In this document: piece by piece, positions 1-64,000 of the stretch
How positions within the stretch are numbered: position 1 is the first letter of the stretch
How the letters are laid out: each line of letters opens with the position of its first letter
Source of the DNA: Okamejei kenojei
Lineage: Eukaryota
NCBI GenBank assembly: GCA_035221665.1
Contig: CM069154.1
Coordinates: 9,114,001-9,178,000, forward strand
DNA: 64,000 nucleotides
Direction: 5' to 3'
Program-made: the position numbers and the translations under genes
Notes under the pieces: model-generated
Database searches by the model: none
What the model saw: only the letters and a program-made list of their open reading frames with translations
What the model was told of the DNA's origin: nothing

Positions 1-1399
1 ATCTTCAGCCCAGTGGGAGCTCCGTTCAAAGCAGCATCTTCAAATTGCCAAATGTTCGACTTACGAGCATTAGCCAGGGGGAACCTGCAGGTGAATATAA
101 ATGTTTGCATCTCTTTTCACTAAATAATGATTAGCGAGACCAAGACGAGTCCAGACCTGAAACATCACCTATCCATGTTCTCCAGAGAAACTGCCTGACC
201 TACTGAATTACTTGAGTACTTTGTCTTTTTTCAGGGAACATAGAACTTGATTATTTGTTGAGGGATAACATCCCCCCCCCCCTCCCCCCCCCCCCCCCCC
301 CCCCCCCCCCCTTCCGCACCGTCCCTGCAACTGAACACTTTTTTCTCATTTCCAGTTCTCATGAATGGTGTTCAATTAAACCATTAGCTGTGTTCCTCTT
401 CCCTTTAATGCTGCCCGCCTGCTGAGTATTTCCAAACTGTTGTGTGTTTAGTTTTCTGGCAACTGCAGTTTAAAAAAAAAAGGTATGTTCAAAGTATTCT
501 TAAATCTCTTGTATATGTTATACTCTTCAAAACAACTTGACTCCTCGATTTTATTCACAGAGATATAAACTACTAACAAGAGTCCTGAACGTTTAATGAA
601 CATTTATAGAATTATCAGTATTTGCAATGATTGCATTAACCCAATCATGGTATAATCTTTCTAAACCAAAGAGAGACAAAATAATCCTTCGCTTCCTGTC
701 ACAGGGTCACAATAACAGTGACAAACACCCTTTACAAAGCACAATGATAATGTAAAGTGATACTGTAAAGTGAGCCATCCGAAGCCTTGCCTCATAACTT
801 GAATTCAAAGAAAAACTGTGTCCAAGCTAACAATAAGGAAGTTGGTGAAAGGAATACTTCAAAAGCTATATATGTCTGCTATATGTCTCATTACTTCAGT
901 TTTCATAGAGCAGCACATTTTTGAAAAAAGCATTTGAAACTCAGCAGAATAGAAAAAGGAAACTCTCTCTGATGCAACCACTATTTGTCAAACCATTTGT
1001 ATTCAAGCATACATGACGTAAATATTGGGAAATCCAGCTCATTTCAGCTGTGCCTTGTAGATTATAAGTGCATTTGCAGTGGGCAGTTATTATTGTATCT
1101 CATTTCTTGCGACCTGCATCAACAATGTGTGACAAAGGGACTAATCTGAATTGGTGTAGAGTTTGGATTCAGTGCCAAATTGGTGAAGTTATTGCACTAC
1201 ATGTTGTTGGTTAATGGACATGACTGTCCCTTGAGATATACTGAGATTCCACCACGCAGCCTCTCCTGCAGCAAGGAGCTTCTGTGTCTGAGCACTGCCA
1301 ACGTTTTCTCATCATGTGGAGAGACCAGTGTAATGCAAGTAAACCAAAGGTACAGTAAATGTTTCCCCTCGACTAATTCTTCACTAATGTGTTTTCCAC

Positions 1400-1880
1400 A
1401 GCAAATCCGAGGATTTAGAAGAGTACAGGACAAAGAGTGGAAGATGTTTCCAGCCTGAGCTGTAAGGAGAGGTTAAGCAGGCTGGGACTCTATTCCATGG
1501 AGCGCAGGAGGATAAGGGGTGATCTTATAGAGGTGTACAAAAGCGCGAGAGGAAGAGATCGGGTAGATGGACAGTCTGTCGCCCACAATTGGGGAATCGA
1601 GAGAGGACATAGGTTTACGGTGAGGGGGGGAGGGGGGGAGAAGAGTTAATAGGAACCTGAGGGATAACCTTTTCAAACAGAGTGGTGGGTGTATGGAATG
1701 AGCTGCCAGAGGAGGTAGCTGTGGCAGGTAGTTTTGCAATGTTTAAGAAACAATTGGACAGGTACATGGATAGGAGAGGTTTAGAGGGATATGGGCCAAA
1801 AGCAGGCAGGTGGGACAAGTGCAGATAGGGCATGTTGGTTGGTGTGGGCAAGTTGGGTCGAAGGGCCCGTTTCCACTATG
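1400..1880 (+). mobile_element. CR1-family (HER1-like) LINE 3' fragment
   Basis: ERLSRLGLYSMERRRIRGDLIEVYK, FKQSGG/WNELP-type remnants and a gaagggcc-type tail. Confidence 0.85.
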
Positions 1881-2709
1881 ACGCTACGTACATTGACGCT
1901 ACTAAATATAGCTTCATTTTCCCCTTTACAACATATTTATTTATTTTATTAGATGCAAAACCTCGTAAATTTTTATGGACTGTTTATGCTGTTTCAAAAA
2001 CATTGTTGATTTTGGGCAGTGTTATGAAATATCTTTTGAAAGATTCAAGGATTATTCATCATCAAACTCTATTGCTGGCCAAATAGAAAATAATACAATC
2101 GATCTAGACTCAGATGCATTAGATCAATGCAAATGGGTAGAAAAAAAAAGATATTATTATAGGTTTTCTGAGATTTCTGATTTTAATCAATTTAAACTGT
2201 TAGAATATTACTGTTGATATTTTGTTTACAATGGCATTCTTTCCCAGTCGATGAATTTACATTTGCCCCCAACATAGCAAAATCTTTCTGATGAAGCAGC
2301 AGCTCATTGAAAGGTTGTTATTATGTAAGATAATTGATACAAATGTAACTTGGGAATGGGGGTGAGATTTCAGCTGAAAGTCTTTATTGTGAAGCTTCAT
2401 ACACCACTTACACCATCACCCTACAGGGCTTGCTCTACTCTTATCATTACTGAGGTAAAACATGTCTTCAATTCAGCAGCACTGATTTAATTTAGTTCGT
2501 AGTTGATAAGTTCATATGTCATAGGAAAAGAGTTAGGCCATTCAGCCCATCAAGTCTACTTTGGTGTAAATTAATTTATTGTTACTGAGTTCTCTAAAGC
2601 GGTTATATTTAGGGTATATTAATAGCCGTAGTGCCACTACATAACTCCTAGCTCAATAGGCTCTCTGGAAAGGCTGTCATTTACAGATGTCAGACAGAAC
2701 GTTAAGAGT

Positions 2710-3110
2710 CTACTTTGGCTCAGTTCATAATTCTCTTCTCTCTTGAGACAGAAGATTCAAGTTCCACACCTTAGGCTTGAGTACAAAATTCTAGGCTGAC
2801 GTTCCCGTTCAGTATTGTGGTGTTGGAGGCAGTATCGTTCAGGTGAGATCTGAGCTGTGGCCCTGACTGCTCCCTCATATAGATGTAAGAGACCCTTGGA
2901 AACAATTGAACAAAGAGCAATGGTGTTGTCCCTTGTGTCACAGGCAAGATTTATCTTTGAAATAATATTATATACAATGTAGCTGACGGTGATCACATTT
3001 CTGAAGCTGTGTTCAAACAATTTGACTCCATTCTTAAGTTTCAGCATCGACTACACTGGAATATTTTACTCTGATATTCGGAAAGGGATATGAAAGGTGC
3101 TTTGCAAGTC
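2710..3110 (+). mobile_element. Ancient Deu-domain SINE (SacSINE1/AmnSINE-like)
   Basis: Colinear, diverged similarity to the Deu domain as I recall it (ctaggctgac...caggtgagat...gatgtaagagaccc...atttatc). Other fragments lie near 39355-39500, 50080-50520 and 57350-57580. Confidence 0.6.
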
Positions 3111-3454
3111 TAAGCCAGTCGAGTAACAGTCTCACACTTTGGTGCAGACATCAACCAAAGTCACTTCTATGGAAACCTGAAAATGATCAAGCTGGTCTTC
3201 TATTTCACCTTTAAGGTACTTGGGTCAACAGATCAGAGTGATTCATTAACTTATCAATATTATCTTCCTCTGGGTACTGTCATCTTAACCAGTTCTTCTA
3301 ATATTTACTTAGCAGGAAGGAGGAGGAGCAAACCAAAAGTTGCAGCACATTGGGGGAAGTTTCTTAATAAAGCAATAGCATGTTTCCTGTTCATTAATGC
3401 TGAGCCACCAGACTACGGCAGCTTCTGTCAGTTTGTCCAACTGTGCTTTCTCTA

Positions 3455-3745
3455 GGTGTAGGAAAGAAGTGCAGATGCTGGTTTAAATCAAAGGTAGACA
3501 CAAAATGCTGGAGTAACTCGGCAGATCAGGCAGCATCTCTGGACAGAATGAATGGGTGACATTTCGGGTCGAGACCCTTCTTTAGTAGATTTAATTTCTT
3601 CATAAGAAGGGTCTCCCATTCCTTCTCTCGAGAGATGCTGTCTGACCCGCTGAGTTACTCCAGCATTTTGTGTCTACCTATACTTTATATGTTTAAGAAA
3701 GAACTGCAGATGCTGGATTAAACTGAAGGTAGACACAAATTGCTG
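3455..3745. repeat. Penelope-derived terminal repeat in inverted arrangement
   Basis: gacacaaaatgctggagtaactc...gagttactccagcattttgtgtc inverted arms. Similar structures at about 20560-20770, 29730-29925 and 39605-39945. Confidence 0.7.
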
Positions 3746-5019
3746 GAGCTGCCAGAGGAGGTAGTTGAGGCAGGTACTAATCGCAATCTTTGAGAAACAG
3801 TTAGACAGGCACATGGATAGGACAGGTTTAGCGGGATATGTGCCAAATGCAGGCATGTGGGACTAATGTAGATGGGACATGTTGATCAATGTGTGCAAGC
3901 TGGGACGAAGGACCTGATTCCACTCTGCATGACCCCGTCACTCTCTATGACTCACAATTCTGTTCCTCAGTGGTTAAAGGTTTGGTATTGTTGAAGTTGT
4001 AGGTCTTTTTATTGCCCATGAAATGTTTTGAGTTGTCATACATTGGTGTAAAATATATATGGTCAAACAATACTAATTCACAGTTGAATTTCTTCTAACT
4101 TCTATTTATGGTTTTGCACATTGTAGGGATAAAAAATATTCTTCACGTTGAAAGTTACTTACAATGCTATGTATTACACAAGTCCATGTGCATATTATTT
4201 CATCTTAAACGTTTTAGAATCTAATCAAAGGTTACTGTAATACACAGAACCCATCTGTAGGAAAGGACTTTTGCTACAGCTGTAAATGAATAAATGTGAG
4301 AGCATTTAAAAATCAAATGCATTCACTGTCACATACACCAAAGATAATCCCCAAGAAAAAGAGTAAAATTCTCACAAGAATAAACAACCTCCCTGAAATG
4401 TTTAACTTCCCTGAGAACTACTTTACTTTATTAAGAATCCATGGTCACTGCACAGGAACTTACATTTGCATATCACCTTTACCATTGTACAGCATCCTAA
4501 GGTTCTTCAGTGGGACATACTCGCAGATATTTTAGAGATTGAACCACTTGAGGACATTGGAACGATTTAAAGGGACTGATGAAAAAGTAGTTTTCTATGG
4601 GTCTGTACCATTGCGCTATAGTGCCGCACTAGGGTGAATGATGGTGCAAGCAAAATTTTGGAATGCACAAGAGATCACTGTTGAATGGCAGAGACATTGA
4701 TGTGTGTTCGGCAGATAGTGGTTTGAAAGAAAAAGTGCTAAAATAATTTGACAACAAAATGTTTTAAATTGAACTGTTGCTGTGCCAGGAAGTAGAAAAT
4801 ATTGGAAATTAAGGATCAATTTGCCTTTCTATGGCCTCTCTCCTAGCGTGGGAAGTTCTAAATCACTGAAACCAATTAAATCAACTATAGACACTGTATG
4901 CAAAAATGCAAATTTAATGTATATATTCAAAATCAGAAATCTCTTTTTTTGAATATATAAAAGACCAAGAGACACATGAATGTCAATATTGAACATCAGT
5001 TAAGGTCAAACTATTCAAC

Positions 5020-5240
5020 CCTGACTACGGGTGTTGATTGTGGCCGCGTGGGTTTGCTCCGAGTGTTCTGGTTTCCTCCCACACTCCAAAGACGTACAGG
5101 TTTGTAGGGCTAATTGGCTTTGGTTAAATTGTCCCTTGTGTGTACGATTGTGCTGGTGTACGGGGAGATCATGGTCAGTGCAGACTCGGTGGGCCGAAGG
5201 GCTTGTTTTCGCACTTTATCTCTAAACTAAAACTAAACTA
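5020..5240 (+). mobile_element. HE1-type V-SINE, 5'-truncated
   Basis: V-domain ggtttcctcccacactccaaagac and tail gggccgaaggg...ctctaaactaaa. Confidence 0.8.
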
Positions 5241-5659
5241 GACTATGTGGATGCCATGGATAAAAGAGAAGGCAAGAGTGTATGAATTAGTAATAATCAA
5301 TTTTCTCAGACAGAAACAGGCCATTTGGCACATTTGGTCTTCGCTATTGCTAGTTGGAGAAACAGAAGAAATGGTGTTCAACTTTGTTGCTGTAAATTCA
5401 TTCTATGCTACTTGTGAAGACTAGTTTTGCTCCAAATATTTTTGATGAAAATAAATGGCATAAAATTGAGTTTGGTTGGGCCATCTGGATAATGGATCCA
5501 TACATGTATAAGAGCAGATTTAGGCTAAGGTCATAAATGAATAATATTGTTGACTAGACTATCTCTTGATATCTTGACTTACATCGGCATTTTCAAGTAA
5601 CGATACAATTTGGAAGTAAAGAAGAATATGTCCTTTACTACTTTTATTTTTCATTGCAG

Positions 5660-6005
5660 CTTGAAAAGGGGGATGCAAGTACACTCAGCCTGCCAGCAAA
5701 CACAAGCTATGGTGGCTCGGACACCAACATCAGCCTTGAGGTTCCCGATGGCACACCAGATCCCCATAAGACAAAAGCTGCTATCGACCATCTTCATCAG
5801 AAGATCCTGAAAATCACAGAGCAGATAAAAATTGAGCAGACTGCACGGGACGATAATGTAGCTGAGTACTTGAAGTTGGCCAACAATGCAGACAAACAGC
5901 AAGCCTCCCGTATCAAGCAAGTCTTTGAGAAGAAGAACCAGAAATCGGCGCAGACCATAGCCCAGTTGCACAAGAAGCTAGAACACTACCACAGAAAGCT
6001 AAAAG
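5660..6005 (+). CDS. TMCC2: Transmembrane and coiled-coil domain protein 2, internal coding exon (upstream exons lie outside the window)
   Basis: Acceptor tttttcattgcag|, donor aaag|gtaatg (phase 1). Translates LEKGD...[73 protein letters not shown], the TMCC/TEX28 coiled-coil region. Confidence 0.95.
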
Positions 6006-6129
6006 GTAATGCTAACAGTAGTTATGTATTTATGTATTAAGATGATATTGATCGCTGATTACTGCACCAGTCCTAACCATGTGGACTTGAGGTCGATTGG
6101 CCTGAATATTTAATAAGCACAAAAATTAA

Positions 6130-6360
6130 GGACGGCATGGTAACGCAGTAGTAGAGTTGCTGCCTGACAGCGCCAAATAACCAGGTTCGATTGTGACTAC
6201 AGGTACTGCCTATGTAGAGGTTGTACGTTCTCCCTGTGACTGTGTGTAAATTGTCCCTACTGTGTCAGATGGTGCTAGTGTGTTCGGGGATCGCTGGTCA
6301 GTGCGGACCAGGTGTGTTGAAGGACCTGTTTCTGCGTTGTATCTCTAAACTAAACTAAAA
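6130..6360 (+). mobile_element. HE1-type V-SINE with internal deletion
   Basis: tRNA-like head (ggttcgat B box) and an (actaa)n tail. Confidence 0.8.
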
Positions 6361-6954
6361 GCTTCAATGCATACAACCCATGCAATCTCTGGTTCTGTTT
6401 CATCCTCTGTGAATCAATGGACTGACAAGCTTCTTATTTTCTGTTGGAAATAAACTCTGTCAAGAGAGTCAATAGTGTTTTATTGTCATATGTCCCAGAT
6501 AGAACAATGAAATTCTTACTTCCAGAAGGTCTGGGGAAAAAAACTTGAATTTTAAATTGTTCTTCATCTCTACAAACATTTTCAATGAGCTAGGGATAAC
6601 TGTTGTATTTTTGTTTCAATATGCAAGGGATTGGACATGAACCATTTCAGATTCCTGGTCAAAATTAATAAAAAAATAAGGATTTCAGTTCTTTGCACAA
6701 GGACAGGCAGTAACTTCAAGTTTCTTTCAGATAATTTCAACCGTATAAGAACAAAAACAAAATACCAAAGATATTTGATCTAAAATTAATGAGGGCATGC
6801 TGGAACCTGTTGAGTGTGCTCCTTGCATGTCCTCCTTTATTTCACCCAGTTTTTTTCTTGTGCTTTTTTTCCCTTCCTAAAGTAGTGACTCATTAGGATG
6901 TAAACTTGGTACCATTTAGATTACTTCGCCAGGATAGTGAACGTTTTGGATGGG

Positions 6955-7460
6955 CCTTAGATAGACACAATTGCTGGTGTAACTTATTGCATCAGACAGC
7001 ATATCTGGAGAAAAAGAAAAAGAGACGTTTCGGGTCGGAACCTTCTTCAGGCTGAAAGACAGAAAAAGCCGGCAACAGATGACCACTGGAAGGGTGGAGC
7101 CCATAATGGCCCATTGTTGGCTGGGGATAACAAATGTGATAACGAGGGTTACCAGGATGCGAACAGTGGAACTGAGGGGGGGGGGGGGGGGGGGGGGGGT
7201 GGGGGGGGGGGGGGGGGGGGGGGGGGGGGAGGGGAGAGAGGGAATGCAAGAGAATTAAAATTAGAGAAATCAACTTTCGACCGCTGGGTTGTAAGCTGCC
7301 CAAGCGAAATGAGAGTGTATTGTTCATCCAATTTACGTGTGGCCTCACTCTGACAGTGGAGAAGGCCCAGGACAGAGAGGTCAATATGCAATGCGAAGGG
7401 GAATTAAAATGCTTGGAAACCAGGAGATCGCATGGGCCAAGGCGGACTGAGCGTAAGTAA
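6955..7460 (-). mobile_element. Penelope-like element remnant (endonuclease C-terminus plus terminal repeat)
   Basis: Minus strand reads LSVLGLLHCQSEATRKLDEQ and FRLGSLQPSG, then a poly-C tract and a terminal repeat with the hammerhead-like ctgaagaaggttccgacccgaaacgtc. The same peptide (LGSLQPSGMNVDF) is on + at about 63958-64000. Confidence 0.65.
7175..7234. repeat. Poly-G tract
   Basis: About 60 nt of near-pure G. Poly-C tracts also occur at about 272-311, 18795-18821 and 39514-39567. Confidence 0.9.
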
Positions 7461-7469
7461 ACTGAGTTT

Positions 7470-7830
7470 GTTAATTTAATTTATTAGTTTGTTTATTGTC
7501 ATGTGTACCGAGGTACAATGAAAAGCTTTTGTGTGCTATCCATTCAGCGGAAAGACAAGACATGATTACAATCGAGCCATTTACAGCGTATAGATATATG
7601 ATGGGGGAATAGCATTTAGTGTAGAGTAAACCCAGCAAAGTCCGATCGAAAAGGATAGTGCGGGTATCACCCATGAGGAAGGTAAGACCTTTTTTTCACC
7701 CAGTTTTATTCCACCAGGGTGGTCTTACCAGGCAGATAGTAGTTCAGGACTGCTCTCTGCTTGTGGTAAGATGGTTCAGTTGCTTGATAACAGCTGGGAA
7801 GAAACTGTCCCTGAATCTGCAGGTGTGTGT
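7470..7830 (-). mobile_element. Rex1-like LINE 3' end
   Basis: Reverse-complement homologue of 53500-53780, ending gacaataaa plus simple repeats. Confidence 0.6.
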
Positions 7831-7961
7831 TCAGTGTGTTAATGCCATCCTTGTGTCATGCTTTATAAAAGTGTTTCCATGAAAGATTACAACTTGGTAA
7901 TTATGAATGGGAATCTATGTTGAGATTAAATTGCCTCCACCTTGTGGCACAAAGATCATTA

Positions 7962-8532
7962 ATGCCCCTGTCCCACTTGGAAAACCTCTGGAGACTTTGC
8001 GCCCCACCCAAGGTTTCTGTGCGGTTCCCGGAGGTTTTTGGCAGTCTCCCTAATGGTCGAAAGTGGTTTCCGCTTCTTCTATGTTCCGGCGATTATTTCA
8101 AAAAAATTAAAAAAACAGCTGCGACTAAAAATAGGTTGTCTTTTTAAAAATCGGTAATTTTTTAGTCGAAGCCGGTTGCGATGCTGGTTGAAGGTGGTTG
8201 CAGGTAGTGGAAGGTATGACCTTTTTTTCACCCAGTTTTATTCCACCAGGGAGGTCTTACCTTCCACTACCTGCAACCTCTGGCAACCACCTTCAACTAG
8301 CATCGCAACCGTCTTTGACAAAAAAAAGTACCTATTTTTAAAACTGCAACCTATTTTTAGTCGCAGCCGGTTTTGAATTTTTTGAAATAATCGCCGGAAT
8401 ATAGAAGAAGCGGAAAGCCACTTTCGACCATTAGGGAAACTGACAAAAACCTCCGGGAACCGCACGGAAAGCTTGGGTGGGGCGCAAAGTCTCCAGAGGT
8501 GTCCGTTCTGGTTTCCTAAGTGGGAGGGGCAT
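7962..8532. mobile_element. Palindromic MITE (PIF/Harbinger-like termini)
   Basis: TIR tgcccctgtcccactt / aagtgggaggggca; arms are complementary over almost the whole length; taa flanks. Confidence 0.75.
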
Positions 8533-8753
8533 AAGCCTCCCTTTACCATATAAGAGTGAATTTACCTGATTCGGTGTAATCCAGAAATGATACCTAAGAC
8601 ATTTTGTTTGATCAAATAGTTATCTTAAAGCTTCTGCTGTGTATGATTTTTGTTTCCTAATCTGTACTATGCTTTTATTATGAGATGATAGGAAAAAAAT
8701 GTTTTCTGGACTTCCAACTGGTTTACAGATTGAAATTCAGTTTAAATTTTGGT

Positions 8754-9064
8754 AGTTTAATTTAGAGATACAGCACAGAAACAGGCCCTTCGACCCACTG
8801 ACTTCGCACCAACCAGCGATCCCTGCACATTAACACCATCCTACACATACTTGGGACAATTTAGTTATACCAAGCCAATTAACCTACAATCCTGTGTGTC
8901 TTTCGAGTGAGGGTGGAAACCGAAGACCTCGGAGAAAAGCCGAGGGTAGGGAGAAGGTGCAAACTCCGTACAGACAGCACCCGTAGTCAGGATCGAACTC
9001 GGGCCTCCGGCGCTGCAAGCACTGTAAGGCAGCAACTCTACCGCTGCGGCACCGTTCCGCCCCA
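8754..9064 (-). mobile_element. HE1-type V-SINE
   Basis: Full head, V-domain and tail in reverse complement. Confidence 0.85.
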
Positions 9065-10826
9065 CAGTTCATGTGTTTGACATTAATTCTGGTTTCACTG
9101 CTGCCAACAGTTTTATGAAAACTGAAAGCAGAGGATAAAGAGAATTAAATCTATGTTTCGTTCCCCATCCAGAGTACAATGCTCTAAAGGGAAATGGAAA
9201 CTGAAACTAGGAATTTTGGGGAAATTTTAAAACTTTGATTTCAAATTGTTTTGTATACATTTCCTGTAATACTGAATTTCAAATTAGACAATAAATGTGA
9301 TTCAGAATTAGAAAGCAAAACAAAAATTGATATTCCTGAAGAATAAATAGCATCCTGCTGGAGCGAGGAATTGCAGAATAATTGTGGGTCAGCAAGTTGG
9401 GATATGAAAATTTTGATTTTTTTCGCCCCCAGTGATTATCTTTGGGAATCATGTTGTTTTTATAGAGTGAGAGAAAAGAGAGAGATGAGAAGATGCATTG
9501 ATTATATTATATAGAAGAAGCAAGTCTTGCGGTAGTTCATTGGCATTTGCAACCGTGCGTGTCTGGATTTGTACATCTCCAGCTCCAGTGATTAAGTGAC
9601 ACTGCTAATACTTGTGACTGCAGAGACTCTGATTACCTTTAACATTTAGCAGTTGGAAATCTATTTATCTTTTGGTAAACAAAATATCAGATTACAGGGG
9701 ATTTCAATGCTTAAATTCCTTTTTTAAACGTAAACTGGCTTATCATTGTTCAAGTAATCTGTCATTTAAAACTACATGAATCAAAATAAAATAAAAGGGA
9801 TTGCATCCTTAGTGGGATATTCCCTTCACCTAGAAAAGCCACAGAGCAGAAGGTCCAAGCTTTAATACAGTCTGCACTGAATGCAGGTTAAATCAGCAGC
9901 AGGAATGCCGCAACTTGTATTTGAGTTAAAGGTAGCAACTTCAGATCGAGTTACTATTCATTGCTGTCCGCCATCATGTATCTGTGAGTGGTTTTCAGCT
10001 AAAGAAACCAGATATTTTCACGATCTGAGAATATATACGAAATAGACAGAGCAATAAACAGTGCTGGAGGAACCCAACGGTCAGGCAGTATCTATGGGGG
10101 GAATGAACAGATGAGTTGAGTTGGCAGCCTTCTCTGGACTGATTCAGAAGCAAAGGCAACTCCATTGGTTTTGAAACTACAACTGTGTGAGTTATGAGTT
10201 CCTCCAGCACTTTGCTTTCTGCTTAAGTTTCCAGTGTCTGTGGAATGCTTTGCCACGGAAGGCTGTGGAGGCCGTCAATTAATATTTTTAGGGCAGAGAT
10301 AGATAGATTCTTGATTAGTATGGGTGTTGGAGGTTATGGGGTGAAAGCAGGAGAATGGGATTGGGAAGGAGAGATGGATCAGTCATGATTGAATGACAGC
10401 GTAGACTTGATGGGCCAAATGGCCTAATTCTCCTCTGATCACGTGACCTTATGATCTGCCATTTCTGGTGTCTTCATTGAATGGATCGATGTTTGCTACC
10501 CCATTGTGTGTCGTTGTTCTTCACCTTGCTTTAAAAATCTGGAGAATGGTCTGGAGAACTAGTTTATCACAAATTTTAACTGAAATATCTGTGTTTTGAT
10601 TTCGGGGAGTAGTGAATGTTTGTCAAAAGCTTTTTTGTGGTGTTAATCTGAACTTTGAAGTGCATTTAGAGTGAGATAGGTGAGCGCAGAGATTGTCTGA
10701 ATGTCTTCAATACTTGTCAATATGTTGGAGAGCAAGACATTTTTTTATTTCCATTTGACAATTAAAGAGACTTTAATCGTAAATGGTGCTTTTTACTAAT
10801 ATAAATTAAAAAATGAACTTTTGCAG

Positions 10827-11415
10827 AGATAGAACAAAATGGTCTCTCGAGGCAGCCAAAGGATGTTCTCCGGGACATGCAGCAAGGTCTCAAGGACGTG
10901 GGTGCCAACGTCAGAGCTGGTATCAGTGGATTTGGCGGAGGTGTGGTGGAAGGTGTGAAGGGAGGTTTGTCTGGCCTTTCCCAGGTCACTCACACTGCCG
11001 TCGTCTCGAAACCAAGGGAGTTTGCCAGCCTGATACGGAACAAGTTTGGCAGCGCTGACAACATTGCCCATTTGAAAGACACGTTGGATGAGTCACACCA
11101 GGAGGAGGCCACCAGGACACTAAGTGGCAGTGCTACGCTGGTGTCCAGTCCCAAGTATGGAAGCGAGGATGAATGTTCCAGTGCAACCTCTGGCTCTGCA
11201 GGTGGCAGCAACTCCGGGGCAGGAGCTGGAGGCATGGGCAGTCCAAAGTCAAATACTTTGGACAGCCATCATAACAATTTTGATACTATTCTGGATGAAC
11301 TTCGTGAAATTAAAGAAAGTCAGTCCCATTTAGAGGATGCTATGGAAGACTTGAAAGGACAGCTACAAAGAGACTATGCCTATATGACACAGTGTTTGCA
11401 GGAAGAACGATACAG
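10827..11415 (+). CDS. TMCC2: TMCC2 internal coding exon
   Basis: Acceptor ttttgcag|ag completes GAG in frame with the previous exon (LK-E-IEQNG). Encodes [30 protein letters not shown]...[25 protein letters not shown]...QCLQEERY, which matches TMCC2 rather than TMCC1/3. Donor ag|gtatct (phase 2). Confidence 0.96.
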
Positions 11416-14199
11416 GTATCTGCCTTTTATAATATTTTTGTATTGGTTTGTGTATCAGAAAAATAGATACCTTCTTGAGTCGTTATAATTTGGACAGTTC
11501 CAGAAAGCCTTCTTATCTTTTTATACTATTGGTCCATCACTGGTTTTGTGGCACCCTTTGTTCCAGTTACTGTCGGATTATCCATTTTGTTGAGCCAACG
11601 GAGGTCAGATAATAGTGATACAACAATATACCTCTGACCCACTAATTATACCCCTACCGTGTCTCAGAAGCACCATGGACTGCGTGAAACTTAAAACAAA
11701 TATTAAATGTGCTTAACCTCGACACCATGATTGTCGCTTGGACTTTGCTTAGAACCCATAGCCAGGTTTAAATGTAAGCACAATGAGCTAAGGATAGCAC
11801 AAAACCAAGGGTTCACAACCAACAACTGCAGATGTTAACAGTTTATTCTTTTGGAACGGAGGGACATGTCCCGAAAGAGCGCACACCACACGCAGTGCCA
11901 TCAGGGAAGTTTGAGTGACCTCTCGTGATTTCGTCCAGATTAATGGAGATTAGAACCATCAGTTTACAAGGTCATAAGTGATAGCAGAATTAGGCCATTC
12001 GGCCCATTAAACCTACTCCACCATTCAATCATGGCTGACCGATCTCTCCCTCCTAACCCCATTTTCCTGCTTTCTCCCCATAACCCCTGACACCTGTGGT
12101 GGACCTGTACTCACATCAGCAAGCATTATACTGACACAAGAAATTATGTTTCTGTTCCAAAATGAAGCAGGATACAGTACCTATATCAGTATGCTCATTC
12201 TCTTTCCTTTCACTACTGATCATCATTGTTAGACATGAAATGATATACCCTGTGATACGTTCTTCAATTTAACGTCAGTAGACTTGCTCCAAGTTTACTT
12301 TGGATGATAACTGTGCCTGATTATAATTTGATGACCCTGTGATCTCTCTGGTATGATCATGTGATGGATTGTGTTTTGAAAAACCCCTTTTACTGCATAA
12401 TCAATTTAACGCCCTTGTTTATCAGGTGTACCGGGCTACTTAGGGTGCTTCTCTGATGGGCTGAGAGTGTAAGAGTGGAGAAGGTTTACCCAAGGCTTCC
12501 CCCTCATGATTATGATCCAGTGGCTTCTGCTGCATCACATGGATAGGAATTAGGTGCAGGAGTAGGCCATTCAAGCCTGCAGATGATCATGGCTGCAAGG
12601 TGCTTAATCATCCAGCTTCAAGACAGTCCTGACACATCCCAGGACTCCCTCTATGGCAAAATGTCCTTCCTCAGATTTGGAGACCAAAACTCGCAATAAC
12701 TCCAGGTGTGGTCTCACCAAGACCCTGGCTGACCTGTGAATTGAGATCCTTGTGAAGTGTGAGGGAAAAATGGACAAAATCCTAGGAGATTTTGCAATTT
12801 ATAACGTTCATATACGTTCATATACAATTGTTAACATTGTACCATGTGGTGGCAGTATTGTTCTCACCTTGGCTGCTGCTCTGATGTTTCTGGTTGGACT
12901 GATGTGGAAGAAAATTTAACCAAAGATCGATGAAAGCATAAGATTCTAACCTTTCCTCAGCCATATCACATGAGCTCACATACCTAGTTTCTCCGTGCTG
13001 TCAGTTATTTTGGGCTGAAGGCCTGTTTCTGTTCAATGAATTTTGAAAAGGTAGAGTTTACAAAATCATCGGTTTAGATTGGGATTTTTTTTTTTCTCCA
13101 TTAGTAGATGGTTCGAGAACAGTGGTGACTTTGAAATGATTAGAATAAGGCATGAAATGTAAGGGAAGTGCTTGTTAGTGGCAACTTGCTGCCTTTCAGG
13201 ATGGTGGGATCAGTGTCAGCTGGACTTGCAGACAAAGTGCTGGAGCAACTCAGCAAGTCAGGCAGCAATGTTCTGGGTTCCAACCTGAAATGTCATCTCT
13301 CCATTCCCTCCGCAGATGTTGCTTGGCCTGCTAAGTTCCTCCTGCAATTAATTATTTGCTCATGATTCCAGCATTTGTCTCCATATGGAAGGGTAACCTG
13401 TGTTTGGTGAAGAGGGGAGATTGTCGAGAGTCACTGTGCAGGAAGGGGAACTGGGTGATTAAGTGGCCAGTATTGTTACAGAATAGACACAGGAACCCAA
13501 TTGGTCAGGCTGCCTCTCTGGAGAATATGGCTGGGTGATATTTCAGGTCTGAAGAACAGTCGTGTCCATCGCCCATCCAAGTTCTCCAGAGATGCTGCCT
13601 GACCCACTGAGTTACTCCAGCACTTTGTGTTGTTGTACCTTGAAATGGCTGACGGTGGCGCTGCACACCATGGGATAAAGTAGCACCGTCATGCCAACAT
13701 GATTGGTTTTTTAGCTGTTTTAGTGTGCATGCATATCAACTGAGTACACAATACTTCACCGAGTGCTCCATCATTTAACAGATATTTTATTTGGACCTGT
13801 GCCTGGTAAATGAAACTCAAATTAAATTTTTTTCTCCCACCAATTCACATCCATTCTTTATTTCTAAATCTGCCACTGCCTCCGCCCAGCTTAATTTCCC
13901 TTGCATCTCAGTCACTTTCATTTCATCACTCCTGCTCTTCACGTTTTCTTTTCTTTTCTTTTTTTTCTTTTTGACGTTCCATGGGTAAGATTTCAAGTTT
14001 CAGGAGATTCTAATTGGTCCGGAAAGACACATTTTGATTATGTTACAATATTTTGATTTCCCTTGCATATCTTCCACAAGACTTATCAATCCAACCATTC
14101 TGTACCACAGCTTGGGTCTGATAAGTAGCTAAGGCCAGATGAAATTTATCCAAGAAAGCTGTGAGAAGCAAGGGAAGAGAAGGTTGGGACCCCCCTCAT

Positions 14200-15410
14200 A
14201 GATCCCTGCTATAGGTGCGGATCCAGAAGATTGGAGGAGAGCTAATATTGCTCCTTAAGGACTGTAGCAGGGATAAGCCAGATAACTGCAAGCTGGGGTG
14301 AGCCTTGTGTCAATGGTAGGGAAGTTATTGGAGAAAATGCTCAGGGATAAGATTAATTGACATAGGTAGGGTGTGTGGGTGTGGGTGTGGGTGGGGGTGT
14401 GGGTATGTCCTTCCTTTTTAGAGGTAACTAAGAATGTTGATAAACAGTGTACACCTGTCTGTCCTTCACCATGGCATTTGCCAAATTCATGTTAGGTAGA
14501 GAAAATTAGGCACATGTCATCCAAGGCAAGCTGCATAAATGATTCCACAATTGCCTTGGTTATGAGAGGCAATGGATAGTGATGGAAGGATGCTTTTCGG
14601 AGTGAAAGTTTGTGACCAGTGGTGTACCAAAGGGAAAGGTGTGATCAGCAAGGAATATTCTCCAAGGTTTCAGTCAAGGATACAAATCAGATGGAAAGCT
14701 GAGGTAAAGCACTTTGGGAAGTCAAGCTCCTCTTGAGCATGTGGAGGAAATGGCAGGAACTACAGTGTGGAAACAGGCCTTTCGGCTCAACTTGCCCACA
14801 CCGTCCAACATGTCCCATCTATACTAGTCCTACCTGCCTGCCTTTGGCCCATATCCCTCCAACCCAGTCCTATCATGGAATTGTTTAAATATTTTGAATT
14901 AAATATTTCAAAAACATTGACATTGTAACTGCTTCAACTACCTCCTCTGGCAGCTCATTCCATACACCCATCACCCTTGTGTGAAAAAGTTACACCTCAA
15001 ATTCCTATGAAATCTTTCCCCCCCTCACCTTAAACCTATGTCTTCTTGATTTCCTCTATTCTGGGCAAGAGTCTCTGTGCATCTACCCGATCTATTCCTC
15101 TCAATTTTTGGAGCATTGTCGTACCACGGGGTGTAAGAATGTAGCTTTTTGAAAATGATCACGCTCGGATGATGAAAATTGCATTTGATGTGTTTGCCTT
15201 CATCGACTGACGCATAGAATATAGAAGTTGGGACATGTTGCACCTGTACAAAACATTGGTTCAAATGCACATGGAGTCTTGCATACAATTCTGGTTGCCA
15301 GATTACAGGAAGAATATGGCAATATAAAGAGTGCAAAAGAGATTAACCAGGTTGTAGCCTGGAATAGAGGGCAGTAACTGTAAGGAGAGATTGGATAGAC
15401 TGGGTTTATT
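14200..15410. mobile_element. Cluster of degenerate CR1 fragments in both orientations
   Basis: RT remnants (gtgaccagtggtgtacca; cttgcatacaattctggttgcc) and a minus-strand CR1 3' end at about 14760-15100. Confidence 0.65.
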
Positions 15411-15414
15411 CTCA

Positions 15415-16490
15415 CAAGTCAAGTCAAGTTTATTCGCCACATACACATACGGGATGTGCAGTGAAATGAAAAGTGGCCGTGCCTGCGGACTTTGTGCAAA
15501 AAACAAACAAACAAACAACCAACAAACAACGAACAGAATGGAACAGAATCACATGTTCTTTTACATATTAAATATTGTGGGCAGTATTGTGGTACAGTAA
15601 AGTTAGTCCTGGTGAGATAGGAGTTTACAGTCCTAATGGCCTCTGGGAAGAAACTCCTTCTCATCCTCTCCGTTCTCACAGCATGGCAACGGAGGCGTTT
15701 GCCTGACCGTAGCAGCTGGAACAGTCCATTGCAGGGGTGGAAGGGTTCTCCCATGATCTTATTGGCTCTGGAGTTGCACATCCAGATGTACAGTTCCTGC
15801 AGAGGGGCGAGTGTAGTTCCCGTAGCGCGTTCAGCCGGACGCACTACTCTCTGCAGAGCCTTCTTGTCCTGGGCAGAGCAGTTCCCAAACCAGATTGTGA
15901 TATTTCCGGACAAGATGCTTTCCACCGCCGCTGAGTAGAAGCACTGGAGGATCCTCAGAGACACGCTGAATTTCCTCAATTGCCTGAGGTGGTAAAGGCG
16001 CTGCCTTGCCTTACTCACGAGTGCTGCAGCATGTGATGTCCATGTCATATCCTCAGAGATGCGGACTCCCAGGTATTTAAAACAGCTCACCCTATCCACA
16101 GTATCCCCATTTATCCTCAGTGGTGTGTACGTCCTCGGATGATGTGCCCTCCTAAAGTCCACAATTAGCTTCTTCGTTTTTTTGATGTTCAAGAGGAGGC
16201 TGTTGTCCTGACACCAGAGTGCCAGATCAGCCACATCCTCCCGGTAGGCCTTCTTATCGTTGTCTGAGATCAGGCCCACCACCACGGTCATCAGCAAACT
16301 TGATAATCGAGTTGGAGCTGAACCTAGCCACACAGTCATGTGTGTGCAGGGAGTACAATAGGGGGCTGAGGACACAACCCTGGGGGGATCCTGTGCTCAG
16401 GGTGAAGGACTTTGATGTATTCCCTCCCATCTTGACTACCTGGGGCCTGGCGGTGAGAAAGTCCAGGGCCCAGGCACGCAGGGGTGTCTG
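15415..16490 (-). mobile_element. Rex1/Babar-clade LINE fragment inserted in a CR1 remnant
   Basis: ORF 15419-16375 with KYLGVRISEDMTW and KARQRLYHLRQLRKF; (gactt)n tail. Confidence 0.9.
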
Positions 16491-16628
16491 TCACCACTGG
16501 AACATAGCTGGTTGAGGGATGACCTGATAGAGGTTTATAATATTATGAGGGCGCATAGATTGGATAGTTTTCTTTACCCCGCCTGGTGCAAGAAGTCGAA
16601 AACCAGAAGATATGGGTTTAAAGTGAGA

Positions 16629-16907
16629 GTTTAGTTTAGTGATACAATGCAGAAACGGGCCCTTCGGCCCACCAGCGATCCCCGCATATTAACACTATCC
16701 TACACACACAAGGGATAATTGTTACATTTACCAAGCCATTTTAGCTGTACATCTTTGAAGTGTGAGAGGAAACTGAAGATCTCGGAGAAAACCCATGCGG
16801 TCACGGGGAGAACGTACAAATTCTGTACAGATAGCAACCGTAGTCGGGATCAAACCCTGGTCTCCGGCGCTGTAAGGCAGCAACTCTCCCACTGCACCAC
16901 CGTGCTC
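16629..16907 (-). mobile_element. HE1-type V-SINE inside a CR1 remnant
   Basis: Reverse-complement match to the family seen at 43021. Confidence 0.85.
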
Positions 16908-17539
16908 CGAGAGGGGAGAGATTTAAATGAGTTGTTGAAGGCCAACTTTTTCACATGGAGGATGATAGTTATCTGGAACAAGTTGCCAAAGAACACGATG
17001 GAGGCAAGTATAGTTACAATATTTTAAAACTATTTAGACAGCTCGATGTTAGAAAAGAGCATGAGGGATAAGGACCTGAAGCGAAATGGGCACTCAATAT
17101 TTTTGGTCCAAACTCTTCATTTATTGTATAAGGGTGTAAAAAGATGGGGGGGAGGATTGGGGAAAGAACGAGCCTGCGTAACGGTCAGGTCAGGAAGAGG
17201 AGGGGGGAGATGGTGACAGACTGGTAGGTGATGTGGAGAAGAAAAGGCTGTCCATTCTGGAATCTGATAGGAAAGGAAGATAACAGAGGGGTGGTTGCAG
17301 ATGGGAACCACAAAGAGGGGAGAGATGTGCAGTCGGGGGGGAAGGGGGCTCAATGGGCATAGTGAGTGTGGGGCAGCCCATGTTGCTCTGTTTCTTTCTC
17401 ATCTCCATTCAGCATGCATAAAATATTCCACCTTTTTTCCACCAAAGTGGACAACCCCATTTCTGTCATGCATTGGCCATTCCCCGGACCCATCCATGAT
17501 AACTGGCGCACGGTCACTGACTTACCCCTTTCTGAAGTT

Positions 17540-17995
17540 CAGGCCTTAGTTCCTTGTTCTTGTTGACATTAATCGAGAGGTCATGTTGCGGAACCACTCA
17601 ACCAAGAGATCCGTCTCTCTTGTACGCTGACTCATCGCCAGCTGCAATTCAGCCAACCACTGTGGTGTCATCGGCAAATTTATAGATGGGTGTCGGAGCT
17701 ATCCTTAGTTGTACGTGATGTGGGTGTAAAGAGTCGAGCAGGGGGCTAAAGACGTAACCTTGAGGTGCCTCTGTCTTGATGGTCTTTGAGGAAGATTCTC
17801 ACTGAGGTCTGCTGATGAGAAAAAAAAAATCCAGTTTCAAAGGGAGGTACAGAGGCTCTTGGAGTGATAAGTTTTACGAGAAAGATAATGTTGAATGCTG
17901 ATTTGTAGTCGGTGAACAGTTGCTTGACATAGGTTCCATTTATCCAGATGGTGCCGAGCAGAGTGTAGAGCCAGTGAGATAGCATCTGCTGTTGA
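17540..17995 (-). mobile_element. Degenerate Rex1-like RT fragment
   Basis: Minus strand reads [10 protein letters not shown] and [10 protein letters not shown] with frameshifts. Confidence 0.7.
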
Positions 17996-20209
17996 CCATT
18001 TCATTATTCCCCAAATTTCATTCATCCTTTCTCCATCTATTGAAGGCCCCCCATTAACCTTTGCTGATCTTTGTCTTTTGACATGTTCATAGAAGGTACT
18101 TCTATCAATTTTTAATGTATATTTCCATGTCCTTATCAATTTTTTCATCCTACCAGACTAAAATATTTCGCAGAGATCAGGTTTATTGCAGATTTTGGCA
18201 ATTTCATAGGCCTTTTTCGCTGATCTAATACTACCTTGGCATCTCATTAGCTATGCATTTCCTGATGTTTTTTATGCCTGAAAGAGAGATATAATTGTTG
18301 TAAACTCTGTATTTATTCTTTAAATGCCAGTCATCGCTTGTTTACTGTCATGCCTCTTAATGTCCTTTCTAATTTTGCTTTAGCCAACCCTTATCTTGTA
18401 CTACCTTAAGCTGCTTAGTTTAGTTTTCAGAGCAAGGTTTCAGATTAATGTAAATCACTAAGATTTTAGGGAAAAAAAAGATTTTCTGATCATTCTTCCC
18501 TTGAGACCCATCAATCGCCAGATTATCGATTAACCATTTCTCAATGCAGAACACATGCTTTCTCTTGTCCCACTGTTGCCTCACTGATTCCTCACCATAT
18601 TGATCCAGTGAACATTTCTTATACATTTCATGAATTCATGTCACACCCTGTTACTACTAATTTGACCCCCACACAAAGATTGGTGGTGTATTCTCATGTT
18701 TGCAGGCTCTGCCCCATTATCGATTTATCCTTTCTCTTTTGTCTCATTCTGCCCTTCTCACTACTTAACTTCTCTGCAACACTCCTCCCACATTCCCCCC
18801 CCCCCCCCCCCCTCCCCCCCCAATGGTTTAATGGAAACTCTTATTTGAAACCCAGGTTACTTTTTTGGATACCAATCCTAGGCTGATTCAAATGAAGCCT
18901 TTTTAATCATTCAGCTTCCTCTTTCCCCAGTATTGGTTCATGAAATGAAACCTATTTTTTTCACTTTTTTTTGCACCGCATCTTTACGTACACAGTCCAC
19001 GCAGACAGCACCTCGTCGTCTTTGACGTTGTAAGGCAGCAACTACTGCTGCGCCGCCCCATGACCAGTTCCAATTTAGTCATGAGGTCAGACAGCGTGGT
19101 AACAGGCCCTTCGGCCCAATGTGTCAATGCTGACCAAGGTGCCCATCTACACTAGTCCCACCTGCTGCTTTTGGCCCATATCCCACTAAACTTTGTTTAA
19201 ATTTGTTAAATGAATGCAGAGCAAGTTCATTGCTTACAATTAAAAGACAGATTAGAAGATTGGGTAAATATAGCAGTAACATTGGATAAACAAACTAAAT
19301 ATTTAAAATGAAATCATCTCTTCAAGTCCATGCTCAAAGGCATTGCATGCTTGTTGTATGTTATTAATCTTGGCTCTGAAATGAATAAGTAATTTGCTGT
19401 TCTTTCTATTTGTGATTGTATTTAATAATTTACTTTCTAGTTTCATCTACTTCAATAGCAGAATAATATGTGGTCCCATGCAGTGTTATTCTAAACAAAT
19501 ACAAGATATTAAGTGGACATGCTTCTGGTTAGCAATCCTGAACAAAACATGCCATAACTTTTACTTTCGTCCAGAAATTTCTGTGCTGGACCTTAACATG
19601 TCTGTCCAAATCTTATTACCTTTTATACCATTGTAGATTAACTCAGATTTGCCTTTTTTCATGCTTGGGTTCAATGATTTCTAGCATTTTTCTATCCCCT
19701 TGACGCTGTAGATCGTATTTGTTCTCAGAGTGAACTGTAAGTGGCATGTAATGAGAAGACTGCATCTCCTGCTGTAAAATCATGGACATGCATTGCTGAG
19801 GAGTGAATTGAGCTTGTAATTTGTTCCTGTCTGTTTTATGACTACAAGAACTAAACACCTCAATTCATCACGTACAGGCACCTCGTGTTTTACGCGTATT
19901 TGATCTGTGTTTCTGAAATAACAGACTTGTTCCTTCATTACCAAATCTTGACTTGCACGTTACTATTTTCGGAATAACACGATCAAATTTACTGCTGACA
20001 GCATCGTCGCGTCGATGTTTAAATGACGCCTTTTTGAATAACCCGCTGCTTTTCAACCACGTATCCCCCGCATAAAACGCGATGTGTCTCTACTGTCATT
20101 TTCCATCATGCACACCGTATAATTTCAACCATAACCTATCGAAGAACACTGTCGTTTACACATGCAAAAATAATTTGGTTGCTTTAATAATCTTGAACTT
20201 TATGTCCAG

Positions 20210-20345
20210 GTATGAGCGTTTGGAGGAGCAACTGAATGATTTGACCGAACTTCATCAAAATGAAATGTCTAACTTGAAACAGGAACTTGCCAGTATGGAA
20301 GAAAAAGTGGCTTACCAGTCAGATGAGAGAGCCAGAGATATCCAG
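20210..20345 (+). CDS. TMCC2: TMCC2 penultimate coding exon (136 bp)
   Basis: Acceptor tgtccag|g, reads (R)[45 protein letters not shown], donor cag|gtacat. Phases match both neighbours. Confidence 0.96.
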
Positions 20346-21135
20346 GTACATTCTCAAAGAAATGCTGTTTGTTTGCTTACTATTGGATACAGTTTCCATT
20401 CTTGGACATTTGAACAATTTTTCTAATGGATGAGGCTCTTACTCACAGGAATAGAATTCACATTGTTCATCAAATAATGCTGGACACAAACAACCATTTT
20501 TAAAGCAGGCATTTGCGTGGCAGTAATGGGAATACACAGCACCCGATCTTATGTATACAATAGGAACTGCGGATGCTGGTTTGTACCGAAGATAGACGCA
20601 AAGTGCTGGAGTAACTCAGCAGGTCTGGCAGCATCCATGGAGAGAGGATTGGTGACATTTTGGGCTGGAACCTTTCTTCAGACTGAAGAAGGGTTCCGAC
20701 CTGAAATGTCATCCATCCTTTTCCCCCAGAGATGCCGCCTGACCCACTGAGTTATTTCAACACTTTGTCTAACTCCCAGTCTCATTGTTTGCTCCCCTTT
20801 CTCCATGTATGTCGGTCATTTGAAGTAATTTTGATATTCTGAGTATATTACATTCAAAATCTGTGTAATTGTCTCTAGCAAAATTCATGGTTAATTGGAT
20901 TTTAACATTGAAGCTCATTGGCAGTTTTGGAAGAGTTGCGCTTAAAATGTGATTCTTTAATGTGGTCCAACTTGGAAAAAAAAAAGCAATCTTCATTAAT
21001 TTTGTTTTCTTTCAGAGTTGCATAAAGGCAAAATAAACAGGACCAGAAATAAGCTGCACAGCATTCAGTCTTGCTTTGTCATTTGCCAAAGACTGCTGAA
21101 TTTCTAGATCAGCTTTCTTCTCCAACTAATCCCTT

Positions 21136-21427
21136 AAGGGCCTGGCCCACTTACGCAATTTTTTTCGGCGGCTGCTGGCACCCGTGATAGGTTGTTACAG
21201 GTCGCTGAAAATTTCAACATGTTAAAAATCCAGCGGCGACCAGAACAAGGTATGACTCTTCACGACCATACAGGCTTCCCCCGCAACATATCACCAGGTT
21301 GTCGCATTTATGGTCGTGAGTAATCTTTCTGGTCGCTGCTGAATTTTCAACATGTTGAAAATTTTTGACGACCTATGACGGGCGCCGGCAGTCGCCGAAA
21401 AAGTGGCATAAGTGCGACAGGCGCTTT
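21136..21427. mobile_element. MITE with aagggcctg(t/g)cccactt-type TIRs
   Basis: aagggcctggcccactta ... taagtgcgacaggcgctt with internal inverted symmetry. Confidence 0.7.
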
Positions 21428-21811
21428 AGTCCTTATTGATTCAAGAAATCAGCTGATATTCGTGTTAAATATACTCAGCAAGTGAATTTCACTGTCCTTT
21501 GTGGAGAATTTAAAGATTCAAGACACTGAGTGAAGAAATTTGTCAGCCTTATCCTGTTGTGAAGGAGACCACTTTTCCCATTTCTACCATTTAAAGCCCT
21601 TTTCATGAATTATGTATGTTTTGGTAATACCACGTTTTTTTAAAATTCCAGAAGAAATAGGCCTACTCTACTCAATCGTGGAACCGCCGCCTTAATCCAG
21701 GAATCAAAATTGTAAATAAACTCACAATGCTGGAGTAAGACTGCGGATCAGACAGCAGCTCCGGAGAAAAGGAATAGGTGACGTTTCGGATCGAGACCCT
21801 TCTGCAGTCCA

Positions 21812-22607
21812 TAGAATAGAATGCCTTTTATTGTCATTCAAACAACTTGGTTTGAACAAAATTGCATTTTCTACAGTATTTTACATTACAAAAAAACCCA
21901 AGACCCACACTTAACACAGTTTACATAAACATCCATCACTGTGAGTCTCCAACACCTCCTCACTGTGATGGAAGGCAAAGTCTTATCTCTTCCCTTTGTT
22001 CTTCTTCCGCGGTCCAGCAGTCCAACTGCAGTGTCGAGGCAAACTGGGGCTCCGATGTGAAAGCCCCCGGCGGACGATGATAAGTCCTGTGGCCATTAAG
22101 CCACGGCGGGCGATGTTAGGCCCCGGCTCCGTGTCCATTAAGCCCCGCAATTCCAGCGGGAGAAGTTGCCGTTGCGGGAGCTCCGAAAAACGCTCCCACC
22201 AGGGACCTGGAGCTCCCGATGTTCCTGTCCACCGGGCCTGCAGCCGGAGCCTCCGAAGCTCCAGAGTCGGGTCACAGCCGAGCACCACCACAGCTTCCCC
22301 GCTCCGAAGACGGCCAGCTGCGCGATGTCAGGTCCGCAGGCTCCGCGACTGGAGCCCTCAGGTCGGTCCTGGCCGGAGGCCGCCGCCGGCTCCATGATGT
22401 TAGGCCCAACGACACCGGAGACCCGACAGGGAAAAAGTCGGGTCCCCGTACAGGGAATTAACGGTTTCCCCCACATCCCCACCCTCCACCCCCAACATAT
22501 ACACAGCTAAAAAAATAATAAAAACTAGGCACAAGACATACATTTAACAAGACAAAATTAAAAAAAAGACAGACGACAGTAGTCGAGCTGCTGCCGTTTG
22601 GCGCCAC
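21812..22607 (-). mobile_element. CpG-rich non-coding retroposon (family shared with 46455-47210)
   Basis: Shares the blocks ggcctaacatc.tggagc and cttccatcacagtgagg...ggatgtttatg; ends gacaataaa plus (attct)n; splits a Penelope-type palindrome. Confidence 0.6.
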
Positions 22608-22863
22608 CACACCCATACCAAAGAGGGGAATTGACCCGAAAAGTCATCTATTCCTTTTCTCCAGAGATGCTGTCTGTCCTGCTGAGTTACTCCAACATTT
22701 TGTGTCTATCCGGTTTAAACCAGCATCTGCAATTCCTTTCTACACCAATGTTGTAAACCTCTGCAGTATCAATAATAGGTCTGCACTCACGATGCATTAT
22801 GTATTTAGACATGGAATGAAGTGGCATAAACTATTGAAATCCAGCGCAGGAAACCTAATAGAG

Positions 22864-23100
22864 GTTTAGTTTAGAGATACGGTGTAGTAACAGGCACTTT
22901 GGCCCACCGAGTCCGTGCCGTCTAGTGATCATCCATACGAGTTCTAGGTGATTTCCAGAAGCTAATTAACCTACAAACCCGCCCGTCTTGGGAATGTGGG
23001 AGCACAGGGAGAAAACCCACGTGGTCACAAGGAGAATGTGCAAAGTCCATACTGAGCACCCAAGGCCGGGATGGAACCCAGTCACTTGGCACTCGTCGCC
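22864..23100 (-). mobile_element. HE1-type V-SINE
   Basis: Diverged reverse-complement copy. Confidence 0.75.
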
Positions 23101-24864
23101 CTTGTGTATAAGATCACGAGGGGATTAGATAGGAAAATGCAAAGAGTCTTTTACCCAGAGAAGGGGAATGAAAAACCTGAGGATAAAGGTTTATGTTGGG
23201 GGAGAGAAGATTTAATAGGAACCTACTGGGCAATATTTTTCACAAAGGGTGGTGAATATATGGAATGAGCTGCTACTGAAGGTAGTTGAGGCAGATACTA
23301 TCACAACATTTAAAAGACATTTAGGGGATTGTTGGTTGGCGCGGAATCGGTGGGCCAAAGGGCTTGTTTTGCGCTAAACTATCATTTTTTAACAATTTGG
23401 AAAAACTCATCCCAGAGCTCCTTATGGTTGCGGGGCATTTGAGTGACTTTTGATAAATTGGAGGTGTTGAGATGTGTGGAACCAAAATAAGCAATGGGAC
23501 ATGAGATATGATCAATCTGGTTGGAGGACCTACTTTTGAACCACTGTTTTCACAAAACATGAAGGACATTCTGCTGTTTTACTGTGGAAGAGGAATTTCA
23601 TCTCTGTAAATTCCCACATTGTACATTCTTGGCCAAGAGGACAGAGTGCAAGTAGAATTGCTTATCATTTGTGTTGAGCGTTGTGTATCTACATGAAACG
23701 TGGTATTGGCAGGGGGTGGTGAGCAAGAATCGGGGTATGATGTGTTGAGCAATTGCATATGATGATTTGTCAAAAATAGGAGCTGGAGAATGCCTGTGGT
23801 GTGAATGTGTGTGGGCGTGTGGGAGGTTCAGGATGTTCCTATCAGTCTTTGCTGAAACAGGCTTTGATGTGGTGTATCCAAGATAATCGTGCACGACAAA
23901 ATGCATTGTTCAGACAAGGATGTTCCTGATAAGTGTGACAGTGTTTGAATAGACACATTCCTGAACTGTCTGAACCACTTCTGACTCATTCTAGGCTACT
24001 CTGCATTGTTGACCTCACAGCACTATAGCCACAATTCCAGTTGCTCAACACTGTTTAACCTTTCAAAAGTCTGAAGATAGTTTGAATTTTCCATAACCCC
24101 AGATGTTTAACAGCTGCAAAAGTAATTTTCCATTTTTTAAAATCCATCCTTAAATATACCTTTTTCATCTTTGTTTCCTTTTCCACCGGATTTGCAGTTG
24201 ATTTATTCTGCAAAATGTATATCGCATGTTCGTCTTTATGAAAGATCAATGTCGTATTATTTTAATTTGAAATTGGAAAGTGGAACCAAGCATTGGTCTG
24301 AATCTGAGGAACGTCCCATTTTCATAAAGTAAAACGTTGGTATAAAGTATAAAGTGAACTCTGAAGAAGGATGTCGACCTGAAACCTTACCCATCCTTTA
24401 TCTCCAGAAATGCTGCGTGACCTCCTGAGTTACTCCAGCACTTTGTATCTATCCATAAAGTAAAATCTTGGATTACTCAGTTTAAAAAAAAACAACTTTT
24501 TTTTGCTTTGTATCCTGTATCGTATCTTCTTTCACTGGGCTTGAGAGGATACTATTGAATGTATTGGGTTTTCTGCCTTCTTATCTAACCATGTTAAATT
24601 TTCATTTTACATTCATTCAAATACGATTGCATGATTATGTTTATATTGGTGGGACTAGTGTAAATGGGACATGCTGGTCGGTGTGGGCAAGTTGGGCTGA
24701 TGGGCCTGTTTTCCTGCTGTTTGACTTTATGACCAAGATATTTTCCACAGCGACCAACCTTTAATGGGATGGTCAGTTCAATGTCTGATCAGAATATACG
24801 TATGTATCTTTGTACTGTTTTGAGAGCTCTCTTCACTGTGTTCTCTCCTGTTTGTGTCCAACAG

Positions 24865-25176
24865 GAGGCTCTGGAGTCGTGTCTTACCCGGATTACCAAG
24901 TTGGAACTTCAGCAGCAGCAACAGCAAGTGGTGCAGCTGGAGGGAGTGGAGAATGCTAATGCAAGGGCACTCCTGGGCAAATTCATCAACGTCATCTTGG
25001 CACTCATGGCTGTCATTCTGGTCTTCGTCTCCACCATTGCTAACTTTATTACTCCTCTAATGAAGACACGTTTCCGGGTGCTGAGCACACTGCTATTGGT
25101 GCTGTTCCTTGTTTCTCTGTGGAAGCAATGGGAAAATATTGTATACTTCTCAGAACAGATCTGGTTGCCCAGTTGA
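24865..25176 (+). CDS. TMCC2: TMCC2 last coding exon with two C-terminal transmembrane helices
   Basis: Acceptor tgtccaacag|, reads [89 protein letters not shown]...LPS, stop TGA at 25174-25176. Confidence 0.96.
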
Positions 25177-28100
25177 TCTAGACGCCGTTGGTTAGATGGC
25201 AGACCGGCGTGATTTTTTTTTTAAGACAGGATTTCAGGAACTTGTTATTTTTCTCTTCCTCGTCCCCTGCCTTCACCATTACTTGTTGACAATATCACCA
25301 GTTAACGGACACAGGCAACAGTGTAAGATGGAGGCCGGTCAGGAGGCAGAGTCCTGATAGAGCCGATCAAACTACTTCTCTTTTGGAAAGGTTGTAATCG
25401 AAACGGCTCTGGGAAACTGCACGCACACTGAGCGAACGATCGAGTGCAATTTGTGGAAGCCACTGCTCTTACTGTGCTATACCATTTCAGTATTTTTTTT
25501 GTTTCCTTGTTAAGTTATAACAAATATTTAATTTTTTGAGGGAGGAGCAGGGAGAGAAAATGTATTGTTTGCGTGAGTGCTTATATTTATTATAACTAAT
25601 ATACATTCGATTGTATAGTAAAGAGGTTTGCAAAATCCCTTAAACTTAATCACATTGCACATTCCTGTTTATGTAAAACAATCCGAGAAACATGTACAAG
25701 TTCCATTTCTAAGGCACTCGTTGAAAGAGTGTCAGAGGTAATTTTGTTGGACAGCTTCGGCAAAAGTGTGAAGGAAATTTCATTTCATGTGGGTATGTTT
25801 GCATTGAAGAAATAGTAAGAATTTTGGAGGAAAATTTCTAATATGCTCTTGGTGACACATTGTTGCAGCATTGGACCATTTGTTTTAGTTTTAACTATTC
25901 CAGTCTTGCATTTCTTCGCAATTTATTAATTTAATGCTGCCAGTGATCAGGAGGTGGGGAATCTTTCAATGATGCACTGGCCAGCTGCCGCAGAAATGAA
26001 ATGGCAAGAGAGTGCATTATCAATATCTTACTGAATGTTGAGGGTGGGGTGGGATGGGGTAGTGTGCGGACAGGACATCTAAGGGCCTGCCATCTCAGTA
26101 GAAAATAGTTACATTTATAACCTGTTTAAAAACTCATTTGAGAGTAAAAATATGGGATGAGATTTTTTTTAATATATTCTTGGTGACGCATTGTTGCAGC
26201 ATTGGACCATTTATTTTTATTTTTAACTTTTCCAAACTTGCATTTCTTCTCAATTTACTCATTTACTGGTGCCAGTGATAAGGAAGTGGGGAAACATTTC
26301 AGTAGCTCACTGGCCAGCCACTGCAGAAATGGTATGGCATTAAGACCATCGTGATAAATGTTACAAATTAAATTATTTACATTTTTTTTAAATGAATTTA
26401 AGTATGATAGTTTATTGCACTTTGCTCTCCCCACTACCTTTTGACCTGTTAACTAGGTGGGGTCTTTCCCTCTCTGGCCACCCTGAATCCAGTAACTAAG
26501 AGCAAGAAAGGATTTTGTTGCGACTGGCGTTAAAATTGTATCAAGCAGATTTATTTTTCTTGAGCTGCTACAATGCCAAATTGTTGCAGAGTATGTTTGG
26601 TTTGTGTGGACATAAGTGATGCTTGAAAACTTTTAACTTCATTAGAATACAGTGATTTTTTTGTTGTTATCTATTTGTTTTTTTTTAATATTATTTTATT
26701 TTTGAACAGTATTTGATGAAAGAACAAGTGAGTGTTTCCTCTCCAAGGCAGCAGCTAAAGAATATGAGTTGTTTATCAGTTATGTTATTTTTTTTTTGCT
26801 CTCTCATCCTTCATCCTCCACTTTCAGTATCAAACCATTGTGAAGTAAAGGAGAACAAATGCCTCAATGAATTGGTTATTTTATATCAGTAAGCATGAAA
26901 TGAGGAACACTGCACAGGACTAGTGGAGGGATTGTTGCTGCAAAACAAACTAGTTACAACAAGCCATAAAGTGGACTGCAGATCAATCACTCTCCATGGC
27001 TATTTCCCGTTCAAACAAAAAACTCCAACAGATTCCACATCACAATCCCAACCATACATTCGGCCAATCTACAGATACATTGTAGTCCCATTCTTAAAAT
27101 GATTTTTTTGCTGTTCCATTTCACACCTTGAATTAGCCATCTTGGTGTTATTGATCCTGATATGTAATGTTTGACTGGTGATGTAATTCCAAAGAGTAGA
27201 CTGTTGAAGCAAATACTGATTGTAATGGAGACATTGTTCGGATGGAGTGAAGGGAAAGCAGCTACGATAATGTCCTTCACATAATTGGCATTTATATATA
27301 TAAAAAAATAAGTATTCCTAAAAAAAAAATAATTGCCATGACTACAGCACCTCGACATATGCTTTTAAGTTTTAATGAGAACTGGCACTCCTTTAGGTGT
27401 TTGATAATGCTGCTTGTAACTCGGATGGCTGTACTGCCACTTTAGTTGGTGCACGGTATTGAGGTAATGTTCCACTTTTGGATGGGGCCTGTCAGCTCTT
27501 CCTGCTGGGCATGGCCAATTTTAAGTCAATCTTTCAGGGAAAGGTCGGGACATGCTTCTAGCATCCCTACCAATATCAGCCAACATGAATAAAGCTAATT
27601 ATTTGCCCAATATAAAACTACAGCTTGTGGGTCTGTTTGCCAGTTGCCTGCTGAGTTATCTTCTCTTTCCAAGTATCTTTACTATTCTTTCATTCGAATG
27701 GTGAGTGCTGTGCCAATGCAAATCTTTAACAAAAAGCATTGTCAGGTTGAATATTAATTTGGCAAAATTAAGTTGGGCACGGGGGTTACTGGAGCATCTG
27801 TGCAAAGGCTTAGTGGCCTGAAAATGAAGTTAGAAATGGGATGGGGACTGTATCTTCCTCAGCTATGATCATTACTATGGTGATGGCTAAATATGTAAAC
27901 ATCTTACACAATGTGACTTCAGGTTAAAAAAAAAACCCACCCAGAGATTCCCAGATTTAATTTCTGGGTTGCAATGCATCAGCAGGGGTGATAGGATGAC
28001 ACAAACTGACTTCAATGGGGGAAGGGAAAATCAGCCTTCGCTCTGTCCACTGACCCATATTTAGCTATTTCTGTGTGCATTTGCAGTTCGAGGTCGCATG

Positions 28101-31100
28101 GGACTCCATGGAGCTAAACCATGACCTCATCCATGATTGAATAGCATTCCTGCCAAGGCGTTGGGGCTGGTGCACCAAAATGATAGCTAGAATTGAGGAA
28201 CAGAGAGAGTAGAGAGAGACTGAAGGGGCCGATGTTGAGAAAATGGAGGAAGGGAGAGCCTTTTTTTTAAATTTGGAAATTAACTAATTTAATCTCTTCG
28301 TATTGTAAGCCTAATCACAGCATATTTGGTGCTGGAATAAAGTGTGAGAATGTAGTGTCAGCAGGATCTAACTATTCTATCAGTAATACACTGCAGTATG
28401 TGTAACAGGAAGGGCGATAATACAAGGTAATATGCTGTTAACACGATTAAAGTTCTCACCATGTAGGAAGGGATGTGCTTTCCTGTGAAAGAACAGCACA
28501 AGGAAAAGCAGTGTACCGTGTGAAGGTCAACTACGAATCTCCAGTGTAACGAAAACAGATTAAAAACAAAAGAACATAGAGGTGATGTCGGACCATTACA
28601 TTTCTAATTTTGATTGACACAAATTTAGTACATAATGTTTAATTTTCCAGTTTTCATTCCAAATATACATTAAGAAAAGGAGCTGATTTTGTCAATTTGC
28701 CTGACTGCTCTATTGCCTTCCTGCCAATGTTGCTGCAAAACCTACATAAATACATAAGTACTTACATAAGTAATGTGACTGATTTACCCAGTTGTTTCCA
28801 TTAATAATGGACTTGGATTTATATTGGAAATTTAAGAACCATTTTAAAATAAGGGATTGAATTATGTTGGCATAGCATGATCCATTTTTCATCATTTTAA
28901 CACTCGGAGTAACAGCATGAGACTTTAATTAGTTAAATAATGCAGAATAATGTTCAAAGTAAATTAATTTCTGGAATGGAATAAGTTATAAATAGGCTTT
29001 TTTTTAAAAAGTTGATCGCATTCCCATTAATTCAATAACACTAATGATTATAAGTCCTAATAGGCCATGGTTTAAGATTTGGCATTTGGTTTTGTTAGTT
29101 TGAAACAGTGCGGCAAATTTCTCCCTCCACTACTGGTGCCAAAAACTCAGTCAGTCGCCCATCAAATTACATTCATCATGATTACACTTAACCACTGCAC
29201 TCGTTGTCTAGCATGAGTGGGATTGTGTGCGTGATGAAAATCCGAAGCAGACACAGAGAATTCAGTGAGAATTCAACACCAGTCTGTCGGACATTTCTGA
29301 AGCGAGCAGACCAGCTAACGTCCAGGCTGTGAAACCTTCAGATTTGAAAAATGATGCGCAGACAGGCATGTTTTAAGCTTCAGAACAGTGACAAGCAAAG
29401 CCTGTGAGGAATCCGTGTTTGGAATAATAAAATAGATTTTGTGTTCTATCATTGCATTCATGATAAGCCTCTAAATTTGCATGCTTGTGCAGACCCCTCC
29501 CATTGTGCTCTTTTCTTTGAAGAGTGTACTTTATGTTAAATGGAAAATCAATTGATTATATTTAAAAAAAATTAATCGATATTCCAAATCCTCTCCTCCC
29601 TATTCCCACCGGCTACTGATTGATCTGTCATGCACTTGCGTTATTCTCTGTCTCTGTTTAAGTTACTTTTGGGGTATGGTTTTGGATTTCTCAGCAAACC
29701 ACGATCCATGGTAAAGCGTCAGAAAATGAAGGCGCAAGACTGCAAAGACTGGAATCGTGAGCAAAAAAAAACACAACTTGTCAGACAGCAAATTGGGCAA
29801 CATCTGTGAAAGGGAAATTACAGACATGTCTGAAGAAGGGTCTCGACCCAAAATGTCGTATGTTCATTTCTCTCCACAGATGCTGCCTGACCCACTGAGT
29901 TCCTCCAGTACTTTGTTTTTTGCTTCAGAAAATGAGATGGGTTGTTGTAAAGTCCAGTATCAAACCACCAAAATGTACCTGTGATTTGTTCTGTGTGTAT
30001 ATTTGAATATTTTGCACAAAAACAACAAATGGTGTAGTACTTCAAAGGGAAATGTACACAAAATGCTCACTGCAAATAGTATGTCCTAGTTAAAGGCATG
30101 AAACTGGATGAGAGCTATACAGAAAACTATACTGTGCAGGAAAAAACCCATCATCCTGTAACTGCAAATCCAAAACCTTTTGGGCAAACTTTAGTTTGAA
30201 ACTTTTCTATTTGCAATTTTGACTTAACCATTTTCACATATTGATAGTCATATAATATTAGTCTGTTGGACGCGAAGTATAAAAACCAAAGTTTTAATTG
30301 TAGACATTATCCCATATTGGGGGAAGATTTCTGCTATCGCTACAGTGAGTTTATAAATAATTCCCACACATGTGATTCTAAAAAGTACTTTATGATAATG
30401 GAATTCATTCCTCTCTCTCGAGTGCAAGCAGCTAGGCAATTAATTGATTATTCTCCTTTTCAATTTTAAGAGTATTGTACTTTGAAGATTTACTGCCACT
30501 TCCTAAACGGACCTCTCCTTGGGGATCTTGCAGCTCTTCCACCATCAAGCACTTTACGCAGGCAGAATAGACCTTTGTTATTAGGCTGCCAAAAAGGCTC
30601 TATTACTTTGGCACATAAATACAAGAGGTAAGCAATCCCGTTTTGGGAGAATAACCTCTGATGTACTGTCTTACTGTTGTTGCACTGGACTATACTATGA
30701 AACAAAACATGGGTGAAAGATTGGATGCACAGGACCCGATGCATTTCCATTTTACTGAAACGGGCTGTCTTAATCTGGTAGCGAATCTGTAGACCTCCAT
30801 TTTAAGGGGTCTCCTGCCATTTGTTCTCTGAATGTCATGTTATTTACATTAAACAGTGTTGGTGACAGAGAAAGAATAGCATGTCTACCACTGACTAACT
30901 CGTGTTATTAACATTATAATCTTAACGTAGAGAGAGGGTAAGTTATGGAATGCCAACACATGCCTAGTTTATGTCATTAGGGTCTCTGGTAACTAACTAG
31001 AGTTAAAGCAATTTACGAGTGTATGAAAGATGGTCTTTCAATTGAAATAAAGGATGGCTCCCTGCATATGGTATGTTTTGTTTTTACATCTTCATTAATC

Positions 31101-33600
31101 GTTTGTATATATGCTTCAAACTTGCTTTTCATGCCTTATGAACTGCTTCCCTGCCTTTATGATCAGCTGCTGCTTATTTGAAAGTTCTCAAACGTGTGGT
31201 AAATGGGAAGTTGTGTTGAGAATCAGGAGTGCCTTCTCCTTGAGGTACATCCCACTTTTGTGGTTTTAAAATGAGATTGGGAAGGTGTGGTTTGTTTTAT
31301 TTCAATCACCTTTGCACCTTGGGTGATTTTCCACCCCTGATTACATTAACATATGTCTCAGATTAAGCTGTGCTTGCTAAATTTTTGGTTGGACCAACAT
31401 TATATCTGCTGATTATTTTAAATCTGGACATTTGCTAGGAAAGAGGATTGTAAAGGGTGAATCCTTCGCAGCCCAGAAGATTAATTTCCATTCAAAGTCA
31501 ATGTATTTATTAAAAGTTTCCCTCTGTATACAATTACAAGACGGTTATCTTCACTTCTGTTGTGTGAAAGAGGATACCGCAGCTAATAGAGTAGATTTTA
31601 TTGAGCAGATTTGCAGCTATAATTCATCAATTTCTATGCTCTGCACCAAAACTGGAAATACTTTCCTAATTTTGGATTCTAATGGTTCAAACATTAAAAA
31701 GGGTTTAAAACTAGTGGACATTCAAAAAAATATTTAACAAGCTCTTCAAATGTGCAGTATGATTCTAATGCAAGTCAGTAAAGCTTTAATGCTATATAAA
31801 CATTTGTCTGTACTTGTGGTTCTCGCCTTCAACAGAGCACATGTGTGGAACTTGCACTGTATTTCTTCAAGACAGGTTTATTGATTGGAAGCAAGGTCCA
31901 TTGTGCTCCAGGAGGAAATACAGAACCCTGAAGGTTATGAGTTATAAATGCTAACTCTATGGAAGTCATAATTCCTTCAGTTGTTAAAGTGAATGCAATC
32001 AACCACAATACTCCCTGTGTGCTGCAAGGTCCAAAGTTTATTTTACTAGTTGTTTAATTAGATAGCCTGAAGTTAAATTGTAGTATATTTATTTGTATTA
32101 CTGATTTGAATTATTTAATTTCTCTTCTCGCTGACAAACCTTTAACAGAAGTTGCGGACTCCTCACGCCTTTACAGGCTAGCTGCTCCTTCATACTTTAT
32201 TTCTTCACCAGCTCCTGGGGAACAAGTTTGTAAAGGCTGTTTTTGGTAGCATTCCTAGGCAGTGTAACAGTTGATATTATTCACAGATTGGATTAGTTCC
32301 GATGTTGTTATTTAAAGATTATACTTATTTAAAATATTTCTTTTATTTACTTGTTAAACAATATTTATTACTGAAAAGCAACTGCTGTAGATTTTTTTTT
32401 CTTACAAATCCAACAATTGAAAATACTTTTTTAGTATACGGAGAAATGTGTTCAGCTTTGGTTTTTGAGAAACTGGGCCCTGTTGTGAAGTCTTTCTGGA
32501 AGAATTTTGTGCTCTCCACCCTGTCACAAGATGCATTACAAATTTTTAGGCCACCCAGAAATCCATTCTGAATGCAGATCACTTTGTGCATGGATTTGTT
32601 CCTGATACCAGTCCTAAAATTATTCAAACCTGTTACTTGTTTACTTCAGATGTGTGTCTATCGACATGTTTACCACAGATGGCCTCAAAGTATGCATTGA
32701 TGTTTCAAAGTTTATCAGAATTTCAGAGCTTGTTTCTCCCCCACGTCCAGCGTAGTGCAGATACATAATTTAAGGTTGTGTATTGGCATAACCCGAGGCT
32801 GCAGTTGGGATGCGGTGTTGGACCAAGTCTAATTGAAGTTCAATTCCCAATCCTATCTCGCCGCTGATACCGACTGGACAAATGTGGGTGGCAGTGTGCA
32901 TGTGACTTTCTGTGTGATTGAATTGCCTGAGAATGGTTGGAGTTGCCGCACGAAGGGCTGGATAGACAGAGGTCAGAGGCCAGGTCCGAGATCCATTACA
33001 AGAAGACTCTCTGTTCAGACAATAATACTGAGGTGGCCAGAGAGGAAAACAAAATTACAATCTCAAGGCATTTTTGATAGACATTATTGAAGTATGGATT
33101 TATTGGGAGTTTGTGAATTGTCTAAACCTAAAACTACCAATTTTCATGCTGGTTGCTTCAACCCTGTAGATGTCCTATTAGAGTTGGTCATTTTCTTCAC
33201 TACCTGAAGCATGTACTAATGTCAAGGAATCTGATGTCTATGCCCTTGAGATATTCAGGTGGTTAAAGAATTACTTTTCTTTTTGTTTATTTTGTTGTCT
33301 CCAATGGATAGACATTACTGAACAAATAATGATATAGACAATGGTAAAAAGAGAGGATAAATAATTAATTGGTACCTTTTGGTTACTAAGTCCTTGGGGA
33401 AATTTTACCAATGTTCCTCATTATTCAAATGTGTGTAGCAAGAAGTTATAGGTACTAAAGTTTTCAATTATATGCAATGTGTGTTGAAAAATTCCATCAT
33501 TCATTTTGCTTTCTGGAAGAAGAATAAATGTTCTAAATAACTGTACACTTCTCCGTACAATCGAAATAACCGTAAATAAAATTATTTTGGAAAAAAAAAA
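25177..33600 (+). other. TMCC2: Probable long TMCC2 3' UTR (end uncertain)
   Basis: AT-rich and almost free of the repeats that saturate the flanks. AATAAA near 28336, 29426, 31047, 33522 and 33575; repeat density resumes at about 33620. Confidence 0.5.
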
Positions 33601-33795
33601 TCAAATTTTCAATAATTTATTCAGAAGAGTCCTGACCCAACATGCCGTCTACCCATTTCCTTCCGTAGATGGTGCTTTGCCTACTGAGTTCCTCCAGCAC
33701 TTTGTGTTTTATTCAGATTTTTTTTTGTCCCCGGGATATTACAAACTATTCAGCTTGCACTAGTTCTCCTCAACTTGCATCAATCCTGACTTCTA

Positions 33796-34332
33796 AAGGT
33801 CCTGTCCCTCTTGGGCGTCATTTACGCGACAGGCCGGTAGTGACTGACGCGCGAAAACCGTCTAGCAGTATGACAGTCGAGCACCAAGTGCTCTTGAGGG
33901 CCCTGCTTCTTTTGGGAACTATTTGCGGTGTCGTTCGTGCTTAGTCCGATCTCCGTGACAAGGATTTTCCCAGCGAAAAACGTTCAAAACTACGCGCGCT
34001 TTATACCCGGGTGGTCACGTGGTGCGGCGCTCAAATGACGCGCAAATGGTACGGCGTACGGGTGGCGCATGGTTACGGGCGTTGACGCACGGTGGTGCAT
34101 AATAAATTAGCATAGGCAATGTTCGTGCGTAACCATGCGTCACCATGCGCTACACGCACGGCGTCAGTACGTCAGAGTGCGCAAGGGATCCGTCACGCAG
34201 GTGGCGCACGAAGATTTTGAGCATTCCAAAATCCTGCGGCGCCGCGCATCACTGCATAAGCCACCGCACTGCACCGCACCAACCAATTTTTAGGATGTCC
34301 TGTTAATGACGCCCAAATGGGACAGGCCCTTT
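33796..34332. mobile_element. CpG-rich MITE of the same TIR group
   Basis: aaggtcctgtccctcttgggcgtcatt ... aatgacgcccaaatgggacaggccctt. Confidence 0.75.
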
Positions 34333-35414
34333 ATTGTATAATTCGGGACTTGCCCTAGCAAATCCTGGATGTGTTCATGTGTTTCAAATCTGGAGATAGT
34401 CCAAAAAAGCTCAATGAGTGGGTGATTTCATTTACGCTTTTTTGTCCTTCTACTCTGCACGGTGGCGCAGAGTTGCTGCCTTACAGCGCTTTTAACTGAA
34501 ATGTGTAGTGATTGAAAGGCGAGAGTGAGAATTTTAAACTCGTGACTCCTTGAATTTTAAATGCAAGGAAGACAACATTGCTATTTTTCTTCTCCTCCCA
34601 GCACAGCTGCTGATCAGGAAATACTGAATTGAACTTCCACACCTTCCAGCCTGTACACTTTGTGCTTTGACAGCACAACTGAGGAGCATCATCAGTGACG
34701 CTGTCCCTCTGGCAAGCCAAGGGTACACCCCATCCCCCGGATGTTTCATGTCCTTTCTGACCGGAGGTGACAGGATAAAACCAGGTCATTTGTACTCTAA
34801 AGAAGCCACCCTTCACTCTGCAAACAGTCTCGTGTGTATCTTCTCCATTTCCCAGTACTTAAGGGTCACAGCTGCAAGATCTTCCTCACGTATTTCCCTG
34901 GCAAAAATAGTTTTGACTGCAGCTGTACTGCAGACCGCCTACATCATGAAAGATGCCATTTATTCTGAAGGACTTTTCCAAAAATTCTCCCACCCTCCAC
35001 CATGTTTCACAATCCAAAGACCGTAACTAATGTATGGTTATCTAGGCCAATCTGCAACATGCACCAAGCTCTCTTTAGGTGCTGTTGGCTTAGGTTAAGA
35101 TTATGGAACACCAACATTTATCCACATTTTTTTTTTTGCCTTAGAACATAGAACAGTGCTGCACAGGAACAGGCCCTTCGGCCCATAATGTCCATGCCGA
35201 ACTTGATACCAAGATGAACAAAATCCATATCCTTCCATTCCCTGCATATCCACGTTCCTGTCCAAAAGCCTCTTAAACACCACTATGGTATCTGCCTCCA
35301 TGAACGTGTTGCATGCACAGCATCACATGTAGCACATTCCAGGTACCACTCTACTTATATTTTAAAAAATAACAAAATTCTGCTGCACACATTGCCTCTA
35401 AACCCTAGGAAATT

Positions 35415-36867
35415 GGTTAAAGTGGAAATTGTCAGATTTTATTAAAGGGTATTTTTATACATTTTGGTTTCAGATATAGAAATTACAGCTGTGTTTGTAC
35501 ATAGTCCCCCCTATTTCAGGGCACCATAATATGTGGGACACACGGCTTCACAGGTGTTTGTAATTCCTCAGGTGTGTTTCATTTGCCTCCTTAATGCAAG
35601 TATAAGTGAGCTCTCAGCACCTAGTCTTTCCTCCAGACTTTTCATCACCTTTGGAAACTTTTATTGCTGTTTATCAACATAAGGGCCAAAGTTGTGCCAA
35701 TGAAAGTCAAATAAGTCATCATGAGACTGAGAAATAAGAATAAAACTGTTAGAGACATCAGCCAAACCTTAGGCTTACCAAAATCAACTGTTTGGAACAT
35801 CATTAAGAAGAAAGAGAGTTCTGGCGAGCTTACTAATTGCAAAGGGACTGGCAGGCCAAAGAAGACCCCCGCAGCTGATGACAGAAAAATTCTCTCTATA
35901 ATAAAGAAAAATCCCCAAACACCTTTCCGACAGATCAGAAACACTCTTGAGGAGTCAGGTGTGGATTTGTCAATGACCACTGTCTGCAGAAGACTTCATG
36001 AACAGAAATACAGAGGCTGCACTGCAAGATGTAAACCACTGGTTAGCTGCAAAAATCGGTGGCCAGGTTGCAGTTTGCCAAGAAGTACTTAAAAGAGTAC
36101 TGGAAAAAGGTCTTGTGGACAGATGAGACAGAGATTAACATATATCAGAGTGATGGCAAGAGCAAGGTATAGAAGAGAGAAGGAACTGCCCAAGATCCAA
36201 AGCATACCACCTCATCTGTGAAACAAATTCTGCAGTGCATAGACACATTCTATCTGTTCAAGTTCAAACAAATGCCTCAAAATTCATTGGCTAGCGGTTC
36301 ATTCTACAGTAAGACAATGATCCCAAACATACTGCTAAAGCAACAAAGGGGTTTTTTAAAGCTTAAAAAAATGTCAATTCTTGAGTGGCCAAGTCAATCA
36401 CCCAATCTGAACCCAATTGAGCATGTCTTTTATATGTTGAAGAGAAAGCTGAAGGGGACTAGCCCCCAAAACAAGCATAAGCTAAAGGTGGCTGCAATAC
36501 AGGCCTGGCAGAGCATCTCCAGGGAAGACACCCAGCAACTGGTGATGTCCATGAATCGCAGACTTCAAGTAGTTCATTGCATGCAAAGGATATGCAACAA
36601 AATACTAAACATGACTACTTTCATTTACATGACATTGATGTGTCCCAAACATTATGGTGCCCTGAAATGGGAGGGGACTATGTGTAAACTGCTGTAATTT
36701 CTATATGGTGAAACCAAAATGTACTAAAATGCCCTTTATTAAAATCTGGCAAAGTGCACTTTAACCACATGTTTTTTTTTCTATTACAAATCTCAAATTG
36801 TGAAGTACAGAGGCAAATAAATAAATGATGGGTCTTTGTCCCAAACATTATGGAGGGCAGGGCACTG
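35415..36867 (+). mobile_element. Decayed Tc1-family DNA transposon (IR/DR type)
   Basis: Transposase fragments (TVRDISQTLGLPKSTVWNIIKK, GRPKK, WPSQSPNLNPIEH) with frameshifts and stops. Right TIR at about 36641-36867 carries the direct repeat tgtcccaaacattatgg at both ends and finishes cactg|ta. Only the inner part of the left TIR (35415-35539) survives. Confidence 0.92.
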
Positions 36868-38804
36868 TATGTCCCTCTTACAAGTTTAACATCGGCAAAT
36901 GGGACTAGCTTGGATACAGGTCTGGGTTAGTGTGGCCAAATTGGGCAGAAGAGAGTTTCTGTGCCTATGGCTCCTTTGTTGGACTGCTTGGCAATTTTGG
37001 ATGGCTGATATTGTTGGATCTGGAATTAGATCATCCTCTGGGGAAATGAAGAGTAAAATTTGACTGACCTTTTAAAAGCATAGATTCAGGAGGAGGGTTA
37101 GCTCTTTTGTGAGGAAAGGACTATTCTTCCAAACCACTGAGATTGGATGTCCTACTGCTGATCGATGGTGAGAGTGATGGGTCTGTTGATGTCATTTGCA
37201 GGTTATTCATTGGAAAAAAACAGGACACATTTCACAAGGAATCCAGAAATGTGCATAACATTTCTCTGGATTAACCAAGATACTGCAGATGCTAGAATTT
37301 GAGGCCATAAACAAACTGCTGGAGGAACCAAAGATAGACACAAAGTGCTGCAGTAACTCAGCAGGTCGGGCAGCATCTCTGGACGACATGCATAGGTGCG
37401 CTTTCAGGTTGGGGCCTTTTTTCAGACTCATCAGCACCTGGCCATCATAAGGAGATCGTGCAAACTCCACATAGACAGCACCCGAGGTCAGGATTGTACC
37501 CAGTTCTCTGGCCTTGAGAGGCAATGGCTCTACCAGCTGCGCCACTAACGTCATGGAAAGTTATTAAATATAATTTAAGTTATACTCATTCAATTCTTTA
37601 GCACGTCAACTCAAAAGTTACTGGATAAATAGCAGAGAACCAAGTTCCATCTTCACCTTTTAAAGGTCGTAATTAATGACGCATAATTGAAAATGTATTC
37701 CCAGAAATTGTCTTGCAGAATCCACACGAATACCGGCCTTGTTCCATTGACCTTTTAACCATGTGAAGTGTCCACAGCTGTGATCAAAACACGCACACAA
37801 ACTTCTCCTCTTGAGTAACTAAAAAAAAAATTTGGGCCTTATGCAATCTTGCTGGTCTGGCGTGCAATAATTCCTAAAATACAAAATTCACGGAGAAAAG
37901 TATTAAAACTATTCACTGATTCAACTTTTCCAGATAAAGATCCCTGGCATTCCAGCCACAGGAGATCACACAGTATAAATACACTTGACACTAAATGTGC
38001 AATCTATCCTTTTAAGCTGCACACGCGAAGCCGCAGGAATTTTAAACACAATTTTGTCCAGTGATTTTTTTTGCTTTACTTCCAGTGCTCAGCTGAAGCC
38101 TCTTGACATCAGCCGTAGACCAACCACGGTGCTTTTGCTTCTGAGCCAGAAGATTGAGAGTCCATCCCAGAGACATGTCCGATTCAAAACATCTGATTGA
38201 AGATCAATTTTGAGTGAGTGCTGCACGATCGGACGAGGTCATTGGGAGGGGACCCTATTTCTCCAGATTTTGTTCCAGACATGCTGCCTGACCCACTGAG
38301 CGATTCCAGCATTTTGTGTCTTATCTTCCCTGTGGATGTGAGAGAGTGTATACCACCTTTGAAACCAAGATTAGAAAAGTTTGCTCAAGTCCGAGTCATA
38401 AACACAGCACGGCAACAGGCCCTTCGGCCCATTGGCTCCGTGACAACCACACATGCACCCTTCTACATCAATCCTATTGTCCCCACATTCCCCTCAACTA
38501 CTCCCAGATTCTATCACTCACTCAAGCCAGGGACAACTTGTGAGAGTCCCGTTAACCTACCAATTGGTACTACTTGGAGATGGGAGTGGAAACTGGAGCC
38601 CCCAGAGAAAATTCAGTGTCATACAGAAATCCTGCACAATCACCATAGACAATACCTGATGTCAGGGCTGAACCTGCATCTCTGGCCTTGTGAAGTCATG
38701 GCTCTACTGTGCCACTAATGTCACAGTAGGTTATTTAGGAAGTTGGCGCAGGTATTAAGTTTATTAGAATTGTCACAGGATAGGAGGCATTTTTCTCCAT
38801 CACC

Positions 38805-39098
38805 GGGACGGCATAGCGGTACAGCGGTAGAGTTGCTGCCTTGTAGCACCAGAGACCTGGGCTCGATCCAGACCACATGTGCCGTTTGTACGTTCTCCCC
38901 TTGACCTCGTGGGTTTTCCACGGGTGCTCCGGTTTCCTCACACACTCCAAAGTCGTACAGGTTTGTAGGTCGATTGGTTTTGGTAAAATTGTAAATTATC
39001 CCTAGTGTGTAGGATGGTGCTAGTAGTGTGCGGGGGTCGGCGCGGACTCGGTGGGCCGAAGGGCCTGTTTCCGCGCTGCATCTCCAAACCGAAGTAAA
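38805..39098 (+). mobile_element. HE1-type V-SINE
   Basis: Head, V-domain and tail present; an older minus-strand copy lies at about 38400-38715. Confidence 0.85.
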
Positions 39099-39196
39099 CA
39101 GCTAGGCACCCCTGCCTGATCATTTGTGTTCCTTGATTACAATTGGAGTGTGGGGATGATCACTCGTTAGCAAGTCCCGCCCATATGCAATCCTCC

Positions 39197-39341
39197 TTCA
39201 TCTTCTTCTTCTTTCGTGTGGCGTGCACAGCCTAAAGTTGTAGGACAACATGTTCTATTTGATCTTCTGTTTGTGCACATCGAGTTGATTGCATTAGTCG
39301 AAACAGGGCGGACCACGTGAAGGTTGCAATCTCCCACCCCC
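39197..39341 (-). mobile_element. 145-bp ribozyme-headed non-autonomous retroposon (family A, full length)
   Basis: 12-bp TSD atgcaatcctcc at 39185-39196 and 39342-39353; (GAA)n-like 3' tail; homologous to 57929-58032. Confidence 0.8.
39287..39340 (-). ncRNA. Minimal HDV/CPEB3-like self-cleaving ribozyme fold (family A, copy 1)
   Basis: Minus strand reads GGGGUGG GA GAUUGCA ACC UUCACGU GGU CCGCCCU GUUUCGA CUAA UGCAAUC. P1 is 7 bp with a G1.U wobble, P2 is 7 bp perfect, P3 is 3 bp, L3 is UUCACGU, J4/2 is CUAA. Confidence 0.8.
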
Positions 39342-39513
39342 ATGCAATCCTCCACCAACATTTGTCATTGTCTGATCACAGGAGCTGGCTGCATGCAAAG
39401 ATATGCTTCATATTTCCTGCATTATTACTGGTGCAACAATTTCAAAAGTACTTTATTGGGTCTAAAGTCTTTGGAAGTATCAAAACTGGGGAAAATGGTG
39501 AAAGAATGGAATT

Positions 39514-39567
<54 letters not shown>

Positions 39568-41569
39568 AGCTAGCTCAATCCAAATTCAAATGTTTTCATA
39601 AAGTGGAGAAACCAGGAACTGCAGGTTTACAAAATAGAAAGACAAAGTGCAAGAGTAAAGCAGCAGGTTGGGCATCATCTCCGGAGAACGGTCCCAACCC
39701 GAATCGCCACCTCTCCATTTTCTCCACAGATGCTGCTTGATCAACTGAGTTAATCCAGCACTTTGTGTCATTGTGTAGGAAGGAACTGCAGATGCTGGTT
39801 TAGACCGAAGATAGACACAAAAAGCTGGAGTAACTCAGTCTGAAGAGTCTTGACCTAAAACGTCACCTATTCCTTCTCTCCAGAGATGCTGTCTGACCCA
39901 CCGAGTTACTCCAGCTTTTTTGTGTCTATCTTCACTTTGTGTCTTCAAGTGATTTAGTTTCAATGAAATGTGGTGAATAATACTGCATGCAAAACAACAC
40001 TATTTCTCACTGCATCAAATGAGCAGATAATTTGCATTTATTTTCTTTATCTACCACATTTTATTTGGAACATTCCTTTGCACTTTACACTCTAGATTAC
40101 ACTTTAATCTCACTTCACACTCTACAGTGAACGATTGCAGTATTAATTGTTTTTCTGCACAACTGAAGTTGCTCAACCCTGCTACCAATGCTACATCTCT
40201 CCTCTGCAAGTCTGTATCAGATATTAAAGTCGTTTCCTCAGGACAGTCAGCCAGAACAAGGGCACAATCCTCCATCTGTCACCTAACCACTGAAAGAACA
40301 ACTCTATCACCGAAGATAGACACAAAATGCTGGAGTAACTCAGCGGGTCAGATAGCATCTGTGGAGAGGAGGAATGAATGACATTTTGGGTCGAGACCCT
40401 TTTCATTCTGGGAGTCAGGGAAGAGGGAGACATAGAGATAACAAAGGGTAAGGTGTGAAAACGACAGATCAAAGGGGATGAAGTTCAAGGAAAAGGTAGC
40501 ATAGATCATTCTCTCAGTTACTGAAGTTGCTCATCCCTAGTACCACTGGTATATATCTCCTCTGCAGTCTGTACCAGATATTAAAGTCGTTCCCTTTGTA
40601 TTGTGGCCCAGAGCGTGGCACAATCCTCCAATTGATCCATTCTACATTTTCCTTAAACTTTGTCTGTTGATCTCTCGTTTTCACACCTTACCTTTCCATA
40701 TCTATCTGTTTCCCTCTGCCCCGACTCTGTCTGAAGAAGGGCCTCGACCAGAAACGTCACCCATTCCTTCTCTCCAGAGATGCTGCCTGTGGCGCTGAGT
40801 TACTCCAGCTTTTGGTGTCTATCTTAAGTGTACACCAGCATCTGCAGTTCCTGAAGGTTGACGCAAAAAGCTGGAGTAACTCAGTGGGCCAGGCGGCATT
40901 TCTGGAGAAAAGGCAGTCCCATTCCTACACCAATCTAGCACCACTAGAGGATGCTGTTTGCAGACTTTGGAAAGGAACATTGCATCCAGAAGAGGTACAA
41001 TTTAACGCAAGCTGGGGAATGTTTTTACTTTCTTGTATAATTAATGGCCTCGCAATAAAATTGCATTCTTACCGATTGTTTCTTTGAAGTCTTGCATTCC
41101 TGTCATTCTGCTGGTTGGTTAATTGCAGAGAAATCCCTCCTGTATTTTTAACAATTAGATTTTGCAACTCTAAATATTAATTCTTTTTAAAAACTAAACT
41201 TCAATCATTTGTCAGAAACAGTTCCTGGGCAGGAAGTCGCATTGCGTGAGTGACATTGGCAAACTCTGCTCACAAAACTCTCAAAGGAATGCAGTATTGA
41301 AACCAGCCTCAAACTTGTCCCTTGCACAGTCAATAAATAGGAACTTTAATAAAATAAGAGATTGACTTGAATGTTTCCAGGAATGTGAGATTACAGTCAT
41401 GTGCATAGAAATGGAGACTGTTTTACTGGAACAGATATAACGGAGGTGTTCAAGATCATGAAAGCTTCGATAAATAAAGCAAAACTGCATCCAATTCCTG
41501 AAAGCAACAGAATGTGTGGTTTTGTAATTGGTAATAGAACAAAGGTGGCATGAAAGATAATTTTTCTGA

Positions 41570-41835
41570 GGGCAGCACACGGTAGAGTCGCTGCCTTACA
41601 GCGCCAGAGACCCAGGTTTGATCCTGACTATGGGCGCTGCCAGTACGGAGTTTGTACGTTCTCCCCGTGACCGCGTGGGTTTTCTCCGGGCGCTCCGGTT
41701 TCCTCCCACACTCCAGAGACGTAAAGTTTGTAAATTGTCCCTAGTATGTGCAGGATCGTGTCAGTGTACGGGGTGGTCGGCGCGCAGTCGGTGGACCGCA
41801 CGTCCTGTTTCCACGCTGTATTTCTAAAGTCTAAA
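41570..41835 (+). mobile_element. HE1-type V-SINE
   Basis: Head, V-domain and tail. Confidence 0.85.
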
Positions 41836-42227
41836 ATGAAGTCTTTGTGATTTATTGGTTTGAATTCACAGCTTGAGAGGTTGGTGTTAGCAAGTTTGTT
41901 GGTTGCTTTACGATGGTTTCTGATCCACACTCGTTGACGTCTGCCGGCGGGCAAGTCCAGGAACCCATTGTAAAGGGAGGTACGGAAAACTGGAGCCTGG
42001 TGACATGTTTAGACGGGATGATTATGTTGAGTGAACAGCACACAGATGTAATCACGAACAAGGTGTACCAATACCTCGACTTTCTTGGAAGGTCAATGAG
42101 ATTTGGCAACAAGATACAGCACGGCAACTGGCCCATCCGCCCAACCTGTCCCATCCAAGCCGGTCCCACTTGCCTGCATTTGGTCCAAACCCCTCTGAAC
42201 CTTTCCTATTCAAATACCTGTCCAAGT

Positions 42228-42277
42228 GGGGTCAATTAAAGAGTGTTCACGTCGCGGCCCTGTTTCCACTAATCTTC
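42228..42277 (+). ncRNA. Minimal HDV/CPEB3-like ribozyme fold (family B)
   Basis: GGGGUC AAUUA AAGA GUG UUCACGU CGC GGCCCU GUUUCCA CUAA UCUU. P1 is 6 bp with G1.U, P2 is AAGA/UCUU, P3 is GUG/CGC; L3 and J4/2 are the same as in family A. Confidence 0.7.
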
Positions 42278-42394
42278 CCACCACCACACACAAGGAGCGC
42301 AAGACAGACACCGTTGCATGCAAATGCCGAGAAATGTGTTCAGATCTGGCTGAACAACTTCTAATCTTGTGCATGGGCTCGACAAGAGGAAGAT
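42228..42394 (+). mobile_element. 167-bp ribozyme-headed retroposon (family B) inserted in a CR1 3' fragment
   Basis: TSD ctgtccaagt at 42218-42227 and 42395-42404; purine-rich tail caagaggaagat. Confidence 0.72.
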
Positions 42395-42895
42395 CTGTCC
42401 AAGTGCCTTTTAAAAAATATTATTGTACCTGCCTCAACTCCCCCCCTCTCTGGCAAGTTGTGAGGCAGCAGCTCTACCAGCTGTGCTGTCCCCATTGTTA
42501 AGTTGGAGGATTCATGTTAGTTGTGGCGATAGAGCATGGGAACAGGCCCTTTGGCTGACCATCGATACCTGCTCACACTAGTTCTATGTTATCCCACTTT
42601 CTTATCCATTCCTTACACACCAGGGGCAAGTTGTTCTACTGGCTGCACCGCCCCTGTTGTTAAATGAGTGGATTTGGTGGCGATGTGTGTGGAAGCGGGG
42701 CTGGGAAATAGATCAGACTGATAGGGGGGGGGAGGAACAGTTTTGAAGGGCCGAATGGCCTACCGCTCTTTGCAATGTACTTAACCTGCAGCAATTAACG
42801 CAGAATTCCTTTGTGGAAAACCAGCCTTATCTGGGAGGCCTCACTCGCTGTGTGAGAACACACAGTCAGAAATTGGTGCACTAGAATTATAAGGG

Positions 42896-42967
42896 GGGGT
42901 TGTAGCTCAGAGGACGAGTGCATCTTTGGGATGTTTGAAGTCCCAGGTTCAATCCCTGGCATCTCCA
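42896..42967 (+). pseudogene. tRNA-Ala-derived pseudogene (anticodon position reads GGG)
   Basis: 72 nt colinear with vertebrate tRNA-Ala. G3:U70 is kept and the T arm ccagg-ttcaatc-cctgg is intact, but the anticodon stem has two mismatches, the acceptor stem has one, and there is no oligo-T terminator. Confidence 0.75.
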
Positions 42968-43020
42968 CAGGTTGTACCTTGGATGAAAGAGAGAGGTGCC
43001 ATGGCCTGGAAAGGTATTTA

Positions 43021-43329
43021 GGGACGGCACGGTGGCCGAGCGATAGAGTTGCTGCCTTACAGCGTCGGAGACCCGAGTTCAAAACTGACATGTGCTCTCT
43101 GCACGGAGTTTGCACGTTCTCCCCATGACCTGCGTGGGTCTTCTCCAGAAGCTCCGGTTCCCTCCCACGCTCCAAAGACGTACAGGTTTGTAGGTTGATT
43201 GGCTTGGTAAAATTGTAAATTGTCCCTCGTATGTGTGTGTGTGTGTAGGATGGTGTTAGTGTGTGGGGATCGCTGGTCGGCGCAGACTTGGTAGCCCAAA
43301 GTGCCTGTTTCCGCGCTGTTTCTCTAAAC
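43021..43329 (+). mobile_element. HE1-type V-SINE
   Basis: Head, V-domain and tail. Confidence 0.85.
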
Positions 43330-43690
43330 CGGGCTAATTACAAATCTTGTGAGAAATGGAGAAATATATATCAACAGCAGCGGCTCAGCCCACCTGCTTC
43401 GGGAAACTGTGAGGAAGTGATGCAATTTGGGGAAAGTATTTGCGAAGGGTGAAAACAATGATATTTTTTTTTTTCAAACCTTGGCCTTGTTACTGAATTC
43501 TTCGCTTAGAATTTATGATCAGCAGGAAACCAGAGCAGCTAGCGGGACAGACTGTCCCAGATAATGTTAGAGTCTGCACAACAATAATTCAATGCAGCGA
43601 TCCGTAAGCTAAATATGGCCATGCTTAAAATATACGCGCTCGGTGTGTGTTGGTGGGTAGTATAAGGTCATCTAACATAGGACAGTACAG

Positions 43691-43895
43691 GGTACACAAA
43701 ATGCTGGAGAAACTCAGCGGGTGCAGCAGCATCTATGGAGCGAAGGAGATAGGCAACATTTCGGACCAAAAAAACCTCCTTCAGACCCGAACCGTTGCCC
43801 ATCTCCTTCGCTCCATAGATGCTGCTGCACCCGCTGAGTTTCTCCAGCATTTTGTGTACCCTCGATTTTCCAGCATCTGCAGTTCCTTCTTTAAC
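43691..43895. mobile_element. Young palindromic Penelope-derived insertion
   Basis: Near-perfect inverted arms of about 68 bp; 16-bp TSD acataggacagtacag at 43675-43690 and 43896-43911. Confidence 0.8.
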
Positions 43896-44164
43896 ACATA
43901 GGACAGTACAGCACAGGAACAGGTATGTTGGCTCCGAATGTCTGTGGCCGAACCTGATGCCGTGTTAAAACAACCTCATCTGCCTGTACATGATCCCTAT
44001 CCCTCCATTGCCAGCGTATATGCCTGGTAAATGCCGCCATGGTATCTGCTTCCACCGCCACCCCTGGCCAGTGCATTCCAGGCACCCACCACCAACAACC
44101 TACCAGCATCCTACCAGCAACTAGAGAGCGGTCCTGACTACTATCTACCTCACTCAAGACTGCT

Positions 44165-44450
44165 CAGTGGCGCAGCGGTAGAGTCGCTGTCTTACAGCGC
44201 CAGATTCAATCCTGACTACGGGTGCTGTCTGTACGGGGTTTGTACGTTCTCCCCGCGACCGCGTGGGTTTTCTCCGGGTGCTCCGGATTCACCCCACACT
44301 CCAAAGATGTACAGGTCTGTAGGTTAATTGGCTTCAGTAGAAATGTAAATTGTCCCACGTGTATGGGATGGTCGCTAGCGTACGGGGCGGTCGCTGGTCG
44401 GCACGGGCTGATGGGCTGTTCCTGCGTTGTATTTCTGAAGCCTCTAAAAG
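44165..44450 (+). mobile_element. HE1-type V-SINE
   Basis: Head, V-domain and tail. Confidence 0.8.
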
Positions 44451-44615
44451 TCTATCGCAGGGTGGGGCCATGGAAGACAGGGATGGAAATTTGAAGACCG
44501 ATGTAACTTTGTCCAAAGGTTCCATTCCAAAACATCGTGAATTCATCAAAATGTGACGCAATTAGTAATTTGGTAAGGATGTGTGGATCTAAAACCCACT
44601 TGATCAACTGAAGAA

Positions 44616-45835
44616 CTTGACAAACTCCACACAGCAGTTGATGTAGGAGAGCACAGTGGATGTGTACTCCTCCAAGTCTACCTCTGTACCACTGGTAGCC
44701 TATTGTGCAAACAGGTCCCAGTCGGTGCGATCAAAGCAGTCCTGGAGTTGTAGGGTGGAGTCCCCGGGCCATATTTTGACTGTCTTTATTGCAGGTTTGG
44801 TTTTGCGGATGAGGGGTTTGTATGCAGGCAGTAGAAGCAGTGAGAGGTGATCGGATTGTCCCAGGGATGGGCAGGGGAGGGCTCTGTATGCATCCTTGAT
44901 GTTGGTGTACACTTTATCCAGCGTGTTTGAGCCCCTGGTAGGGGGTCACTGCACATGCTGGTGGAATTTGCGGAGTGCAGCTCGTAGGTCCACCTGGTTA
45001 AAGTCCCTGCAACAATGAAGGCACGGTCGGGGTGAGCATCCTGCTGCTTGCTGATGGTCGAGTGCAGCTGTGCTAGCGCTAGGTTAGCATTAGCCTGTGG
45101 TGGGATGTATATGGCCATGATAATAACCATAGTAAACTCCCGAGGCAGGTAAAACGGCCTACATTTAAGCAGTAGGTATTCCAGGTCTGGGGAACAGTAG
45201 CTCTCTACTGCAGTGTGGTTGGTGCACCAGTCCTTGTTGATATAGATGCAGAGCCCGCCGCCCTTGCTCTTACCGGAGTCCTTTGTTCTATCAGCACGAT
45301 GCAGTGACCGGTTGGTTCGGTCCACAGCCCCGTCGGGAACCAGCGCGCTGAGCCAGGTCTCTGTGAAGATCAGCACACAGCAGTCTTTCAGGGCTCTTCA
45401 GCGCGTCGCCCACAGAGCGCAACAGATTATTGGGACACCGCTCCCAGCCTTGGAGGGCATCTACCACACACGGTGCCTCAGGAAGGCCGTCGGCATACAT
45501 AAAGACTCCTCTCACCCTTGTAATGGACTGTTCGAACTACTCCCTTCCAAGGCCTTCTATGCCCGCACCACCAGACTCAGGAACAGCTTCATTCCCAGAG
45601 CTATGGCGGCTCTGAACCGGCCCTGCTGAGTACCCCCCACCCCTATGGACTGTCTCCCCCGGCCTCGCACGTTAGTCTGTGTTGATTCTACTGGTCTAAT
45701 GTTCGTTTTTACAAACCTTGTTCTCAGGGTTTTAAACCTAAATTTTATTTGTCAGTTAAGTTATGACATCAGATGGAAGTTGCAAACCAAATCTTGTTGC
45801 ACTTATGTGTAATGACAATAAAAGATATTATTATC
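44616..45835. mobile_element. Rex1/Babar LINE insertion with inverted 5' part
   Basis: 44616 to about 45388 on the minus strand encodes APE endonuclease (FTETWL, GGGLCIYIN, AIYIPP, SDH). About 45389-45835 on the plus strand encodes the ORF C-terminus and tail. agaa is duplicated at both ends. Confidence 0.85.
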
Positions 45836-46454
45836 AGAAGGGTCTCGACCCGAAATGCCACCCATTCATTCCTTCTCTCCAGAGATGCTGTCTGTTCCGC
45901 TGAGTTACTCCAGCCTTTTGTGTCTAACATCAATAGTATTTATTGAGAAGGTCGCGAACAACCGGCTGACAGACCGCAGTTTCACATATTCATGTTTACG
46001 GAATCCTTTATAACATAGTCATTTACCTGTCGTGTCCTTAAACCAGAATTGTTCGATCCTGAAACTGCGGGCAATGGTATACAAAATAAGTCACAAGGTG
46101 CTGGAGTAACTCAGCAGGTCAGGCAGCATCTCTGGAGAATGGTTCAATGGTGTTTAATTGTCACATGTGCAGTGAAATTATTTTCTTGCATGCAGTCCAT
46201 ATCTCAGTACAATCACCGATTAGCGATGTGTACAGAAATAACCCATTGAGCTCTCATGCAAGAGGCATCAGGTTTTGGGATCGTTTTCAAAGTCTAGCCC
46301 ACACTCTAGGTCTTATGAGCGGCACCCAATCCAGGCAAGCCCCAGGCTGCTGCAGGGCCTCCAGCCACTGCCTTTCTTGGACCTCTTGATCTATGTCCCT
46401 CTCCTTGCCCGTCCACCTTTGTGCCCCAGGGGCACCTCTCACTTGGATACCACC

Positions 46455-47210
46455 AGAGGGCGCTGACAATGGCAGCCTCGCCAACAGTCTGTCTGTCTGT
46501 TCGTCTTGTTTTGGTGTTTATTTTAGAAGTTTGTTTTAATGTTCTCTGGTTTGTTTTATGTGAGGGGTGGGGGAGGAGGTCGGGAGAAACTTTGTTTCAA
46601 TCTCGTACCTTGCCGGAGATGCGATTGTTTTCCAGATTGTGTCTCCGGTCGCTCTGCGGCCTAACATCGTGGAGCTGGAGGCCTTGCTCGGGACTGACTT
46701 TGAGCCCCACCGCGTGGCGTAGACTTACCATCGGAGCCGTTTCCTTGCCTGGGATCGACGCTCCAACCGCGGCCTGCGGATTCCACCATCGGGAGCTCGC
46801 AGTCTCGGGTAGAGACCATAGATTTCGGGAGATGCAATGGCGCAGAAGGTTTGACCAGCCCCGACCCAGGGTTCGATCGCTCAGCGCGGGGGAGCTGAGA
46901 TCCCCCCCGCCCGTTGCGGGAGCTTATTCGCCCCGACGCGGAGGCACCGACCGCCGCTGGCTACGGGAGCCAAGAACGTCCCGTCAACGGAAGGCTCGAG
47001 GCCCCCCACCGCGGGAGAACAAAGAAGGAAAGAGATTGAACTTTTTATTGGCTTCCATCACAGTGAGGAATGTGGAGTAGTCACTGTGGTGGATGTTTAT
47101 GTTCAAATGTATTTTGTGTGGTCTGTTGCTTTTTATTAGTATGATTGTCTGGCAAATCAAATTCCTCGTATGTTGCAAAACATACTTGGCTAATAAAGTA
47201 AGTATGAGTA
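46455..47210 (+). mobile_element. CpG-rich non-coding retroposon
   Basis: Homologous to 21812-22607; ends aataaa plus (agtatg)n. Confidence 0.6.
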
Positions 47211-47904
47211 TGCGTATGAGTATAGGGGATGTTTCGGGTTGGGACCCTTCTTCAGACCCGACCCAAAGCGTCGTTCATCCATTCCCTTCAGTGATGCACC
47301 CTGACTCGCTGAGTTACACCAGCGTTTTGCATCTTTTTGCATAATCCTGGAAAAATCCCTGTTTTAAATTTAAATCAAAACGAAAGCAAATGAGAAAAAC
47401 ACAAACACCGTAGATGCTGGAAAGATGAAGTAAAAATCGAAGGTACTGGAATATTTACTGGCCCAGGTTACATCTCTCCCCAAATACTGCCTGACTAGTT
47501 AAGCATTCCCAATTCATTCTGGGGAATCTAAGTGGAATTTGCCTCTAGCTAGCAAAGGGATTCTTTTCCCTTTGGTATCTGATAATGACGTGTAATGAAA
47601 AATAAACGTTGTGTGTCGACAGAAGTGACAGATGATAATTTTTTGTTTCTATTTCAAATTAATCGCTATTTGTAAGCATGCCAATGGAATACCCAAGTAT
47701 GAAGTGTATAGCAGATTAGAAGGCTCAATAGAAATCTGTTATGGTGATAGTAAATGTATCAGAGTGAGTTAGAACAAATTGTCCAAATATATACATGCTA
47801 CATGTGATTTTCCATATTGTTGTTTTTACATTTTAGGAAAAAAAAGACAATACAGATATTCAATGAAAGATTTGATTTATGTGTAGAAAAGAACTGCAGA
47901 TAAT

Positions 47905-48245
47905 AGATAATAGGTGCAGGAGGTGGCCATGCGGCCCTTCGAGCCAGCACCACCATTAACTGTGATCATGGCTGATCGTCCACAATCAGTATCCCATTCC
48001 TGCCTTTTTTTACCCAGAGAGTTGTGAGTCTGTGGAATTCTCTGCCTCAGAAGGCAGTGGAGGCCGATTCTCTGGATGCTTTCAAGAGAGAGTTAGATAG
48101 AGCTCTTAAAGATAGCGGAGTCAGGGGATATGGGGAGAAGGCAGGAACGGGGTACTGATTGTGGATGATCAGCCATGACCACATTAAATGGCGGTGCTGG
48201 CTCGAAGGGCCGAATGGCCTACTCCTGTATTTATTGTCTATTGTC
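47905..48245. mobile_element. CR1 3' ends arranged as an inverted pair
   Basis: Minus-strand tail at about 47905-48005 followed by a plus-strand WNSLP region and tail. Confidence 0.75.
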
Positions 48246-48414
48246 CTGTGAAGAGCAAAATTCACATCTAAATTCCATGCGTTCAACATATTTTCTCTGA
48301 TTTATTTTCCAATTCTGTGAATGCCACAGTTTTGTATCCTTATTTTATGCCCCCATTTAACATATTTTGGTAAGTTTTGGTCCATTTTCTCCTCTCCCAT
48401 TTTGTAATTTAAGT

Positions 48415-48705
48415 GAAGGTGGTTCAGCTATAGAGTTGCTGCCGTACAGATCCAGAGACGCTGTTTCGATCCTGACCATGGGCGCTGTCTGTACGGAGTT
48501 TGTACGTTCTCCCCGTGACTGTGTGGGCTTTCTCTGACTGCTCCGGTCTCCTCCAAGATCCCAAAGACCTGCAGGTTTGTAAGTTAAAGGCTTCTGTACA
48601 TTGTCCCTCGTGTGTGGGATAGTGTTAATGCAGGGGGTGGTGGGTGATCGCTGGTCGGCACGGACTCGATGGGCCGAAGGGCCTGTTTCAGTGCTGCATC
48701 TGTAG
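48415..48705 (+). mobile_element. HE1-type V-SINE
   Basis: Head, V-domain and tail. Confidence 0.8.
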
Positions 48706-49609
48706 AGGCATTTTCCAAGGACTAAAGTAACATCCCGACTGCTTAGCAGGCAACTAAAGCTTTTCACTGTACCTCGGTGCACGTGACTGAACTGAACTGA
48801 AGTCAAACACAAAAAGCTGGAGTAACCCAGCGGGACAGGCAACATCTCTGGAGAGAAGGAATGGGTGACGTTTCGGGTTGAGACCCTTCTTCAGACTGGT
48901 TGGGGATAAGGGAAATGAGAGATAGGGGCGAAGATATAGAGAGATAAAGAACAATGATTGAAATGATATGCAAGTCATGTGGGTTATTAAGTTTTAAACA
49001 AAGCTGTTTTTTTCAATGTGAAGCATTCCATGGATGTTTTTCCTAGTGACAAATAGCACTGTCCCCGTGTTCAATCCAGACAGCCTTGCACAGTCGTTTC
49101 ACCAACCCCCGCTCCCCTCTCACCCCCCAGTCTGGTGAATGTGACATGCACTCTTTGGAATGTCGCAGGTTTTAAATATTCCTTGCCTTCCCGTAAAAAT
49201 CCTTATCATTCTCCAGCAAGAGGAGCATTGCAGGAAGTTGTTGATCAACTTCCCGCTGAAACTCAGTGTAATTCTCGTCAATTCTCCTTCGTGAATTGTA
49301 TTCACTTTACTCAGAGGAGTTTCAAGAAAAGCCTTCACAGTCGTGCAGCATTAGTAAGATGTTTCCGTTCGTTTAATAAATGATTTGTGTTTAAGTGGCA
49401 GAAAAGGGTGAAACAATGAGGAGAAACATAGAAAATAGGTGTAGGAGGAGGCCATTCAGCCCTTCAAGCCAGCACCACCGTTCATTGTGATCATGGCTGA
49501 TCGTCCCCAATCAATAACCCGTGCCTGCCTTCTCCCCATATCTCTTGACCCCACTAGCCCCTAGAGCTCTATCTAAGAGAGAAAACTGTGACAATTGATT
49601 GATTGATTG

Positions 49610-49890
49610 AAAGATACAGCATGGAAACAGACCCTTCGGCCCATCGAGCCCAGGTTGACCATCAACCATCAAGTCGGCATATTCACGCTAGTTCTATCTT
49701 GTTTTACTTTTGCATCCACTCCCTACACTCGAGGGCCAATTTACAGAAGCCAATTAACCTACAAACCCGCACGTCTTTGTGATGTGGGAGGAAACTGGGA
49801 CATTGGAAGGAGTCCTGGTCACAGGGAGAGCGTGCAAACTCCACACGGCTAGCATCTGAGGTCAGGATCGACCACAGGTCTTTGGCACTC
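49610..49890 (-). mobile_element. HE1-type V-SINE
   Basis: Diverged reverse-complement copy. Confidence 0.7.
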
Positions 49891-50180
49891 TGAGGGAGAG
49901 TGTCACACACAACTTGAGTTGAGGAATATTCCCAACATATGTTTTCATCTTGAATTTGCAATCTCAGATGTATTTTGTTTTTGCGTTAATGTCTACCTTA
50001 CCTGAGCCAAGGGTTGGCATGGCTCAGTGCTCCCGATTGGGAAGGATGTGAAGTTAAGAGTCACTCTGGCATCTGATCTAAGATGATGTCCCAGGTGCAG
50101 CGTTGTAGTGGTTCTGCATCATTGGAGTGTGTCGGAAGGAACTGCAAATGCTGGTTTACACAGAAGATAGAAATTGCAGG

Positions 50181-50405
50181 AGTAACACAGTGGGACAGGC
50201 AGCATCTCTGTCTAGAAGGAATGGGTGATGTTTCATGTCGAGACCCTTCTTCAGCAGTAACTCAGCGGGACAGGCAGCATCTCTGTCTAGAAGGAATGGG
50301 TGATGTTTCATGTCGAGACCCTTCTTCAGCAGTAACTCAGCGGGACAGACAGCATCTCTGTCTAGAAGGAATGGGTGACGTTTCAGGTCAAGACCCTTAT
50401 TCAGG
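50181..50405. repeat. Three tandem 75-bp units of the Penelope-derived terminal repeat
   Basis: Units start at 50181, 50256 and 50331. Confidence 0.85.
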
Positions 50406-50769
50406 AGTAACTTCAGCATCTTCTGTCTATCTGCACCATTAGAGGTTCCAGCTTTCAGGTGAGATGTTAAAATGAGTCCGTGGCTATTCTCGGGATGGAT
50501 ACAAAAATCTCTGGAACTGCTGCACTATAATCCTGAGAACTATATTCTGCACTCTGTATCATCCCCTTCACTCTACCTATCGTACATGAGTTTGATTGTA
50601 TTTATATATAGTATTATCTGATTTGATATCATGCAAAACAAAGTTTTATATTGTACTCCGTTGCATGTGACATCGCTAAACGTAAACCTTAATCTAGATG
50701 ACTTCCATGCAGAACGTGCCACTGTCACTCCCTAACATTAACTCTGAGTAATTGTTTCCATCCTCGGCA

Positions 50770-51120
50770 CCTCGAATGGCCAGGAATGCAGGAGATAACA
50801 AAAAGTGATGGACACTGCCCGGTCCATCATGTGTCCTTATCTCCCCACCATTAAAGGGGTCTGCAGGAGTCGCTTCCTCAATAAGGCAGCCAGCATCATC
50901 AAGGACCCACACCACCCCGGCCACGCTCTCATCTCACCACTGCCATCGGAAAGAAGGAACAGGAGCTTGAAAACTGTAACGTCCAGGTTCAGGAACAGCT
51001 TCCTACCATCAAACATCAGGCTTTTTGACCGCTACAAACACCAAACAAACCGAACTATGAACTGCCTAGATTGCACTCGGGACTTTGGGCATTTATTTTG
51101 CACTAATATTGTTTCTTAAA
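50770..51120 (+). mobile_element. Rex1-like LINE 3' fragment
   Basis: [22 protein letters not shown]...RFRNSF matches the C-terminus of the 54513 ORF. Confidence 0.8.
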
Positions 51121-51482
51121 ATGTATTGAACTTTCTTTTGTTTGTTGTATTATCTATACTCACTGTGTCCTCAGTCTGAAGAAGGGTCTTAATCCATAAT
51201 GTCACCTATTCCTTTTCTCCAGAGATGCTGCCTGACCCGCTGAGTTATTCCAGTCCAGAATCAGGGACAGTTTCTTCCCAGCTGTTATCAGGCAACTGGA
51301 CCATCCCACCGCAACTAGAGAGCCGTTCTGAACTACTGTCTAACTCATTGGTGCACCCCGGATTATCTTTGATGGGACTTTACTGACTTTACCGTGCACT
51401 GAATATTATTCCCTTCTCGTGTTTCGGTACACTGCTTTTTGTCTCTATCTCTGTGTTCACACACAGGTGAGCAGGTGCAGGT

Positions 51483-52001
51483 AACATAGAAACATAGAAA
51501 ATAGGTGCAGGAGTAGGCCATTCGGCCCTTCGAGCCTGCACCGCCATTCAATATGATCATGGCTGATCATCCAACTCAGTATCCCATACCTGCCTTCTGT
51601 CCATACCCTTTAGCCACAAGGGCCACATCTAACTCCCTCTTAAATATAGCCAATGAACTGGCCTCAACTACCTTCTGTGGCAAAGAATTCCAGAGACTCA
51701 CCACTTTCTGTGTGAAAAGTGTTTTCCTCATCTCGGTCCTAAAGGATTTCCCCCTTATCCTTAGACCATGACCCTTTGTTCTGGACCTCCCCAACATCGG
51801 GAACAATCTTCCTGCATCTAGCCTGTCCAACCCATTAAGAATTTTGTAAGTTTCTATAAGATCCCCCCTCAATCTTCTAAATTCTAGTGAGTACAAGCCG
51901 AGTCTATCCAGTCTTTCCTCATATGAAAGTCCTGACATCCCAGGAATCAGTCTGGTGAACCTCCTCTGTACCCCCTCTATGGCAAGAATGTCTTTCCTCA
52001 A
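51483..52001 (-). mobile_element. CR1/HER1 LINE 3' fragment
   Basis: ORF EGVQRRFTRLIPGMSGLSYEERLDRLGLYSLEFRRLRGDLIETYK...WNSLP; (tttctatg)n tail. Confidence 0.9.
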
Positions 52002-53499
52002 ATTTGGTAAGAATTTAATTGTTCTGTTTTTGGTACATACGACAGTGAAACACTCTTGGCTCCCTTTCTTGATTTATTGAACAACGTAAAGGCGTCTGAG
52101 AAGAGAACTTGCTGCAATCTGAAACCACACTTTCCCATGGACAAGTGTCCTGAAGCAAGAGAAATCTTCCCCGTCGACAACCAAAGGCACAGAGTTGTGG
52201 AGTAACTCAGCAGGTCACGCAGCATCTCTGGAGAACATGGAAGGGTGACGTTTCCGCAGCGGGGCCTTCTTCAGAATGGGACCCTTTATTGACATTTACC
52301 CTGTCTTCAGGGTGGTGAATGTGTGGAATTAATTGCCACAGAAAGCTGTGGAGGCCAAGTCAGTGGATGCTTATACAATACGATACGACACGATAAAACT
52401 TTATTTATCCCAGGGGGGAAATTGGTCTGCCAACAGTTATAAAACAGAACAAGATACCTGAAACGTGAACTTAAAGTGACGAGTGGAAAGTCCAGGCTTG
52501 TGGATGTGCAAAGATTGGTGCGGGGCGGGGTGAAGGGGAGTCGGTCTACCGCATGACAGAAGGGGGAGGAGTTGTACAGTTTTATAGCCACAGGGAAAAA
52601 TGATATCCTTTAAGGCCCAGATTGATAGATTCGTGATTAGTATGTGTGTCAGGGGAAATGGGTAGAAGGCAGGAAGGAGAATGGGGTTGAGAGGGAAAGA
52701 TAGATCAGCCATGATTAAATGGCGGCGTAGACTTGATGGGCCGAATGGCCAAATTCTGCTCCTATAAACTTATACACGTCACCCCATTGCAATAGACAAT
52801 GTCGATATTCTGTTGCAGCTGTTTGGTGTCTGCTTACAATGCAATCTGCACTTTGGGTTGAATCACGATCATCGGAAGTGGGTTAATGTCACCACAAGGT
52901 TCTTATCACTGGGACCCACAGCAATATCCCATCCATTAGAACGTGAAGTGTTGCTAACTTCTAACCTCACCCATCTGTCCATAATGAGTGAGTGCCCATA
53001 AATTGTTCAGATGGTTGTGAAGTGGATAATGTCAAAATAGCTTGTTTCCTGTTGTAGCTAATAATAGGTTTTGATTAGTAAACACACACACACAGTGTAA
53101 TAGTGCTGTAGGCCACGGCTAAATATTCCAGGATTCTTTCAGTGGAGTCATGCATTCTTGCAGTCCAGTACCGTTCGAGGTACATTCCAGTGTTTCAAAT
53201 TAGGGCGAATAATGACAGATTCTTTCCACTGCTCAGAAACCTTGTTAACGAGGAGGAGGCATGGTTACCGCACATTTATTTGCAAAGAGAATAATTGGGA
53301 ACGTCACCCACACACTCTCGCGCACACACACACACTCTCTCGTACACACATAAACACACACGCGCGCACACACACTCGCGCATACTCACGCGCAGTGTCC
53401 CCATCCCTGACTCTCTCAGTCTGATGAAGGGTCTCAAAACCCAAAACGTCACCTATTCCTTTTCACCAGAGATGCTGCCTGACCCGCTGAGTTCCTGCA

Positions 53500-53780
53500 G
53501 TCCAGATTCCGTGACATTTCCTTCCCAGCTGTTACCAGGCAACTGAATCATCCTAGCACAACCAGAGAGCAGTCCTGAACTACTATCCACCTCATTGGTG
53601 ACCCTCGGACTACCTTTGATGGGATTTTACCTTGCACTAAACGTTATTCCCACATCATCTATCTGTGCACTGTGAATGGGCTCGATTGTAATCATGTATT
53701 GTCTTTCCGCTGACGGGTTAGCACGCAGCAGAAGCTTTTCACTGTACCTCGGTACACGTGACAATAAACTAAAACTAAAC
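53500..53780 (+). mobile_element. Rex1-like LINE 3' end
   Basis: FPAVxRQLN-type ORF end, then acaataaa and an (actaaa)n tail; related segments at about 51255-51430 and 7470-7830. Confidence 0.6.
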
Positions 53781-54249
53781 AAAGCTTTTTGTGCCTCTCT
53801 TCAAAAGAATCGCACTTTGGGACGTCAGCTTGGAGAGAGAGTAGTCGGATGAAGTGATTACTTCATTAAGCCGTGTCTTATCTCTGCACAACAGCAGCTT
53901 CTTCTAGGTGTCTCTGAAGCAAAATGTGAGTGTAATTTTCTGCTCTGTTAACTGTTACTATCCCACCCTTGACCTCTCCTCCCCGCATCCCTTTGTCAGG
54001 TGAGTGTTTCTCATGTGTATTAATTACCAGTCGCCTCGGGGCACGTCTTTGTGCAGTTCAGACTCCGCTTGATGAGTGTGGGAAATGAGACAATTGGCTT
54101 TCTCACTCACCTGCAGAACAGGTAGGAGATGTCCGGCAAAGGTGGAGCAGACATGGTATATCGGGGTTCACCTGGTTAACGATTAGGTTGAAGTTAGGGT
54201 TCTCCTGGTGTGGGTTTGGGTTCGTAAGTTCATGAATTTAAAGCACTGA

Positions 54250-54494
54250 ATTTAAGGATAAGGGGGAAATCTTTTAGGACCGAGATGAGGAAAACATTTT
54301 TCACACAGAGAGTGGTGAGTCTCTGGAATTCTCTGCCACAGAAGGTAGTTGAGGCCAGTTCATTGGCTATATTTAAGAGGGAGTTAGATGTGGCCCTTGT
54401 GGCTAGAGGGATCAGGGGGTATAGAGAGAAGGCAGGTACGGGATACTGAGTTGGATGATCAGCCATGATCATATTGAATGGCAGTGCAGGCTGA
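54250..54494 (+). mobile_element. CR1 3' fragment, continuing at about 56040-56078 after the Rex1 insertion
   Basis: Near-identical to the 51483-52001 family. Confidence 0.8.
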
Positions 54495-56040
54495 AGGAAA
54501 TCCTTCAGAGGGATGAACCCTCGAAAAGCGTCTGGACCTGATGGCATACCTGGTCGTGTTCTAAAAACCTGTGCGGACCAACTGGCTGGAGTTTTTACGG
54601 ACATTTTCAACCTGTCACTTCTGAGGTCTGAGGTTCCCACCTGCGTCAAAAGGGCATCAATAATACCGGTGCCCAAGAAGAGCAAGGTGACGTGCCTCAA
54701 TGACTATCGACCTGTGGCACTAACGCCTGTGGTGATGAAGTGCTTCGGGAGGTTGATCATGGCGGAAATCAACTCCTACCTTGACAAAAACCTGGACCCA
54801 CTGCAGTTCGCTTACCGCCACAACAGATCAACGGTGGATGCGATCTCGCTGGCCCTCCACTCCGCTCTGGACCACTTGGACAACAAAAACTCATATGTCA
54901 GGCTGTTATTCATTGACTACAGCTCGGTATTTAATACAATCATCCCCTCCAAGCTGGTTACCAAACTCGCAGAACTGGGTCTCTGCGCATCCCTCTGCAA
55001 TTGGATCCTCGACTTCCTCATTCACAGACCACAGTCTGTTCGTATTGGTGGAAATGTGTCAGACTCGATAACAATCAGCACGGGAGCACCTCAAGGCTGC
55101 GTGCTCAGCCCCCTGCTGTACTCACTCTATACTCATGACTGCGTAGCCGGTCATAGTGCGAACTCCATCATCAAGTTCGCTGACGACACCACTGTTGTGG
55201 GACGTATCACTGATGGGGATGAGTCAGAGTACAGAAGAGAGATCGAACGACTGTCCATATGGTGCCAACACAATAACCTGGCCCTCAACACCAGCAAAAC
55301 CAAGGAACTGATTGTGGACTTTGGAAGGAGTAGGATGGGGACCCACAGTCCTGTTTATATCAATGGGTCGATGGTTGAAAGGGTCAAGGGGTTCAAATTC
55401 CTGGGCGTGCACATCTGTGAAGATCTTTCCTGGTCTGAGAGCACAGATGCAATTATTAAGAAAGCTCATCAGCGCCTCTACTTCCTGAGAAGATTACGGA
55501 GAGTCGGTCTGTCAAGGAGGACTCTCTCTAACTTCTACAGGTGCACAGTAGAGAGCTTGCTGACCGGTTGCATCGTGACTTGGTTCGGCAACTTGAGTGC
55601 CCTGGAGAGGAAAAGACTACAAAAAGTAGTAAACACTGCCCAGTCCATCATCGGCTCTGACCTTCCTTCCATCGAGGGGATCTACCACAGTCGCTGCCTC
55701 AAAAAGGCTGGCAGCATCATCAAGGACCCACACCACCCTGGCCACACACTCATCTCCCTGCTACCTTCGAATAGAAGGCACAGGAGCCTGAGAACTGCAA
55801 CGACCCGGATCAGGAATAGCTAATTCCCCACCGCCATCAGGCTATTAAACCTGGCTCGGACAAAACTCTGAACATTAATACCCCTCCATCTGTTATTTGC
55901 ACTTTATTAATTTATTAATTAATGTGAGTATTTACGTATATAATTGTAGTCAATGCCTACTATGTTCTGTTGTGCTATGCAAAGAAAGAATGTCATTGTC
56001 CTGACAATAAACTCTTTTGACTTGACTTTGACTGACTTTG
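54495..56040 (+). mobile_element. Rex1/Babar-clade non-LTR retrotransposon, 5'-truncated, RT ORF 54513-55823
   Basis: 436-aa ORF with [32 protein letters not shown] and FKFLG; 3' aataaa plus (ttgac)n tail; interrupts a CR1 3' end. Confidence 0.92.
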
Positions 56041-56194
56041 AATGGCCTACTCCTGAACCTATTTTCTATGTTTCTATGAATTCATACCCCACGACAGAAG
56101 GCGGAGGAGTTGTACTGTTTGATAGCCACAGGGAAAAAGGATCTCTCGTGGTGTTCTGTGCTGCATCTGGGTAGAACCAGTCTGATGAGGGAGG

Positions 56195-57275
56195 GCAGCG
56201 TAGGTTCACCAGGTTAATTCCGGGATGGCGGGACTGCCATATGTTGATAGAATGGAGCGGCTGGGCTTGTATACTCTGGAAGATTAGAAGGACGAGAGGG
56301 GATCTTATTGAAACATACAAGATTATTAAGGGTTTGGACGCGCTAGAGGCAGGAAACATCTTCCTGAAGTTGGGGGAGTCCAGAACCATGGGCCACAGTT
56401 TAAGAATAAGTGGTAAACCATTTCGAATGGAGATGACAAAAAACGTTTTCACACAAAGGGTTGTGAATCTGTGGAATTCTCTACCTCAGAAGGCAGTGGA
56501 TGCCAATTCTCTGGATGCTTTCAAGAGAGAGTTCTCAAAGATAGCGGAGTCATGGGGATATGGGGAGAAGGCAGGAACGGGGTACTGAGTGGCAGTGCTG
56601 GCTCGAAGACCTATTATCTATTGTCTATTGCTGAAGATTGTCTTTACTCCTTTCAGTATAGGAGTAAAGAGGTTCTTCTGCAGTTGTATAGGGCTCTGGT
56701 GAGACCACATCTGGAGTATTGTGTACAGTTTTGGTCTCCTAATTTGAGGTAGGACATCCTTATGATTGAGGCAGTGCAGCGTAGGTTCACGAGATTGATG
56801 CCTGGGATGGCGGGACTGTCATATGAGGAAAGATTGAAAAGACTAGGCTTGTATTTACTGGAGTTTAGAAGGATGAGAGGATATCTTATAGAAACATATA
56901 AAATTATAAAAGGATTAGACAAGCTAGATGCAGGAAAAATGTTCCCAATGTTGGGGGAGTCCAGAACCAGGGGCCACAGTCTTAGAATAAAGGGGAAACC
57001 ATTTAAGACTGAGGTGAGAAAAAACGTTTTCACCCAGAGAGTTGAGAATTTGTGGAATTCCCTGCCACAGAGGGCAGTGGAGGCCAAGTCACTGGATGGA
57101 TTTAAGAGAGAGTTAGTTAGAGCTCTAGGGGCTAGTGGAATCAAGGGATATGGGGAGAAGGCAGGCACGGGTTATTGATAGGGGACGATCAGCCATGATC
57201 ACAAGGAATGGCGGTGTTGGTTTGAAGGGCTGAATGACCTCCTCCTGCACCTATTTTCTATGTTTCTATGTTTCT
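56195..57275 (+). mobile_element. Two tandem CR1/HER1 LINE 3' fragments
   Basis: ORFs 56241-56588 and 56762-57178 both contain RGDLIETYK-type and WNSLP motifs. Confidence 0.9.
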
Positions 57276-57928
57276 GTGTAAGACGCTCCTCAGGTTATGC
57301 TCCTCAAGTCTATGACTGTCGTAAAGGTTCAGTGGATTCACCCCAAAATTAGGATCAATATTTCTCCCTCAACCTTCACCCAAAACAGATTGTAGAAACA
57401 AGGAACTGCAGGTGCTGGTTTATACCAAAGGTAGACACAATGTGCTGGAGGAACTCAATGGGACTGCCAGCATCACTGGAGACTAAAGATGGGTGACGAT
57501 TCAGGTCAGGACTAAAACAGATTATCTGTTAATTGTCATGTTGCAGATGGAACATTCTGTGCACAGATTGGACCCCTTGCATGTTTACAAGCCTCGCTAA
57601 ATGTCTCTTAAATGCTACTATTTTGTTGTTAATCTATTGGCTTATTATTTTCACTTGTCCCGCAATGCAATGAGAAACATTGTCATAAAGTCACAGAGTG
57701 ATACAGTGTGGAAGCAGGTCCTTCGGCCCAACTTGCCAACACCGGCCAACATGTCCCAGCTACACTAGTCCCACCTGCCTGCCCTTGGTCCATATCCCTC
57801 CAAACCTGTCCCTATCCGTGTACCTGTCTGTTTCTTAAACGATGGGATAGTCCCAGCGTCAACTACCCCCTCTGGCAGCTTGTTCCACACACCCACCGCC
57901 CTTTGTGTGAAAAAGTTACCCCTCGGAT

Positions 57929-57982
57929 GGGGTGGGAGATTGCAACCTTCACGTGGTCTGCCCTGTTTCGACGAATGCAATC
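57929..57982 (+). ncRNA. Minimal HDV/CPEB3-like ribozyme fold (family A, copy 2)
   Basis: GGGGUGG GA GAUUGCA ACC UUCACGU GGU CUGCCCU GUUUCGA CGAA UGCAAUC; all helices are retained. Confidence 0.8.
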
Positions 57983-58032
57983 AACCTGGCGTGCACAATC
58001 AAATAAGATCAAATAGAACAAGTTGTCCTGCA
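57929..58032 (+). mobile_element. Ribozyme-headed retroposon, family A, 3'-truncated, inserted in a CR1 fragment
   Basis: 11-bp TSD acccctcggat at 57918-57928 and 58033-58043. Confidence 0.8.
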
Positions 58033-58562
58033 ACCCCTCGGATTTCTATTAAATCTCTTTCCTGTTCACCATGAACCTGCGTCCCCTAGTCCTCGATTCC
58101 ACCAACTCTGGGCAATAGATTCTGTGCATGGATCCTCTCATGATTTTGTACACCGTGAAATAATGCTGTACTTGCGTACAATCAAGCCATAAATACGAGG
58201 TAGTGCAAAGAGATAAATACCAGGGTGCTGAGAACGACACAAAGCACTGGAGTAACTCAGCGAGTCAGGCAGCACCTCTGGAGAACATGGATAGATGATG
58301 TTTCTGGATCAGGTCCTTCTTACGACTCTTTAGATTTGGGCTGAATGGCAATTTTCCACTCTGTGTGACTCGCTGACTCTGTGACAAGCAACAGAGGTCC
58401 CAGTTACTGATCTCTGCGCAACACCACAGGTCACAGACCCTCAGTCAGAATAACACCCCTCTTGGTCCTCTATGTACAAGCAGATTTTGAGCACAAGCTA
58501 AGTTGGAATACAATCTATCAAGGTTTTTTCTTTGTTCTCCTTTCTCCTGCATTCTTCTTCTT

Positions 58563-58863
58563 TGTTTAGTTTAGTTTAGAGATGCAGCACGGAAACAGGC
58601 CCTTCGGCCCACCGAGTCGCACCGACCAGCGATCCCCGCACACTTGCACTATCCTACACACACAAGGGGCAATCACATTATAATACCACGTCAATTAACC
58701 TACAAACCTGTACATCTTTGGAGTGTGGGAAGAAGCCGAAGATCTCGGAGAACACTCACGCAAGTCACGGGGAGAACGTACAGACAAGCACCCATAGTCA
58801 GGATCGAACCGGGGTCCCTGGAACTGTCAGGCAGTAACTCTACTGCTGTGCCACCATGCCGCA
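58563..58863 (-). mobile_element. HE1-type V-SINE
   Basis: Full reverse-complement copy. Confidence 0.85.
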
Positions 58864-59722
58864 CATCTTCTACTTGATACCAAATAAACTGAATTTAAAG
58901 TTCTCACCTTCTTTAGAATTAATTAATGAATACGTTTATTGGCCAAGTATTCACATACATGGAATTTGCCTTGGTGCTCCGTCCTTTCCTGGCTGTGTTC
59001 CTCCCTCGCTGTGCTATCTGCCCCACTTAATGTGCCAATACGCACACTCTTCTTCTGGTCTGCAGAAGGCTCTCGACCCGAAACGTCATCAATTCCTTCT
59101 CTCCAGAGATGCTGCTTGTCCCGCTGAGTTACTCCAGCTCTTTGTGTCTAGCTACTCTATTCTTACTCTGTCTTCACATCCATACTCCGTCATCAATGGC
59201 AGTGGTTAACTGCCATGGCTCCTTCCTCTGGTACAGTTTTCACTTGTTGACCTTGTTGGTTATGGGGAGAAGGCAGGAGAATGGGCTGAGGAGGGAGAGA
59301 GATCAGAGAGTTGTGAAACTGTGGAATTCTCTGCCACAGAAGGCAGTGGAGGCCAATTCACTGGATGTTTTCAAGAGATATAGCTCTCAGGGCTAACGGA
59401 ATCAAGGGATATAGGGAGAAAGCAGGAACGGGGGTACTGATTTTGGATGATCGGCCATGATCATATCGAATGGCTGTGCTGGCAGAGGGCTGAATGGCCT
59501 CCTCCTGCACCTATTTTCAGTGTTTCTATGTTTCTATCAGCCATGAGTGAATGTGGGAGTAGACTTGGGCTGAATGGCCCAATTCTGCTCTTATGACATG
59601 AAATCTGATATTTTTCATCCTAAAAGTGATGTTATCGTTCGATTTAAAAAACTGAGATTCTACAGGGTTTTCAGGCAAGATATTAAATAGATGCATTTGG
59701 GCAGTAAAATGGTGAAAATTAC

Positions 59723-60022
59723 TTTTAGACTTTAGGGATACAGCGCGGAAACAGACCCTTTGGCCGACCAACGATGGCCCCGTACGTACTGTAACGCTAT
59801 CCTACATACTAGGGGCAACTTTACAACTTACCAAAGTCAATCAACCTACAAACGTGTACGTCTTTGGAGTGTTGAAGGAAACCGGAGCACCCGGAGGAAA
59901 CCCACGTGGTCACAGGGAGAACATGCAAATTCCCCGATCCTGACAGCACTCGTGGTCAGGATCGGATCCGGGTGTCTAGTGCTGTGTGGTTGCAATTCTA
60001 CCGCTACGCCACTGTGCCGCCC
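59723..60022 (-). mobile_element. HE1-type V-SINE
   Basis: Full reverse-complement copy. Confidence 0.85.
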
Positions 60023-60372
60023 TCGAATTTGATTGAATGGCAGAGGGGGCTTGCCCACACCGTCCCATCTACACCCGTCCCCCTTCGCTGCATTTGGCCC
60101 ATATCTCTCCAAATCTGTCCTATCCATGTATCTGTCTATTTCTTCAAACGTTGGGATAGTCCCAGCCTCAACTGCCTCCTCCGACAGCTCGTTCCATACA
60201 CCCACCACATTTTATGTGAAAAAGTTACCTCTCAGATTCCTATTAAATCTTTTATGTGTGGCTTATTGCTGAGTCTCTGCAGTACACAGCTTGGTGGAGC
60301 TCCTGAGCCAGCAGATGAAGGATTCAAGTCCTGTAGAACTGGAGCTCCGATTCTCAGCTTGCCCTTGTGGGT

Positions 60373-61290
60373 AGACATAGAAACATAGAAAATAGGTGCA
60401 GGAGGAGGCCACTCGGCCCTTCGAGCCAGCACCACCATTCATTGTGATCATGGCTGATCGTCCGCTATCAATAACCCGTGCTTGCCTTCTCCCCATATCC
60501 CTTGATTCCACTAGCCCCTAGAGCTCTATCCAACTCTCTTTTAAATCCATCCAGTGATTTGCCTCCACTGCCCACTGTGGCAGGGAATTCCATAAATTCT
60601 CAACTCTCTGGGTAAAAAAGTTTTTTCTCACCTCAGTCTTAAATGACCTCCCCTTTATTCTAAGACTGTGGCCCCTGGTTCTGGACTCATCCAACATTGG
60701 GAACATTTTTCCTGCATCTAACTTGTCCAGTCCTTTTATAATTTTGTATGTTTCTATAAGATCCCCCCTCATCCTTCTAAACTCCAGTGAATACAAGCCT
60801 AGTCTTTTCAATCTTTCCTCATATGACAGTCCCGCCATCCCAGGGATCAATCTCGTGAACCTACGCTGCACTGCCTCAATCACAAGGATGTCCTTCCTCA
60901 AATTAGGAGACCAAAACTGTACACAAGACCCCAGATGTGGTCTCACCAGAGCCCTATACAACTGCAGAAGAACCTCTTTACTCCTATACGGAAAGGAGTA
61001 AAGACAATCTTCAGCAATAGACAATAGACAATAGACAATAGGTGCAGTAATAGGCCATTTGGCTCTTCGAGCCAGCACTGCCACTCAGTACCCCGTTCCT
61101 GCCTGTACACAATACTCCAGATGTGGTCTCACCAGAGCCCTATACAACTGCAGAAGAACCTCTTTACTCCTGTACTGTAATCCTCTTGTTATGAAGGCCA
61201 ACATTCCATTAGCTTTCTTCACTGCCTGCTGTACCTGCACGCCAACTTTCAGTGACCGGTGTACAAGGACACCCAGGTCTTACTGTACCT
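60373..61290 (-). mobile_element. CR1/HER1 LINE fragments, including an inverted copy of 56571-57275
   Basis: ORF 60518-61084 reads [10 protein letters not shown]...EAVQRRFTRLIPG...WNSLP. Confidence 0.9.
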
Positions 61291-61555
61291 CCCCAGCGGT
61301 AGGGCTGTGGATATTCTGCACAGGTGAAGTGGATAGGACCTTCAGTGGAGAGTTGGAGCTGAGTTCTTGTCATTTTGTTAAAGATTTAATATTAATACCA
61401 CTCAAGAAGGCAAGAAAGTTCTTCAGGTGTCTGGGCCAACATGAGGTATTGGTGGTGGGTACACGGAACGAGCTGCCGGAGGAGGTAGTTGAGGCAGGTC
61501 CAACAACAAAATTTAAAGACACTTGAACAGGTACATGGATAGGAAAGGTTTAGAG

Positions 61556-62193
61556 CGGGGGTCTCCATACTATGGTCTGCGGGCCACATTTGGCACGCTA
61601 CGAGATTTTATCCGGCACGCAGCAAGCTCTAAATCAGAAAATTATTAAAAATAATATTTACAGTACAATAAAACAAACTAGAACCCACCACCATAATACA
61701 AGACAAACAAATATACTAAATATACTACTATTCAGCGATGTTACAATCCTTGTCTAATGCATTCCACCCCCTGCTGTGCCCAGCGGTCCCGGAAATCCCA
61801 CAGGGGGCCCATTAAATTTTTCCTATGGCCCCACGTTTCCCGATGTTGGGGGAATCCAGAACCAGGGGCCACAGTTTAAAAATAAGGGGTAAGCCATTTA
61901 GAACGGAGATGAGGAAACACTTTTTCTCACAGAGAGTTGTGAGTCTGTGGAATTCTCTGCCTCAGAGGGCGGTGGAGGCCGGTTCTCTGGATGATTTCAA
62001 GAGAGAGCTGGACAGAGCTCTTAAAAATAGTAGAGTCAGGGGAGAAGGCAGGAACGGGGTACTGATTGGGGATGATCAGATTGAATGGCTCGAAGGGCCG
62101 AATGGCCTACTCCTGCACCTATTGCCTATTGGCCCGCAAAAACATGCCAAATATATAATGTGGCCCTCATGCTGAAAAGTTTGGAGGCCCCTG
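61556..62193. mobile_element. Non-autonomous hAT element containing a CR1 insertion (about 61833-62128)
   Basis: TIR cgggggtctcca / tggaggcccctg; 8-bp TSD gtttagag at 61548-61555 and 62194-62201. Confidence 0.8.
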
Positions 62194-62397
62194 GTTTAGA
62201 GGGACATGGAAGGGCAAATGGGACGAGTGTAGATGGAGCATCTTGGTCAGCATGGACAACTTGGGCTGAAGGGCCTGTATCCACTCTGTATGACTCTGTC
62301 TCTGAGTTTGAAAACCGGCAACACCAGGTTTGAGAGGAAGTGGCTGTCAAGAGGGATTATAGGGGGAAGAACAGTTTGGAATATTTTGTCATGGTGG

Positions 62398-62695
62398 GGT
62401 GGCACGGTGGCGCAGAGGTAGAATCGCCACCTCATAGTGCCAGAGACCCGGTTTTGATCAAGACTACGGGTGCTGTCTGTACGGAGTTTGTACGTTCTCC
62501 CTCTGATCGTGTGGGTTTACTCTGGGTGCTCTGGTTTCAGCCCACACTCCAAAGACGCGCAGGTTTGTAGGTTATTTGGGCTCGGTAAAAATTATAAATT
62601 GTTCCTAGTGTGTGTAGGATAGTGCCGGTGCACGGGGGGGATCGCTGGTCGGCACGGACTCGGTGGGCCGAAGGGCCTGTTTCTAAAATCTAAAG
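62398..62695 (+). mobile_element. HE1-type V-SINE
   Basis: Head, V-domain and tail. Confidence 0.85.
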
Positions 62696-62792
62696 TATAA
62701 AAGTATGAGAATCAATAAAAGTGAAGGATAAATTCCAGGTTTGTAGATTAGTGGGTTTGGGTAAAAATACTAAATTACCCCTGGTGTGAGGG

Positions 62793-63065
62793 TTTAGAAC
62801 GGAGATGAAGAAACAATTTTTCACACAGAAAGTTGTGAGTCTGTGGAATTCTCTGCCTCAGAGGGCGGTGGAGGCCAGTTCTCTGGATAATTTCAAGAGA
62901 GAGCTAGATAGGGCTCTTGAAGATAAGCGGAGTCAGGGGATATGGGGAGAAGGCAGGAACGGGGTACTGATTGGGGATGATCAGCCATGATCACATTGAA
63001 TGGCGGTGCTGGCTTGAAGGGCTGAATGGCCTACTCCTGCACCTATTGTCTATTGTCTATTGTCT
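62793..63065 (+). mobile_element. CR1 3' fragment
   Basis: FFTQKVVSLWNSLPQRAVEA and a (ctattgt)n tail. Confidence 0.85.
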
Positions 63066-64000
63066 CCTTCTGTGCTGTAGCCCTTGCAGGAGCCTAGGTT
63101 ATCATTGAACACTCGATGTCAATATTCTGTAAGGTGCCTCTCTGAAAGATTGAACCTGCTCCTCAAGTTACCTTCAGCTTTAATGTTTGATTGAGGTAAT
63201 CTTGCGTTTGATTTTTCCTTACAAAATCATATTTCGTGGAATTGACCTGAGCTGTTTTGTTCAGGTGGCTAGGTGCTCTGTTAATGGAAGCATTTCACTC
63301 CGAGGAACAGATTGCTTTGTGGGCCGTGGAGAGTGGATCCAGATTCCTATCCATCAGATAACACCAGGCCCTAACGCTATCCACACAGCTATTCCAAAAC
63401 AGCCTCCGATGAGTGATGTGTAGAATCAGTGGGGAGATGGTAAACTGTACACCTGACTTGCCACTCGCAAATGAGTCAAAACATCAGCATTTTGTGTTCA
63501 CACGCGGAGCCAAATGGCCACAGCTGTGTGATTCCAATCTGTCACACGCGGATAAACCTGGCTGCTTCTCATTCCGCACATCCATCGCGGGGATCATCAT
63601 TCCTTTCACTCCTAAAGCCATGAAATTGCATTCGGAACGGGCGCAGGTACCGACAGGAGTAGTCAAAACATCGAGGAGCTGGGGCCGTGACTGATATACC
63701 TGTCGATGGATTAAACAGATTACGCAGAGGAAGCATGAAAACCGGCGAGGAGCAGAGGGAAAATAAAAGACAGATCTTGTGTCCTTGAAGGTTCCCCAAA
63801 GAGTGGGGGTTGGGGCTGTGGGGGTGGGGAAGACTGGGTAGGGATGAAGGGAGGTGGGTGATGATAAAGGACCAAGATGCACAGATTTAGGACTTCAGGC
63901 CAAACTGCACAAAATCTTTGAGTCAAAACTTTTTAAATGCAAAGAGTTGCATCAAGCACTTGGGCAGCTTACAACCCAGCGGTATGAACGTTGATTTCCC

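Follow-up and report, generated by a model that had tools for sequence, protein, structure and literature searches.

What is the short sequence that interrupts a repeat at positions 57929 to 58034 of the 64,000-nucleotide stretch of Okamejei kenojei DNA analyzed here (the window), and why does it begin exactly at the first nucleotide, G1, of a predicted HDV-like ribozyme? In the reading that we consider likely, it is a 3′-truncated subfamily-B copy of a SIDE of ~135 nt, which arose from an internally deleted Vingi-type LINE and multiplied by the cycle proposed below. SIDEs, or bipartite non-autonomous LINEs, are defined in PMC5786205 and PMC3414825; here and below, papers are cited for the portions of their text available to us. 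A preliminary description of this sequence had arrived at part of the same interpretation, having missed both the parent LINE and the bipartite origin of the element. The single copy is ordinary debris, and the result is the family to which it belongs.

RESULTS AND DISCUSSION

A true insertion starting at G1

The preliminary description had proposed a separate insertion, starting at G1 and flanked by a target-site duplication, and this was confirmed by direct reading of the sequence and by comparison with paralogous host repeats (Table 1). Two such repeats within the window, at ~60215-60260 and 14975-15030, carry the target once and uninterrupted, and the segment is therefore a true insertion whose host sequence was fully kept. 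Sequence comparison relates the minus-strand frame of the host fragment to the ORF2 end of another LINE (L151), and we take the fragment to be CR1. Young CR1-like 3′ fragments of opposite orientation (56611-57271 and 60375-61034 of the window), 93-95% alike over ~660 nt, enclose the insertion.

A second, full-length copy of the element (copy 1) lies on the minus strand of the window, with one additional G between its duplication and G1. Aligned with copy 1, the copy at 57929 differs in 12 of 106 columns; it lacks 29 nt at its 3′ end as well as the (GAA)n tail. Two differences lie in the fold, where the pair G6-C31 has become G6.U31 (57959) and the second base of J4/2 has changed (57973); the body has eight substitutions and one 2-nt indel. 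The earlier statement spoke of indels in the body, of which there is one and not several. The further claim that the two fold differences show what the ribozyme tolerates does not hold. CGAA in J4/2, the form found in genomic HDV, is a marker of subfamily B, the parent having CUAA, and the P1 change is a CpG transition, a product of decay that recurs in 3 of the first 100 copies listed.

TABLE 1 Coordinates, in the window, of the insertion, its parts, its host, and copy 1
Feature	Position	Strand	Basis or remark
Host: CR1-like LINE 3′ fragment split by the insertion	57686-58140 (approximate)	-	Sequence comparison
Left target-site duplication	57918-57928	+	11 bp, the family mode (36/76)
Element, second copy, subfamily B	57929-58034	+	Starts at G1; direct sequence reading
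Right target-site duplication	58033-58043	+	2 nt (AC) in common with the element end
Part from the first ~79 nt of LINE W	57929-58007	+	84-89% identity over 65-77 nt to L428, L429, L430, L434
Junction linker	58008-58022	+	Resembles a short duplication, in tandem, of the bases before it (probable origin); in neither LINE end
Remnant of the LINE's last codons	58023-58034	+	Without stop codon, 27-nt 3′ UTR, and (GAA)n tail
HDV-like fold without P4 (54 nt)	57929-57982	+	Descriptor; predicted cleavage just 5′ of 57929
P1 (7 bp, opened by G.U)	57929-57935/57958-57964	+	Descriptor; followed by J1/2 of 2 nt
P2 (7 bp)	57938-57944/57976-57982	+	Descriptor
P3 (3 bp)	57945-57947/57955-57957	+	Descriptor
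L3 (7 nt)	57948-57954	+	Descriptor
P4 stub (7 nt)	57965-57971	+	Descriptor
J4/2	57972-57975	+	Descriptor; predicted catalytic C at 57972, then N-R-A
5′ arm of the end-closing stem	57988-57997	+	3′ partner in the lost 3′ UTR
Copy 1, full-length, subfamily A, (GAA)n tail	39197-39340	-	12-bp duplication, 39342-39353/39185-39196

The element joins the two ends of a Vingi-type LINE

One LINE of the genome, L428, spans ~3.05 kb between G1 and a GAA tail, is colinear in frameshifted pieces with an EN+RT protein (P0002, residues 3-1016), and has the same fold start, 3′ UTR, and GAA tail as the short element. It belongs to a lineage, W, that also contains L430, L434, L435, and the internally deleted L429. 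The short element, which is non-autonomous and encodes no protein, consists of the first ~79 nt of W, a linker of ~13-15 nt, and the last ~41 nt of W; the latter comprise the last codons, the stop, the 27-nt UTR, and the tail. The 5′ end of a LINE is thus joined to its 3′ end with no protein in between, as in SIDEs (comparison with L428, L430, and L434), and the family has target duplications and a GAA tail like its parent, the copy at 57929 being tail-less. We are close to certain that the element derives in this two-part fashion from a Vingi-type LINE. L429 (G000:C7:~73878877) is a deleted W copy of ~890 nt that retains both ends, and in this respect it is intermediate between the LINE and the short element. 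All W copies seen are decayed, being 75-91% alike and frameshifted.

The parent was reached from a low-ranked endonuclease match, the decayed 3-kb single-ORF LINE L162, by way of its EN+RT relatives; lineage W was found when LINE 5′ ends were fetched for 40 of 151 genome matches. Three other routes were discarded. The top matches to PF14529 belong to another LINE type; a pattern that treated the body as the first 20 codons of a LINE gave one match, not a LINE, and comparison with the parent showed that this frame ends in the LINE's last codons; and negation patterns aimed at LINE ends yielded, almost without exception, short copies bearing small indels (226 matches, 30 examined; in a second set, 30/30).

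Vingi elements have a compact single ORF for an APE endonuclease and a reverse transcriptase (PMC13708176), and we call W Vingi-type by its architecture. Its reverse transcriptase matches Pfam RVT_1 (E 9e-29), and its endonuclease pieces on their own had no Pfam match. RNase H had no Pfam match in five frames of L430 or in P0002, and 3.05 kb leaves no room for it; the relatives of L162 are likewise EN+RT proteins of ~1,000 aa without RNase H. A reverse transcriptase tree, built without named Vingi or Ingi sequences, places W deep in the EN+RT group and separates it from three further LINE types (support 89/96).

Two other lineages deserve mention. Lineage Y (L190, L195, L196, L197, L208, and L444) looks young, with near-identical copies and long stop-free stretches; it carries a classic HDV fold with a 2-bp P1.1 and P4, and its last dozen bases are similar to those of W. 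Judged by these sequences, lineage Y could be the enzyme donor. In lineage V, 5′ ends with an internal deletion occur with the same flanks on several contigs (L388, L392, L395, L397, L399, L403, L411, L414, and L425), and these are probably segmental or subtelomeric duplications.

A predicted HDV-like fold without P4

The first 54 nt of the copy have the nested P1/P2/P3 topology of HDV-like ribozymes, with G1 opening a 7-bp P1. The HDV descriptor matches the window only at 57929(+) and 39340(-), and it matched nothing in 10 shuffled 64-kb strands. The Rfam model HDV-F-prausnitzii (RF02682) aligns to exactly the segment in Table 1 with 12.6 bits against a cut-off of 44 (E 4.4), an alignment that fixes the register and carries no significance; at the cut-off, Rfam gave no ribozyme match at the element. 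The catalytic C is present in 56/58 subfamily-A and 28/32 subfamily-B copies. Instead of a P4 helix there is only a 7-nt stub, which fits the minimal HDV-like subtype, in which P4 is dispensable. As read from the sequence, a P1.1 between L3 and J1/4 can have one C-G pair here and two in lineage Y, and a 2-bp hairpin, potentially formed by the P4 stub, would sequester the P1.1 G and the catalytic C. In the copy at 57929, the G6.U31 pair brings the wobbles in the 7-bp P1 to three.

The main support for the fold comes from compensatory changes across other Vingi-type lineages, not from copy-to-copy differences. Lineages X, Y, Z, and V and the metagenomic sequence L269 have 5′ ends of the same topology, in which P1, P2, and P3 differ in sequence and retain pairing, the L3 pattern and the catalytic C are kept, and the P4 regions are long, versus the stub of W. 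The strict descriptor matched 8/28 and 5/40 LINE 5′ regions; many of the misses, W copies among them, are, on inspection by eye, truncated, inverted, or decayed. An ATG straddles J4/2 and the 3′ strand of P2 in W (window 57975-57977), X, Z, and L268 (seen in L203, L191, and L268), and in lineage X this ATG shares the reading frame of the P0002 ORF start.

These comparisons also bear on whether the element could be an ordinary tRNA-headed SINE or carry an HDV-like pattern by chance. The absence of a ribozyme match at the Rfam cut-off would suit such a reading, as would folding without pseudoknots, which is no better than that of shuffles (z +1.1 to +1.7); such pseudoknot-free folding is, however, uninformative for a ribozyme. 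The head corresponds to the 5′ end of the LINE itself, its helices covary across lineages, the descriptor found nothing in 640 kb of shuffled sequence, and Rfam found no tRNA at the element, so that we give this explanation almost no weight. Elsewhere in the window, a tRNA-like match at 42896-42967 (+) (RF00005, 39.5 bits) is probably a SINE head.

Most sampled copies start at G1

The 31-nt core of the element has 5,065 exact matches in the genome, and a 24-nt body word with at most two mismatches has 19,640, against 1 for the control. The 5′ ends were examined in 97 of the first 100 exact matches listed to an internal 24-mer, a sample chosen to avoid 5′-end bias. The 5′ end lies exactly at G1 in 84/97 copies and at most 3 nt from it in 92/97; it lies later in the other 5, one of which is an internal deletion. 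After removal of two duplicated loci, 95 copies remained, 90 of them full length. Upstream of G1 in the full-length copies, information is at most 0.1 bit except at -1 (T in 52/90) and -11 (A in 46/90), and apart from these two bases the copies have no upstream sequence in common. A target duplication was found in 76/90; it adjoins G1 in 60 and measures 7-15 bp, with a mode of 11. The preliminary description had proposed that breakpoints be plotted across the family, and the result is in line with its expectation. The same G1 boundary appears as loose ends in sequencing runs of three other organisms.

The common boundary had been taken as the signature of self-cleavage. The boundary is real, but an internal promoter fits it too (PMC4035085): a promoter at G1 could set the 5′ end, with the P4-less fold weak or dead and kept as a protective or protein-binding structure. 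Pr77 of L1Tc is both promoter and ribozyme (PMC4035085), and in R2 templates the fold helps by its structure and not necessarily by its activity (PMC11331408). Lineages whose helices are unrelated in sequence retain the catalytic C, the pattern in J4/2, and a boundary at G1, which would be surprising if the fold were such a relic; the reduction of P4 to a stub is easier to reconcile with that reading, although HDV-like ribozymes without P4 show activity in vitro (10.1101/2023.06.13.544163). In a poly(A) raw-read run from a related organism, 280/817 reads continue past G1 into flanks that are unlike one another, and read starts do not accumulate there, a result that counts against activity; the library is fragmented, of unknown strand, ~6% read, and not made by a 5′-end method. 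G at -1, on the other hand, is rarer than background (6/90, p 4e-4). A cap G copied by reverse transcription has thus left no trace, and this would argue against a capped template. On balance, the promoter alternative appears improbable, and self-cleavage at G1 in source elements, as predicted from the fold model, is likely.

Self-cleavage would enter the proposed cycle as follows. A copy of the element would be transcribed within a host transcript, and the P4-less fold would cut before G1, leaving an uncapped, protected 5′ end; release from a co-transcript is the usual role of such ribozymes (PMC6765202). The 5′ UTR arm behind P2, which is complementary to the 3′ UTR, would then pair with it, so that a short single strand and the GAA tail remain. 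A Vingi endonuclease/reverse transcriptase acting in trans would nick the DNA, prime on the tail, and copy to G1, yielding the ~11-bp duplications observed. The copy at 57929, with neither 3′ arm nor tail, would be a dead end.

Variation among copies

The 95 copies comprise subfamily A (59), which includes copy 1, and subfamily B (36), which includes the copy at 57929 and is marked by CGAA (with CAAA) in J4/2 and by the 2-nt indel. It had been suggested that substitution of the helices at the neutral rate would speak against the fold. Non-CpG substitutions do fall on helices (78/2804, 2.8%) as often as on the body (122/4046, 3.0%; Fisher p 0.61), but equal rates are expected of dead copies and so say nothing for or against the fold. 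The comparison was mis-specified, and copy-to-copy substitution rates, being incapable of showing selection on the fold, were rejected as a test of it.

Variants common to many copies are mostly at unpaired positions (J1/2 position 8 and J4/2 position 45). The exception is T29C, which breaks the first P3 pair in 7/58 subfamily-A copies, in mixed haplotypes. At element positions 29, 36, and 99 (A numbering), a T beside a run of C is replaced by several bases, at levels above other non-CpG sites and in mixed haplotypes, and this could be a reverse transcriptase error hotspot or an assembly error. The segment between the P2 arms is inverted in 5 of the 100 copies listed (L068, the only one whose sequence was read, and G000:C4:24758271, C9:11913034, C12:33602026, and C12:42710293), which suggests hairpin-guided template switching or recombination.

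The missing 3′ end of the copy at 57929

Copies short at the 3′ end are rare: 4/97 are without at least 11 nt, and none of these ends at the CAAC point at which the copy at 57929 stops. When the whole genome was scanned with a pattern for copies ending there, which misses cases followed by T and hence the copy at 57929 itself, 18 matches resulted. Most of these either represent small deletions or have a tail rich in purines, retained or regained; two are tail-less, neither of them with a detectable duplication. No other tail-less copy with an adjoining duplication occurs among these 18 matches or the 4/97 3′-short copies. L370, L373, L375, L377, and L385 end at the CAAC point and are followed directly by long AGG/AAG repeats, which gives the impression of a tail added there or of a 3′ UTR replaced by a repeat expansion.

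The preliminary description had attributed the missing tail to internal priming, and we also find this the likelier cause, reverse transcription having begun 29 nt before the tail. The flanking host sequence is intact on both sides, and, as read from the sequence, the primer end could form two Watson-Crick and three G.U pairs at the break, versus 1 nt at the tail. If the family assignment is accepted, a later deletion between two AC dinucleotides could instead have removed the 29 nt and tail of a full-length insertion. The product of such an AC-AC microhomology deletion would be identical, small internal deletions by CAAC do occur (~8/18 matches), and 8/76 normal duplications start with AC. 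Its right breakpoint, however, would have to coincide precisely with the opening bases of the duplication, an agreement of break and duplication that internal priming gives automatically, and we regard the deletion as rather unlikely.

Complementarity between the two UTRs

In full-length copies of the element, positions 60-69 form a 10-nt arm complementary to the 3′ UTR, and the parent W has the same two arms 3 kb apart. For 21 loci from nine lineages, we scored how well the 40 nt from the catalytic C pair with the 32 nt that precede the tail, each locus against 500 mononucleotide shuffles. The score was reached by at most 25/500 shuffles in 17/21 loci, and at least one such locus occurs in 8/9 lineages; these windows were chosen after the complementarity had been seen and so not blind, loci within a lineage are non-independent, and the ribozymes of Y, V, and L228 are related. 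Shuffles were not beaten in lineage X (110 and 132/500), L428 (45/500), and L269 (99/500). The arms differ in sequence, the 5′ arm mostly starting 13-17 nt after the catalytic C and overlapping P2 in Z and L268. In the cross-family comparison, at least one 3′ end from another family pairs equally well or better in 9/19 loci. End pairing in Vingi-type lineages, as it appears from these sequences, is a strong lead, short of proof.

A wider proposal, that Vingi-type RNAs combine a self-cleaved HDV-like 5′ end with a closing stem, formed between the 5′ UTR a few bases behind P2 and the 3′ UTR directly before the GAA tail, in a joint structure recognized by the reverse transcriptase, is one that we put forward tentatively, as somewhat short of probable.

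An older family of ~165 nt (window ~42228-42393, +) has its own HDV-like head, a GAA tail, and a ~10-bp duplication. Its P1 apparently has 6 bp, and it was therefore missed by the descriptor; its 3′ part ends in a Vingi-like C terminus. Intact copies have a 12-bp end-closing stem (40 genomic matches scored of 1,826 candidates), and no parent LINE was found for it.

Relation to known elements

Elements of this kind are known, and this one counts as a new variety by its Vingi setting, its high-copy fold without P4, and its end-closing stem. NARTc and RIME, the internally deleted derivatives of L1Tc and Ingi with Pr77 (PMC4035085), are likewise short and non-coding, join two LINE ends behind a 5′ HDV-like fold, are dispersed with target duplications, and belong to a sister clade. 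They differ in having a 77-nt hallmark with P4, as against 54 nt without P4 here (PMC4035085), and the present element differs from them also in its vertebrate-type host, a parent without RNase H, a (GAA)n tail, and a fold whose activity is predicted only. R2 and R2/R1 SIDEs resemble it in the joining of a ribozyme to a LINE 3′ end, mobilization in trans, and precise 5′ junctions (PMC3414825), and the ribozymes of R2 SIDEs self-cleave (PMC3414825); our element is not rDNA specific, has an APE-type parent, is 135 nt long instead of 529 bp, and has ~20,000 dispersed matches. The non-autonomous derivatives of Vingi-1_EE are, like it, internal-deletion derivatives of Vingi that keep both ends (PMC5786205). 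The available text of that paper lists six ribozyme-bearing clades (R1, R2, R4, RTE, and Ingi, as well as LOA), Vingi not among them, and proposes no end pairing for the Vingi derivatives. Minimal HDV-like and theta ribozymes, which cleave in vitro without P4, also have a short J1/2 and a catalytic C first in J4/2 (10.1101/2023.06.13.544163); those occur in gut phages, often at tRNA 3′ ends, whereas the present fold heads a eukaryotic retroposon and its LINE. Our literature search found neither a Vingi ribozyme nor Vingi end pairing, either of which may be described in Repbase, patents, subscription papers, or supplements.

Implications

The results extend predicted 5′ HDV-like folds to Vingi-type LINEs, which are absent from the list in the available text of PMC5786205, and a P4-less fold present at ~20,000 sites could cut the host transcripts that surround it. 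Should the proposal of a jointly recognized structure prove true, the element would provide the first case shown, in a vertebrate-type genome, of an HDV-like ribozyme without P4 at high copy number, with its 135 nt it would be a natural template of nearly minimal size, and joint-structure recognition would explain why Vingi-type derivatives keep both ends. It offers a testable answer to the question, raised in PMC5786205, of why few LINE clades make two-ended non-autonomous derivatives. Vingi-1 serves to insert genes from an RNA template, the donor carrying both UTRs (PMC13708176), and a minimal 5′ module together with an end-pairing rule would be of direct use in that application.
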